From: Candidatus Micrarchaeota archaeon
GTDB taxonomy: Archaea; Micrarchaeota; Micrarchaeia; Anstonellales; Anstonellaceae
NCBI GenBank assembly: GCA_013331805.1
Contig: DUFS01000012.1
Coordinates: 1-31,989 of the forward strand
Reading direction: 5' to 3'
Length of the DNA: 31,989 nt
Made by a program: the position numbers and the translations under genes. This document shows positions 1 through 31,989 of this stretch, in pieces. The stretch's first letter is position 1, and the number at the start of each line of letters is the position of its first letter. A model generated the notes under the pieces. The model did no database searches. It worked only from the letters and a program-made list of their open reading frames with translations, and was not told the DNA's origin.

Positions 1-105
1 TAAGCTGTCCATACCGATCGCCACACGCTATTCGGATACTATATTTATAAAGAATATACCAAGTAGCGAAATTCACGAGAGAAAAAAGTGGAAAGAAAAG
101 TAGGG

Positions 106-1254
106 TTACTTGTTCTTAGCTATCTCAGCGAGCGTTTTGGCAGACTCCAGCAACGCTTTATCAAGGCCATAGCGTTCTGCAATCTCCGCCGCTCGAATAT
201 AATACCCAGTAGACATCTCCTGCTCAAACGCTTTTAGAACTGCGGCAATGACCTTATCTTTCCCAAGATCGAATTTTTCGGCAATAGAAACTGCCGAACA
301 GTTATATCCGTCAGTAAACTCTCCTCTACGCATGCATGCGGCGTATTCAGCCAAAGCTGCCTTGGTAATCAATTCTTTCCCAAGCTCAAATTCTTCAGCT
401 AACTTCGCAGCAAAATATCCAATGCCATTACCCGAACAATCATTCACCATTCTATTATAGCTATCTATTACAACTTCTAATACTAAGTTATCCCTTAGCC
501 GGTATTTCCGAGCAATGCTGATAGCGTCACTGGTATACCCTTTGCGGTAGTTCACACGAAAAATAGCCTGGGCTGCTTCAATTATCATATCTTGTCCAAG
601 GCCATAGTGCTTCGCAATTTCCAATGCAACCCCATAGTTTGCCCGAATTGGATGGGGATTGACGTATCTCGCCTCTCCACCAAGATGGTCCTCAGCATGA
701 TCGCCCCCATACATCATGTCTTCATATGCTTGTAAAGCTACAGTTCGAATATCCTCTGCTGTTAATCCCGCTTCATCCGCAATTTTCTTTGCATCATCAT
801 AGTGCAACTCCTTCAAGTAGTATTTAAAGTATTGCAGCCCAGCCGCCTTTAATTTGTCATAACCCAATTTGCCAGCTATTGCGATTCCCATTGCGATGTC
901 AAAACGACCCTTTGCCATCCAATCTTCATAGGCCTTCAGTTGTACGGCTTTCACATCATGAGCATTAAGCATATATTTATCGAGTATTCTTGCGCCGCCT
1001 CCGACTACGTTATCTGCACCCAATATCTCCCTATAGCCCCAGCGGTCTGGTTTAGTGAGATGTTCAGGTAAAAGCTTCTCCGCATAAAGAGCTACCACTG
1101 GCTTGTGGAGTAACTTTTTCGGCTCATGCCCAAGTTCCGTCGCCCTTTGCCAATCTATGTCAATACGCTCTTCCAGTGGAAGCTTCCTGAGATGCCGAAT
1201 AATCTGGGAATATTTTTCTCCTCCAATTTCAGGACCTATTGTTTTCTGTTTCAT
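106..1254 (-). CDS. Hypothetical alpha-helical repeat (solenoid-like) protein
   Basis: 382-aa ORF with GGAGGTGG RBS upstream. Recurrent ~35-40 aa motif A..IA..Y.L.(K)D.I..AA...Y...M..G. Visibly more AT-rich than the rest of the window. Confidence 0.75.
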   Translation of the reverse strand: MKQKTIGPEIGGEKYSQIIRHLRKLPLEERIDIDWQRATELGHEPKKLLHKPVVALYAEKLLPEHLTKPDRWGYREILGADNVVGGGARILDKYMLNAHDVKAVQLKAYEDWMAKGRFDIAMGIAIAGKLGYDKLKAAGLQYFKYYLKELHYDDAKKIADEAGLTAEDIRTVALQAYEDMMYGGDHAEDHLGGEARYVNPHPIRANYGVALEIAKHYGLGQDMIIEAAQAIFRVNYRKGYTSDAISIARKYRLRDNLVLEVVIDSYNRMVNDCSGNGIGYFAAKLAEEFELGKELITKAALAEYAACMRRGEFTDGYNCSAVSIAEKFDLGKDKVIAAVLKAFEQEMSTGYYIRAAEIAERYGLDKALLESAKTLAEIAKNK

Positions 1255-1354
1255 TTCAATCCACCTCCTTTCTGTTTCTTTTCGTGTCGTTTTGTGATAT
1301 AAGGATATATTTAATAAAATGTGGCATTATATCAATACCACTAAGAGTGAAAAT

Positions 1355-1630
1355 ATGGACATCTGGCAGAAACTGGGCTTTTCAGACGGCGAGGGCAGAG
1401 TTTACGAGGCAATTCTCCACTCAGAGAACGCGACTCTACAGAGCATACACGAGGCTACTGGAATAGAGCGCAGGAATGTGTATGATATCATAAACAAGCT
1501 CATCAGCAAGGGGCTGGTTGCCTACCTGACCGAAAACGGCCACAAGATATACCGCACCACCGACCCAAAGAACATTCTGAGTTTTTTTGAGGAGGAAGGG
1601 AAAGAGATAGAAAATAAAAAGGAAAGGTAA
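1355..1630 (+). pseudogene. TrmB-family transcriptional regulator, N-terminal HTH only, truncated at an IS end
   Basis: LGFSDGEGRVYEAIL...TGIERRNVYDIINKLISKGLV is a TrmB-type wHTH. The stop codon (1628-1630) falls inside the putative IS terminal sequence and no effector domain follows. Imperfect palindrome GTGGCAT-N7-ATACCAC at 1321-1341 upstream. Confidence 0.75.
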
Positions 1631-2107
1631 TTGTAAAGCTTTAGCCACCTATTTTTTCATCTTTGCAAGGTACTTTACGACCAACTGGAATATATCCTTA
1701 TCGCGATTGTTGTAGCGGAATTCCTGCTCTTTCAGGTACATGGGGAACTTATGGGGGTCCACCCCATGGAACTTCATCAGCCTCTGCTTTGCAAATGACC
1801 AGAAGCCCTCTATGCCATTGATGTAGACTTGTTGTCTGACAAAATGCTTGGAATGATTGATTTTCATATGCCCATAGCCATAGAACATCAAGGAGTCATA
1901 GCTCTTGTATTTGTCAGTGTAGACCAGGCTGCCCCGTCGCACCTTGCGCACTGTTGCATCCAGCAAAGTATCAGCAGTCACATCTTTCACTGGCTGCACC
2001 CAGACCCTGCCTTTTCTCTCGATAATTCCGAATACCGGCACCTTTCCTGCCGCCCCTCTGCCCCTTTTACCTTTTCGCCTGCCTCCAAAATAGGACTCAT
2101 CCGCTTC
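1626..2107 (-). mobile_element. IS1595-family (IS1016-like) remnant: transposase catalytic core plus one probable terminal repeat
   Basis: The frame of ORF 1649-2041 extends to 2107 as EADESYFGGRRKGKRGRGAAGKVPVFGI, followed by VYTD and INGIEGFWS motifs. The N-terminal region is missing. Probable end GGTAATTGTAAAGCTTTAGCC at 1626; no partner repeat seen. Confidence 0.85.
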
Positions 2108-2119
2108 CTGTGCTCCCGC

Positions 2120-2287
2120 CTACTTGGCAGCTTTCGCCACCAGGGCTATCCCTCCTGCCACAACGAAAAAGGTCAGCAATCCCCCGAAGAGGAGATCCAG
2201 GCCAAGATTCATGGTTTTGGATAGGAGCAAGCCGCCGACAAGCATGGCGCCCATGCCTACTGCGGTCATTCCTAGCATCTTCAGCAT
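2120..2287 (-). CDS. 55-aa two-helix membrane protein (not in the ORF track)
   Basis: MLKMLGMTAVGMGAMLVGGLLLSKTMNLGLDLLFGGLLTFFVVAGGIALVAKAAK*, with GGAGTG RBS upstream; divergent from a wHTH regulator. Confidence 0.7.
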   Translation of the reverse strand: MLKMLGMTAVGMGAMLVGGLLLSKTMNLGLDLLFGGLLTFFVVAGGIALVAKAAK

Positions 2288-2298
2288 TTATTCACTCC

Positions 2299-2358
2299 AG
2301 TCAACTGAGTTGATTTTCCAATTGACTATTCTCAAAAATAATCAACTAACTATTTAAA
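2299..2358. promoter_or_regulatory. Divergent promoter with palindromic operator sites
   Basis: Perfect palindrome TCAACT-G-AGTTGA (2301-2313), AGTTGATT...AATCAACT (2308-2315 / 2340-2347), and TATA box TATTTAAA at 2351-2358. Confidence 0.6.
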
Positions 2359-2380
2359 CCTATCGGAAGATAACATTCCG

Positions 2381-2728
2381 ATGGCTGGCGGCACGCTGGG
2401 GCTCCTTGACGAATCCGCTGCCCTTAACTCCAGGGTTTTCTCTAAAACGCGGCTCCTCATACTTTCGGTGCTGGATGAGCTGCCGGAAGGGGACAGCGCC
2501 ACGTTCCGTGAACTGAAGGCGGGCCTGAGGCTGAACGAGGGCGTGCTTTTTACCAATCTCGGCGTTCTCAAGGAAATGGGCTATGTTGAGGAAATAGATG
2601 TCAAGGTCAGGAAGAGGAACATGACGGCATACCACATCACAAATCAGGGCAGGGAAGAGCTGCGCAGCCTTGAGTCATGGTTCAGGAAATGGGCAGGGAG
2701 GCGGTTGGATGAAAGGAAACCTGGGTAA
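2381..2728 (+). CDS. Winged-helix transcriptional regulator (ArsR/MarR-like, HTH_34 type)
   Basis: RLLILSVL...TFRELKAGLRLNEGVLFTNLGVLKEMGYV...YHITNQGREEL pattern. Confidence 0.8.
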   Translation: MAGGTLGLLDESAALNSRVFSKTRLLILSVLDELPEGDSATFRELKAGLRLNEGVLFTNLGVLKEMGYVEEIDVKVRKRNMTAYHITNQGREELRSLESWFRKWAGRRLDERKPG

Positions 2729-3254
2729 GGCGATAGCGTGCTTCAAAAGGCTCGGCATTACCCCTAGGGTTGGGGATTTTGAAAGCAAGCTGGTCATGCA
2801 AAAGACAGTCTATCTTCTGCAAATCATGGGAATAAAACTCGGTTATTCTTATGGCTGGTATGTCCGCGGCAATTACTCGCCTGATTTGACAAAGGATTTG
2901 TATGAATCCCGATCTAGAGTCGAGAGCCTTTCTGGTGAGGAGAAATTGAACCAGAAGGAAAACAGTGTCCTTGATGAATTTGAGGCTGAAATGAGCAAGA
3001 AGCCTGATCCGGCAGTTCTTGAAATAGCCGCAGCCTACGCATATTTCTTCAAGGAGCGGGGCATGAGCGCAAGGGATGCGACAATAAAAACAAAGGAGGA
3101 AAAATCATTTTTCTCAGAAATGCAATTTGTGCAGGGCATAAACCGTGCAAAGGATTTGGTGTTCAAGCCGACAGCGGATGACCTTGCGCAGCTGAAGAAG
3201 GAAATGGCACCCTGGGAAGCAGCCTCGCGCGAGACAATGAAAAAATTCTCATAA
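2709..3254 (+). CDS. YwgA/SocA(Panacea)-like putative antitoxin
   Basis: MQKTVYLLQ...YSYGWYVRGNYSPDL resembles the QKL.Y...W..GPYS motif. Lies directly upstream of a PemK toxin. Start taken as ATG 2709. Confidence 0.6.
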   Translation: MKGNLGKAIACFKRLGITPRVGDFESKLVMQKTVYLLQIMGIKLGYSYGWYVRGNYSPDLTKDLYESRSRVESLSGEEKLNQKENSVLDEFEAEMSKKPDPAVLEIAAAYAYFFKERGMSARDATIKTKEEKSFFSEMQFVQGINRAKDLVFKPTADDLAQLKKEMAPWEAASRETMKKFS

Positions 3255-3266
3255 AATGGTGGAAAT

Positions 3267-3605
3267 GTGAAAGAGGTTGCAAAGGGAGATGTCTGGCTCA
3301 CCAACCTGCCCGGAGGGGAAGGTCACGAGCAAAAGGGAAGGAAATACGCAGCGGTTTTGCGTGACATAAAACAGATGAACATGGCTGTTGTGGTGCCGCT
3401 TACCTCCAAACCAAAGACCGAGAATTATCCATATACGCATCTGTTCATGCCGTCAAAGGAAAATGGGCTCTGGGATGAAACATTTGCAATGGTTTTTCAG
3501 ATTGTATCGCTTGACAAAAGCGGCCTCCTTCAAAAAGCTGGAAAATTGGATGCAAAAGACATTGCTGCGATTGATTCCATCCTCAAAGATATGCTGAAGC
3601 TGTAG
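3267..3605 (+). CDS. PemK/MazF-family endoribonuclease toxin
   Basis: KGDVWLTNL...GHEQKGRKYAAV, VVVPLTS and FQIVSLDK motifs. Confidence 0.88.
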   Translation: MKEVAKGDVWLTNLPGGEGHEQKGRKYAAVLRDIKQMNMAVVVPLTSKPKTENYPYTHLFMPSKENGLWDETFAMVFQIVSLDKSGLLQKAGKLDAKDIAAIDSILKDMLKL

Positions 3606-3606
3606 T

Positions 3607-3773
3607 GTGCCGGTTGTTTCTCGCTCTTCCAGTTTCCTTCTCGTTCTTCCAACCCCTCTCTTCTCCGTCACCCCTCGCTCTTCTTGTCGTTCGTTTCCTC
3701 TCCTCTCATTTTCCTGCCCGCTTTCCGGCTCACTGACTCGCGCGAAGGAACGAGAACGCGGATGAAGGGCGAA
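3607..3773. repeat. Intergenic repeat copy R1
   Basis: Shares GTGCCGGT.GTTTCTC.CTC and TTTCCTGCCCGCTTTCCGGC...ACTCGCGCGAAGGAACGAGAACGCGG...AAGGGCGAA with 4393-4524. Confidence 0.9.
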
Positions 3774-3778
3774 TGAGC

Positions 3779-4048
3779 CTACTTCTCCTTCGGAAGGTGC
3801 TTGTAAACCCTTTTCCTATGGTCAATGAGAGTCACGTCTATTCTTTTCAGCGTGTGGTCTATGTCCGCAATCAGCCTGTAGTCGCCAACCCGAAGCTTGA
3901 AATCCTTCCGGCCCTCAAGCTGCTCGAAGAAGTGCAGAGGATTCTCTTTTGCGTCTGCAGCCTTGTTGAAAATCCGCTTGCGCAGCTCCTTTGGCAAGCT
4001 CTCCAGGAATTCAAGCGGTTTCCTGTCGTAAATGATTTCATAAGTCAC
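3779..4048 (-). CDS. RelE/ParE-family toxin
   Basis: 89 aa; FLESLPKELRKRI...KLRVGDYRLI...IDHRKRVY. Confidence 0.9.
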   Translation of the reverse strand: MTYEIIYDRKPLEFLESLPKELRKRIFNKAADAKENPLHFFEQLEGRKDFKLRVGDYRLIADIDHTLKRIDVTLIDHRKRVYKHLPKEK

Positions 4049-4290
4049 AGGCCCAGCCTCTTCCGTGCCTCCTCTTCAGTAACAAAGTCTCCAGCCTTTA
4101 TCCTTTTCCTTGCGGCTTCTATCTTCTCAACAGCCTCGCGAGACAGCTCAGGCTCATCTTTGGCAGCCTTGGCAATTCCAACGAGCTTCATCACTACTTC
4201 GTCGTAGCTCTCATTCCTGTATTCCCGGTATTGGTCCAGGTGGGATTTTGTTTTCCTATGCAGCCTTATAGTGCATACGTCCATATACAT
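4045..4290 (-). CDS. Archaeal antitoxin (RHH-like N-terminus)
   Basis: TIRLHRKTKSHLDQY...ESYDEVVMKL...FVTEEEARKRLGL; 4-nt overlap with relE. Start at 4290 or 4284. Confidence 0.82.
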   Translation of the reverse strand: MYMDVCTIRLHRKTKSHLDQYREYRNESYDEVVMKLVGIAKAAKDEPELSREAVEKIEAARKRIKAGDFVTEEEARKRLGL

Positions 4291-4293
4291 CAC

Positions 4294-4324
4294 GTATACT
4301 TTAGTATACTTAGGTATATTTAAA
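4294..4324 (-). promoter_or_regulatory. TA promoter with tandem GTATAC operator palindromes
   Basis: GTATAC (4294-4299), AGTATACT (4303-4310) and GGTATA lie between a minus-strand TATA box (4317-4324) and the antitoxin start. Confidence 0.6.
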
Positions 4325-4366
4325 CCCGTGTGTTCCGGCTTTGGCATGGAAAACACTGCCTTACTG

Positions 4367-4560
4367 GCGCTTAAAAAGATGAGTCCAGTGGGGTGCCGGT
4401 AGTTTCTCACTCTCCGGTTTCCTCTCGTTCCCCTGTTCGTCTGTCTCCCAACTCCCCCACCTTTCCTGCCCGCTTTCCGGCCCTTTACTCGCGCGAAGGA
4501 ACGAGAACGCGGCACAAGGGCGAAAGACCGGCATCCCACTTTGTTCTCATTTTTAAGGGC
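4367..4560. repeat. Intergenic repeat copy R2, bounded by imperfect inverted repeats (MITE-like or structured RNA)
   Basis: 14-bp IR AGTGGGGTGCCGGT (4387-4400) / ACCGGCATCCCACT (4527-4540) with one G.T pair, plus outer IR GCGCTTAAAAA (4367-4377) / TTTTTAAGGGC (4550-4560). Confidence 0.85.
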
Positions 4561-4598
4561 CGGATAGCATCACAAGAACGCGCCTGGCAAGGATAGGC

Positions 4599-4621
4599 TT
4601 ATATATACAAAAGCTGTATAT
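4599..4621 (+). promoter_or_regulatory. TA promoter with palindromic operator
   Basis: TTATATAT box overlapping the palindrome ATATACA-N5-TGTATAT (4603-4621); GAGGTGA RBS follows. Confidence 0.6.
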
Positions 4622-4640
4622 CTGTCAGAGGTGAGCGTTC

Positions 4641-4886
4641 ATGAAATCCACCATGCTGCAATACGAGGGTTCGGTTGAGGATGCGGTAGAGCGGCTCCTC
4701 CAGCTGGGCGTCTTCAAGTCAAAGGCTGACATATTTCGGGTGGGCGCAATGGAGCTTGCGGCAAAGTACGGCCTCGTCAAGTCCAGGGAGGAAGTGATTG
4801 AGGAAATGATGTACGCTGATGCCGAGCCTGCCTTGCGCAAGCTGAAAGCAGGGAGGGCAAGGCTCCACCGGCTTGAGAAAATCTGA
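4641..4886 (+). CDS. Putative RHH/CopG-type antitoxin
   Basis: 81 aa; VERLLQLGVFKSKADIFRVGAMEL resembles the RHH helix pattern; upstream of a RelE-like gene. Confidence 0.7.
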   Translation: MKSTMLQYEGSVEDAVERLLQLGVFKSKADIFRVGAMELAAKYGLVKSREEVIEEMMYADAEPALRKLKAGRARLHRLEKI

Positions 4887-4894
4887 GTGAAAGG

Positions 4895-5176
4895 ATGGCG
4901 CAAAAAGGGGAGTTCAGCGTCCTTCTTACTGATGAGGCACTGTCTGCGCTGGACAGGCTGGACAAATCTGTAAGGGAGAGGGTGAAAAAGAGGCTGGAAG
5001 CCCTAAGGACCCTGCGCCCAGCAAGGACGCTTAGGAAGCATGGCGAGGTCTGGATCCTTGAGATTGGCGATTTCCGCGCACTTTACCTGATTGACGAAAA
5101 GGCTGCAACAAGAACTATCTTCTTTATCGGAAACCACAAAGAATATCAAAAGAGATACCTGAAGATGTTCGGTTGA
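4895..5176 (+). CDS. RelE/ParE-family toxin
   Basis: 93 aa; ALSALDRLDKSVRERVKKRL...LEIGDFRALYLIDE...FIGNHKEY. Confidence 0.82.
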   Translation: MAQKGEFSVLLTDEALSALDRLDKSVRERVKKRLEALRTLRPARTLRKHGEVWILEIGDFRALYLIDEKAATRTIFFIGNHKEYQKRYLKMFG

Positions 5177-5187
5177 AGGGAAACCAT

Positions 5188-5271
5188 TCGCTCTTCAGTT
5201 TCGCCGTTTTCTTCCCCCCTGCTGCCCGCTTTCTGCCCGCGCTAGGGCGAACAGCGCGGCAGGAGAACGAG
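5188..5271. repeat. Degenerate repeat copy R3
   Basis: Retains TCGCTCTTC.AGTTTC, CTGCCCGCTTTC, AGGGCGAA and GAACGAG blocks; hairpin CTGCCCGCGCT/AGCGCGGCAG. Confidence 0.6.
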
Positions 5272-5359
5272 CTACCTGAACGAATTGAACCATCTTTCGT
5301 ATTCCTTGTGGGTGGCAAAGCAGCGAAGGACTTTGATAAGTTCTCCCTCCTCAAGATAA

Positions 5360-6161
5360 ACGAGCCTAGCCTGCTTGGGGGGAATCTTGTTATGTCTCCT
5401 ATTTCCGCCATTATCATCAGCGCGGAGTAATGGCTTATTCCTGGGATTGTCATGATGAGCCTGGCATGGTAGTTGTCCTCTGCCATTGCCTCAACCTGTT
5501 TCTGCACGCCGTCTATCCTCTCATCGAGCGCGGGCAGGAGGAAAAGGTATTGGTCAATCTCAAACCTGCTTGCTGCAGGAAGCTCAAGCGTCTGCAGGTA
5601 TTCCATCCCCGACTTGCCAAAGATGTCCGACATCTCATAGTTTATTCCGTGCCTTGCAAGTATGGCATGGATTTTGTTTTTCACTTCAGTGCGGATGTTC
5701 ACAAGGGATGACCGCAGCCTTGCCACCTGCCTCTCATCCCTCACGCGCTGCGGCGCAACGTAGCTTTCAGGTATGAGGTCTGCACGCAGGAGGTGCGCAA
5801 GCATTTCCGCGCCTATCTTGTCCGTCTTTATCCTTGCGGAAGCAATGGCTTTTACCTGGAGTGGGTTGGCAGGCGTCATGTCAAACCCGTTCTGCTCAAG
5901 GTAGTCGTAGAGGTACTGCCAGCTGTAGCTTGCCTCCACGACTATCTTTGAGCCAGGCTCAAGCTCAGAGATGAACTCATCCACAGCTTTCATTTCATTT
6001 GGCACTTTTTCTGACATCAGCACAACTCCTTTCTCATCCATCACACAGGCGTGTGAAAACGCCCGGTGCACGTCCAATCCCACATATTGCATACCAACCC
6101 CCTCCAATTTTTTTGTTTGGCGCTCCTCTCTTATAGGTGGAGGGGGGTTTTCATGCAATCA
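5360..6161 (-). mobile_element. IS110-family element, truncated and probably inactive
   Basis: From ATG 6092: YVGLDVH, VVEAS, KTDKIGA (expected KTD..DA), TIPGIS...AEIGDITRF, after which homology is lost near 5360-5380. Hairpin AACCCCCTCCA/TGGAGGGGGGTT (6096-6149) covers the RBS. Ends are approximate. Confidence 0.88.
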
Positions 6162-6301
6162 TGTAAAAAGCTGCTGCAACCGCGCTTAAAAACACGCGCC
6201 AAGCAAGGGTGCCGGTGGCTTCCAGCACTGCCTTACGCAGGCGCCCAACAATGCAGAATAAAAACTGTGCTGTTCACAAGGGGTATGCAAATGGTGATCT
6301 A

Positions 6302-6493
6302 ATGAAAGGAAAAGTGAAGATGTTCAACGCTGACCGTGGTTTTGGATTCATCACGGGCGACGACGGCAAGGACGTGTATGTGCACACTTCTTCGATTGAA
6401 GGCGGCGCTGCGCTCCCAGTCGGCACGGAAGTAGAGTACGAGGTCGAATCCGGCGAGCGGGGCCTGCGCGCAAAGAACGTGAAAAAGGTATAG
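6302..6493 (+). CDS. csp: Cold-shock domain protein (CspA family)
   Basis: 63 aa; KGKVKMFN...RGFGFI (RNP1), DVYVH (RNP2); GGTGA RBS. Confidence 0.93.
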   Translation: MKGKVKMFNADRGFGFITGDDGKDVYVHTSSIEGGAALPVGTEVEYEVESGERGLRAKNVKKV

Positions 6494-6613
6494 GCGCGCA
6501 AAAACAGCAGAATGCGCTTCTGAAATCCGCTTAGCTCTGCTGCTGAAAAAATCTGCGGGGATGTGGCCCTAATTAAGGTGTTATTTATATAATTTTATGT
6601 ATATATCTGACCT

Positions 6614-7849
6614 ATGGATAATTTCAAGGCACAGAGCATAGCCCATATCCCAAAGCACATGCGGGAAAAACTCAATAACTTCCCTGCCTACAGGCTGCTT
6701 GGCTTTGACACAAGGAAAATGGGCGCAATCACCTTCGAGAACTTCCTATCATTTGCATGGAACACTGACTTGGTTTTTTCCGAGCGCGAGAAGGGGAATC
6801 TGGGGGATAAGTTTGTTCCCGAGGCCCGCAAATGCTTCCTTTTCCTTGATGCAAACGGCGATGGGCTTCTTTCCCCCCTAGACGCGGACAGGATGGGGAA
6901 AATAACCGACCTGTCGCGCGCCGAGGCATCGTATGCGCCCAAGCTAAAAAAGGGCAAGCCATATTCCCATGAATTGTCGGACACCAGCAAAATCATCGCA
7001 AACGCAGCCAAGCTCTTCATGGATAACAAGCTCAAGTCAATCAATGAAAGCAGGGAAATCGTCGAGCATGGGGGCGCGTGCATCTACAAATACAGCGTTC
7101 CTTTGCTCTATCTTGCAAAAGAGCAGGAAAGCGCGACCATACTGCACCTGTCAGACATCCACTTTGACGGCAGGAACGGGAAAAAGGCGAAAAAGACTGA
7201 ACAGAAGCTTGATTTCCTTTCCACACTCAGGGGAAAAATCGACCCTCCGGACATTGTTGTAGTCACGGGAGATATTATCACAAAATCAGCAGAGGACTTT
7301 TCAGAAAGGGCGAAAAAAGCGCTTGCCGGCCTTTTTCCAAAAGCGCTCCGTTTTTTCGTTTTCGGGAACCACGACATCGATTTCGGCGGCGAAAAAAAGA
7401 TATCGGACGCTCTCTGCGGTTCGGGCTATTCAAACCTCACAAACAGGCACATGGAAGTTGAAGTGAGGGGAAAGCCCTTTGCCATGACCGGGCTGGACGA
7501 TTTACTGTGCGGAAAGCCAGCCCTCCCGGGCTTTGCTCCGGCAACGCAACTCATTCCAAATGTGCTTGCAACACACAACCTTGATGCAGTTGATGGCAGC
7601 TCCCCCCGCTTTTTCGACCTGGTCCTCACGGGCCACACCCACATGGGGGAGAAGAACTTCCTGCTTTTCGACGGCTATGCGTTCCTGAAGCTTTTCAAGA
7701 TATACGGGAATATCAACAGCCAGAAGGACGAGTGGGGCGTGGCATCGCAGAGGACAACATTCCACATTACTGCTGGCCTTGGGACGCACAATACCCGCTT
7801 TAACACAACGCCCGAAGGAGTAACGCTCATCACGCTTGTGCGCGGATGA
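6614..7849 (+). CDS. Calcineurin-like metallophosphoesterase with N-terminal EF-hand pair
   Basis: SDIH, TGD, GNHD, H and GHTH motifs; EF-hand loop DANGDGLLSPLD. Confidence 0.85.
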   Translation: MDNFKAQSIAHIPKHMREKLNNFPAYRLLGFDTRKMGAITFENFLSFAWNTDLVFSEREKGNLGDKFVPEARKCFLFLDANGDGLLSPLDADRMGKITDLSRAEASYAPKLKKGKPYSHELSDTSKIIANAAKLFMDNKLKSINESREIVEHGGACIYKYSVPLLYLAKEQESATILHLSDIHFDGRNGKKAKKTEQKLDFLSTLRGKIDPPDIVVVTGDIITKSAEDFSERAKKALAGLFPKALRFFVFGNHDIDFGGEKKISDALCGSGYSNLTNRHMEVEVRGKPFAMTGLDDLLCGKPALPGFAPATQLIPNVLATHNLDAVDGSSPRFFDLVLTGHTHMGEKNFLLFDGYAFLKLFKIYGNINSQKDEWGVASQRTTFHITAGLGTHNTRFNTTPEGVTLITLVRG

Positions 7850-7894
7850 GGCTGATCTGGAAAGGATTAAAATGACCAACTTCTTTTCACTTGC

Positions 7895-8872
7895 ATGGCG
7901 CTCAGCGAGCTGATCACGCTCTTCATATTCATTTTCGTCCTGGCAAAGGCATCCGAAGTGGTGGTGGACAACGCCTCCAAGCTTGCGAAATTCTTCAAGG
8001 TTAGGATGCTTGCAGTTGGTATGCTGCTGGTTGCGGTCTCCACCTCGCTTCCCGAGCTCGCGGTTTCGGTGGCTTCTTCCTCTGCAGGCCAGGGGGCGAT
8101 TGCCGCAGGCAACGTGTTCGGCTCCAATATCGCGAATATTCTGCTGATACTGGGGACCGCCGCCTTCCTTTACGGCTTCAAGGTCGGCAGGGAGACTTTG
8201 GAGGACCTGGCGCTTGTGCTGCTTTTCACAACGGTAATTTCGGTCTACATAATATTCCATTCCTACATATTCGGGCAGGCGCTTGGCTTCTACGAGGGCA
8301 TTCTCCTGCTCCTCATAGCGGTCTGGTATGCCTTCAGGATGCTCAACAAAAAGACCAGGCACGAGCATGAGGAGGGCAAGGAGATAAGCAGGCACGAGGG
8401 TCTCATGGCTTTCCTTTTCTTTTTCGGGGGAGTGATCGCGGTCATCATAAGCTCCAGTTTCGTGGTTGATTCCTCGGTCAAGTTGGCAGACATTCTTGGG
8501 CTGTCAAAAAGCTTCATAGGCGCCACCCTCATTGCCATGGGCACCTCGCTTCCCGAGCTCACGATAGACCTGCAGGCAATAAGAAAAAAGCACTACGGGC
8601 TTGCGCTTGGGGACGCCATAGGCAGCAACATGGCAAACCTCACCCTCGTCCTGGGGACTGCGGCAGCAATCAGCCCGATAGTTGTCCAGCTCCAGGTGTT
8701 CATCGCCGCGCTCCTGTTCGCGGTTATCGCGAACATGGTTTTCCTCTACATAGCGACCGTGAACAGGAAATTCGAGCGCAAGGACGGCGTTGCCATGGGG
8801 CTTCTCTACCTCCTCTACATAATAATCATCTTCTATCTGCAGTTCGGCGACATCCCCCTGGTTGCGGGCTAA
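7895..8872 (+). CDS. Sodium:calcium antiporter (CaCA, YrbG-like)
   Basis: Two alpha repeats, STSLPEL...GNVFGSN and GTSLPEL...GDAIGSN; about 10 TM segments. Confidence 0.92.
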   Translation: MALSELITLFIFIFVLAKASEVVVDNASKLAKFFKVRMLAVGMLLVAVSTSLPELAVSVASSSAGQGAIAAGNVFGSNIANILLILGTAAFLYGFKVGRETLEDLALVLLFTTVISVYIIFHSYIFGQALGFYEGILLLLIAVWYAFRMLNKKTRHEHEEGKEISRHEGLMAFLFFFGGVIAVIISSSFVVDSSVKLADILGLSKSFIGATLIAMGTSLPELTIDLQAIRKKHYGLALGDAIGSNMANLTLVLGTAAAISPIVVQLQVFIAALLFAVIANMVFLYIATVNRKFERKDGVAMGLLYLLYIIIIFYLQFGDIPLVAG

Positions 8873-8904
8873 GCTATAAATAAGGTGCCTGCCCTGTCAA
8901 TTCC

Positions 8905-9921
8905 ATGCCCAGCGAATTCGAAGGCACGGTCAGGAAATATTTCGGCACCATAAGCGATGAGGAGAAAAAAGAGGTGCTTGCGCAAATATCCGCAGGCTCA
9001 AATCCCTCAATCGACTACTTCGTCATGCTGGTTATCTCCGCGCTTATTGCATCAATCGGGCTTCTCACCAACAGCGTGGCTGCGATAATCGGCGCCATGC
9101 TGGTCTCGCCCCTGCTCCTTCCGGTCATCGGCATTTCGCTCGGGGCAGTAAAGGGCGACCTGAAGCTTTTCAGGACCGCAGTGGAAGCCGAGGCAAAAGG
9201 AATAGCAATTGTTCTTGTTCTGGTCACAGTGCTTACATTGGTAGTCCCGAACGCGGCAGTGACGAGCGAAATACTCCTGAGGACCCACCCCACGCCGCTT
9301 GACCTCATCATTGCGCTTGCAAGCGGCGCGGCAGCGGCATACGCGCTTTCCAAGAAGAGCATAGGCGCCGCCCTGCCAGGGGTTGCAATAGCCGTCGCAA
9401 TAATGCCCCCCATTTGCGTGGTGGGCATAGGCTTTGCCCTGCGCATGCCCGAGGTTGCATTGGGAAGCGCCCTTACGTTCGTTGCGAACATAGTGGCAAT
9501 AAACTTCGCGGCATCCGCGGTCTTCTGGTTCATGAACTTCAGCCCCAAGTGGTCGCTCTCGGCAGAGGAGGAGGTGAAAAAGAAGCTGAAGACATCGTCC
9601 ATCCTCCTTCTCCTGATTTTCCTGCCCCTTGCCTGGATAATGTGGGACAGCATGAGCACAGGGAACGTCCGGACGACCATTGGCAATGTCATCTCGTCCC
9701 AGCTGGACGGCATTCCGCAGGCGCAGCTTGTCAAGGCTGAATTCGCCTACGCCAAGAGCGGTTCAATCGCAGTCATTGCCACAATTGACTCGCCCAAGGA
9801 AATCACGCAGGACAAGGCTGACGAAATGCGGCTTGCGCTCGAGAAGAACCTCAATTCCAGGGTCGAGCTGAACCTCAAGGTGAACCAGATTAAGCTGGTG
9901 GAATCAGGGCAGCCTTCCTAG
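8905..9921 (+). CDS. DUF389 / TIGR00341 family membrane protein
   Basis: IASIGLLTNSVAAIIGAMLVSPL, EILLRT.P, GVAIAVAIMPP motifs. Confidence 0.88.
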   Translation: MPSEFEGTVRKYFGTISDEEKKEVLAQISAGSNPSIDYFVMLVISALIASIGLLTNSVAAIIGAMLVSPLLLPVIGISLGAVKGDLKLFRTAVEAEAKGIAIVLVLVTVLTLVVPNAAVTSEILLRTHPTPLDLIIALASGAAAAYALSKKSIGAALPGVAIAVAIMPPICVVGIGFALRMPEVALGSALTFVANIVAINFAASAVFWFMNFSPKWSLSAEEEVKKKLKTSSILLLLIFLPLAWIMWDSMSTGNVRTTIGNVISSQLDGIPQAQLVKAEFAYAKSGSIAVIATIDSPKEITQDKADEMRLALEKNLNSRVELNLKVNQIKLVESGQPS

Positions 9922-10301
9922 CCCTTTCAGGCTGCGGAAAACGGATTTCACGTTCTGGAGAAGCCCAAGCAGCCTCCTTTCCTGGTCCCTTATGTACTTG
10001 AGGGGCGTTTTGTCAGTGAGGCTGCCGAACAGCTCCATTTCGTCTTTTACCAGCCTCGTAATAAGGAAGTTCTTCCTAACCTTCTCAACTGCATTTTTCC
10101 CCATCGCCTTGGCTTCCCGGCCGTGGGAAAGAAGATAGGCGACCTTTGTAGCGCAGTCACCAGCCCCCCGCTAGCCTTGCGCCACTTTACTTTGCTTCCT
10201 TCGTGGTAGTGCACATAGGGCTCGCCGTGGCTGACCACAAGAAACTCTTTTCCAGCAATTTTGCTTTTGGCTGCCTGCACCAGCCGATTATAGCTGTCCA
10301 T
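9904..10301 (-). pseudogene. Deletion chimera: trehalose-6-phosphate synthase N-terminus joined out of frame to a TreT-like glycosyltransferase C-terminus
   Basis: LVVSHGEPY...ASGGLVTAL (GT20 start) from ATG 10301 with AGGTGG RBS. Another frame reads CATKVAYLL...MGKNAVEKVRKNFLITR (GT4/TreT end). Confidence 0.75.
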
Positions 10302-10315
10302 ATTGCCACCTTGCG

Positions 10316-11392
10316 CTAGCTCCGCTTCCGAGGCCGCTTCCACGCGCCATCCTTCAGGTAAACGTCCCTCTTGGGATAGGGTATCTCTATTTTTTCCTTC
10401 ATGAACCTCTTATGCAGGGCCTTGATGAATTCATGAGTTATCAGGTATTTGTCCACGTATTCGTTAACCCGCAAAATCACGCTGAACCCTATCCCGGAGT
10501 CGCCGAACGAATTGTAGCGGACAAAAGGCTGGAATTTCACGTCCGCGCCTTTCACCATTTTCTGCACATTCTTCGCCACCTCTATCGTCACCTTCTCCGC
10601 CCTTGTCAGGTCTGTGTCGTAGCTTACCGAGACCGGTATGACCACGCCCATGGACTTGTCAGGCGCGTAATAGTTCGTGATGACGCTTGACGCCACCTTT
10701 GAGTTCGGTACCACCACGAGATTGTTGGCAAGCGTGCGGATTTGTGTGCTCCTCCAGCCTATCTTCTGGACATGGCCCTCGTAACCTCCCTCAAGCTGAA
10801 TGTAGTCGCCTGAGCGGATGGGGCGGTCGACCGTGAGGTAAATCCCGGAAAAGAAATTCGCGAGCGTGTCCTGGAACGCAAGCGCCACCGCAAGCCCGGC
10901 TATACCCATTGATGCAATCAGCGGAGTTACTTCCACGCCCAGTTCTGAAAGCGCGGTTATGGCCGAGATCACTATTATTGCAGCAGTGGCAATGCGCCTG
11001 AACACCACTATCAGGTCTGTCATCGCCTCGTTTTTCGGAGCCCTTTCATCTGCGTACCAGGCGAGGAACGCATCCACCACCCTCAGTGCGGCATAGGCCA
11101 CAACCGCAATGCCGAGTATGGACGCCCCTGTGGTTATCGGCTGCGAAAATTGTAAGAAGGAAGGAAGCGAGGAAAGCGCAAGATAAGTCCCAAGCAAGAT
11201 TATGGCTGCTGTGACGGGCTTTCGTATAGCCTCGAGCATGCGGTCGTCCAGCGTGGTCGCAGTCTTCTCGGTCAGCCTTTTCACATATTTCGTCAATAGC
11301 AGGTTCACCACCCTGGATGCCACTAGCGAGGCGGCGATCGCTAATATGACCCAGCCCATGTCAATCAAATCAATTCCCATACATTTCACCAA
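10316..11392 (-). CDS. mscS: Small-conductance mechanosensitive channel
   Basis: GIAGLAVALAFQDTLANFFSG, GDYI, IGWRST, VVPNS and IEIPYP motifs. Confidence 0.93.
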   Translation of the reverse strand: MVKCMGIDLIDMGWVILAIAASLVASRVVNLLLTKYVKRLTEKTATTLDDRMLEAIRKPVTAAIILLGTYLALSSLPSFLQFSQPITTGASILGIAVVAYAALRVVDAFLAWYADERAPKNEAMTDLIVVFRRIATAAIIVISAITALSELGVEVTPLIASMGIAGLAVALAFQDTLANFFSGIYLTVDRPIRSGDYIQLEGGYEGHVQKIGWRSTQIRTLANNLVVVPNSKVASSVITNYYAPDKSMGVVIPVSVSYDTDLTRAEKVTIEVAKNVQKMVKGADVKFQPFVRYNSFGDSGIGFSVILRVNEYVDKYLITHEFIKALHKRFMKEKIEIPYPKRDVYLKDGAWKRPRKRS

Positions 11393-11408
11393 TCACGCCC
11401 TCCCTCTT

Positions 11409-12743
11409 TCAGTTGGCGATTATCAAAAGCTCGGGCAGGGTCTTCACCTTTAAGGACGAATCAATCCTGGTTTCAGGGTTGATCGCGATGGATATCCCGA
11501 CTTCCCTGAACATCTCCTCGTCAGACTTGGCATTCCCTATCGCTATCGCCTCGTGCGGCTTGACACGCAGGGCCCGGAGCAATTGCCGTGTGGCTTTCCC
11601 TTTGGAAAAGGTGTGCTTGTCGGACTTGAAATTCGGTATGCTCACCTTGCCGGTCAGCTTGTCATTTTTCACGTGCAGCGCAGGGCAGATGACCAGGTCG
11701 AAATACCCCTTGGGGAACACCGAATCTATCACGCGCCGGAAGGCAAATGAGACCACCGCGAGCCTGTAGCCCATCCTCTTGAGGTATTCCAGAGTCTCGT
11801 ATGCGTAGGGCGCGGCATTAACCTGCGACGACAGCCTTTCCAGTTCCCCTGTGCCCAAGCCGCGAAGCGATCGGGCGATTCCCCTGGTCAGTTCCTTTTC
11901 GTTTATGGCCCCCTTGTAGAAGTTTTCCCGCAGTTCAGAAAGCCTTTTTCCCATCCCCAAAGATTTGAATATCTGGATTATGCTGCTCCCCCTGACAAGA
12001 GTGCCGTCAAAGTCGAATATGATGAGCTTGTGCTTCTTGGCCAGGAAGCCGGCGTTCTGCAGTATGGTTCTAGTGACCTCTCGGGCAGTCCCAACAAGAT
12101 AGGGCATCTCGCGGCGCTTGTGCTTCAGCTCCCCAATATTCACCTCCACTATCCTCTCCCCTTTCTTGAGCGCTGAAAGCACTATGGAGATGTCAATGCC
12201 CCAGTCGTGCGAGACGTCCAGCGAAAGCAGGAGCTCCTTTCTTATCGCGAACTGCCCGGACAGCGGCTGGGAAAGGGAAGCTTCGGGATACAGGAATTGC
12301 AGCAGGGGTTTTGCAACAAGCTCAGTCACCCTTCCGGCTTCCCTTTCGAACGTGGATTTGCAGAACCGCGCCTCGTTCTCAATCAGGGGCTGCGCAAGCT
12401 TGGCGATTATCTCGTGCGAGAAGTTCTCCAGGTCGGCGTCGATGAACACAAGGATGGAACTTTTCGCGGCCAGGGCGCCGCTCATTATTGCCGCCCCCTT
12501 GCCCAAATTCTTCTTGTGCTGCACGAGCTTTGCCCCGCACTCACGGGCGATTTCAGCAGACCTGTCGGCCGAGCCGTCGTCGACTACGATAATTTCCTTT
12601 GTTAACCAGCTTTTCTTGGCCTCATTGACCACGTAAGCCAATGTCTTTTCCTCATTGTAGCAGGGTATGATGACCGACGGACGCTCAGGCACAAGCAGCT
12701 TCCTTAGCGATACCAGTGGATTTTCGATTTGCCCGTCAGCCAT
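11409..12743 (-). CDS. Glucosyl-3-phosphoglycerate synthase-like glycosyltransferase fused to a HAD (SerB-like) phosphatase
   Basis: IIPCYNEE, FIDADL, GRVTELVAKPLL, QPLSGQFA, then FDFDGTL and AIGNAKSD. Start 12743 preferred from TATA spacing (12766-12772); 12752 is the alternative. Confidence 0.8.
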   Translation of the reverse strand: MADGQIENPLVSLRKLLVPERPSVIIPCYNEEKTLAYVVNEAKKSWLTKEIIVVDDGSADRSAEIARECGAKLVQHKKNLGKGAAIMSGALAAKSSILVFIDADLENFSHEIIAKLAQPLIENEARFCKSTFEREAGRVTELVAKPLLQFLYPEASLSQPLSGQFAIRKELLLSLDVSHDWGIDISIVLSALKKGERIVEVNIGELKHKRREMPYLVGTAREVTRTILQNAGFLAKKHKLIIFDFDGTLVRGSSIIQIFKSLGMGKRLSELRENFYKGAINEKELTRGIARSLRGLGTGELERLSSQVNAAPYAYETLEYLKRMGYRLAVVSFAFRRVIDSVFPKGYFDLVICPALHVKNDKLTGKVSIPNFKSDKHTFSKGKATRQLLRALRVKPHEAIAIGNAKSDEEMFREVGISIAINPETRIDSSLKVKTLPELLIIAN

Positions 12744-12781
12744 GAGCTGCATACTCGATCGAGGATTTTAAACCAAACAGC

Positions 12782-12823
12782 TCCACAATCGGCGTAACAG
12801 CATTCCACAATCGTGGAACGCCG
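12782..12823. promoter_or_regulatory. Palindromic / direct-repeat site upstream of the GT-HAD operon
   Basis: TCCACAATCG twice (12782, 12804); palindrome TTCCAC-N4-GTGGAA (12803-12818). Confidence 0.5.
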
Positions 12824-12825
12824 TT

Positions 12826-13524
12826 CTATTTTTTCAGCGCCCTGCTCAGGAGCGGGGGCACCATGAAGGTGGTCAGCAGCGCCATTGCGGAAATTATCGA
12901 GTACTGCCCGGCAGTGAGCACATTAGTGGTCAGTCCGAGCGATGCAACAATGAGCGCGACCTCCCCGCGGGGAGCCATGCCTATCCCCACCGCAATCGCT
13001 TCCTTTTGCCTTAAGCCAGCAAGAACAGAGGCAAGTGCGCAGGGGATGAGCTTGCTTGCGAACGCAATCAGGGTAATGATGACAATGGGCACAGCAAACT
13101 CCACAAGCGCATGCACGTCTACCAGCATTCCCAGGCTGATGAAAAATATGGGCATGAACAGCATCTCAAGCCCGTAAGTTTTGTCCTCTATCTCCTTGAG
13201 GTGCCTGCTCCTGTTCAGCACAATGCCTGCAATGAACGCGCCCACTATTGCCGATAGCTTGATGAATTCGGCTAGGTAGGCGTACATAAGCATGAATGCA
13301 AGCGCGAGCATGAACGTCTTGGCGCTTTTGCAGTAATCGGTGGGCGCACTTATCACTTCCTTGCTGGAAATGCTTGAGCGGTGGTGCGATATCGGTTCGG
13401 TTAGCCCTGACAGCCATTCTTTGCATTCTTCAAGCCCGCAGGCTTCGGCGCCAAAAAGTATCCTGCACGCGCCGCGCCATCTTTTTTCAAGAACATCAAG
13501 CGTTTCACTCATCCAAGTATCCAC
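12826..13524 (-). pseudogene. In-frame chimera: unrelated soluble N-terminus fused to the C-terminal half of a cation:proton antiporter (CPA2/KefB-like)
   Basis: About 69 hydrophilic residues, then an abrupt switch to LSAIVGAFIAG, FMPIFFISLGM and GMAPRGEVALI. The N-terminal TM half is missing. Confidence 0.72.
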
Positions 13525-15252
13525 CTATTCCTTCCTTCGTTTCTGCATCTCGAACATTTCTATTATTTCCTTTGTTGTCGTGATTTCCTCGGATCCCTTG
13601 TCGTCGCGAAGAGACATCATCCGCGGGAAGCGGAGAGCGTAGCCCGTGTCCCCGACCATGCCGCAGGTGTGCATCGGAGAAAGAGTTATCTCGTCTGCTG
13701 CAACAGTGATAACGTACGCAGGCTTGACCCAGAAGTCCGGCGTAAGTTTTGAGTTCACTCCTTTTGGCTTTTCCTTCACTTTTATTTCATCCAACATCTT
13801 CTCGAATGACTGCATTTCGTCCTCGGAAAAGCCGCTGCCGATTTTCGCAATTGACTCGAATTCGCCCGTTTCTTCATTGAGAACCGCGGCAAGCAGCCCC
13901 CCGAACTCGAATTCCTGGCGCTGCCCTTTTCCAAGATAGTATCCAATGATCACGACATCAACCGTGTCCGCAAGAGCGCCATAGGATTTCTTGAGCTTTA
14001 TCCAGGCGAACTTGCGCGCGCCTGCCACATAGGGCTGCGAGAGGTCCTTTGCGATTATTCCCTCTAATCCTGCGCCCAAAAGGTTTGTGAAGTAGTTGTC
14101 CAGCTTCTTTGGGTCGTCGGTGTAGATGAGCTCGGAAGGGACGAGCGGCTCTGTGTTGGCGAATACCTTCTCCAGTGTTTTGCGGCGGGAGGAATAAGGG
14201 GAGAGCGTAAGGTCCTTGCCGTTCAGGTACATCAGGTCAAATACGAACAGGCGGAGCGGGAAGTCCCTTGCCATTCCTGCTATGCCATATTTTCTCTTGC
14301 GCTGTATTGTCTGCTGGAAGGAGTAGTATTTTTTCTCGCTGGCGTTGTAGGCGAGCGCTTCGCCTTCGAATATTGCGCTCTTGGCTTTCAGCTTGCTTGC
14401 AGCAGAAGTGATTTCAGGGAACATGTGCGTCATTTTCTCGAGTTTCCTCGAGTAAATTTCAACCTTGCCAGAGGAAAGATGCACCTGCATGCGAAGACCG
14501 TCATATTTTGCCTCCACTGCGCATTTTCCAAGCTTTTTGGTTATTTCCTCTGCGTTTGGGAGCCTTTCGGCAAGTGCGGGGCGGATGGGCTTGAAGGGCT
14601 GCGTGGAAAAGTGGGACAAGTCCTTTCCGGCTATGTAGTGCTCGGCCACTTCCCCCAAGTCCGAGCAGAGGTTGAATGCCCGGAGAATGATTTGGCTGTC
14701 CGCCTTGCCTTCGTGCTTCATCATGGAAAGCGCATCAATAATCGAGGGATCGCCCACCCCGAGCCGCAGCTTGCCCAAGCAGAAGCGGATGAGATACTTT
14801 GCCTCAAGCGGGGTTGCTCCGTTCAAAAGCTCGGAAAGGATGGAAATCTTGCTCTCCTGGCTGCCCGTGCCGCTCATTTGCGCGATTTTCACAAAAGACG
14901 AGTATGCCCTTGAAAGCGTATTGGGCGAGGAGGCAAGCGACATCTGGGATTTTTTGGAAAGCAGGTTTTCGGCAGCAGAGCCCAGGTCGCCGCTCTTTTT
15001 GTATTCCGAGAGAACCGCCTTTTCACTGTGCCCCGAAGTCTGCGAGATGGCGCGGATTGCGAACTTCTCCCCGATTCCTATGTCAAGGCCCTCATGCGAA
15101 GGCGCCACGTTCCCCTCTATTATGTATATTAAGGGGCGGATTTCGTCCTTTTTACACTTCTTCAAAAGGGCAGCCACCTGTGAGGACATTTCAAGCCGCG
15201 AAGCCGTTGCCTCGATTGCCGCAAAGCTTTCGGCGACCTCTGAAAAGAGCAT
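13525..15252 (-). CDS. lig: ATP-dependent DNA ligase
   Basis: EAKYDG adenylation motif, EGIIAK, WIKLK, ALRFPR...RDDK. Confidence 0.96.
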   Translation of the reverse strand: MLFSEVAESFAAIEATASRLEMSSQVAALLKKCKKDEIRPLIYIIEGNVAPSHEGLDIGIGEKFAIRAISQTSGHSEKAVLSEYKKSGDLGSAAENLLSKKSQMSLASSPNTLSRAYSSFVKIAQMSGTGSQESKISILSELLNGATPLEAKYLIRFCLGKLRLGVGDPSIIDALSMMKHEGKADSQIILRAFNLCSDLGEVAEHYIAGKDLSHFSTQPFKPIRPALAERLPNAEEITKKLGKCAVEAKYDGLRMQVHLSSGKVEIYSRKLEKMTHMFPEITSAASKLKAKSAIFEGEALAYNASEKKYYSFQQTIQRKRKYGIAGMARDFPLRLFVFDLMYLNGKDLTLSPYSSRRKTLEKVFANTEPLVPSELIYTDDPKKLDNYFTNLLGAGLEGIIAKDLSQPYVAGARKFAWIKLKKSYGALADTVDVVIIGYYLGKGQRQEFEFGGLLAAVLNEETGEFESIAKIGSGFSEDEMQSFEKMLDEIKVKEKPKGVNSKLTPDFWVKPAYVITVAADEITLSPMHTCGMVGDTGYALRFPRMMSLRDDKGSEEITTTKEIIEMFEMQKRRKE

Positions 15253-15273
15253 GCATGTTAAACGGATGGCAAA

Positions 15274-15281
15274 TTTTTAAA
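15274..15281. promoter_or_regulatory. Bidirectional TATA box between lig and the pilin operon
   Basis: TTTTTAAA lies 22 nt from both start codons (15252 and 15303). Confidence 0.55.
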
Positions 15282-15302
15282 CAGCAGCACCGATACTCAC
15301 GC

Positions 15303-16067
15303 ATGGCAATTGTACGGGGGCAGGCGAGCGCAGAGCTCATATCGATAATGGGAATCTCCCTCCTTGTGGTCCTTATCTTTTCCCTGCTTGCGGCCCAGGC
15401 ATTCACTGGCATCGGCCTGCAGCAGAACTACAATGAGGCCTATGAGTCTGTGCAGGCCCTTGCATCTGCAGCGGACGCAGTGCATGCGCAAGGTGAGGGC
15501 GCGACAAAAATCGTGACCATCAAAATCCCCCCGAACGCGGTTTTCGGCTCCAGCCAAACCTACATTGGAAGGCCTTCAGGAAGCCCTGACAGTGTGTCCT
15601 CCAAGGAAATAGCAATCAGGCTGGACAACAATAGCGTGTTTTCAACTTCGTCTGTGCGGCTTTCAGGCTTGCTTCCTTCGGCTCCTGGCCAATACAGGAT
15701 GAAGGTGACCGCAAGGGCAGGATATGTCTCAATCTACCCCCATCTGATCGAGCTTGACCGGAACTCGCTTTCGATAATCATGGCGCAAGGCGAATCCCGG
15801 ACTGCTATAATAAAGGTGTACAGCGCGGGAAGCTCCCCGGTCCCTGTGAACACCAACTCAAGCTGGTCCTTTCCGGGCATCAATGTTTCTGTGTCGCCAT
15901 TTTTGCTGAACGCGAGCGTTTCGGGCAGCCCGCTGACCCTTGTATTCAACTCCAGCCCTGATGCCTCGGGCTTCCACAATTTCCAGCTTCTACTCAACGC
16001 CACTGCCTCCGGCGGCACAGAGGAAGTGGTCAGCCTGCCTATCAGCGTCAACGTGCTTTCCGGCTGA
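15303..16067 (+). CDS. Class III signal peptide pilin-like protein
   Basis: MAIVRG|QASAEL followed by a hydrophobic helix. True start is ATG 15303; the longer ORF overlaps lig. Confidence 0.85.
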   Translation: MAIVRGQASAELISIMGISLLVVLIFSLLAAQAFTGIGLQQNYNEAYESVQALASAADAVHAQGEGATKIVTIKIPPNAVFGSSQTYIGRPSGSPDSVSSKEIAIRLDNNSVFSTSSVRLSGLLPSAPGQYRMKVTARAGYVSIYPHLIELDRNSLSIIMAQGESRTAIIKVYSAGSSPVPVNTNSSWSFPGINVSVSPFLLNASVSGSPLTLVFNSSPDASGFHNFQLLLNATASGGTEEVVSLPISVNVLSG

Positions 16068-16108
16068 GCCTGGCAAATCATATAAAGTTCAGCACCGGAT
16101 GGGTTTGC

Positions 16109-16933
16109 ATGCATAAAGAAAGAGCACAGGCGGGCGCCAGCCCTTGCGCGTTAAGAGTAGCGGGCTGCGCAGGCCAGGCGAGCATGGAGCTCATATCAAT
16201 ACTCGGGATTGCGCTGGTCGTGATCCTCTTTTTCGCGGTTTTCTCCTCAGGATTGCTGACCGACATAGGCGTGCAGCAGGACACAAAGGATGCGAGGAAC
16301 GCGGTGCAGGGCATTGCCGAAGCCGCTGATGCAGTTTTCGCGCAGGGGGAGGGGGCAAGCAAGTCGGTTGCGATCACCATCCCGCCAAGCGCAATCTTCG
16401 GGCCGAACGACACATTCGTTGGCAAGCCTCCAAGCGCCCTGCCTTCGGCGCCTTCGAACATGGTGCGCATAAGGCTCGAAAACAATGACATCTACGCTTT
16501 CAGCAGGGCGCCTTTGGTCGGAAGCCTGCCAGGCTCGCCAGGAGGATATGTGGTGAATGTGACTTCCAGGGGCTCTTTTGTGACAGTGGGCGCAGGCCTG
16601 GTGTCAGCAAGCCCGAGCAGAGTCCGAATCGTGCTTGACCGCAGCAGCACCAAGTCGGCATTCCTGACGTTCACCATTCTCACAAACGAAACCATCGTTG
16701 GCGTGAACGTAACAAAGGATTGGGGCTTTTCAAGCCCTACAATTTCAATAACGCCTTCAATATTCACAAGCAACGGAGTTTCCAGCATGCAGGTGAAAAT
16801 CGACGCGGCTTCGGATACCGATGATGCAGGCACATACGAGGGCGCGCTCAATGTCAGCGCCTGGAAGGCAAGTGACAACCAGACGCAACAGGGCTTCCAG
16901 CTGCCTCTGAGCGTGGAGGTAAGGGTGGGCTGA
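16109..16933 (+). CDS. Class III signal peptide pilin-like protein, paralog of the upstream gene
   Basis: G|QASMELISILG; shares AADAV.AQGEGA.K.V.I.IPP with the previous ORF. Confidence 0.85.
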   Translation: MHKERAQAGASPCALRVAGCAGQASMELISILGIALVVILFFAVFSSGLLTDIGVQQDTKDARNAVQGIAEAADAVFAQGEGASKSVAITIPPSAIFGPNDTFVGKPPSALPSAPSNMVRIRLENNDIYAFSRAPLVGSLPGSPGGYVVNVTSRGSFVTVGAGLVSASPSRVRIVLDRSSTKSAFLTFTILTNETIVGVNVTKDWGFSSPTISITPSIFTSNGVSSMQVKIDAASDTDDAGTYEGALNVSAWKASDNQTQQGFQLPLSVEVRVG

Positions 16934-17337
16934 TGAAAATGCGTGCGCAGCTGTCAGTGGAGATGGTGGTGATAAGCGCCGCCATGATCGGCCTCCTCAT
17001 TGCCATGTTCCTGGTGAACGAGTACCTCCGCTCCTCCTGGGAAAGCCAGAAGCAATCGTTCCAGGCGGGCGCTGCGGCAAACAGGCTGGCAATGGCAATT
17101 AACCAGGCGTCATCCTCGGGCAACGGGGCCACGATAGCATTTTTCAACAGGGTGGGACAGGACATCACAAACATGTCGCTTTATGACGGCCGCTCGGTAA
17201 GGGCATTCTACCTTGCAGGGGGCTATTCCTCTGCCGCGATTTCAACAAACAACACCAATGTATCCGGAAGCATACCCCTCAACCAGCTGCTGCTGATAAG
17301 GAACGTCAATGGAACAATATATGTCGAGGCTGCATGA
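16933..17337 (+). CDS. Small pilin-like protein
   Basis: MKMRA|QLSVE followed by a hydrophobic helix; TGATG coupling. Confidence 0.82.
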   Translation: MKMRAQLSVEMVVISAAMIGLLIAMFLVNEYLRSSWESQKQSFQAGAAANRLAMAINQASSSGNGATIAFFNRVGQDITNMSLYDGRSVRAFYLAGGYSSAAISTNNTNVSGSIPLNQLLLIRNVNGTIYVEAA

Positions 17338-17338
17338 A

Positions 17339-17872
17339 ATGGGAAAAACCATCGCAATGAAAGGGCAGCTTCTTTCTACAGAGGTGGTGCTTGCCTTCAG
17401 CATGTTCCTTGCCGCGCTTGTGGTCTTCCTGCTTTCCTGGAGCTTCATCTCCTACTCATTTGCTTCGCAGGAGGAGGAACTGCAGATGCAACTGGCGCTG
17501 TCCGGCATTTCCGATGCGCTCGTGCTTTCGCCAGGCGACCCGTCAGACTGGGAATCCACAGTTAAGGAGAACGCAAGCTCATTTGGGCTTGCTTCTGAAA
17601 AAAACGTGCTTTCGGATCAGAAACTGTCCGCGTTGCAATCCCTGAACCAAACGCAATACGACGCTGTCCGGGAAAAAATGGGCGCAGGGCGCCACCAGGT
17701 TTACATAGAGGCGCGCTCAGGCAACGGGACGCTATTTTACAGCTTTGGAAGGAAATCCGGTCAAATGAACGGTTCGATCGCATCAGTGACTTCCGAGCGG
17801 ATGGCCATCCTAAACGATTCGATTGCCATTCTCAAGGTGGAAATCTGGAGGCAAAAAGGGGCTTTTGCATGA
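17339..17872 (+). CDS. Minor pilin-like protein
   Basis: MKG|QLLSTE followed by a hydrophobic helix; LVLSPGDPSDWE motif. Start 17339 or 17357. Confidence 0.8.
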   Translation: MGKTIAMKGQLLSTEVVLAFSMFLAALVVFLLSWSFISYSFASQEEELQMQLALSGISDALVLSPGDPSDWESTVKENASSFGLASEKNVLSDQKLSALQSLNQTQYDAVREKMGAGRHQVYIEARSGNGTLFYSFGRKSGQMNGSIASVTSERMAILNDSIAILKVEIWRQKGAFA

Positions 17873-18948
17873 TTGGGAAATCACTATCGTGCATGAGGGG
17901 GGTGTTCCTGTCCCTCGATTCAATAGCCGCGATGCTCCTTCTTTTCATAGTGGTTCTGATTTCATTTTCATACGTTTGGGCGCCCAAGAGCGCAACCTAC
18001 GAATCGCTTTCCCTTCGGGCAAGCGCGCAGGACGCGGCCACTGTGATGGAAAAGCTGGGCTACCTCCCTTCCCCCCTGGAATCCGCCAACAGCTCTGGAA
18101 CGCAGGGCATTTCCGAGGTTATCTCTTCCCTTCCTTCATCGGTTTGTATGGCGGTCGCATCCTACGGCGAGATTGTCAGCGAAGGCTTGGAGGGCTATTG
18201 GAAGCTCAATGAGGCATTCGGAAGCTCAGCGGCAGACCATTCCCAAAACGGCTTTACGGGCTCGCTCAAAGGCGGCGCTTCGTTCATTGACCCGGGCCTT
18301 TCAGGAAGCTCGGTATCTTTTGATGGGGAAGACGAAAGCCAGGTGGATACCGCCCAGAGCACAAAGCTTGAGCCGCAAAAAATCACTGTTTCAGCCTGGG
18401 TGAAGCCTCATGAGGACGGGGCAGAGGCCAGCCTTGTTGAAAGGGCAGGTGGCTACGGGCTTGGCCTTGATTTGAATTCAAAGCCTACTTTCTGGATCAA
18501 TGTTGGCGGCTCTGTTGACTCAATATCCGCGCCCAATACAGTCCAGCCAGGAAGGTGGACGCACATCAGCGGCACATTTGACAACACAACAAGGAACCTT
18601 TCGATATATGTGGACGGGAACCTTTCCAACAGCGCCATTAATGCAAACAACCTGGTTTACGGCACTCCGGGTGCGGGCAAAACCGCGGCAGTGACATTGG
18701 CAAGCGACCCCTTTGATGGGGAACTGGATGACATTCGGATCTACAGCAGGGCGCTTGAGGCATGGGAGGTGGCGCAGATCTATTCTAACAAGGACAACCT
18801 GCTTTACGTGATTGAAATGCCAGGCTGCCTTTACTCAGGCGGCGAAATACAGTCAGTTGTTGTGCCATTCGCCCATAACGCGAACCAGAACGAAAACAAA
18901 TATTACCATGCGGTCATAAAGGCATGGTTCAGGGGGACAAGGCAATGA
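17869..18948 (+). CDS. Minor pilin-like protein with inserted LamG (ConA-like) domain
   Basis: MRG|VFLSLD followed by a hydrophobic helix; GYWKLNE, SFDG, TVSAWVKP, WTHI, YVDG and DDIRIYSRAL motifs. Confidence 0.85.
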   Translation: MIGKSLSCMRGVFLSLDSIAAMLLLFIVVLISFSYVWAPKSATYESLSLRASAQDAATVMEKLGYLPSPLESANSSGTQGISEVISSLPSSVCMAVASYGEIVSEGLEGYWKLNEAFGSSAADHSQNGFTGSLKGGASFIDPGLSGSSVSFDGEDESQVDTAQSTKLEPQKITVSAWVKPHEDGAEASLVERAGGYGLGLDLNSKPTFWINVGGSVDSISAPNTVQPGRWTHISGTFDNTTRNLSIYVDGNLSNSAINANNLVYGTPGAGKTAAVTLASDPFDGELDDIRIYSRALEAWEVAQIYSNKDNLLYVIEMPGCLYSGGEIQSVVVPFAHNANQNENKYYHAVIKAWFRGTRQ

Positions 18949-20447
18949 GCGAAAAACAGGGATTCACATTCACCATTTCCATGCTCCTTTTGTGCCTTAC
19001 CTTAATCTCCATGGCTGCGTACGCCCCTGAGTGGAGGAAAAGCCAGCTCGATTCATTTGCCTTGTCCTTGCCATTCGAAGGCTTAAGGCTGCAGGAGAGG
19101 ATTTCAGCAGGAGTTGCAGAACTCCTTGGGGCAGACGCATCAGTGCGGAAAAATATCTCGGGCGTTGTATCCACAAGAATATCGGGCAGTTTCCCGTTCA
19201 AGAAGGAGGGCGAGCCGATTGCCAGGATAGACGAATATGCGAACAGCCTTCCCTATTCGTTGCGCGGAACTGGAGCCGAGCCCTTGCTTTCCGCAAACAG
19301 CCTGGTGGGGAGCAATGCCACGGTAATGGTAATTTCAGGCACAGGCAGCCTGGTTTACAATAATGACGGCTTCCAGGACATGGCAACTTACTACCACCCG
19401 GGCGGTTGGGCGCCCTCATCAATAAATTTTTCGATAAATTGCATCAAGCCAGCAGGAGAAGCCGGGTCGCTTTCTATTCAGGAGGACGGCGTTTCGCCCG
19501 GCCCTGCCTATTACATCGTGTACGGCGATGCTTCAAGCTATTCCTTGCTTGTTGAAAATACAACGGCAAATGAGGGGAATGCGTCCTTTGGCTTGTCATT
19601 TGAGGACGGAACCTCCATTTCATTCGAATCAATAGTGTCATCAACAGCTTCCAGCAATTACACGCAATTGACATACACCAAGAGCCCCAAGGGGTTCCTG
19701 ATACTTCCCTTTGAGCAGAACGCCTCAATAGGCGAAGGCCAGGTTCGCGATTACTCTGAGCGTGCGAACAATATGACACTTGGCGGAGGAAACACGGACT
19801 TTGCCCCTGCTTGGACTGAAGAAGGATGCAGGCTCGGAGCCTGCTATTCCTTTGACGGTTCGAATGACTTCATAAACAGGACGGACTTTTCCCTGACCGA
19901 AACACAGTTGGAATTCCGGCAGGGCTTGGACCGGATACTGAATGGAGGGCTGGAAAACCACACCAACAATACAGATGATGGCATTACGGATTCTTGGGCA
20001 AACTGGACATTGAACGGTTCAGCAATATTCGATTCCACAACAATAAGCGTCTCTGGGCATGCCATGAAAATATCCTCAGGAACCGCCGGGAATTTCACGC
20101 AGCAGCAAATAAGCATGCTCGAAAACGTCCCCTACACGCTTTCCTTCTTCACCAAAAGCGCAAGTGGCACGGGCTCAGGAAGCTATGCAATATATGACGC
20201 AGCTGCAGACCGCTATCTCCAGGCAGATGGAAACTGGGGCAGCGAATACTTCTTTGATACGGGGGTCACTGCAACGATTTACACCCAAGTTTCAAGGCAA
20301 TTTTCCATGCCAGCGGGCTCCAATGCAGTGCAAATAAGGCTCGCCCCCTCAGAGGGCGACCAAGTATTTTTTGACAGCATCATCCTTCGCCAGTCAGTTG
20401 GATTGAACGGAGGATTCGAATATTATTTCCCTGACACGACAAACTGA
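18945..20447 (+). CDS. Minor pilin/adhesin with N-terminal part of a LamG domain and a CBM4/9-like domain
   Basis: KQG|FTFT followed by a hydrophobic helix; LILPFE...DYS...CYSFDGSNDF; LNGGLE...YTLSF...FFDSI. Confidence 0.75.
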   Translation: MSEKQGFTFTISMLLLCLTLISMAAYAPEWRKSQLDSFALSLPFEGLRLQERISAGVAELLGADASVRKNISGVVSTRISGSFPFKKEGEPIARIDEYANSLPYSLRGTGAEPLLSANSLVGSNATVMVISGTGSLVYNNDGFQDMATYYHPGGWAPSSINFSINCIKPAGEAGSLSIQEDGVSPGPAYYIVYGDASSYSLLVENTTANEGNASFGLSFEDGTSISFESIVSSTASSNYTQLTYTKSPKGFLILPFEQNASIGEGQVRDYSERANNMTLGGGNTDFAPAWTEEGCRLGACYSFDGSNDFINRTDFSLTETQLEFRQGLDRILNGGLENHTNNTDDGITDSWANWTLNGSAIFDSTTISVSGHAMKISSGTAGNFTQQQISMLENVPYTLSFFTKSASGTGSGSYAIYDAAADRYLQADGNWGSEYFFDTGVTATIYTQVSRQFSMPAGSNAVQIRLAPSEGDQVFFDSIILRQSVGLNGGFEYYFPDTTN

Positions 20448-20453
20448 GGTGCA

Positions 20454-22898
20454 ATGAAAGTGGAAATCAAAATGGCGGCGCTGTATTCCTTTGCGGCTCT
20501 CCTAGCACTATCAGGAATTTTATTTGCCGCGCTCAACTGCACTCTTGGCGCAGGGGCAGGATGCAGCCTGGCAAGCTCATCGCCCGACTGCTGCCAGCAG
20601 GGGCTTTCCTGTTCCATACCCTTGGGGACCTGCTGCATACCCTCAAGGAGCCAGAGCTTCTCCTGCACAACCGATTCAGACTGCTGCCTGGGCAAATGCG
20701 AAAACTCCACCTGCGTTTCGCAGTGGGGCTGCGGCTCAGTGTGCGCGGAGTCAAACGAATGCGCTCCTGGCTGCCCAGTGTGCGCCGCGCCCTCAGGAGG
20801 CGGCTCGTCCGTCTGCAGCTCATGCATACTTGACGGAAGCTCCACAAGCTGCACCTCAAGCTCGCAGTGCTGCGGGGGAAGATGCAACCCTGGCACAAGC
20901 CTCTGTGAATTATGCTACGGCATCAATGTGACCTGCTCAAGGGGCTCTGACTGCTGCTCAGGAAGGTGCGAAAAGCCGCTTGCAAACGAAAGCGGCAGGT
21001 GCGCCCAGGCATTCAACCTGAGCTTTTCAGGAGGCCCATGTGCAGACAACTCAAGCTGCCGCTCTTCTCCGGCAAGCCTGAACACTCTTTTCTGCGACCT
21101 GCTCAATCCCAACCCTTCAAACCAATCGCCTGGCGTTTGCAGAAGCTGCATACCTGATGGTTTTGCATGCAATGCTTCTTCCAGCCTTTGCACTTCTGCC
21201 TATGAATGCAGGGCAGCCCCAAGCATGGGTCCCGGCAACTATTCCCTCAATGACACAGGAGGATCAGCGACTCCAATAATCGCGAACTGGGTGAAGAACG
21301 GAACAGGAAGAATCAGCCTGGACACGACAAATGAGCGCACTGGCTCTGCCTGCCTCTACCTTGAATCAGGCGGGAGTGACTCCTACATTTACAATTCGCA
21401 ACTGGTGCTGAAAAACAGCTCAAAATACTTGCTCGAGTTTTGGTACCTGAATGATGCCCCAAGGTATGCAATATATGATGCCAATAATGACGCCTATCTT
21501 TCCTCAAATGGCGGGTGGGTTTTCAGCCCGCTGAATGGAAGTTACGAAAGCCCGATCGTTTTGAGCGCAGGAGTCAATTCGGCAAGTTACAAGCGCTTTT
21601 CGAGAAATTTCAGCACGCTTGCGCACAACGTTTCCCACGTGCAGGTCCGCCTTTACCCCCCTTCTTCCGGAAGCTCCTACGTTGACGACTTTTCGGTCAC
21701 GGAAATGCACGACTTATCCATGCTGGTCTGGGTGAAGCTTCCCTCCCTTGACGATGGCAGCCTTTTTTCCAAGCTTGGGACCGAGAACGGATCATACCAG
21801 GGGATGAATTGGAAGGTGGACAATCAGGGGAAGCTTATCATGGGGCTATATAGTGCGTATCCGCTGGGCTGGGCAAACATTTCCCCAAGCGCGAACATTT
21901 CAGACGCCGACTGGCATTTGGCAGCGCTTACTGTGGACCGCATGGGCAATTACACTGCCTATCTGGATGGCGAAGAAATTGAAACCGGGGCTTTCACGCT
22001 TGGCAGGATGAATAATAGCGCCGCGTTCCAAATCGGGAATGGCGATTCTGGTTACTTCTCGGGCAAGCTGGACGAGGTCCGTTTCTACCAGCGGGCGCTT
22101 ACCTCCGCAGAAGTCCGAGGCCATTATATTGGCAATTACCAGGACAGGTGCCTTTTCAACTTGACATCGATTTATTCGTCTGCGCCTGGATTTTCCCCTG
22201 CCAGCTATAACGCATACCTTCGAGTTCGGACAGCCCTTCCGGACACAGTGCTTTACCTGCCATTCGATACGAATGTCTCCTCAGATGCGATTGGGAAAAT
22301 AATTGATTACTCCCCCATGCTCACGCCTGGCACGAAATCAGGGGCGAGGTGGACCGCAAGCGGCTGGTCAGGCGGCGCCTACAATTTCACGTCCCTCTCG
22401 GACAACAAAATTACCGTCATGTCGCCCGTATTAGAGGGTGGAATTGATTTCACGCTGGCTGCCTGGATCTACCCAACAAGCACAACAGGCCCGCATTACA
22501 TAATGGGCAACCTTGGCTCGGCAAACCCGGACGGCGCCGCGCTCATCATCGACTCCGGCCAGCTTGTCTTTTATGCGGCAGGAAAATCGATAGCAAGCAG
22601 CTTGAACCTCTCGGCAAGCCAATGGTATCACGTTTCAGCCACCAGGTTCCGCGGAAACGGCACCCTTTACATAAACGGCGCTGCATCAGGAAGCGGTGAC
22701 GCATCCGGGCAGGTAGGCGGGTCGGGCAACTTTTCCATTGGCGCTGGGCCGGACTATTCTGGCGAGGGCTTTGGAGGGCTTATAGACGAGCCGCGGGCCA
22801 TTGCAAAGGCGCTTTCGGCGCAGGAAATCTCCGCGCTTTACAAGGACGGATACCTCCTGGTCAACGGGACGCTTCCCCCCTCGAAAATGAGGGGCTGA
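20454..22898 (+). CDS. Secreted Cys-rich / CBM-like / LamG adhesin
   Basis: N-terminal hydrophobic segment; C-x5-CC-x3-C repeats; a partial LamG followed by a complete LamG; many N-x-S/T sequons. Confidence 0.8.
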   Translation: MKVEIKMAALYSFAALLALSGILFAALNCTLGAGAGCSLASSSPDCCQQGLSCSIPLGTCCIPSRSQSFSCTTDSDCCLGKCENSTCVSQWGCGSVCAESNECAPGCPVCAAPSGGGSSVCSSCILDGSSTSCTSSSQCCGGRCNPGTSLCELCYGINVTCSRGSDCCSGRCEKPLANESGRCAQAFNLSFSGGPCADNSSCRSSPASLNTLFCDLLNPNPSNQSPGVCRSCIPDGFACNASSSLCTSAYECRAAPSMGPGNYSLNDTGGSATPIIANWVKNGTGRISLDTTNERTGSACLYLESGGSDSYIYNSQLVLKNSSKYLLEFWYLNDAPRYAIYDANNDAYLSSNGGWVFSPLNGSYESPIVLSAGVNSASYKRFSRNFSTLAHNVSHVQVRLYPPSSGSSYVDDFSVTEMHDLSMLVWVKLPSLDDGSLFSKLGTENGSYQGMNWKVDNQGKLIMGLYSAYPLGWANISPSANISDADWHLAALTVDRMGNYTAYLDGEEIETGAFTLGRMNNSAAFQIGNGDSGYFSGKLDEVRFYQRALTSAEVRGHYIGNYQDRCLFNLTSIYSSAPGFSPASYNAYLRVRTALPDTVLYLPFDTNVSSDAIGKIIDYSPMLTPGTKSGARWTASGWSGGAYNFTSLSDNKITVMSPVLEGGIDFTLAAWIYPTSTTGPHYIMGNLGSANPDGAALIIDSGQLVFYAAGKSIASSLNLSASQWYHVSATRFRGNGTLYINGAASGSGDASGQVGGSGNFSIGAGPDYSGEGFGGLIDEPRAIAKALSAQEISALYKDGYLLVNGTLPPSKMRG

Positions 22899-22940
22899 GG
22901 CAACGCAAGTATTATTAAATTCACAAACGAGGCTCTTCCC

Positions 22941-24701
22941 ATGTTTGAGACTAAGATAGACCAGCTCGTGCAGTTAATCCAGAAAAGGAAAAGCGTAGGC
23001 CTTGAGGCATTGGCAAAGCAGCTGCAAATGCCGCCCCAGACCGTGGAGCTGATTTGCGCGGTGCTGGAAAAGGGCGGGCTATTGGACCTCAATTACCCGA
23101 TCAACATCACCGAAAAGCCCACGGTTGTTTTCCGCCTCCTTCCTATGGAGCCCCCCCAGGCGGAAGAGAGTATGGGCAGGGGAAAGACGATCTCAAGCTA
23201 CTCTTTCACCGCTGACGGCGTCCCTGCAAGCGTGGTGATCACCGATTCGGAGAAGGAAAAGTATTACGCGATATCGCTCATGGAGTTCGGCACAGCCACG
23301 AAAATCTTCCTGGACCTCATAAAGGACGAACTATTGAGGGCTCTTCCGGCAAGCGTGCAGAACGAGGTTTCTGACGTGGAGAAAGCGGCTGCGGTGCGGG
23401 AGGAATTCCGCTCCCTGATTGCCAAGTACCTTTCCCAGTTCAGGCTGGGCAAGGAGGCCGAGGACGTTCTTGTAGGGATGCTCCTGCACAAGCTGTTCGG
23501 CCTTGGCGAAATGGACATGCTCAACCAGGACGACTGGCTGGAGGAAATAATCATCAACAACTCCAAGGCGCCCCTTGGCGTCTATCACAGGAGGTTCGGC
23601 TGGCTCAAGACCAACATCTTCATGCCTGACGAGGAGTCGATATTCAACTATGCCTCGCAAATCGGGCGCAGGGTGGGAAAGCAGATCGCGGTGCTCACCC
23701 CCATCCTTGATGCGAGGCTGGAGACCGGCGACCGCGTTTGCGCCACGCTGATGCCCATCTCCTCGCACGGCAACACGCTCACCATCCGCCGTTTTGCCAG
23801 GAATCCCTGGACAGTGGGCAACCTGGTGGGCGATCCGGGCTACTCCATGACGCCTGAAATGGCAGGCATGCTCTGGCAGGCGATCCACTACGAAATGAAC
23901 ATCATCATCGCAGGCGGCACGGCATCCGGGAAAACCACTGCCCTGAACGCGCTTGCATCGTTCATCCCGCCGAACCAGAGGATTGTCACAATAGAGGACA
24001 CCCGCGAAATCGTGCTGCCCCCCTACCAGTGGAACTGGGTGCCGCTGCTCACGCGCAACCAGAATGCCGAAGGCTTGGGCGAAGTGTCCATGCTGGACCT
24101 GATGATTACATCCCTGCGTATGCGGCCTGACCGCATTGTCCTTGGCGAAATGAGGAGGCAGCGCGAGGCAGAGGTGCTTTTCGAGGCAATGCACACAGGG
24201 CACTCCGTCTGTTCCACGCTGCACGCCGACACGGGCATACAGGCATTGCGCAGGCTGACCACCCCGCCCATAGATCTTCCGCCCTCTGACCTCGACGCCA
24301 TCAACCTCCTGGTGGTGCAGTACCGCGACCGCAGGAAGAACATCCGCCGCACGCTTGAAATCTGCGAGATAAATACCGGAGCAAAGGACGCCGACCTAAC
24401 GACAAACGTGGTCTATAGGTGGCGCCCCAGGACCGACACTTTCGACATGGTGGGCGAGCCGAACAAGTACCTCAAGGAGCTCAACCTGCACACAGGCATG
24501 ACCAAGGAGGAAATATTCGCAGACATAAAGAACCGCGCCACCATAATCAAGTGGATGATAAACAACAAGCTTACGGACATAGAGTCGGTGGGCAGGATTA
24601 TGGCGCTTTATTACGCAAAGCCGAAAGAAGTGCTGGAAATCGCCAAGAAATCCGGGGCGGAAAAGTCAGAGCTCAAAAAGGCCGCGCCCGAGGCAGCCTG
24701 A
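22941..24701 (+). CDS. Type II/IV secretion (pilus assembly) ATPase, TadA/VirB11-like
   Basis: Walker A GGTASGKTT, Asp box TIEDTRE, LRMRPDRIVLGE, His box HTGH...TLHAD. Confidence 0.95.
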   Translation: MFETKIDQLVQLIQKRKSVGLEALAKQLQMPPQTVELICAVLEKGGLLDLNYPINITEKPTVVFRLLPMEPPQAEESMGRGKTISSYSFTADGVPASVVITDSEKEKYYAISLMEFGTATKIFLDLIKDELLRALPASVQNEVSDVEKAAAVREEFRSLIAKYLSQFRLGKEAEDVLVGMLLHKLFGLGEMDMLNQDDWLEEIIINNSKAPLGVYHRRFGWLKTNIFMPDEESIFNYASQIGRRVGKQIAVLTPILDARLETGDRVCATLMPISSHGNTLTIRRFARNPWTVGNLVGDPGYSMTPEMAGMLWQAIHYEMNIIIAGGTASGKTTALNALASFIPPNQRIVTIEDTREIVLPPYQWNWVPLLTRNQNAEGLGEVSMLDLMITSLRMRPDRIVLGEMRRQREAEVLFEAMHTGHSVCSTLHADTGIQALRRLTTPPIDLPPSDLDAINLLVVQYRDRRKNIRRTLEICEINTGAKDADLTTNVVYRWRPRTDTFDMVGEPNKYLKELNLHTGMTKEEIFADIKNRATIIKWMINNKLTDIESVGRIMALYYAKPKEVLEIAKKSGAEKSELKKAAPEAA

Positions 24702-24727
24702 AGGGCAGAGGCAACCGGCTGGTAAAC

Positions 24728-25627
24728 ATGAAAATCAAGCGTATCCCCTTCATGCTTCTTCCTCTTTCAAGCGCGCACACCATGGGCTCCAGGTTCAGGG
24801 GCGTCGGCATCAGGATATTGGGATTCTACCCGGGCGTGCGATACGACCTGAGGGCAGTAGGCTTTGATGAGCCGCCTGAAAACTACTGCACCATCGCCTT
24901 CTTTTCGGCAATGGTCTGGTCCGTATTGGTGACGATCGTGGTCACCATGATAATGCTGGTTGCCGGCGGCACCCTGCCCCTGCCGGTCAAGATCCTGGTC
25001 CCTTTTCTTACCTCGTTTATCATGACGTTCCTTGTGCTTATTGTGCACCTTGCCTATCCCAAGATAATCTCGGGCGGCATATCGGCAAAGGAGGACCGCG
25101 AGCTGATCTTCGCAATGAGGGACATGCTGATACAGATATCCTCGGGCGTCCCCTTCTTCAACGTTGTGGAAAATATTGGCAATTCGAACTACGAATACCT
25201 TTCCGATGAGTTCAAGGACATCACCAACAAGGTGAAGGCAGGCTCCCCGCTGCTTGATGAAATAGAGAGCATGGCGATCCGCACCCAGTCCGAGTACCTG
25301 AAAAAAACCTCCTGGCAGCTGGTGACCGCGATACGCACCGGCGCCAACCTCACACAAACCCTGAAAAGCATAGTAAAGGTCCTGGTGGACTACCAGTTCT
25401 CGCTTTCAAAGTCCTTCAATGCCGAGCTCAACTTCATCATACTCGTCTACCTCATGACAGCCGCTGTGCTGCCCACCATCGGCACCACTGTGCTCGTAAT
25501 TTTCTCGGTGTTCGGAATGCTGGGCATCACAAGCGAGGTTTTCCTCGGGATAATCTTCCTGAGCTTTTTCGGGCAGATGGGAATAATCGCATATGTGAAC
25601 TCCAAGAGGCCGAACATATTCGCATGA
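24728..25627 (+). CDS. Type II secretion F-domain (TadB/TadC-like) membrane platform protein
   Basis: TM pair, then ELIFAMRDM...SSGVP...LSDEF and AIRTGANL, then C-terminal TMs. Start at ATG 24728. Confidence 0.88.
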   Translation: MKIKRIPFMLLPLSSAHTMGSRFRGVGIRILGFYPGVRYDLRAVGFDEPPENYCTIAFFSAMVWSVLVTIVVTMIMLVAGGTLPLPVKILVPFLTSFIMTFLVLIVHLAYPKIISGGISAKEDRELIFAMRDMLIQISSGVPFFNVVENIGNSNYEYLSDEFKDITNKVKAGSPLLDEIESMAIRTQSEYLKKTSWQLVTAIRTGANLTQTLKSIVKVLVDYQFSLSKSFNAELNFIILVYLMTAAVLPTIGTTVLVIFSVFGMLGITSEVFLGIIFLSFFGQMGIIAYVNSKRPNIFA

Positions 25628-25636
25628 GCTGGTAAC

Positions 25637-26674
25637 ATGGCAAGATACGTTATTGACAAGCGCTTTTCCACTTTCTTTAGGCCAAGGACCAAGGACCGCA
25701 TTGCCCAGCTGCTCACCTTTGCGGGCGTGGAAACCAGCCCTGAAGTCTGGATAGGCTCACGGATACTTATAGTTCTCCTTTTCGGCCTGGTGGGCGCGAT
25801 AATACCTTTTTCCGTCCTGCAATACATCGATCTTTCGGCATACCCGATATTGAAAGACCCCACCTTGCCTGCCCGGATAATCCTGAGCTTTGTTACCGCA
25901 GCGGCATTCTCGGTAATCGCAGGCATACTCATCTACATGCACCTCTATTACCTGGTCACCGAGCGCACGCAGAGGGTCGAAAGGGTGCTTCCTGACTTCC
26001 TTTTGATGGTCGCAGCCAACCTCCGGTCCGGCATGACGCCGTTTTCAGCCTTCCAGGCATCCTCCAGGCCGGAATTCGGGCCGTTGCAGTCGGAAATCAT
26101 ATACGTTTCCAGCCGCTCGCTCGGAAGCGAGTCCTTTTCCGAGGCGCTTCGGGGGCTCACCACCACGATCGACTCGGCCATGCTTCGGCGCATGATTGCA
26201 TTCTTTGAGAACGAACTCAAGTCAGGAGGGAAGCTGGCGCACTTGCTGGAGACCTCTGCAGAGGAAATCCGGGAGACCGAGGAAATAAAGCGCCAGATGA
26301 TGATAGCCACCAAATCCTACGCGATATTCCTGGGGTTCATACTGGTATTCGGTCTGCCGCTTCTTCTTTCGATCTCCACGCAGTTCCTTTCCATATTCAC
26401 CGATTTCCAGAAGAACATAGTCGCAACAGGTGACACGGCCAAAATCGCCGGCCTATCCTCCCCCAAGCTATCGGTGGACTCGGGCTTCATAGAAGCCATG
26501 GCATTCGTGATAATAGTCGGCACATCCATCCTGACCTCTGTCCTCATCGGCGTCATCGGGGAGGGCAAGATACTCTACGGGCTCAAGTTTTTCCCCCCGC
26601 TAGCCTTGGGCTCCATCGTCATGTTCATCATATTCAAGACGGTCATCTCGGGCTTCGTGGGAGAGCTCATCTGA
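25637..26674 (+). CDS. Type II secretion F-domain (TadC-like) membrane platform protein
   Basis: LPDFLLMVAANLRSGMTP...EFGPL and SGGKLA.LL motifs. Confidence 0.9.
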   Translation: MARYVIDKRFSTFFRPRTKDRIAQLLTFAGVETSPEVWIGSRILIVLLFGLVGAIIPFSVLQYIDLSAYPILKDPTLPARIILSFVTAAAFSVIAGILIYMHLYYLVTERTQRVERVLPDFLLMVAANLRSGMTPFSAFQASSRPEFGPLQSEIIYVSSRSLGSESFSEALRGLTTTIDSAMLRRMIAFFENELKSGGKLAHLLETSAEEIRETEEIKRQMMIATKSYAIFLGFILVFGLPLLLSISTQFLSIFTDFQKNIVATGDTAKIAGLSSPKLSVDSGFIEAMAFVIIVGTSILTSVLIGVIGEGKILYGLKFFPPLALGSIVMFIIFKTVISGFVGELI

Positions 26675-26728
26675 GAAGCACCCTGTGTGCAAGAAGCGCT
26701 TATTAATTTTCTTCTCCGAAGAATCGCC

Positions 26729-28633
26729 ATGCCAAAAGTGACCCTTCCCGACGGGAAGTCAATCGATGTGAAACAGGGGGCTTCCGCAGCCGAGGCAATA
26801 GGGCAGATATCAAAGAGGCTGCTTTCGGCTTCGCTTGCTGCGGAAGTGAATGGCAAGCAAGTCGACCTCTCCCATGTCCTTTCGGGCGACTGTTCGCTCA
26901 AAGCACTCACATTCGACTCCGATGAAGGCAAGGAGGTGTTCTGGCATTCGGGCTCGCACCTTCTTGCTCAGGCGGTAGTGAGGATTTTCCCAACGGCTGC
27001 GCCCACCATAGGCCCTGCCATTGAGGAGGGCTTCTATTACGACTTTGCGGACATCCCCCCGCTCAAGCCCGAGGACCTCGCAAGAATTGAGTCGGAGATG
27101 GCCGCAATCGTCCGTGAGGACCAGCCCTCAAAAAGGGCGGAGCTTTCGCGAAAGGAGGCTGGGAAGCTTTTCTCCTCCAACCGCTTCAAGCTCGAGATGA
27201 TTGCTGAAATACCCGATGGCGAGCACTCGGCATATTACAGCGGGGAAAAATGGGTCGACCTCTGCAGGGGCCCGCACCTCCCCTCCACTGGCTTTCTCAA
27301 GGCATTCAAGCTCACCAAGGTGTCCTCGGCTTATTGGCGCGCGGATTCCTCAAAGGAGCAGCTGCAGAGGATTTACGGCATAGCTTTCCCTGAGAAGAAA
27401 ATGCTTGACGAGTATCTGCAAAGGCTTTCGGAGGCGGAAAAGCGCGACCACCGCAAGCTCGGCGTTCAGCTCGGGCTATTTGCCTTCCACGAGTGGTCGC
27501 CAGGAAGCGCATTTTTCCTGCCCAAGGGAACCATTATTTTCAACGAGCTTCTGGATTTCCTAAAGGCCGAATACATAAAGCGGGGCTACAAGGAAGTCAT
27601 CACCCCCCAGCTTTTCAACAAGGCGCTCTGGGAGCAGTCAGGGCACTGGCAGTACTACCAGGAGAACATGTTCCTTCTCGACGTGGATGACACCGAGTTC
27701 TCGCTCAAGCCAATGAACTGCCCCTCGCACTGCCTGCTCTACAACATGTCCTCGCACTCCTACCGCGACCTTCCGCTTCGCATAGCGGACTTCTGCATGC
27801 TTCACAGGAACGAGCTTCGCGGCGTGCTGGGCGGAATGACCCGCGTGCGGAAATTCTGCATGGACGATTCGCACATTTACTGCGCACCTGAGCAGATAGG
27901 CTCGGAAATAGACGGAATGCTGGACTTCGTGAAATTCGTCTACACAGACACTTTCAAGATGTCCTTTGTCGCCAAGCTTTCCACCAGGCCAGAGAAATTC
28001 ATGGGGGAGATTAGCCAGTGGGACGCGGCAGAAAGGCACCTGGAGGATGCGCTCAAGAAAAACGGCATGCCTTACTCCTTAAACGCAGGGGACGGGGCGT
28101 TCTACGGGCCAAAGATAGACTTCCTCGTAAAGGACGCGCTTGGGAGGAGCTGGCAGCTTGCCACCATACAGGTGGACTTCCAAATGCCCTCACGCTTCAA
28201 GTGCGAATACGAGGGTGCGGACGGATCCAAGCACACCTCTGTCATGCTCCACCGCGCGATAATAGGCAGCATGGAGCGTTTCATCGGCGTGATCACCGAG
28301 CACTTTGCAGGCAAGTTCCCCCTGTGGCTTTCCCCGGTTCAGGTCTCCCTCCTCGCAGTGTCGGACACATACAACGGATTCGCAGAAGAGCTCGCCCTCA
28401 GGATGCGTCATGCAGGAATCCGCGCCGAGGCGAACGCGAGGCAGGAGACAATCGGGGCAAAGATACGCGATGCGCAGCTGGAGAAAATCCCCTACATGCT
28501 GGTGGTCGGCCAGAAGGAAAAGGAATCGGGCAGGCTTGCGGTGCGCACCAGGGACGGCAAAATAGAAAACGACCTTCCCATCGACTCATTCATCAACAAG
28601 GTGAAAAGGGAAATCGAGACAAGAGCAATTTAG
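26729..28633 (+). CDS. thrS: Threonine--tRNA ligase (bacterial-type architecture)
   Basis: TGS domain, HSGSH and DLCRGPH editing motifs, KPMNCP, GAFYGPKID, HRAI.GS.ERF. Confidence 0.97.
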   Translation: MPKVTLPDGKSIDVKQGASAAEAIGQISKRLLSASLAAEVNGKQVDLSHVLSGDCSLKALTFDSDEGKEVFWHSGSHLLAQAVVRIFPTAAPTIGPAIEEGFYYDFADIPPLKPEDLARIESEMAAIVREDQPSKRAELSRKEAGKLFSSNRFKLEMIAEIPDGEHSAYYSGEKWVDLCRGPHLPSTGFLKAFKLTKVSSAYWRADSSKEQLQRIYGIAFPEKKMLDEYLQRLSEAEKRDHRKLGVQLGLFAFHEWSPGSAFFLPKGTIIFNELLDFLKAEYIKRGYKEVITPQLFNKALWEQSGHWQYYQENMFLLDVDDTEFSLKPMNCPSHCLLYNMSSHSYRDLPLRIADFCMLHRNELRGVLGGMTRVRKFCMDDSHIYCAPEQIGSEIDGMLDFVKFVYTDTFKMSFVAKLSTRPEKFMGEISQWDAAERHLEDALKKNGMPYSLNAGDGAFYGPKIDFLVKDALGRSWQLATIQVDFQMPSRFKCEYEGADGSKHTSVMLHRAIIGSMERFIGVITEHFAGKFPLWLSPVQVSLLAVSDTYNGFAEELALRMRHAGIRAEANARQETIGAKIRDAQLEKIPYMLVVGQKEKESGRLAVRTRDGKIENDLPIDSFINKVKREIETRAI

Positions 28634-28642
28634 GGTATTTCC

Positions 28643-29641
28643 TTGCGATTGAACAGCCTTGACCATCTGCGCGGCTTTGGAATAATTCTTGTGATCGTCT
28701 TTTCTCTTTGGCAATTCATGTATTTCCAGGTGCCTGAATTCGGGCTCCTTGTCCACAATCAGCAAGGCGAGTTCAATTTCGGCGACCTGGTTTTCCCACT
28801 CTTCTTGTTCTGCACCGGCGTTTCTGTCTGGTTCTATTACAACAGGCACAGGGCAAGGGGCGGAAAAATAGAGCAGGCGGAAAAGAAATTCCTTTCACTT
28901 CTTATAGTGGCGCTTGTCATCTCCTCCTTTCACCTCTTTGGCACTTTCCCGGATGAAGTGACATTGATCGCTCTTTGCGACATTTTGCTCTTCAACCTGC
29001 TGTGGCACCGTGTGAGCCGCAGGTTTCTCCTTGCATACTCAATAGCATTCCCGCTCCTTCTTTTCGCCTTCAAGGAATTCCTGCCACAATTCTGGGCGCC
29101 TTTCAGCGGCATGTACCTGGGAGGCATATTCGCAATCCCTTATTACCTCATTATTGCAATCTTTGGCTCAATCATGGCGCAGGACGCCTTTCCCAATGCA
29201 GCTTTTGACCGGAAAAAATCCTTCAGCGCATTGGAGAAATGGATAATCATTCTCCTTTCGGCTTCCCTCGCCTCTTCATTGCTATTCCCAGTTGACAAGA
29301 TAGGCTTTTCCCCTTCGTTTCTTCCTGCAGCATTGCTGTTTTCAGCCGCGCTATTCTGGCTCTTCCTGCACCTGTTCGAAGTGCGCAGGCTGCAAATCGA
29401 TTTCCTCAGGCTCATCGGCAAAAGGTCGCTTTGGGGCTGGGCGCTCCTCTTCTTTTTCTCAGGGGCAATTTTTGTGCTTGGCACCAGGGGAAGCTACGAC
29501 CCTGCAATTTACCTCCCCCTTTGCGCGCTTCTGCTGATTCTTCTCTATGCCGCGCTATGGGCAAGGGAAAAAATAGTCACTTCCTCTTTTTGGAAGGCTT
29601 TTTCGCGGCTTTCGCCTTCTTCTTGGGGGCCTGGGCAATAA
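28643..29641 (+). CDS. Heparan-alpha-glucosaminide N-acetyltransferase-like (DUF1624) membrane acyltransferase
   Basis: [10 protein letters not shown] and H...[14 protein letters not shown] motifs; polytopic; TTG start. Confidence 0.75.
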
Positions 29642-30938
29642 CCGGCTTTTTTTCCGCCTTGGCAAAAGAGGGGAGTTTCTTTTCGCCCTCCTTCTTGCCA
29701 GAGCGCAATTTCTGGATCTTGTTCAATATCGCCCTGTGGGCCATGAGCCGGATGGCGTTGATCCTGATGAATCCCTTGGAATCCTCCTGGTTGAACCCGC
29801 CGACCTTGTGCATTGAGCCCAATTCCTGGTCGTAAAGCGAGGTGGGCGACTCCCTTGCGACTGTCATCACATTCCCCTTGTAAATCTGCAGCATGACCTT
29901 GCCGTCGACAAATTCCTGGCTCTTGTTGAATGCCGCGGTGAGGAAATCCATCTCAGGCGAAAACCAGAAGCCGTTGTAGATTATTTCTGCGTAAATCGGC
30001 GAAAGCATGTCGCAAAGGCGGAGCACCTCCCTGTCCATTGCGATCGACTCGATGTCCCTGTGCGCGGTGTGAAGTATGGTGCCGCCCGGGGTTTCGTAAA
30101 GCCCCCTTGACTTTATGCCCACAAACCGGTTCTCCACCATGTCCATCCGCCCGACGCCGTTTGCAGAGCCGATTTCATTCGCATACATGAAAAGCTCCAG
30201 CGGGTCGGTCTTGGTGGTTCCGTCGTCCATGTTCACCAGCTTGATGGGCGTGCCGTCCTTGAAAAACACCATGAGAGTGGCGACCTTGTCAGGCGCATTT
30301 CTGGGGGATACCGTTCTTGAGTAAACGCTGTCGTCAGGGATAAGCCCGGGGTCCTCAAGAATGCCGGCCTCATGCGAGATGTGCATGAGGTTCTCGTCTT
30401 CCGAATACGGCTTTTTCAGGGTAGCCGAAATGGGTATGTCGTGCTTCTTCGCATAGGCAATGAGGTCGTCCCTGCCCCGGAACTGGGACAGGAACTCGGG
30501 CATCTTCCAGGGCGCAAGCACCTGTATGTCCGGCTTCAATGCATGGTAGGAAAGCTCGAATCTCACCTGGTCGTTGCCCTTTCCCGTGGAGCCGTGCGAA
30601 ACAAACTCCGCATTCTCCTCCTCGGCAAGAAGTATCTGGTGCTTGGCAATCAGGGGCCGCGCAAGCGAGGTGCCCAGAAGATACCTGTTCTCGTAAATCG
30701 CATTCGCCCTTATTGCAGGGAATATATAGTCTGTGACAAACTCCCTTTTCAGGTCCTTGATCACGACCTTGGAAGCTCCGCAGCCAAGCGCCTTCTTTTT
30801 CACTGCTTCAAAATCATCCTTCTGGCCGATGTCAGCAACGTAGGCTATTACATCGTATCCCCTGTCCACCAGCCACTTGAGAATGCACGAGGTGTCCAGG
30901 CCTCCGGAATAGGCTAATACCACCTTTTTCTTGGCCAT
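29577..30938 (-). CDS. argG: Argininosuccinate synthase
   Basis: [41 protein letters not shown]. Confidence 0.97.
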
Positions 30939-31020
30939 AATTCTCCCCCCTTACCTGATGGAACCAATTCGCATTTCCCCTTTTAAAGAGTAGCGTTCCG
31001 CCTGCAACATCCTGCATAAT

Positions 31021-31683
31021 TCATAATAATGCTTCAGCCATTTCAGCAAGCAGATTTTTCGGATCCTTCGCTTTCACGTAAGCACTTGCCAGAAGGACTC
31101 CCGCAGCGCCCAGCTCGATCGCCTTCCTGACATCCCCGCCGTTGCTCACGCCTGCCCCGCAGAGGACTGGTGTTCCATTCACCTTTGCAACAGCCTGCAC
31201 AGTCCCGGAAACAACTTCAGGCTTTGCAGTGGAAACCGATATCCCGCTTCCAATGAGCTCAGGAGGCTCCACTGCAATGAAAGTCGGCTCGAAGACAGCC
31301 AATCTCGCGGACTCGGGAGTGTCCTTTGTGCAGATCATGCTTTCCAGCCCATTTCCCCTCAGCCTTGCCACGGCTTTGCCTATTGCCTCATCGCCAATCC
31401 TCCTTTCAGAGTGGTTGACCAGGCTCCCAAGGCATCCGGCAGCTTTTATCGCCTCAGGAGTCGTAGTGCCGGTAAAGGCTCCTTCTGCATTCCAGTCCAC
31501 GTGCTGAGCGAAAATATCCTTGTGAATCTTCGATGATGCAGCCAGGTCCACAGCCTGGGGCGCGACAATTATCCGCACTCCAGTTTCCTTTCCAACATCG
31601 TGCGCGATCCTGACAAGCTCGAGGCCTTTTCTTCCCAATGACTCTGGGTAGACTTTCAGGTTCAGGGCAATCAGCGGTCTCAT
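31021..31683 (-). CDS. tpiA: Triosephosphate isomerase (archaeal type)
   Basis: NLKVY, NHSE, AVEPPELIG, LCGAG, GVLLAS; 220 aa. Confidence 0.96.
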   Translation of the reverse strand: MRPLIALNLKVYPESLGRKGLELVRIAHDVGKETGVRIIVAPQAVDLAASSKIHKDIFAQHVDWNAEGAFTGTTTPEAIKAAGCLGSLVNHSERRIGDEAIGKAVARLRGNGLESMICTKDTPESARLAVFEPTFIAVEPPELIGSGISVSTAKPEVVSGTVQAVAKVNGTPVLCGAGVSNGGDVRKAIELGAAGVLLASAYVKAKDPKNLLAEMAEALL

Positions 31684-31747
31684 GCAATCCTATTCCATAC
31701 CTCAATAACCTTCTTAAACAATTGCAGCCTAAACAGCTTCCTGACAC

Positions 31748-31797
31748 GCCGACGTGGCAGACACACTGGGTTTCAGCCCACTTATCTGCCACCGGCG
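31748..31797 (+). other. Hairpin carrying an exact copy of the tRNA 5' 14 nt (possible leader or ncRNA)
   Basis: GCCGACGTGGCAGA (31748-31761) equals 31807-31820 and pairs with TCTGCCACCGGC (31785-31796). Confidence 0.6.
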
Positions 31798-31806
31798 CAA
31801 CAAGTT

Positions 31807-31979
31807 GCCGACGTGGCAGAATCCGGTATCGCGCTAGACTCGAGATCCTACCGGCTTTTGCGGGGAATCTAGTGCCCTTCGGGGCTTAGGAGTTCAATGC
31901 CAATCCCTTTTCTTGGAAAGAAAAGGTCTTGGCGAACCCCAAAAGAAGTTGGGGAAACGAACAAATCTCCTCGTCGGCG
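31807..31979 (+). tRNA. tRNA-Ser(CGA) with two introns (37/38: 31845-31866; 58/59: 31898-31964)
   Basis: Acceptor GCCGACG/CGTCGGC with G73; anticodon stem CTAGA/TCTAG with CGA at 31841-31843; long variable arm; T stem AGGAG/CTCCT. Splice helices CUCG/CGGG and GUUC/GAAC. CCA is not encoded. Confidence 0.88.
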
Positions 31980-31989
31980 CTTCATTCTT

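Follow-up and report, generated by a model that had tools for sequence, protein, structure and literature searches.

Toxin-antitoxin pairs separated by copies of one repeat in a Micrarchaeota archaeon, with a single-cassette difference between natural haplotypes

A stretch of 31,989 nucleotides from a groundwater Candidatus Micrarchaeota archaeon (contig DUFS01000012.1, positions 1 to 31,989; hereafter the window) was analyzed, where unrelated toxin-antitoxin (TA) pairs were found to be separated by copies of one repeat of 95-170 nt, here called R. Two otherwise identical natural haplotypes of this locus differ by exactly one TA cassette, and the breakpoints of the difference lie inside the 23 most conserved nucleotides of R. 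With moderate confidence, the copies of R are interpreted as att-like seams in an array of cassettes without integrase, in which recombination from core to core lets cassettes in and out. The movement of TA systems between genomes is mostly inferred from patchy distribution; here, natural strains that are otherwise identical were caught with and without one TA pair, and its seam was mapped to 23 bases. The locus hence offers a concrete substrate for setting a trans-acting recombinase against plain short-homology recombination as the mover of mini-cassettes. Small recombinase-less units in direct repeats recur in this genome and its relatives, and may thus bear on the turnover of accessory and defence genes in reduced DPANN genomes.

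Gene content of the array and architecture of the repeat

Each cassette is composed of one toxin and one small partner ORF, and genes for integration or transfer are absent. Among the three or four cassettes, the toxins included a PemK, two distinct ParE/RelE proteins, and one YafQ/RelE-like protein, with partners that were DUF7557, RHH-like, or unassigned. As both toxins and antitoxins are dissimilar among cassettes, the copies of R are not by-products of duplicating one TA pair. The features of the locus are listed below.

2670..3254, plus strand: ORF of 194 aa upstream of pemK
3267..3605, plus strand: PemK/MazF-type toxin gene (Pfam PF02452, E = 4e-18)
3607..3776, plus strand: R1, a type I copy of R, with a 5' block at 3607-3646, a long C/T-rich spacer, and a 3' block with the core at 3736-3761
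3777..4326, minus strand: TA unit A, composed of a ParE/RelE toxin, a DUF7557 antitoxin, and a TATA-type promoter
3779..4048, minus strand: ParE/RelE toxin of unit A (Pfam)
4045..4287, minus strand: DUF7557 antitoxin of unit A (Pfam)
4345..4400, plus strand: promoter-like module, with CATG, 19 nt, GCGCTTAAAAA (4367-4377), 15 nt, and GTGCCGGT (4393-4400)
4393..4527, plus strand: R2, with the core at 4487-4512
4527..4561, plus strand: right inverted arm of R2, with ACCGGCATCCC, 11 nt, and TTTTTAAGGGC, a mirror of 4367-4400
4592..5176, plus strand: TA unit B, composed of a promoter, an 81-aa ORF, and a ParE/RelE toxin
4641..4886, plus strand: the 81-aa ORF of unit B
4895..5176, plus strand: relE2, the ParE/RelE toxin of unit B (Pfam)
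5182..5276, plus strand: R3, a diverged type II copy of R, between the relE2 stop and the stop of a minus-strand ORF at 5272-5274
5275..5378, minus strand: 3' fragment of that further ORF, 35 codons (36 aa when taken as 5275-5382), truncated at the IS110 junction
5369..5378, no strand: microhomology of 10 nt at which the array is joined to the IS110 body
about 5373..6095, minus strand: fragment of an IS110-family DEDD transposase gene (Pfam), with most of the C-terminal domain missing
6160..6216, plus strand: second promoter-like module, with CATG at 6160-6163, GCGCTTAAAAA at 6182-6192, and GTGCCGGT at 6209-6216

The initial annotation, made from the sequence alone, had proposed the order antitoxin-pemK, relE-antitoxin, and antitoxin-relE. 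The toxin families were borne out by Pfam, which also assigned the antitoxin of unit A to DUF7557, but no family could be assigned to the two remaining partners: the ORF at 2670-3254 had no family match, antitoxin families included, and is hence a putative antitoxin only, and the ORF at 4641-4886 matched no family and is termed an antitoxin from its position alone. The stretch 5272-5378, previously assigned to the IS110 element, proved to be the 3' end of another minus-strand ORF, for which Pfam gave a weak DUF1936 match only (36 aa, E = 0.04) and whose upstream part is present in contigs of other sequencing runs. Synteny of the neighboring phosphoesterase was matched in two of 22 genus genomes, at 35-41% identity, the genus being too divergent for this comparison.

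In R, two conserved blocks flank a variable C/T-rich spacer, the length of which differs by about 40 nt or more between copies, and two subtypes (type I and type II) were distinguished. The description of R1 and R2 as two shared blocks around such a spacer was confirmed by BLAST, which aligned 67 nt at 88% identity (E = 3e-17) and 40 nt at 87.5%; within them, a block of 26 nt is identical between R1 (3736-3761) and R2 (4487-4512). This core is the best-conserved part of R1 and of R2a and R2b, the two copies found in another contig (see below), while their flanks have drifted to 88% or less. R3 was recovered at 5182-5276 (E = 2e-4) by an HMM built from R1 and those two copies, with R3 excluded, and the same HMM found nothing below E = 6 in the rest of the genome. 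All four or five copies, including those of the other contig, are on the plus strand, and they begin 0-11 nt past the toxin stops of three unrelated cassettes. R1 follows the pemK stop by 1 nt, in agreement with the earlier description, and ends 2 nt, rather than 5 nt, before the relE stop; the start of R3, given as 11 nt past the second relE stop, lies 5-11 nt past it depending on how the edge is called.

The module at 4345-4400 is the left arm of an inverted repeat of about 34 nt around R2. Both arms were found only at R2, and R1, R2b, and R3 are without one or both. The module also occurs without R, namely at 6160-6216, between the IS110 start and a cold-shock gene, and on contig C74. A TATA-like word lies upstream of R2 at a spacing that would place a transcription start at about the first bases of R2, and a T-run follows the repeat. 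Read on the opposite strand, the same word is located 22 nt before an ATG, which fits a leaderless promoter of the neighboring gene; a genuine antitoxin gene of contig C74 has this arrangement as well.

The IS110-family gene is the sole copy in this genome and retains 31 of the 87 positions of the C-terminal domain. It joins the array inside its own reading frame, and no IS end adjoins R3. The junction at 5369-5378 is present in the window and in contig L049; among the contigs shown for four other runs, none bridges it, and the IS continues intact there. The best relative in the order shares 36% identity, too little to delimit the ends of the IS.

A cassette present in one haplotype and absent from the other

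The metagenome contig L049 matches the window with no mismatches over 1-4478 and with one mismatch over 4490-5490. It carries an extra 631-bp cassette (cassette X), composed of an antitoxin and a RelE/YafQ-like toxin, between the R copies R2a and R2b. The single R2 of the window is composed of the 5' part of R2a and the 3' part of R2b, and the exchange occurred within 4490-4512, the 23-nt core. R2a and R2b belong to different subtypes whose common parts are the core and short blocks, and the 23 identical nucleotides of the exchange interval are the longest identical stretch that they share. Both ends of cassette X carry R-like sequence that is unlike the arms of R2 itself, with a 5' part that is short and of type II and a 3' tail of another kind; the cassette therefore originated in an R-bounded unit or departs as one, which simple duplication of a target site would not explain.

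A search for strains with empty sites had been suggested, and haplotypes with and without cassette X were indeed recovered, with the seam in the core of R. In run X7, a Logan contig covering 4483-4898 without differences has the window-type join, and another contig ends at 3772, where its loose end equals the L049 junction from R2a to the cassette over all 30 letters shown; the contigs of this run hence include both forms. Contigs of run X4 overlap at 3743-3772, which would be expected were that second copy present. Run X2 was ambiguous for cassette X: one contig passes unbroken through R1, and another, starting at 4483, has 44 letters that do not fit the window. Contig L047, which may be a chimera or a rearrangement, was left out of the argument; its match to the window breaks off in relE, at 4009, and the remainder is unmatched in the organism's own genome. 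No RNA run is listed among the 19 runs carrying the sequence.

In the favored interpretation as att-like seams, each cassette would be one self-promoted TA pair. A cassette would exit when its two flanking copies of R recombine inside the core (CGCGCGAAGGAACGAGAACGCGG), producing a circle that carries one R, and recombination of such a circle with an R already in place would bring a cassette in. If one site were used time and again, the outcome would be a tandem array where the copies of R are co-directional, whatever the direction of the genes. The circle is a postulated intermediate, and the exchange would be enzyme-mediated and site-specific rather than the outcome of short-homology recombination or replication slippage. 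The genome encodes two candidate enzymes, presumably acting in trans, on contigs C60 and C64, away from the array; both are Xer-like tyrosine recombinases that carry a zinc ribbon at the C-terminus. If the L049 form is ancestral, the polymorphism says nothing on insertion.

Distribution of the repeat and of related units

In the organism's own 1.19-Mb genome, which is 91.5% complete, R was found only at this locus by BLAST (word size 7), a covariance model, and the HMM. Matches among 150 genomes of the order were noise of 18 bits or less, and a search of R2 with its flanks against 60 relatives gave three matches only (20-59 nt, E of about 1e-3), all within the promoter-like part. Three public collections were scanned by exact match only. 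A 19-mer occurred at 33 loci of GTDB species genomes, none extending past 23-27 nt, and these are read as chance; a 26-mer occurred among 241 million metagenome records only in contigs of this organism; and a 23-mer had no match in viral contigs. A wider pool of R-bearing cassettes is hence not visible in the genomes and collections searched. With four or five copies in total, R is too sparse for an analysis of covariation.

A search for a linked recombinase had also been suggested, and none is encoded in the window or in the 1.3 kb past its left end, which leads into ftsZ. No integrase was found beside R in the own genome or the 150 relatives. In the same 91.5%-complete assembly, which does not reach the right end of the array, the two tyrosine recombinases scored 66.6 and 35.7 bits against the integron-integrase model TIGR02249, for which the cut-off is 265.

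Homologous TA units in relatives are bare modules reaching from promoter to stop, without R, and homology to the cassettes ends at the edges of R (3777-4326 for unit A, L049rc 5855-6387 for cassette X, and 4592-5170 for unit B). For example, unit A at 3777-4326 shares 75.6% identity with L124 7939-8488, where the promoter-to-stop module is the sole part in common with the units of relatives. Similarly, unit B shares 74-76% with units in the relatives G031 and G025, where a tRNA-Leu-type att repeat lies within about 25-35 nt downstream of the relE2 homologue, the place held here by R3.

Direct repeats of 18-83 nt bracketed the queried TA pair at 4 of 22 loci with homologues of the unit A toxin (relE1) and at 4 of 59 loci with homologues of relE2 or the cassette X toxin, and were also found around a further ParE unit and an ankyrin gene. 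The own genome includes other small units bracketed in this way, with PIN, Fic, and AAA_14/DUF4143 genes. The bracketing repeats of the own genome and its relatives comprise many unrelated sequences of 18-83 nt, two of them perfect, and terminal inverted repeats were absent from the ends of six bracketed units. One type of bracketing repeat occurred in 13 of 42 genomes of the family, where it is clustered and co-oriented. It consists of the 3' part of an intron-containing tRNA-Leu and an element arm, and is located beside tyrosine integrases of 380-400 aa. An integrase of the same family (41% identity) was found beside a tRNA 3' end in the own genome. A tRNA origin of R was considered and rejected, as no tRNA lies within the window and the tRNA-Leu of the genome is intact and unoccupied on contig C44; R is neither part of a tRNA nor of a recognizable gene end.

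Origin of the repeat and comparison with known systems

The proposal that R represents recombination sites of an integron-like TA array was upheld in part: the one-cassette difference between haplotypes, with breakpoints in the 23-nt core, favors seams of a cassette array, but the absence of attC words, IntI, and a hairpin argues against an integron. Several observations also count against att-like seams. No recombinase is encoded nearby, and nothing links those on C60 and C64 to R; R is unlike the tRNA or gene-end att repeats of relatives; judged by eye, the core has no clear inverted pair of binding sites around a short overlap region; and R is missing both outside the locus, in the genomes and collections searched, and from the homologous TA units of relatives. 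It is possible, though on the whole unlikely, that the copies of R are passive direct repeats left by a past insertion that duplicated target or intergenic sequence, and that the strains differ by an ordinary deletion. An identity of 23-26 nt could allow deletion by slippage or short-homology recombination without a dedicated enzyme, and the exchange interval is simply the longest identity between R2a and R2b. The lack of a nearby recombinase, the restriction of R to one locus among the genomes searched, and the diversity in sequence and length of the bracketing repeats, around units without terminal inverted repeats, agree with such an origin; a sequence-independent process of repeat formation accounts for the varied brackets no less readily than many specific recombinases do. 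However, R2a and R2b are different subtypes rather than duplicates of one target, the co-orientation of all copies and their position 0-11 nt past the toxin stop in three unrelated cassettes count against passive remnants, and the preservation of the core amid drifted flanks suggests a constraint on it. A broader reading, in which R is the site of a non-integron cassette-capture system, with its own R for each TA cassette, a putative recombinase acting at the 23-nt core, and the same general machinery behind the many other bracketed one- or two-gene units without a recombinase in this genome and throughout the order, is considered doubtful. If true, it would represent a main route of accessory and defence gene gain and loss in tiny genomes.

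The remaining explanations are less probable. There is a slight chance that R functions as a transcript, either in cis or as a small RNA, for example as a 3' UTR or terminator-insulator separating TA operons that converge or diverge, or as an antisense to the downstream minus-strand toxin, with recombination being incidental. R starts directly after three toxin stop codons, R2 lies between a TATA-like word and a T-run, and minus-strand genes, taken as toxin genes in this reading, point their 3' ends at R1 and R3. Against a function as RNA, Rfam returned no match at E up to 1, the spacer varies by about 40 nt or more, the TATA word is accounted for by a leaderless promoter on the other strand, and the homologous TA units of relatives do without R. 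In addition, the initial annotation had called the repeat structured, a description that was not sustained: folding was no better than in shuffled sequence, as the minimum-energy folds of R1, R2, and R3 had z-scores of -2.5 to +2.1 against dinucleotide shuffles (RNA and DNA parameters, both strands), those of R1, R2, R2a, R2b, and R3 with DNA parameters ranged from -2.0 to +2.1 on both strands, and the helices named earlier fall in different alignment columns in R1 and R2. It is very improbable that R is a non-autonomous MITE- or REP-like mobile repeat which inserted between TA genes on several occasions and which the neighboring IS110 may have targeted or carried along. Arms of about 34 nt frame R2, the distance from R3 to an IS110-family gene is 100 nt, and REP-targeting members such as IS621 exist in the IS110 family. 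Yet R is not dispersed, with no copy beyond the locus in the 91.5%-complete genome or the 150 relatives, the arms are incomplete at R1, R2b, and R3 and are copies of a promoter-like module with R-free occurrences as well, and the supposed relevance of the adjacent IS110 was not supported, since 10 nt of microhomology within its transposase gene join this single-copy element to the array, and other runs have it uninterrupted elsewhere. Least probable of all is a canonical integron cassette array without integrase (CALIN), with R as an unusual attC. Its architecture would fit, with co-oriented sites, tight packing, and TA cassettes in either direction, but the R''/R' core words RYYYAAC and GTTRRRY were absent from both strands of 3550-5350 and, as had been claimed, from every copy of R; a single match in L049rc 5600-6560, at about 5916-5922, lies inside the antitoxin gene of the cassette. 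Additionally, no consistent single-strand hairpin was observed, pairing from end to end being restricted to the R2 of the window, R1 exceeds 141 nt, the usual upper length limit of attC, and both tyrosine recombinases score far below the cut-off for integron integrases. Integrons and CALINs are known in archaea, including DPANN, and one survey gives TA as the commonest annotated cassette function there, at 10.5% (Ghaly et al., 2022; PMC9668308).

Integron cassettes resemble the array of att-like seams proposed here in having what appears to be a site variant for each cassette, co-oriented sites abutted by stop codons, a conserved exchange point, and self-promoted TA cassettes in either direction. 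In contrast, the R array is without RYYYAAC/GTTRRRY words, a hairpin signal, IntI, or attI, and, as far as searched, R occurs at a single locus in a single species.

Small, often TA-bearing modules without a recombinase are also known from Acinetobacter plasmids, where they are shuffled between replicons and bounded by pdif (XerC/XerD) sites, which are 28-bp Xer sites in alternating orientation. The R cassettes are similar in being small TA units bounded by proposed recombination sites, while R differs in being long and direct and in showing, by eye, no 11-6-11 layout of the Xer type. Similarly, R shares with MITEs, REP elements, and REP-targeting IS110 members its intergenic location, one copy with inverted arms, and a nearby IS110-family gene, but it is not dispersed, no target duplications were found, and the IS does not end at R.

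The closest described parallels include the cis-mobilizable elements (CIMEs; defined in PMC5704250) and the tandem accretion of integrated elements at one att site, as in islands related to ICESt1/ICESt3 of Streptococcus thermophilus; archaeal arrays built by re-use of one integration site are likewise described (PMC6563490). CIMEs are integrase-less units in direct repeats with an identical core; like the cassettes of the R array, they typically carry TA genes, occur as several tandem units at a single site, and come and go through recombination between the repeats. The units of the R array, however, are just 0.6-0.75 kb and carry a TA pair only, R is a composite of 95-170 nt with two subtypes rather than a tRNA or protein gene end, and no cognate integrase-bearing element was seen next to the array.

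The tandem elements linked to tRNA-Leu in relatives (G003, G025, G026, G014, G017, and others) also have clustered, co-oriented repeats, spaced by 0.6-5 kb. Their repeats are composed of the 3' part of tRNA-Leu(CAA) and a conserved element arm beside tyrosine integrases of 380-400 aa, whereas R has neither. Similar to the R array, these arrays include TA-only and single-gene units that are homologous to cassettes A and B, and a cold-shock gene is located nearby in two of them.

Gene content and repeat copies of the locus

The genome carrying the window (its contig C32) totaled 1.19 Mb in 83 contigs (91.5% complete, 53% G+C), and the sequencing runs containing the window sequence were groundwater and soil metagenomes. 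A DPANN-type archaeon is indicated by the genome's small size, by leaderless promoters of the TATA type, and by tRNAs with introns in its relatives. The following features were located, where three repeat copies (R1 to R3) alternate with toxin-antitoxin (TA) genes.

Features of the locus (Pfam where marked)
3267-3605, plus strand: PemK toxin (Pfam)
3607-3776, plus strand: repeat R1
3779-4048, minus strand: ParE/RelE toxin, relE1 (Pfam)
4045-4287, minus strand: DUF7557 antitoxin, partner of the ParE/RelE toxin at 3779-4048 (Pfam)
4393-4527, plus strand: repeat R2
4641-4886, plus strand: 81-aa ORF without a family, upstream of relE2 (Pfam)
4895-5176, plus strand: second ParE/RelE toxin, relE2 (Pfam)
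5182-5276, plus strand: repeat R3
Start at 6095, reading leftwards, minus strand: IS110 DEDD transposase gene, with 31 of 87 positions of its C-terminal domain left (Pfam)
6302-6493: cold-shock gene

Most of the gene order proposed in the initial annotation was recovered by Pfam, except for the antitoxin placed before pemK, as the 194-aa ORF at that position matched no antitoxin family. A partial IS1595-type transposase gene also lies in the window (1649-2041); this family is multi-copy in the sampled communities, since many variant contigs of public runs map there. Additionally, 36 nt covering an antitoxin start and its promoter (4273-4308) also occurred in further contigs from three runs, whose sequences depart from the window to either side; these are probably paralogous TA loci.

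R1 and R2 aligned by BLAST over 67 nt at 88% and 40 nt at 87.5%, and shared an identical 26-nt block (3736-3761 in R1, 4487-4512 in R2). R3 was a much weaker copy: a HMM built without it detected 5182-5276 with an E-value of 2e-4, and found no other site below E=6 in the rest of the genome. Members of the family consist of a 5' block and a C/T-rich spacer that differs in length between copies, followed by a CTGCCCGCT block and the core. Two subtypes were distinguished, including two copies, R2a and R2b, from the overlapping metagenome contig L049. Long spacers and a GTGCCGGT start characterize R1 and R2a; the short copies, R2b and R3, begin with TTCGCTCTT directly after a toxin stop. The repeats had been described as structured and as devoid of attC core words. 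The latter was borne out, as none of these words occurred in R, but a conserved structure was not supported by folding z-scores of -2.5 to +2.1 (RNA and DNA parameters, both strands), and an Rfam search gave no match at E up to 1.

Cassette exchange between repeat cores

L049 (35.5 kb) had no mismatch to the window over 1-4478 and one mismatch over 4490-5490. Between R2a and R2b it carried an extra 631 bp (cassette X) with a promoter and two ORFs, one of 74 aa and one for an 86-aa YafQ/RelE-like toxin (relEX), while R2 of the window consisted of the 5' part of R2a and the 3' part of R2b. The exchange interval between the two sequences was the 23-nt core at 4490-4512, flanked at distances of 11 and 26 nt by their sole other differences, at 4479 and 4538. 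Position 4479 seems to be polymorphic in the field, because contigs of two runs stop at 4478.

Cassette X ends in R-like sequence of its own and of the opposite subtype, and the two forms are therefore connected by a single reciprocal exchange involving two R cores, either both chromosomal or one of them carried on a circle. Such ends would not arise from simple duplication of a target. The exchange between cores could reflect a dedicated enzyme or slippage on the 23-nt identity.

Contigs of the public runs were also compared. In run X7, one contig covered 4483-4898 with no differences and the window-type join, and a second left the window at 3772 into 30 letters identical to the L049 junction between R2a and the cassette. 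The 30-nt overlap of two X4 contigs (3743-3772) would be expected if such a second (R2a-cassette) copy exists. Contigs of X2 and X6 crossed R1 unbroken, and X2 was ambiguous. The window-type and X-bearing forms both occur in nature, and strain differences in cassette content, proposed earlier as a check, were found: X is present in L049 and absent in the window, and X7 contigs show both. Another metagenome contig, L047, equaled the window over 2590-4009, ending inside relE, and continued into DNA matching nothing in the same genome; it is either chimeric or from a strain with a rearrangement.

Within the searches made, R was restricted to the window locus. The proposed check by BLAST and covariance model was run across the genome and its relatives: BLAST found no copy beyond the locus in the genome, and a sequence-only model of the R 3' block matched the three window sites only (58-68 bits) and nothing above 18 bits among 150 genomes of the order. 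Exact searches returned only chance matches for a 19-mer (one genome per GTDB species), none for a 23-mer in viral contigs, and for a 26-mer two contigs only among 241 million metagenome records, both from this same organism and one of them L049. Similarly, R was found in none of the 81 homologue loci of the cassettes in relatives.

Judging from the architecture, the constant orientation, the tight packing, and the mapped exchange, R probably forms the seams of a cassette array. The earlier reading of the repeats as recombination sites of an integron-like TA array was favored in part, for the seam and the exchange within the core, but the array failed the defining tests of an integron (attC words, integrase, and fold). 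The nearest described systems are integron cassettes, as outlined in PMC9668308, and att-flanked elements without an integrase that accumulate in tandem, as outlined in PMC5704250 and PMC6563490; in contrast to the latter, the R array has neither a cognate integrase nor a gene-end target. Full-text literature searches found no description of small archaeal TA-only cassettes with such repeats.

The IS110 junction beside R3

Contigs shown for four other runs all departed from the window at 5369-5378, whether followed leftwards or rightwards, and none spanned this junction. The leftward contigs extended a minus-strand ORF, the final 35 codons of which occupy 5275-5378, with the stop 4 nt inside the R3 edge; R3 therefore lies between two convergent genes, like R1. 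In the rightward contigs, the preceding sequence extended the transposase with the usual motif of its family (manual translation), and those samples therefore carry an intact IS110. This assembly and L049 join IS110 to the array at a 10-nt microhomology (5369-5378) that lies within both reading frames, through either a microhomology deletion or a misassembly shared by both. Neither a second IS110 copy nor the missing C-terminal part was found in the genome. The initial annotation had considered IS110 relevant to the repeats; with the array joined inside the transposase frame and the element intact in four runs, no relation to R was visible.

Homologous units and other repeats

DNA homology to relatives was confined to 3777-4326 for the relE1 unit (cassette A, best relatives), 5855-6387 of the L049 reverse complement for cassette X, and 4592-5170 for the relE2 unit (cassette B), in each case from promoter to stop and ending at the repeats. 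The queried pair was bracketed by direct repeats of 23-57 nt in 4 of 22 relE1-homologue loci, and by repeats of 18, 43, 50, and 83 nt (the last a perfect pair) in 4 of 59 relEX/relE2-homologue loci. Two further repeat pairs enclosed another ParE unit and an ankyrin gene, and five of the 12 loci with any repeat showed unrelated repeats.

The repeat of two relE1-homologue loci belonged to a family found in 13 of 42 genomes of the taxonomic family, with up to 11 clustered, co-oriented copies per genome. It combines the 3' portion of a tRNA-Leu(CAA) that contains an intron with a conserved arm, and adjoins tyrosine integrase genes (380-400 aa). Between its copies were integrase-bearing elements, as well as TA-only and single-gene units, and it follows the relE2 homologues of G025 and G031 at the position of R3 here. 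The tRNA-Leu(CAA) genes at loci L121, L122, L123, L125, and L127 (genomes G003, G025, and G007) are integration sites for tandem elements with tyrosine integrases of this size; they have introns, one of which is in the T-loop region, and ARAGORN reported none of these genes. An integrated element of G003 also includes an RT-16 RNA (Rfam RF03019, 81.8 bits; L122 5057-5227, minus strand) beside a reverse-transcriptase ORF (3836-4969, minus strand).

The tRNA-Leu site of the window's own genome was empty. Its contig C60 begins inside a tRNA 3' end, not of tRNA-Leu, and continues with the gene of a zinc-ribbon tyrosine integrase of 393 aa (1-1271; 41% identity to the integrase family of the relatives). 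Copies of this tRNA end (13-16 nt) at 8184, 8275, 12597, and 14781 suggest a second tandem array. Additionally, direct repeats of 30-45 nt bracketed small units at C66:12639-13415, C81:5962-7069, C28:26772-28297, C42:1503-3478, and C77:11306-12040, which included a PIN-toxin pair (between perfect 42-nt repeats), a Fic/DOC gene, an AAA_14/DUF4143 ATPase gene in two cases, and a 215-aa ORF that matched no family. Inverted ends were absent in all bracketed units examined in this genome.

A promoter-like module, composed of a TATA word (GCGCTTAAAAA or similar), 13-16 variable nt, and GGRTGCCGGTRG, was observed at 4345-4400 and 6160-6216 of the window, at C74:2534-2574 (L131 1035-1075) and C1:2993 of the same genome, and in relatives at G003:C31 (L122 about 7680-7720) and G017:C4 (L128 about 3980-3993). 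On the opposite strand it reads TATA, 22 nt, and ATG, which fits a leaderless promoter. A conserved word, ACCGGCAYCC, lies upstream of the TATA box, and the otherwise identical sequences of G003 and G017 split exactly after it. In C74, the ATG is the start codon of a genuine AbrB-type antitoxin gene.

Follow-up and report, generated by a model that had tools for sequence, protein, structure and literature searches.

Two genes of an archaeal type IV pilus locus share a LamG-like domain and its nested carbohydrate-binding module: a conserved split-domain pair with predicted docking

Background

Large secreted non-pilin proteins of the PilY1/PilC type carry their own signal, are encoded among minor pilin genes and are presented by minor pilins. 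The account in PMC9934059 describes PilY1/PilC as the non-pilin tip adhesin of bacterial type IVa pili, borne on a minor-pilin complex. Streptococcus sanguinis, according to the same account, has type IV pilins of modular build: PilC carries a ConA-like lectin module and PilB a vWA module, in each case as an adhesive module grafted onto a class III signal and pilin moiety, and a tip location alongside other minor pilins is proposed for them (PMC9934059). Donor-strand complementation, as described for chaperone-usher pili and for archaeal threads, cannulae and bundling pili, is a different mode of assembly, in which an Ig-like fold is made whole by one strand of a partner chain, and subunits that are identical or alike polymerise through a very stable non-covalent extracellular link. 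In DPANN archaea, LamG proteins have been tied to type IV pilus loci, as noted for the micrarchaeon Mia14, and host contact was proposed (PMC5498576).

Here we present an analysis of two adjacent genes, A and B, in a 31,989-nt stretch of DNA from a tiny, symbiotic archaeon, Candidatus Micrarchaeota archaeon (GCA_013331805.1 DUFS01000012.1:1-31989), the whole of which is referred to as the window. An initial annotation had proposed that a LamG domain, and a CBM nested in it, are split across the two genes and may reassemble between the chains. We conclude that A and B are a real and conserved split-domain pair, for which docking is predicted. Within the literature searched, no such docking has been described for the type IV pili of archaea.

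The locus recalls each of the described systems in part. The likeness to the S. sanguinis pilins, as far as that account goes, lies in the class III signal and pilin moiety with a grafted adhesive module, the ConA-like fold and the proposed tip location, and the design is shared by gene U and by the unsplit relatives (G014, P0002 and others). In that Gram-positive bacterium the module lies within one chain, whereas in the archaeon studied here a sandwich with nested CBMs appears to be shared by the product of a pilin gene and a second protein that is secreted on its own. B resembles PilY1/PilC in being large, apparently secreted by its own signal and encoded amid pilin genes; PilY1/PilC associates through complete domains, whereas the docking proposed for A and B would rebuild one split domain. 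In Pfam (E up to 1), B matched three Laminin_G families only and no PilY1/PilC family, and its identity as a PilY1/PilC tip adhesin was rejected on the unmatched C-terminal beta-propeller family domain. As in donor-strand complementation, strands of a partner chain would complete a beta-sandwich; unlike the single strand described there, A would supply about a third of a ConA-like sandwich (~65 residues), and possibly one CBM strand, one to one between two different proteins. With an incomplete ConA-like sandwich and CBM and two unlike partners, the pair would work likewise, and we rejected its membership in the donor-strand-complemented family, where an Ig-like pilin fold short of its last strand takes up the N-terminal extension of the following subunit. 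The Mia14 proteins agree with those of this locus in phylum, domain type and genomic association; their abundance and linkage are what that account reports, and nested CBMs, a split domain and a two-gene arrangement are absent from what it says of them (PMC5498576).

Results

The pilus locus

The features of the locus are collected in Table 1. The A/B pair is flanked by four other pilin-like genes and by the ATPase and platform genes, and gene U was kept upstream of A, or of a fused gene, in 10 fetched relatives. The true start of the gene at 16109..16933 may be an internal Met, and the first platform ORF, which overlaps the ATPase gene, probably has its real start farther downstream.

Table 1. 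Features of the pilus locus, in window coordinates
Feature	Position	Strand	Description
Pilin-like gene	16109..16933	+	hydrophobic N-terminus after ..GQA/SMELISILG; no Pfam family
Small pilin-like gene	16933..17337	+	MKMRA/QLSVEMVV; Class_IIIsignal E 0.02, 15.3 bits, under the 23.7 cut-off
Pilin-like gene	17309..17872	+	..MKG/QLLSTEVV; no significant Pfam match
Gene U	17869..18948	+	pilin-like N-terminus and one complete LamG; Laminin_G_3 97 bits, residues 156-302 = profile 4-151
Gene A	18945..20447	+	500 aa; pilin-type N-terminus (KQG/FTFTIS), then N-domain, first third of a LamG, CBM4-like module and tail with NGGFE
A residues 6-61	18960..19127	+	long N-terminal helix predicted (pilin alpha-1-like); AlphaFold2 H6-41, H43-61
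LamG-N (A residues 246-313)	19680..19883	+	first strands of ConA-like sandwich; invariant C295/C300 pair; from a sequence alignment
CBM1 (A residues 331-485)	19935..20399	+	complete CBM4/CBM22-like module; CBM_4_9 26.8 bits; 1gui_A; Foldseek; pLDDT 77-92
A tail (residues 486-495)	20400..20429	+	GLNGGFEYYF; first-strand motif of second CBM
Junction	20445..20453	+	TGA of A 20445-20447; Shine-Dalgarno-like GAGGTG 20446-20451; ATG of B 20454, same frame as A
Gene B	20454..22898	+	814 aa; putative signal peptide, Cys-rich module, CBM without first strand, LamG without N-terminal third, complete LamG
B residues 1-28	20454..20537	+	hydrophobic signal-type N-terminus (MKVEIKMAALYSFAALLALSGILFAALN), judged from sequence
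Cys-rich "cargo" module (B residues 29-262)	20538..21239	+	14% Cys, upstream of CBM
CBM2 (B residues 273-419)	21270..21710	+	without NGGFE strand; hhalign to CBM1 and alignments with fused relatives
LamG-C (B residues 420-554)	21711..22115	+	last two thirds of sandwich; Laminin_G_3 78.6 bits, profile 15-150
LamG2 (B residues 600-795)	22251..22838	+	complete LamG; Laminin_G_3 81.4 bits, residues 650-793 = profile 4-151
Type IV filament assembly ATPase	22941..24701	+	T2SSE, E 5.9e-33
Two platform-protein genes	24419..26674	+	ORFs 24419-25627 and 25637-26674; T2SSF, E 3.4e-13 and 2.6e-12

Anatomy of gene A

Both A and B are intact ORFs, as the initial annotation had them, with another possible ATG for A at 18924. 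The start of A, MSEKQG/FTFTISMLLLCLTLISMAAY, has the make-up of a type IV pilin, in which a short charged leader ending in G or A is followed by a hydrophobic stretch of ~20 residues and a long helix. The motif ..[KRS]G/FT.T.S opens all 12 full-length A-type proteins, GFT.T.S being at least 90% conserved in the 17 A-type rows, and the Pfam model Class_IIIsignal, only 27 positions long, gave no match to A. We regard A as a pilin-type protein and putative minor pilin, which a prepilin peptidase would process for incorporation into a filament.

The initial annotation read the remainder of A as the first part of a LamG domain, a CBM unit and the start of a second unit, and motif positions and Pfam agree. 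LILPFE lies at residue 252 and GACYSFDGSNDF ends at 309 (window 19698-19871); of a LamG/ConA-like sandwich, A holds no more than the ~65 first residues. Alone, an 81-residue LamG-N piece had no LamG match in Pfam. The CBM unit opens with LNGGLE at residue 332 and gives A its sole Pfam match, CBM_4_9 (PF02018), residues 333-466 corresponding to profile 6-129 of 136 at a borderline score: against a cut-off of 25.9 bits, whole A reaches 22.7 and the isolated fragment 26.8. CBM1 also aligns to residues 2-152 of 155 of 1gui_A (E 6e-4), and Foldseek returned CBM4-2, CBM22 and CBM16 (E about 1e-7, TM-score on target 0.62-0.72). By HMM match and predicted fold, CBM1 is a CBM4/CBM22-like module with putative carbohydrate binding. 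GLNGGFE follows at residue 486, with the stop 15 residues on; fused relatives begin their complete CBM2 with this motif, and in the relative P0009 it falls at CBM_4_9 profile position 5. When A was modelled alone with AlphaFold2, only part of the chain folded confidently, in line with the reading of the initial annotation: CBM1 reached pLDDT 77-92, LamG-N 58-66 and the tail, apparently disordered, below 50. A fold search with this model returned CBM folds only.

Anatomy of gene B

N-termini like that of B occur in seven relatives, and every complete B has a hydrophobic N-terminus. In several B proteins a Cys directly follows the hydrophobic stretch (..FAGC, ..WGGC); lipid anchoring of these, if real, would complicate a pilus-borne model. 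The Cys-rich module matched no known family in Pfam or the Atlas.

The initial annotation had also described B as resuming a CBM unit that lacks its LNGGFE strand, followed by a LamG without its N-terminal part and a complete LamG, an anatomy borne out by Pfam, hhalign and solved chains. CBM2, with IIANW at residue 275, had no Pfam match of its own. In hhalign it matched CBM1 with a probability of 99.4% (E 4.9e-21, 152 columns), and six-frame matches gave E 2e-7 and 2e-8, so that the two CBM units are homologous well beyond chance. CBM2 is also tied to CBM_4_9 through its homolog P0009, whose CBM matches profile 5-118. Opposite NGGLE of A the hhalign alignment has gaps in B; a non-homologous segment, NYSLNDTGGSATPII, occupies that site and could substitute for the missing strand.

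DLSMLVW at residue 420 (window 21711) and RFYQRAL at 543 mark LamG-C, and LYLPFD at 600 opens the complete LamG. Laminin_G_3 (PF13385) matched B at 149.1 bits (cut-off 27.6) in two stretches, profile 15-150 of 151 and then 4-151; since the Pfam model begins after the first strands of the fold, the 15-150 coverage understates what B has lost. Solved chains reach the first LamG of B only from about their own residue 68 (4qvs_A 68-218 of 227; 5hon_A 69-203 of 209), and this LamG is therefore an incomplete sandwich, some 65 N-terminal residues short of solved ConA-like domains. Likewise, the LamG-C segment of a fused relative corresponds to TS_C profile positions 67-201 of 202. The HMM coverage that the initial annotation had suggested comparing agrees with its reading, with CBM_4_9 on A and Laminin_G_3 on B. 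"Adhesin" is a putative label for B.

The junction and its relatives

Contigs from four other runs, which stem from no more than four samples and three studies, span 20445-20453 with two substitutions and no indel, and this disposes of the misjoin that the initial annotation had named as a risk at 20400-20500. None of the RNA runs contains the A/B stretch. A split intein, whose halves at the junction would rejoin the two products covalently, was considered and rejected: A and B match no intein family in Pfam, A-type proteins continue for only 5-20 residues past NGGFE.YY, and B opens with a putative signal peptide.

The same split was found in related genomes. In all eight genus genomes with a readable junction, A stops shortly past NGGFE or NFGFE, and the first Met of B, followed by a hydrophobic stretch, lies between 4 nt before and 29 nt after the stop. 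Each of 13 further A-type cluster representatives stops no more than 25 residues from the motif instead of running on; 12 of them have NGGFE itself. One A-type protein (G010) has no CBM1 and yet keeps LamG-N and HNFGFETTY, then stops. The position of the split in the genus is thus always just past NGGFE.YY. No A-type gene was found in G003 and G022, where the upstream DNA runs past the contig end, so that these two genomes do not count against the pair.

Unsplit chains also exist, as expected from the ancestral LamG-N, CBM, CBM, LamG-C order that the initial annotation had postulated. G014 (1091 aa), P0002, P0007 and P0008 have LamG-N, two CBMs, LamG-C and LamG in one chain, free of stop, signal or Cys-rich module. 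The number of nested CBMs varies, with one in P0009 and P0010 and three in G012. In G008 the Cys-rich module is present without stop or signal, showing that cargo alone does not force a split. Cargo size, 230 residues here, reaches more than 3000 in relatives.

Structure models

An AlphaFold2 model of the fused G014 chain (mean pLDDT 81.1, pTM 0.72) has 198-202 residues, spanning 8-567, that align to single solved jelly-roll domains (Z 20-23, rmsd 2.0-2.6 A), themselves contiguous and of about 205-230 residues. LamG-C alone has ~150 residues, and therefore the N-terminal segment takes part in the modelled jelly-roll. LamG-N has pLDDT 70-90 in this chain, compared with the lower values in A alone; in the NGGFE segment of either CBM it is about 55-68, and neither segment is assigned as a strand.

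For the split pair, B 262-575 was modelled with A 240-500. Three runs gave ipSAE 0.77, 0.76 and 0.77, against 0.37 for the best of three controls; of 157 solved complexes 116 reach that mark, as do 2 of 215 mismatched pairs, a rough guide since own alignments were used. The runs have at least 69% of contacts in common, with partner pLDDT at least 75. The predicted interface comprises A 247-256 and 294-324 and B 413-421, 524-530 and 533-547. Its least-error contacts join A 301-303 and 309-312 with B 524-530 and 534-539, which in the model are the N- and C-terminal strands expected within one sandwich. Fused and split-pair models thus both predict that LamG-N and LamG-C make one sandwich, although the complex score may stem from the model having memorised so common a fold as the ConA-like one. 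Split-domain halves tend to pass complex-score tests.

The initial annotation had looked for two beta-sandwiches completed across the chains. The models favour the LamG sandwich, and they do not bear out the CBM one, A489 being the sole tail residue within the confident interface; homology and conservation are what suggest this second sandwich.

Conservation and selection

Of all segments of A, the tail shows the strongest conservation across 17 split proteins: its majority fraction is 0.76, with 5 of 11 columns at 90% or more, compared with fractions of 0.69 in the pilin N-terminus, 0.57 in LamG-N and 0.49 in CBM1. In the one unsaturated gene pair, G004 and G016, where counts are small, dN/dS was 0.11 for A, 0.12 for LamG-N and 0.12 for LamG-C of B, and the tail had no nonsynonymous and two synonymous changes. 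Both halves are, in this pair, under purifying selection.

Discussion

The best explanation, which we consider probable, is that a modular pilus protein was divided within a nested domain to give A and B as its halves. Unsplit relatives point to gene fission as the origin of the pair. The ancestor, its form retained in these relatives, would have been a pilin-type protein with one to three CBM4-like modules inserted in a loop past the first LamG/ConA-like strands. On the line leading to this genome, a sizeable and variable cargo would have been inserted into the last CBM, in the loop that follows its first strand, and the gene would then have been cut at the cargo site, the downstream half gaining a ribosome-binding site, a start codon and a secretion signal. 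A would be exported and processed as a type IV pilin and B secreted separately. Outside the membrane, the LamG N-terminal strands of A (~247-324) would pair with LamG-C of B (~413-547) to form one sandwich, and the NGGFE tail would probably give the CBM of B its missing first strand. B and its cargo would hang non-covalently on a pilus subunit, plausibly serving attachment to a host cell or surface.

A bolder, genus-wide "plug and socket" reading has, in our estimate, about an even chance of being right. A LamG third and a CBM strand on a pilin would form a two-point plug for a separately secreted, rapidly diversifying cargo (230 to >3000 residues), locked by fold completion. If true, type IV pili would here be armed by a mechanism not reported so far, and nature would have arrived at its own version of the split-protein tags of protein engineering.

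The split could be real and the halves never reassemble, LamG-N and the tail being leftovers or having another role within A, and the truncated modules of B folding alone, the end of the Cys-rich module perhaps standing in for the missing strands. The unrelated segment at the missing-strand site of B and the near absence of the tail from the modelled interface favour this, as does the ease with which the model draws B alone, B 262-575 holding pLDDT 74-83 in controls with A replaced. Leftovers would decay, however, whereas the tail is the best-conserved part of A, the D, Y, C..C and F.G positions of LamG-N are invariant in split and fused forms alike, LamG-N is under purifying selection, and the G010 protein retained both pieces after losing CBM1. 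The missing ~65 residues, which solved ConA-like domains require, and the low confidence of precisely LamG-N and the tail in A alone, with its CBM-only fold matches, also weigh against the absence of reassembly, which we consider unlikely.

The split itself might be merely apparent, a single polypeptide arising by read-through at 20445, where the TGA lies, or by recoding. In G000, G002 and G019, A and B lie in one frame with a lone stop between them, and the G008 frame is uninterrupted over 1520 residues with the Cys-rich module inside. Against this, the frame of B differs from that of A in five of eight genomes (G016, G004, G009, G018, G010) and the stop varies by genome among TGA, TAG and TAA; in the window 12 of 19 genes terminate with TGA, including those for the ATPase, argininosuccinate synthase and triosephosphate isomerase. 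B has its own Shine-Dalgarno-like hexamer and signal-type stretch, and read-through would place that hydrophobic stretch midway in an exported protein, whereas G008 has none at its junction. We judge read-through very improbable. In a metagenome-assembled genome of 83 contigs, a faulty assembly might be suspected, or a fused gene that has recently become a pseudogene; either is scarcely credible given the indel-free contigs of the other runs, the purifying selection on both halves, and the recurrence of the split at all eight readable genus junctions and among cluster representatives, 13 of the A type and 23 of the B type.

Genomic setting of the split

The split between genes A and B is located inside a type IV filament operon (see table). 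At 1.19 Mb (83 contigs; completeness 91.5%), the source genome is small, and the stretch is present in groundwater and soil metagenome runs; no RNA run was listed when RNA runs were searched for it. The first platform-protein frame overlaps the ATPase gene by ~280 nt as listed, and translation probably starts at an internal Met near 24720.

Coordinates of the type IV filament operon and of an upstream transposase gene
Feature	Position	Strand	Remarks
IS110-family transposase gene	5124-6158	-	DEDD_Tnp_IS110, E 1.5e-24; ~10 kb upstream of the pilus operon
Pilin-like gene	16109-16933	+	first of the operon
Pilin-like gene	16933-17337	+	second in the operon
Pilin-like gene	17309-17872	+	third in the operon
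Gene U	17869-18948	+	pilin-like N-terminus and complete LamG; upstream of gene A
Gene A	18945-20447	+	pilin-type
Gene B	20454-22898	+	signal and Cys-rich region at the start
Assembly ATPase	22941-24701	+	downstream of gene B
Platform-protein genes (two)		+	downstream of the ATPase
First platform-protein frame, as listed	24419-25627	+	overlaps the ATPase gene

One LamG domain and one nested CBM are divided between A and B

At the N-terminus of the product of gene A (500 aa) is a class-III-type signal (KQG/FTFTIS), and an Atlas look-up with its N-domain returned only unnamed archaeal clusters (0.83-0.84). The opening motifs of a LamG_3-type sandwich, namely LILPFE, RDYS, W and GACYSFDGSNDF, lie in residues 246-313. 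These are followed at 331-485 by a CBM4-like module, CBM1, which was recognized by CBM_4_9 as a fragment (26.8 bits), aligned with 1gui_A over residues 2-152 of 155, and matched CBM4-2, CBM22 and CBM16 in Foldseek with target TM-scores of 0.62-0.72. The C-terminal end of the protein is GLNGGFEYYFPDTTN.

In the product of gene B (814 aa), a hydrophobic signal-type stretch leads into a Cys-rich region, for which no known family was found in Pfam and the Atlas look-up gave no usable match. The unit that follows is homologous to the CBM of A (hhalign 99.4%, E 4.9e-21, 152 columns), with gaps in B opposite the NGGLE of A. Directly after this unit, at DLSMLVWVK, a LamG begins that covers Laminin_G_3 profile positions 15-150, and solved ConA-like domains align with it only from their residue ~68 onward; the same segment in a fused relative corresponds to TS_C positions 67-201 of 202. 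The second LamG of B is complete. Motif positions, HMM and solved-domain coverage and the hhalign comparison agree in bearing out the initial annotation, which had a LamG domain and a CBM nested within it (CBM2) divided between the two genes.

A Cys directly follows the hydrophobic stretch of B in three relatives (..IFAGC, ..IWGGC; G004, G016 and G019); judging by this lipobox-like sequence, B may be lipid-anchored in some species.

The split recurs within a single genus

Genome searches found matches to B in 23 of 41 genomes and to A in 15 of 41; the genomes matching A all belong to one genus among the 15 genera searched. A related-locus search with protein A found no relative, and the same search with the ATPase returned 80 loci, with the A/B family only in same-genus ones. 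The family appears to be confined to one genus, and on these two counts its distribution is narrow.

We retrieved 16 regions from 15 genomes of relatives and mapped their open frames, adding the window's genome (G000) in the tallies. A is followed by a signal-bearing B in eight genomes (G000, G002, G004, G009, G016, G019, G018, where A is cut by the contig start, and G010) and by a giant signal-bearing frame running off the contig in two (G006 and G011). The unsplit chain, for which the initial annotation had suggested looking, was found in three genomes: without cargo, the insert downstream of the first CBM2 strand, in G014 (1091 aa) and G012 (1232 aa), and in G008 interrupted by ~550 Cys-rich residues but lacking an internal signal. 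The B module ends giant frames that reach the contig edge in two genomes (G003 and G022), in which no A-type gene turned up on searching, a negative that carries no weight since both contigs break off upstream of the giant frame; one genome (G007) is contig-truncated. The division itself recurs at all eight readable junctions, where A stops soon after NGGFE.YY (NFGFETTY in G010). The A of G010 has no CBM1 and consists, after its LamG-N, of a short linker, the first-strand motif and the stop.

Predicted structures of the unsplit chain and of the A-B complex

The fused region of G014 was modelled by AlphaFold2 with a mean pLDDT of 81.1 and a pTM of 0.72 (pLDDT 70-90 in LamG-N and 84-96 in LamG-C). 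An alignment, A3, which mixed CBM1 with CBM2, was not used for folding, and because trials with A-type CBM1 rows showed the same mixing, the A rows were cut to LamG-N in alignment A4, leaving CBM1 of the fused model covered by four rows only. With VIA-align, 198-202 residues from model range 8-567 were superposed on single contiguous solved jelly-roll domains of ~205-230 residues (Z 20-23, rmsd 2.0-2.6 A), which come from clostridial neurotoxins and their companion proteins (lectin-like domains) and from an arabinanase (LamG-like domain). LamG-C, with only ~150 residues, is too short to account for this match, so the N-terminal strands must form part of that sandwich in the model, and the CBMs of the unsplit chain are indeed predicted to be nested in a LamG.

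Folded alone, A gave a mean pLDDT of 72.7, with a long N-terminal helix (6-61), a confident CBM1 (77-92), a LamG-N reaching only 58-66 and a disordered tail (<50). When B 262-575 and A 240-500 were modelled together, with a separate alignment for each, the predicted LamG sandwich was completed across the two chains, as the initial annotation had proposed (ipSAE 0.77, 0.76 and 0.77 vs 0.37 for the best of three controls). The runs shared at least 69% of contacts, with partner pLDDT of at least 75. The confident interface involves A 247-256 and 294-324 and B 413-421, 524-530 and 533-547, and strands CYSFDG and DFINR of A are paired with GKLDEV and AFQIG of B, as expected for one sandwich. Of 157 solved complexes 116 attained that ipSAE mark, as did 2 of 215 mismatched pairs, counts that are only rough because own alignments were used. 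The score shows that the modelled pieces fit the ConA-like fold and is not a demonstration of binding: many solved structures have this fold, and the two parts of a divided domain are apt to pass such a test through resemblance. A489 is the only tail residue named in the interface; the NGGFE segments are of low confidence in the fused model also.

Survey of protein clusters

When 1.84 billion cluster representatives were searched exhaustively with the fused region of G014 (576 residues), 5202 matches with E up to 0.001 were obtained, and a separate homologue search gave five among 7999 scored candidates. Of the best 150 of the 5202, blastp at 1e-8 matched 108, of which 66 aligned only in part, for example through ordinary LamG domains, and 42 were classed by script: four fused chains with two CBMs (query included), 13 A-types and 25 labelled B-type, two of which (P0009 and P0010) proved on reading to be fused chains with a single nested CBM. 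Among these best 150, the motif is at most 25 residues from the end in every one of the 13 A-types, and no chain reads on; it is NGGFE in 12 and AGDFESYY in the remaining one, and all 12 full-length A-types have a pilin-type start (..G/FT.T.S). Seventeen B-types were listed, seven of which look like fragments; the other ten have a hydrophobic signal-type start, lack NGGFE and contain 4-16% Cys ahead of the CBM.

Proposed fission within a nested domain and its alternatives

The best explanation of these data is gene fission within a nested domain, yielding a pilin with a plug and a separately secreted cargo protein with a socket. The plug on pilin A would comprise a third of the LamG and one CBM strand, and the matching socket would be carried by B. 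Both products would be exposed on the outer side of the membrane and so could meet there. That the halves do not reassemble is argued against by conservation. In a comparison of 17 split A proteins, conservation is highest in the tail (0.76; 5 of 11 columns conserved at 90% or more), followed by the pilin N-terminus (0.69), LamG-N (0.57) and CBM1 (0.49). The comparison of G004 with G016 gave dN/dS values of 0.11 (A), 0.12 (LamG-N) and 0.12 (LamG-C of B), and the tail has no nonsynonymous and two synonymous changes; these are small counts from a single unsaturated pair, more distant pairs being saturated.

Read-through of the stop to give one polypeptide is argued against on several grounds. 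B is in the same reading frame as A in three genomes and in a different one in five, its first Met lying from 4 nt before to 29 nt after the stop of A, and across these eight junctions the stop is TGA, TAG or TAA. In the window TGA is an ordinary stop, ending 12 of 19 genes. A Shine-Dalgarno-like hexamer, GAGGTG, stands immediately 5' of the ATG of B, and B has its own signal. An artefact or pseudogene is excluded by the same conservation and by contigs of four other runs, which cross the junction with two substitutions and no indels (one of 1984 nt covers 19600-21232, and others cover 20342-21000 and 20387-20983); the misjoin that the initial annotation had considered is absent. All four runs have A at 20401, which changes the Gly before LNGGFE to Asp or Glu, and G at 20646; these differences are population variation, adjoining the conserved tail.

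Direction of change

The unsplit form must be ancestral, because a domain cannot arise in two pieces. In an unrooted tree of the shared CBM2-rest and LamG-C region (36 rows, with the long-branched G012 omitted), 29 cargo-bearing rows (28 B-type and G008) were separated from seven cargo-less rows by one branch with support 99/99, and a quick tree including G012 gave the same grouping (SH-aLRT 93). A single insertion of cargo behind the opening strand of the last CBM would fit this. G008 grouped with P0062, an N-terminally incomplete record, within the cargo group (97/93), so that it represents either an intermediate that was retained or a re-fusion.

Implications for pilus-mounted adhesins

DPANN archaea, such as the Micrarchaeota, live attached to host cells, and to our knowledge the mechanism of attachment is largely unknown. 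Conserved fission in a beta-sandwich, with unsplit relatives as natural controls, offers a concrete and testable mechanism to mount large variable adhesins on a pilus. It is mechanistically unusual, a rare natural case of a single non-enzymatic extracellular domain encoded as two secreted pieces, and the split LamG is relevant to how domains withstand insertion and fission, as well as to designing coupling tags from split proteins.

S. sanguinis has established examples of modular pilins bearing a lectin module of ConA-like type (PMC9934059), LamG proteins are linked to pilus loci in a micrarchaeon (PMC5498576), and several archaeal filaments not of type IV are built by strand donation. The presence of LamG proteins beside pilus genes has been noted already, but not the manner of their mounting on the pilus. 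Searches of the accessible open-access literature, PMC13705601 included, brought up neither a lectin-type domain shared out between a pilin and its secreted partner nor fold complementation on archaeal type IV pili.

Variation in cargo, insertion sites and C-termini

From the sequences compared, the cargo type varies and the docking module is kept. The cargo 3' of A in L039 and L034/L035 (regions of G006 and G011) is giant, Cys-poor and repeat-rich, without a Cys-rich module, and the NN..G..L-type repeats in G006 and G011 suggest a beta-helix.

The fused chain of G012 (L026:444-4139, minus strand) has a third CBM-like unit (LQDGEFEIPQ ... YYVDSVSLLSI) nested at residues ~775-945, just before the last LamG strand, GLIDEVRVY, so the LamG sandwich tolerates insertions at two different loops. 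In P0048, an unrelated giant of 4243 aa, an insert of ~100 residues around ..AYTFDGSTGYLRQKTY ... RKTDFQITGNLTVGAWVKA occupies the LamG loop that bears CBMs in the A/B family, and this loop may be generally prone to insertion.

Beyond the complete LamG, the 2070-aa B frame of G010 (L028) and P0019 (1523 aa) have C-terminal extensions of ~700-1100 residues made of short Cys-rich repeats (..CGG.GQ.CC..). The cargo-less fused chains share a conserved C-terminal ..G[PS].[VI]ASxD/G (for example GPVVASRD), and most split B proteins differ from them at this end, with ..LP.S.. there.
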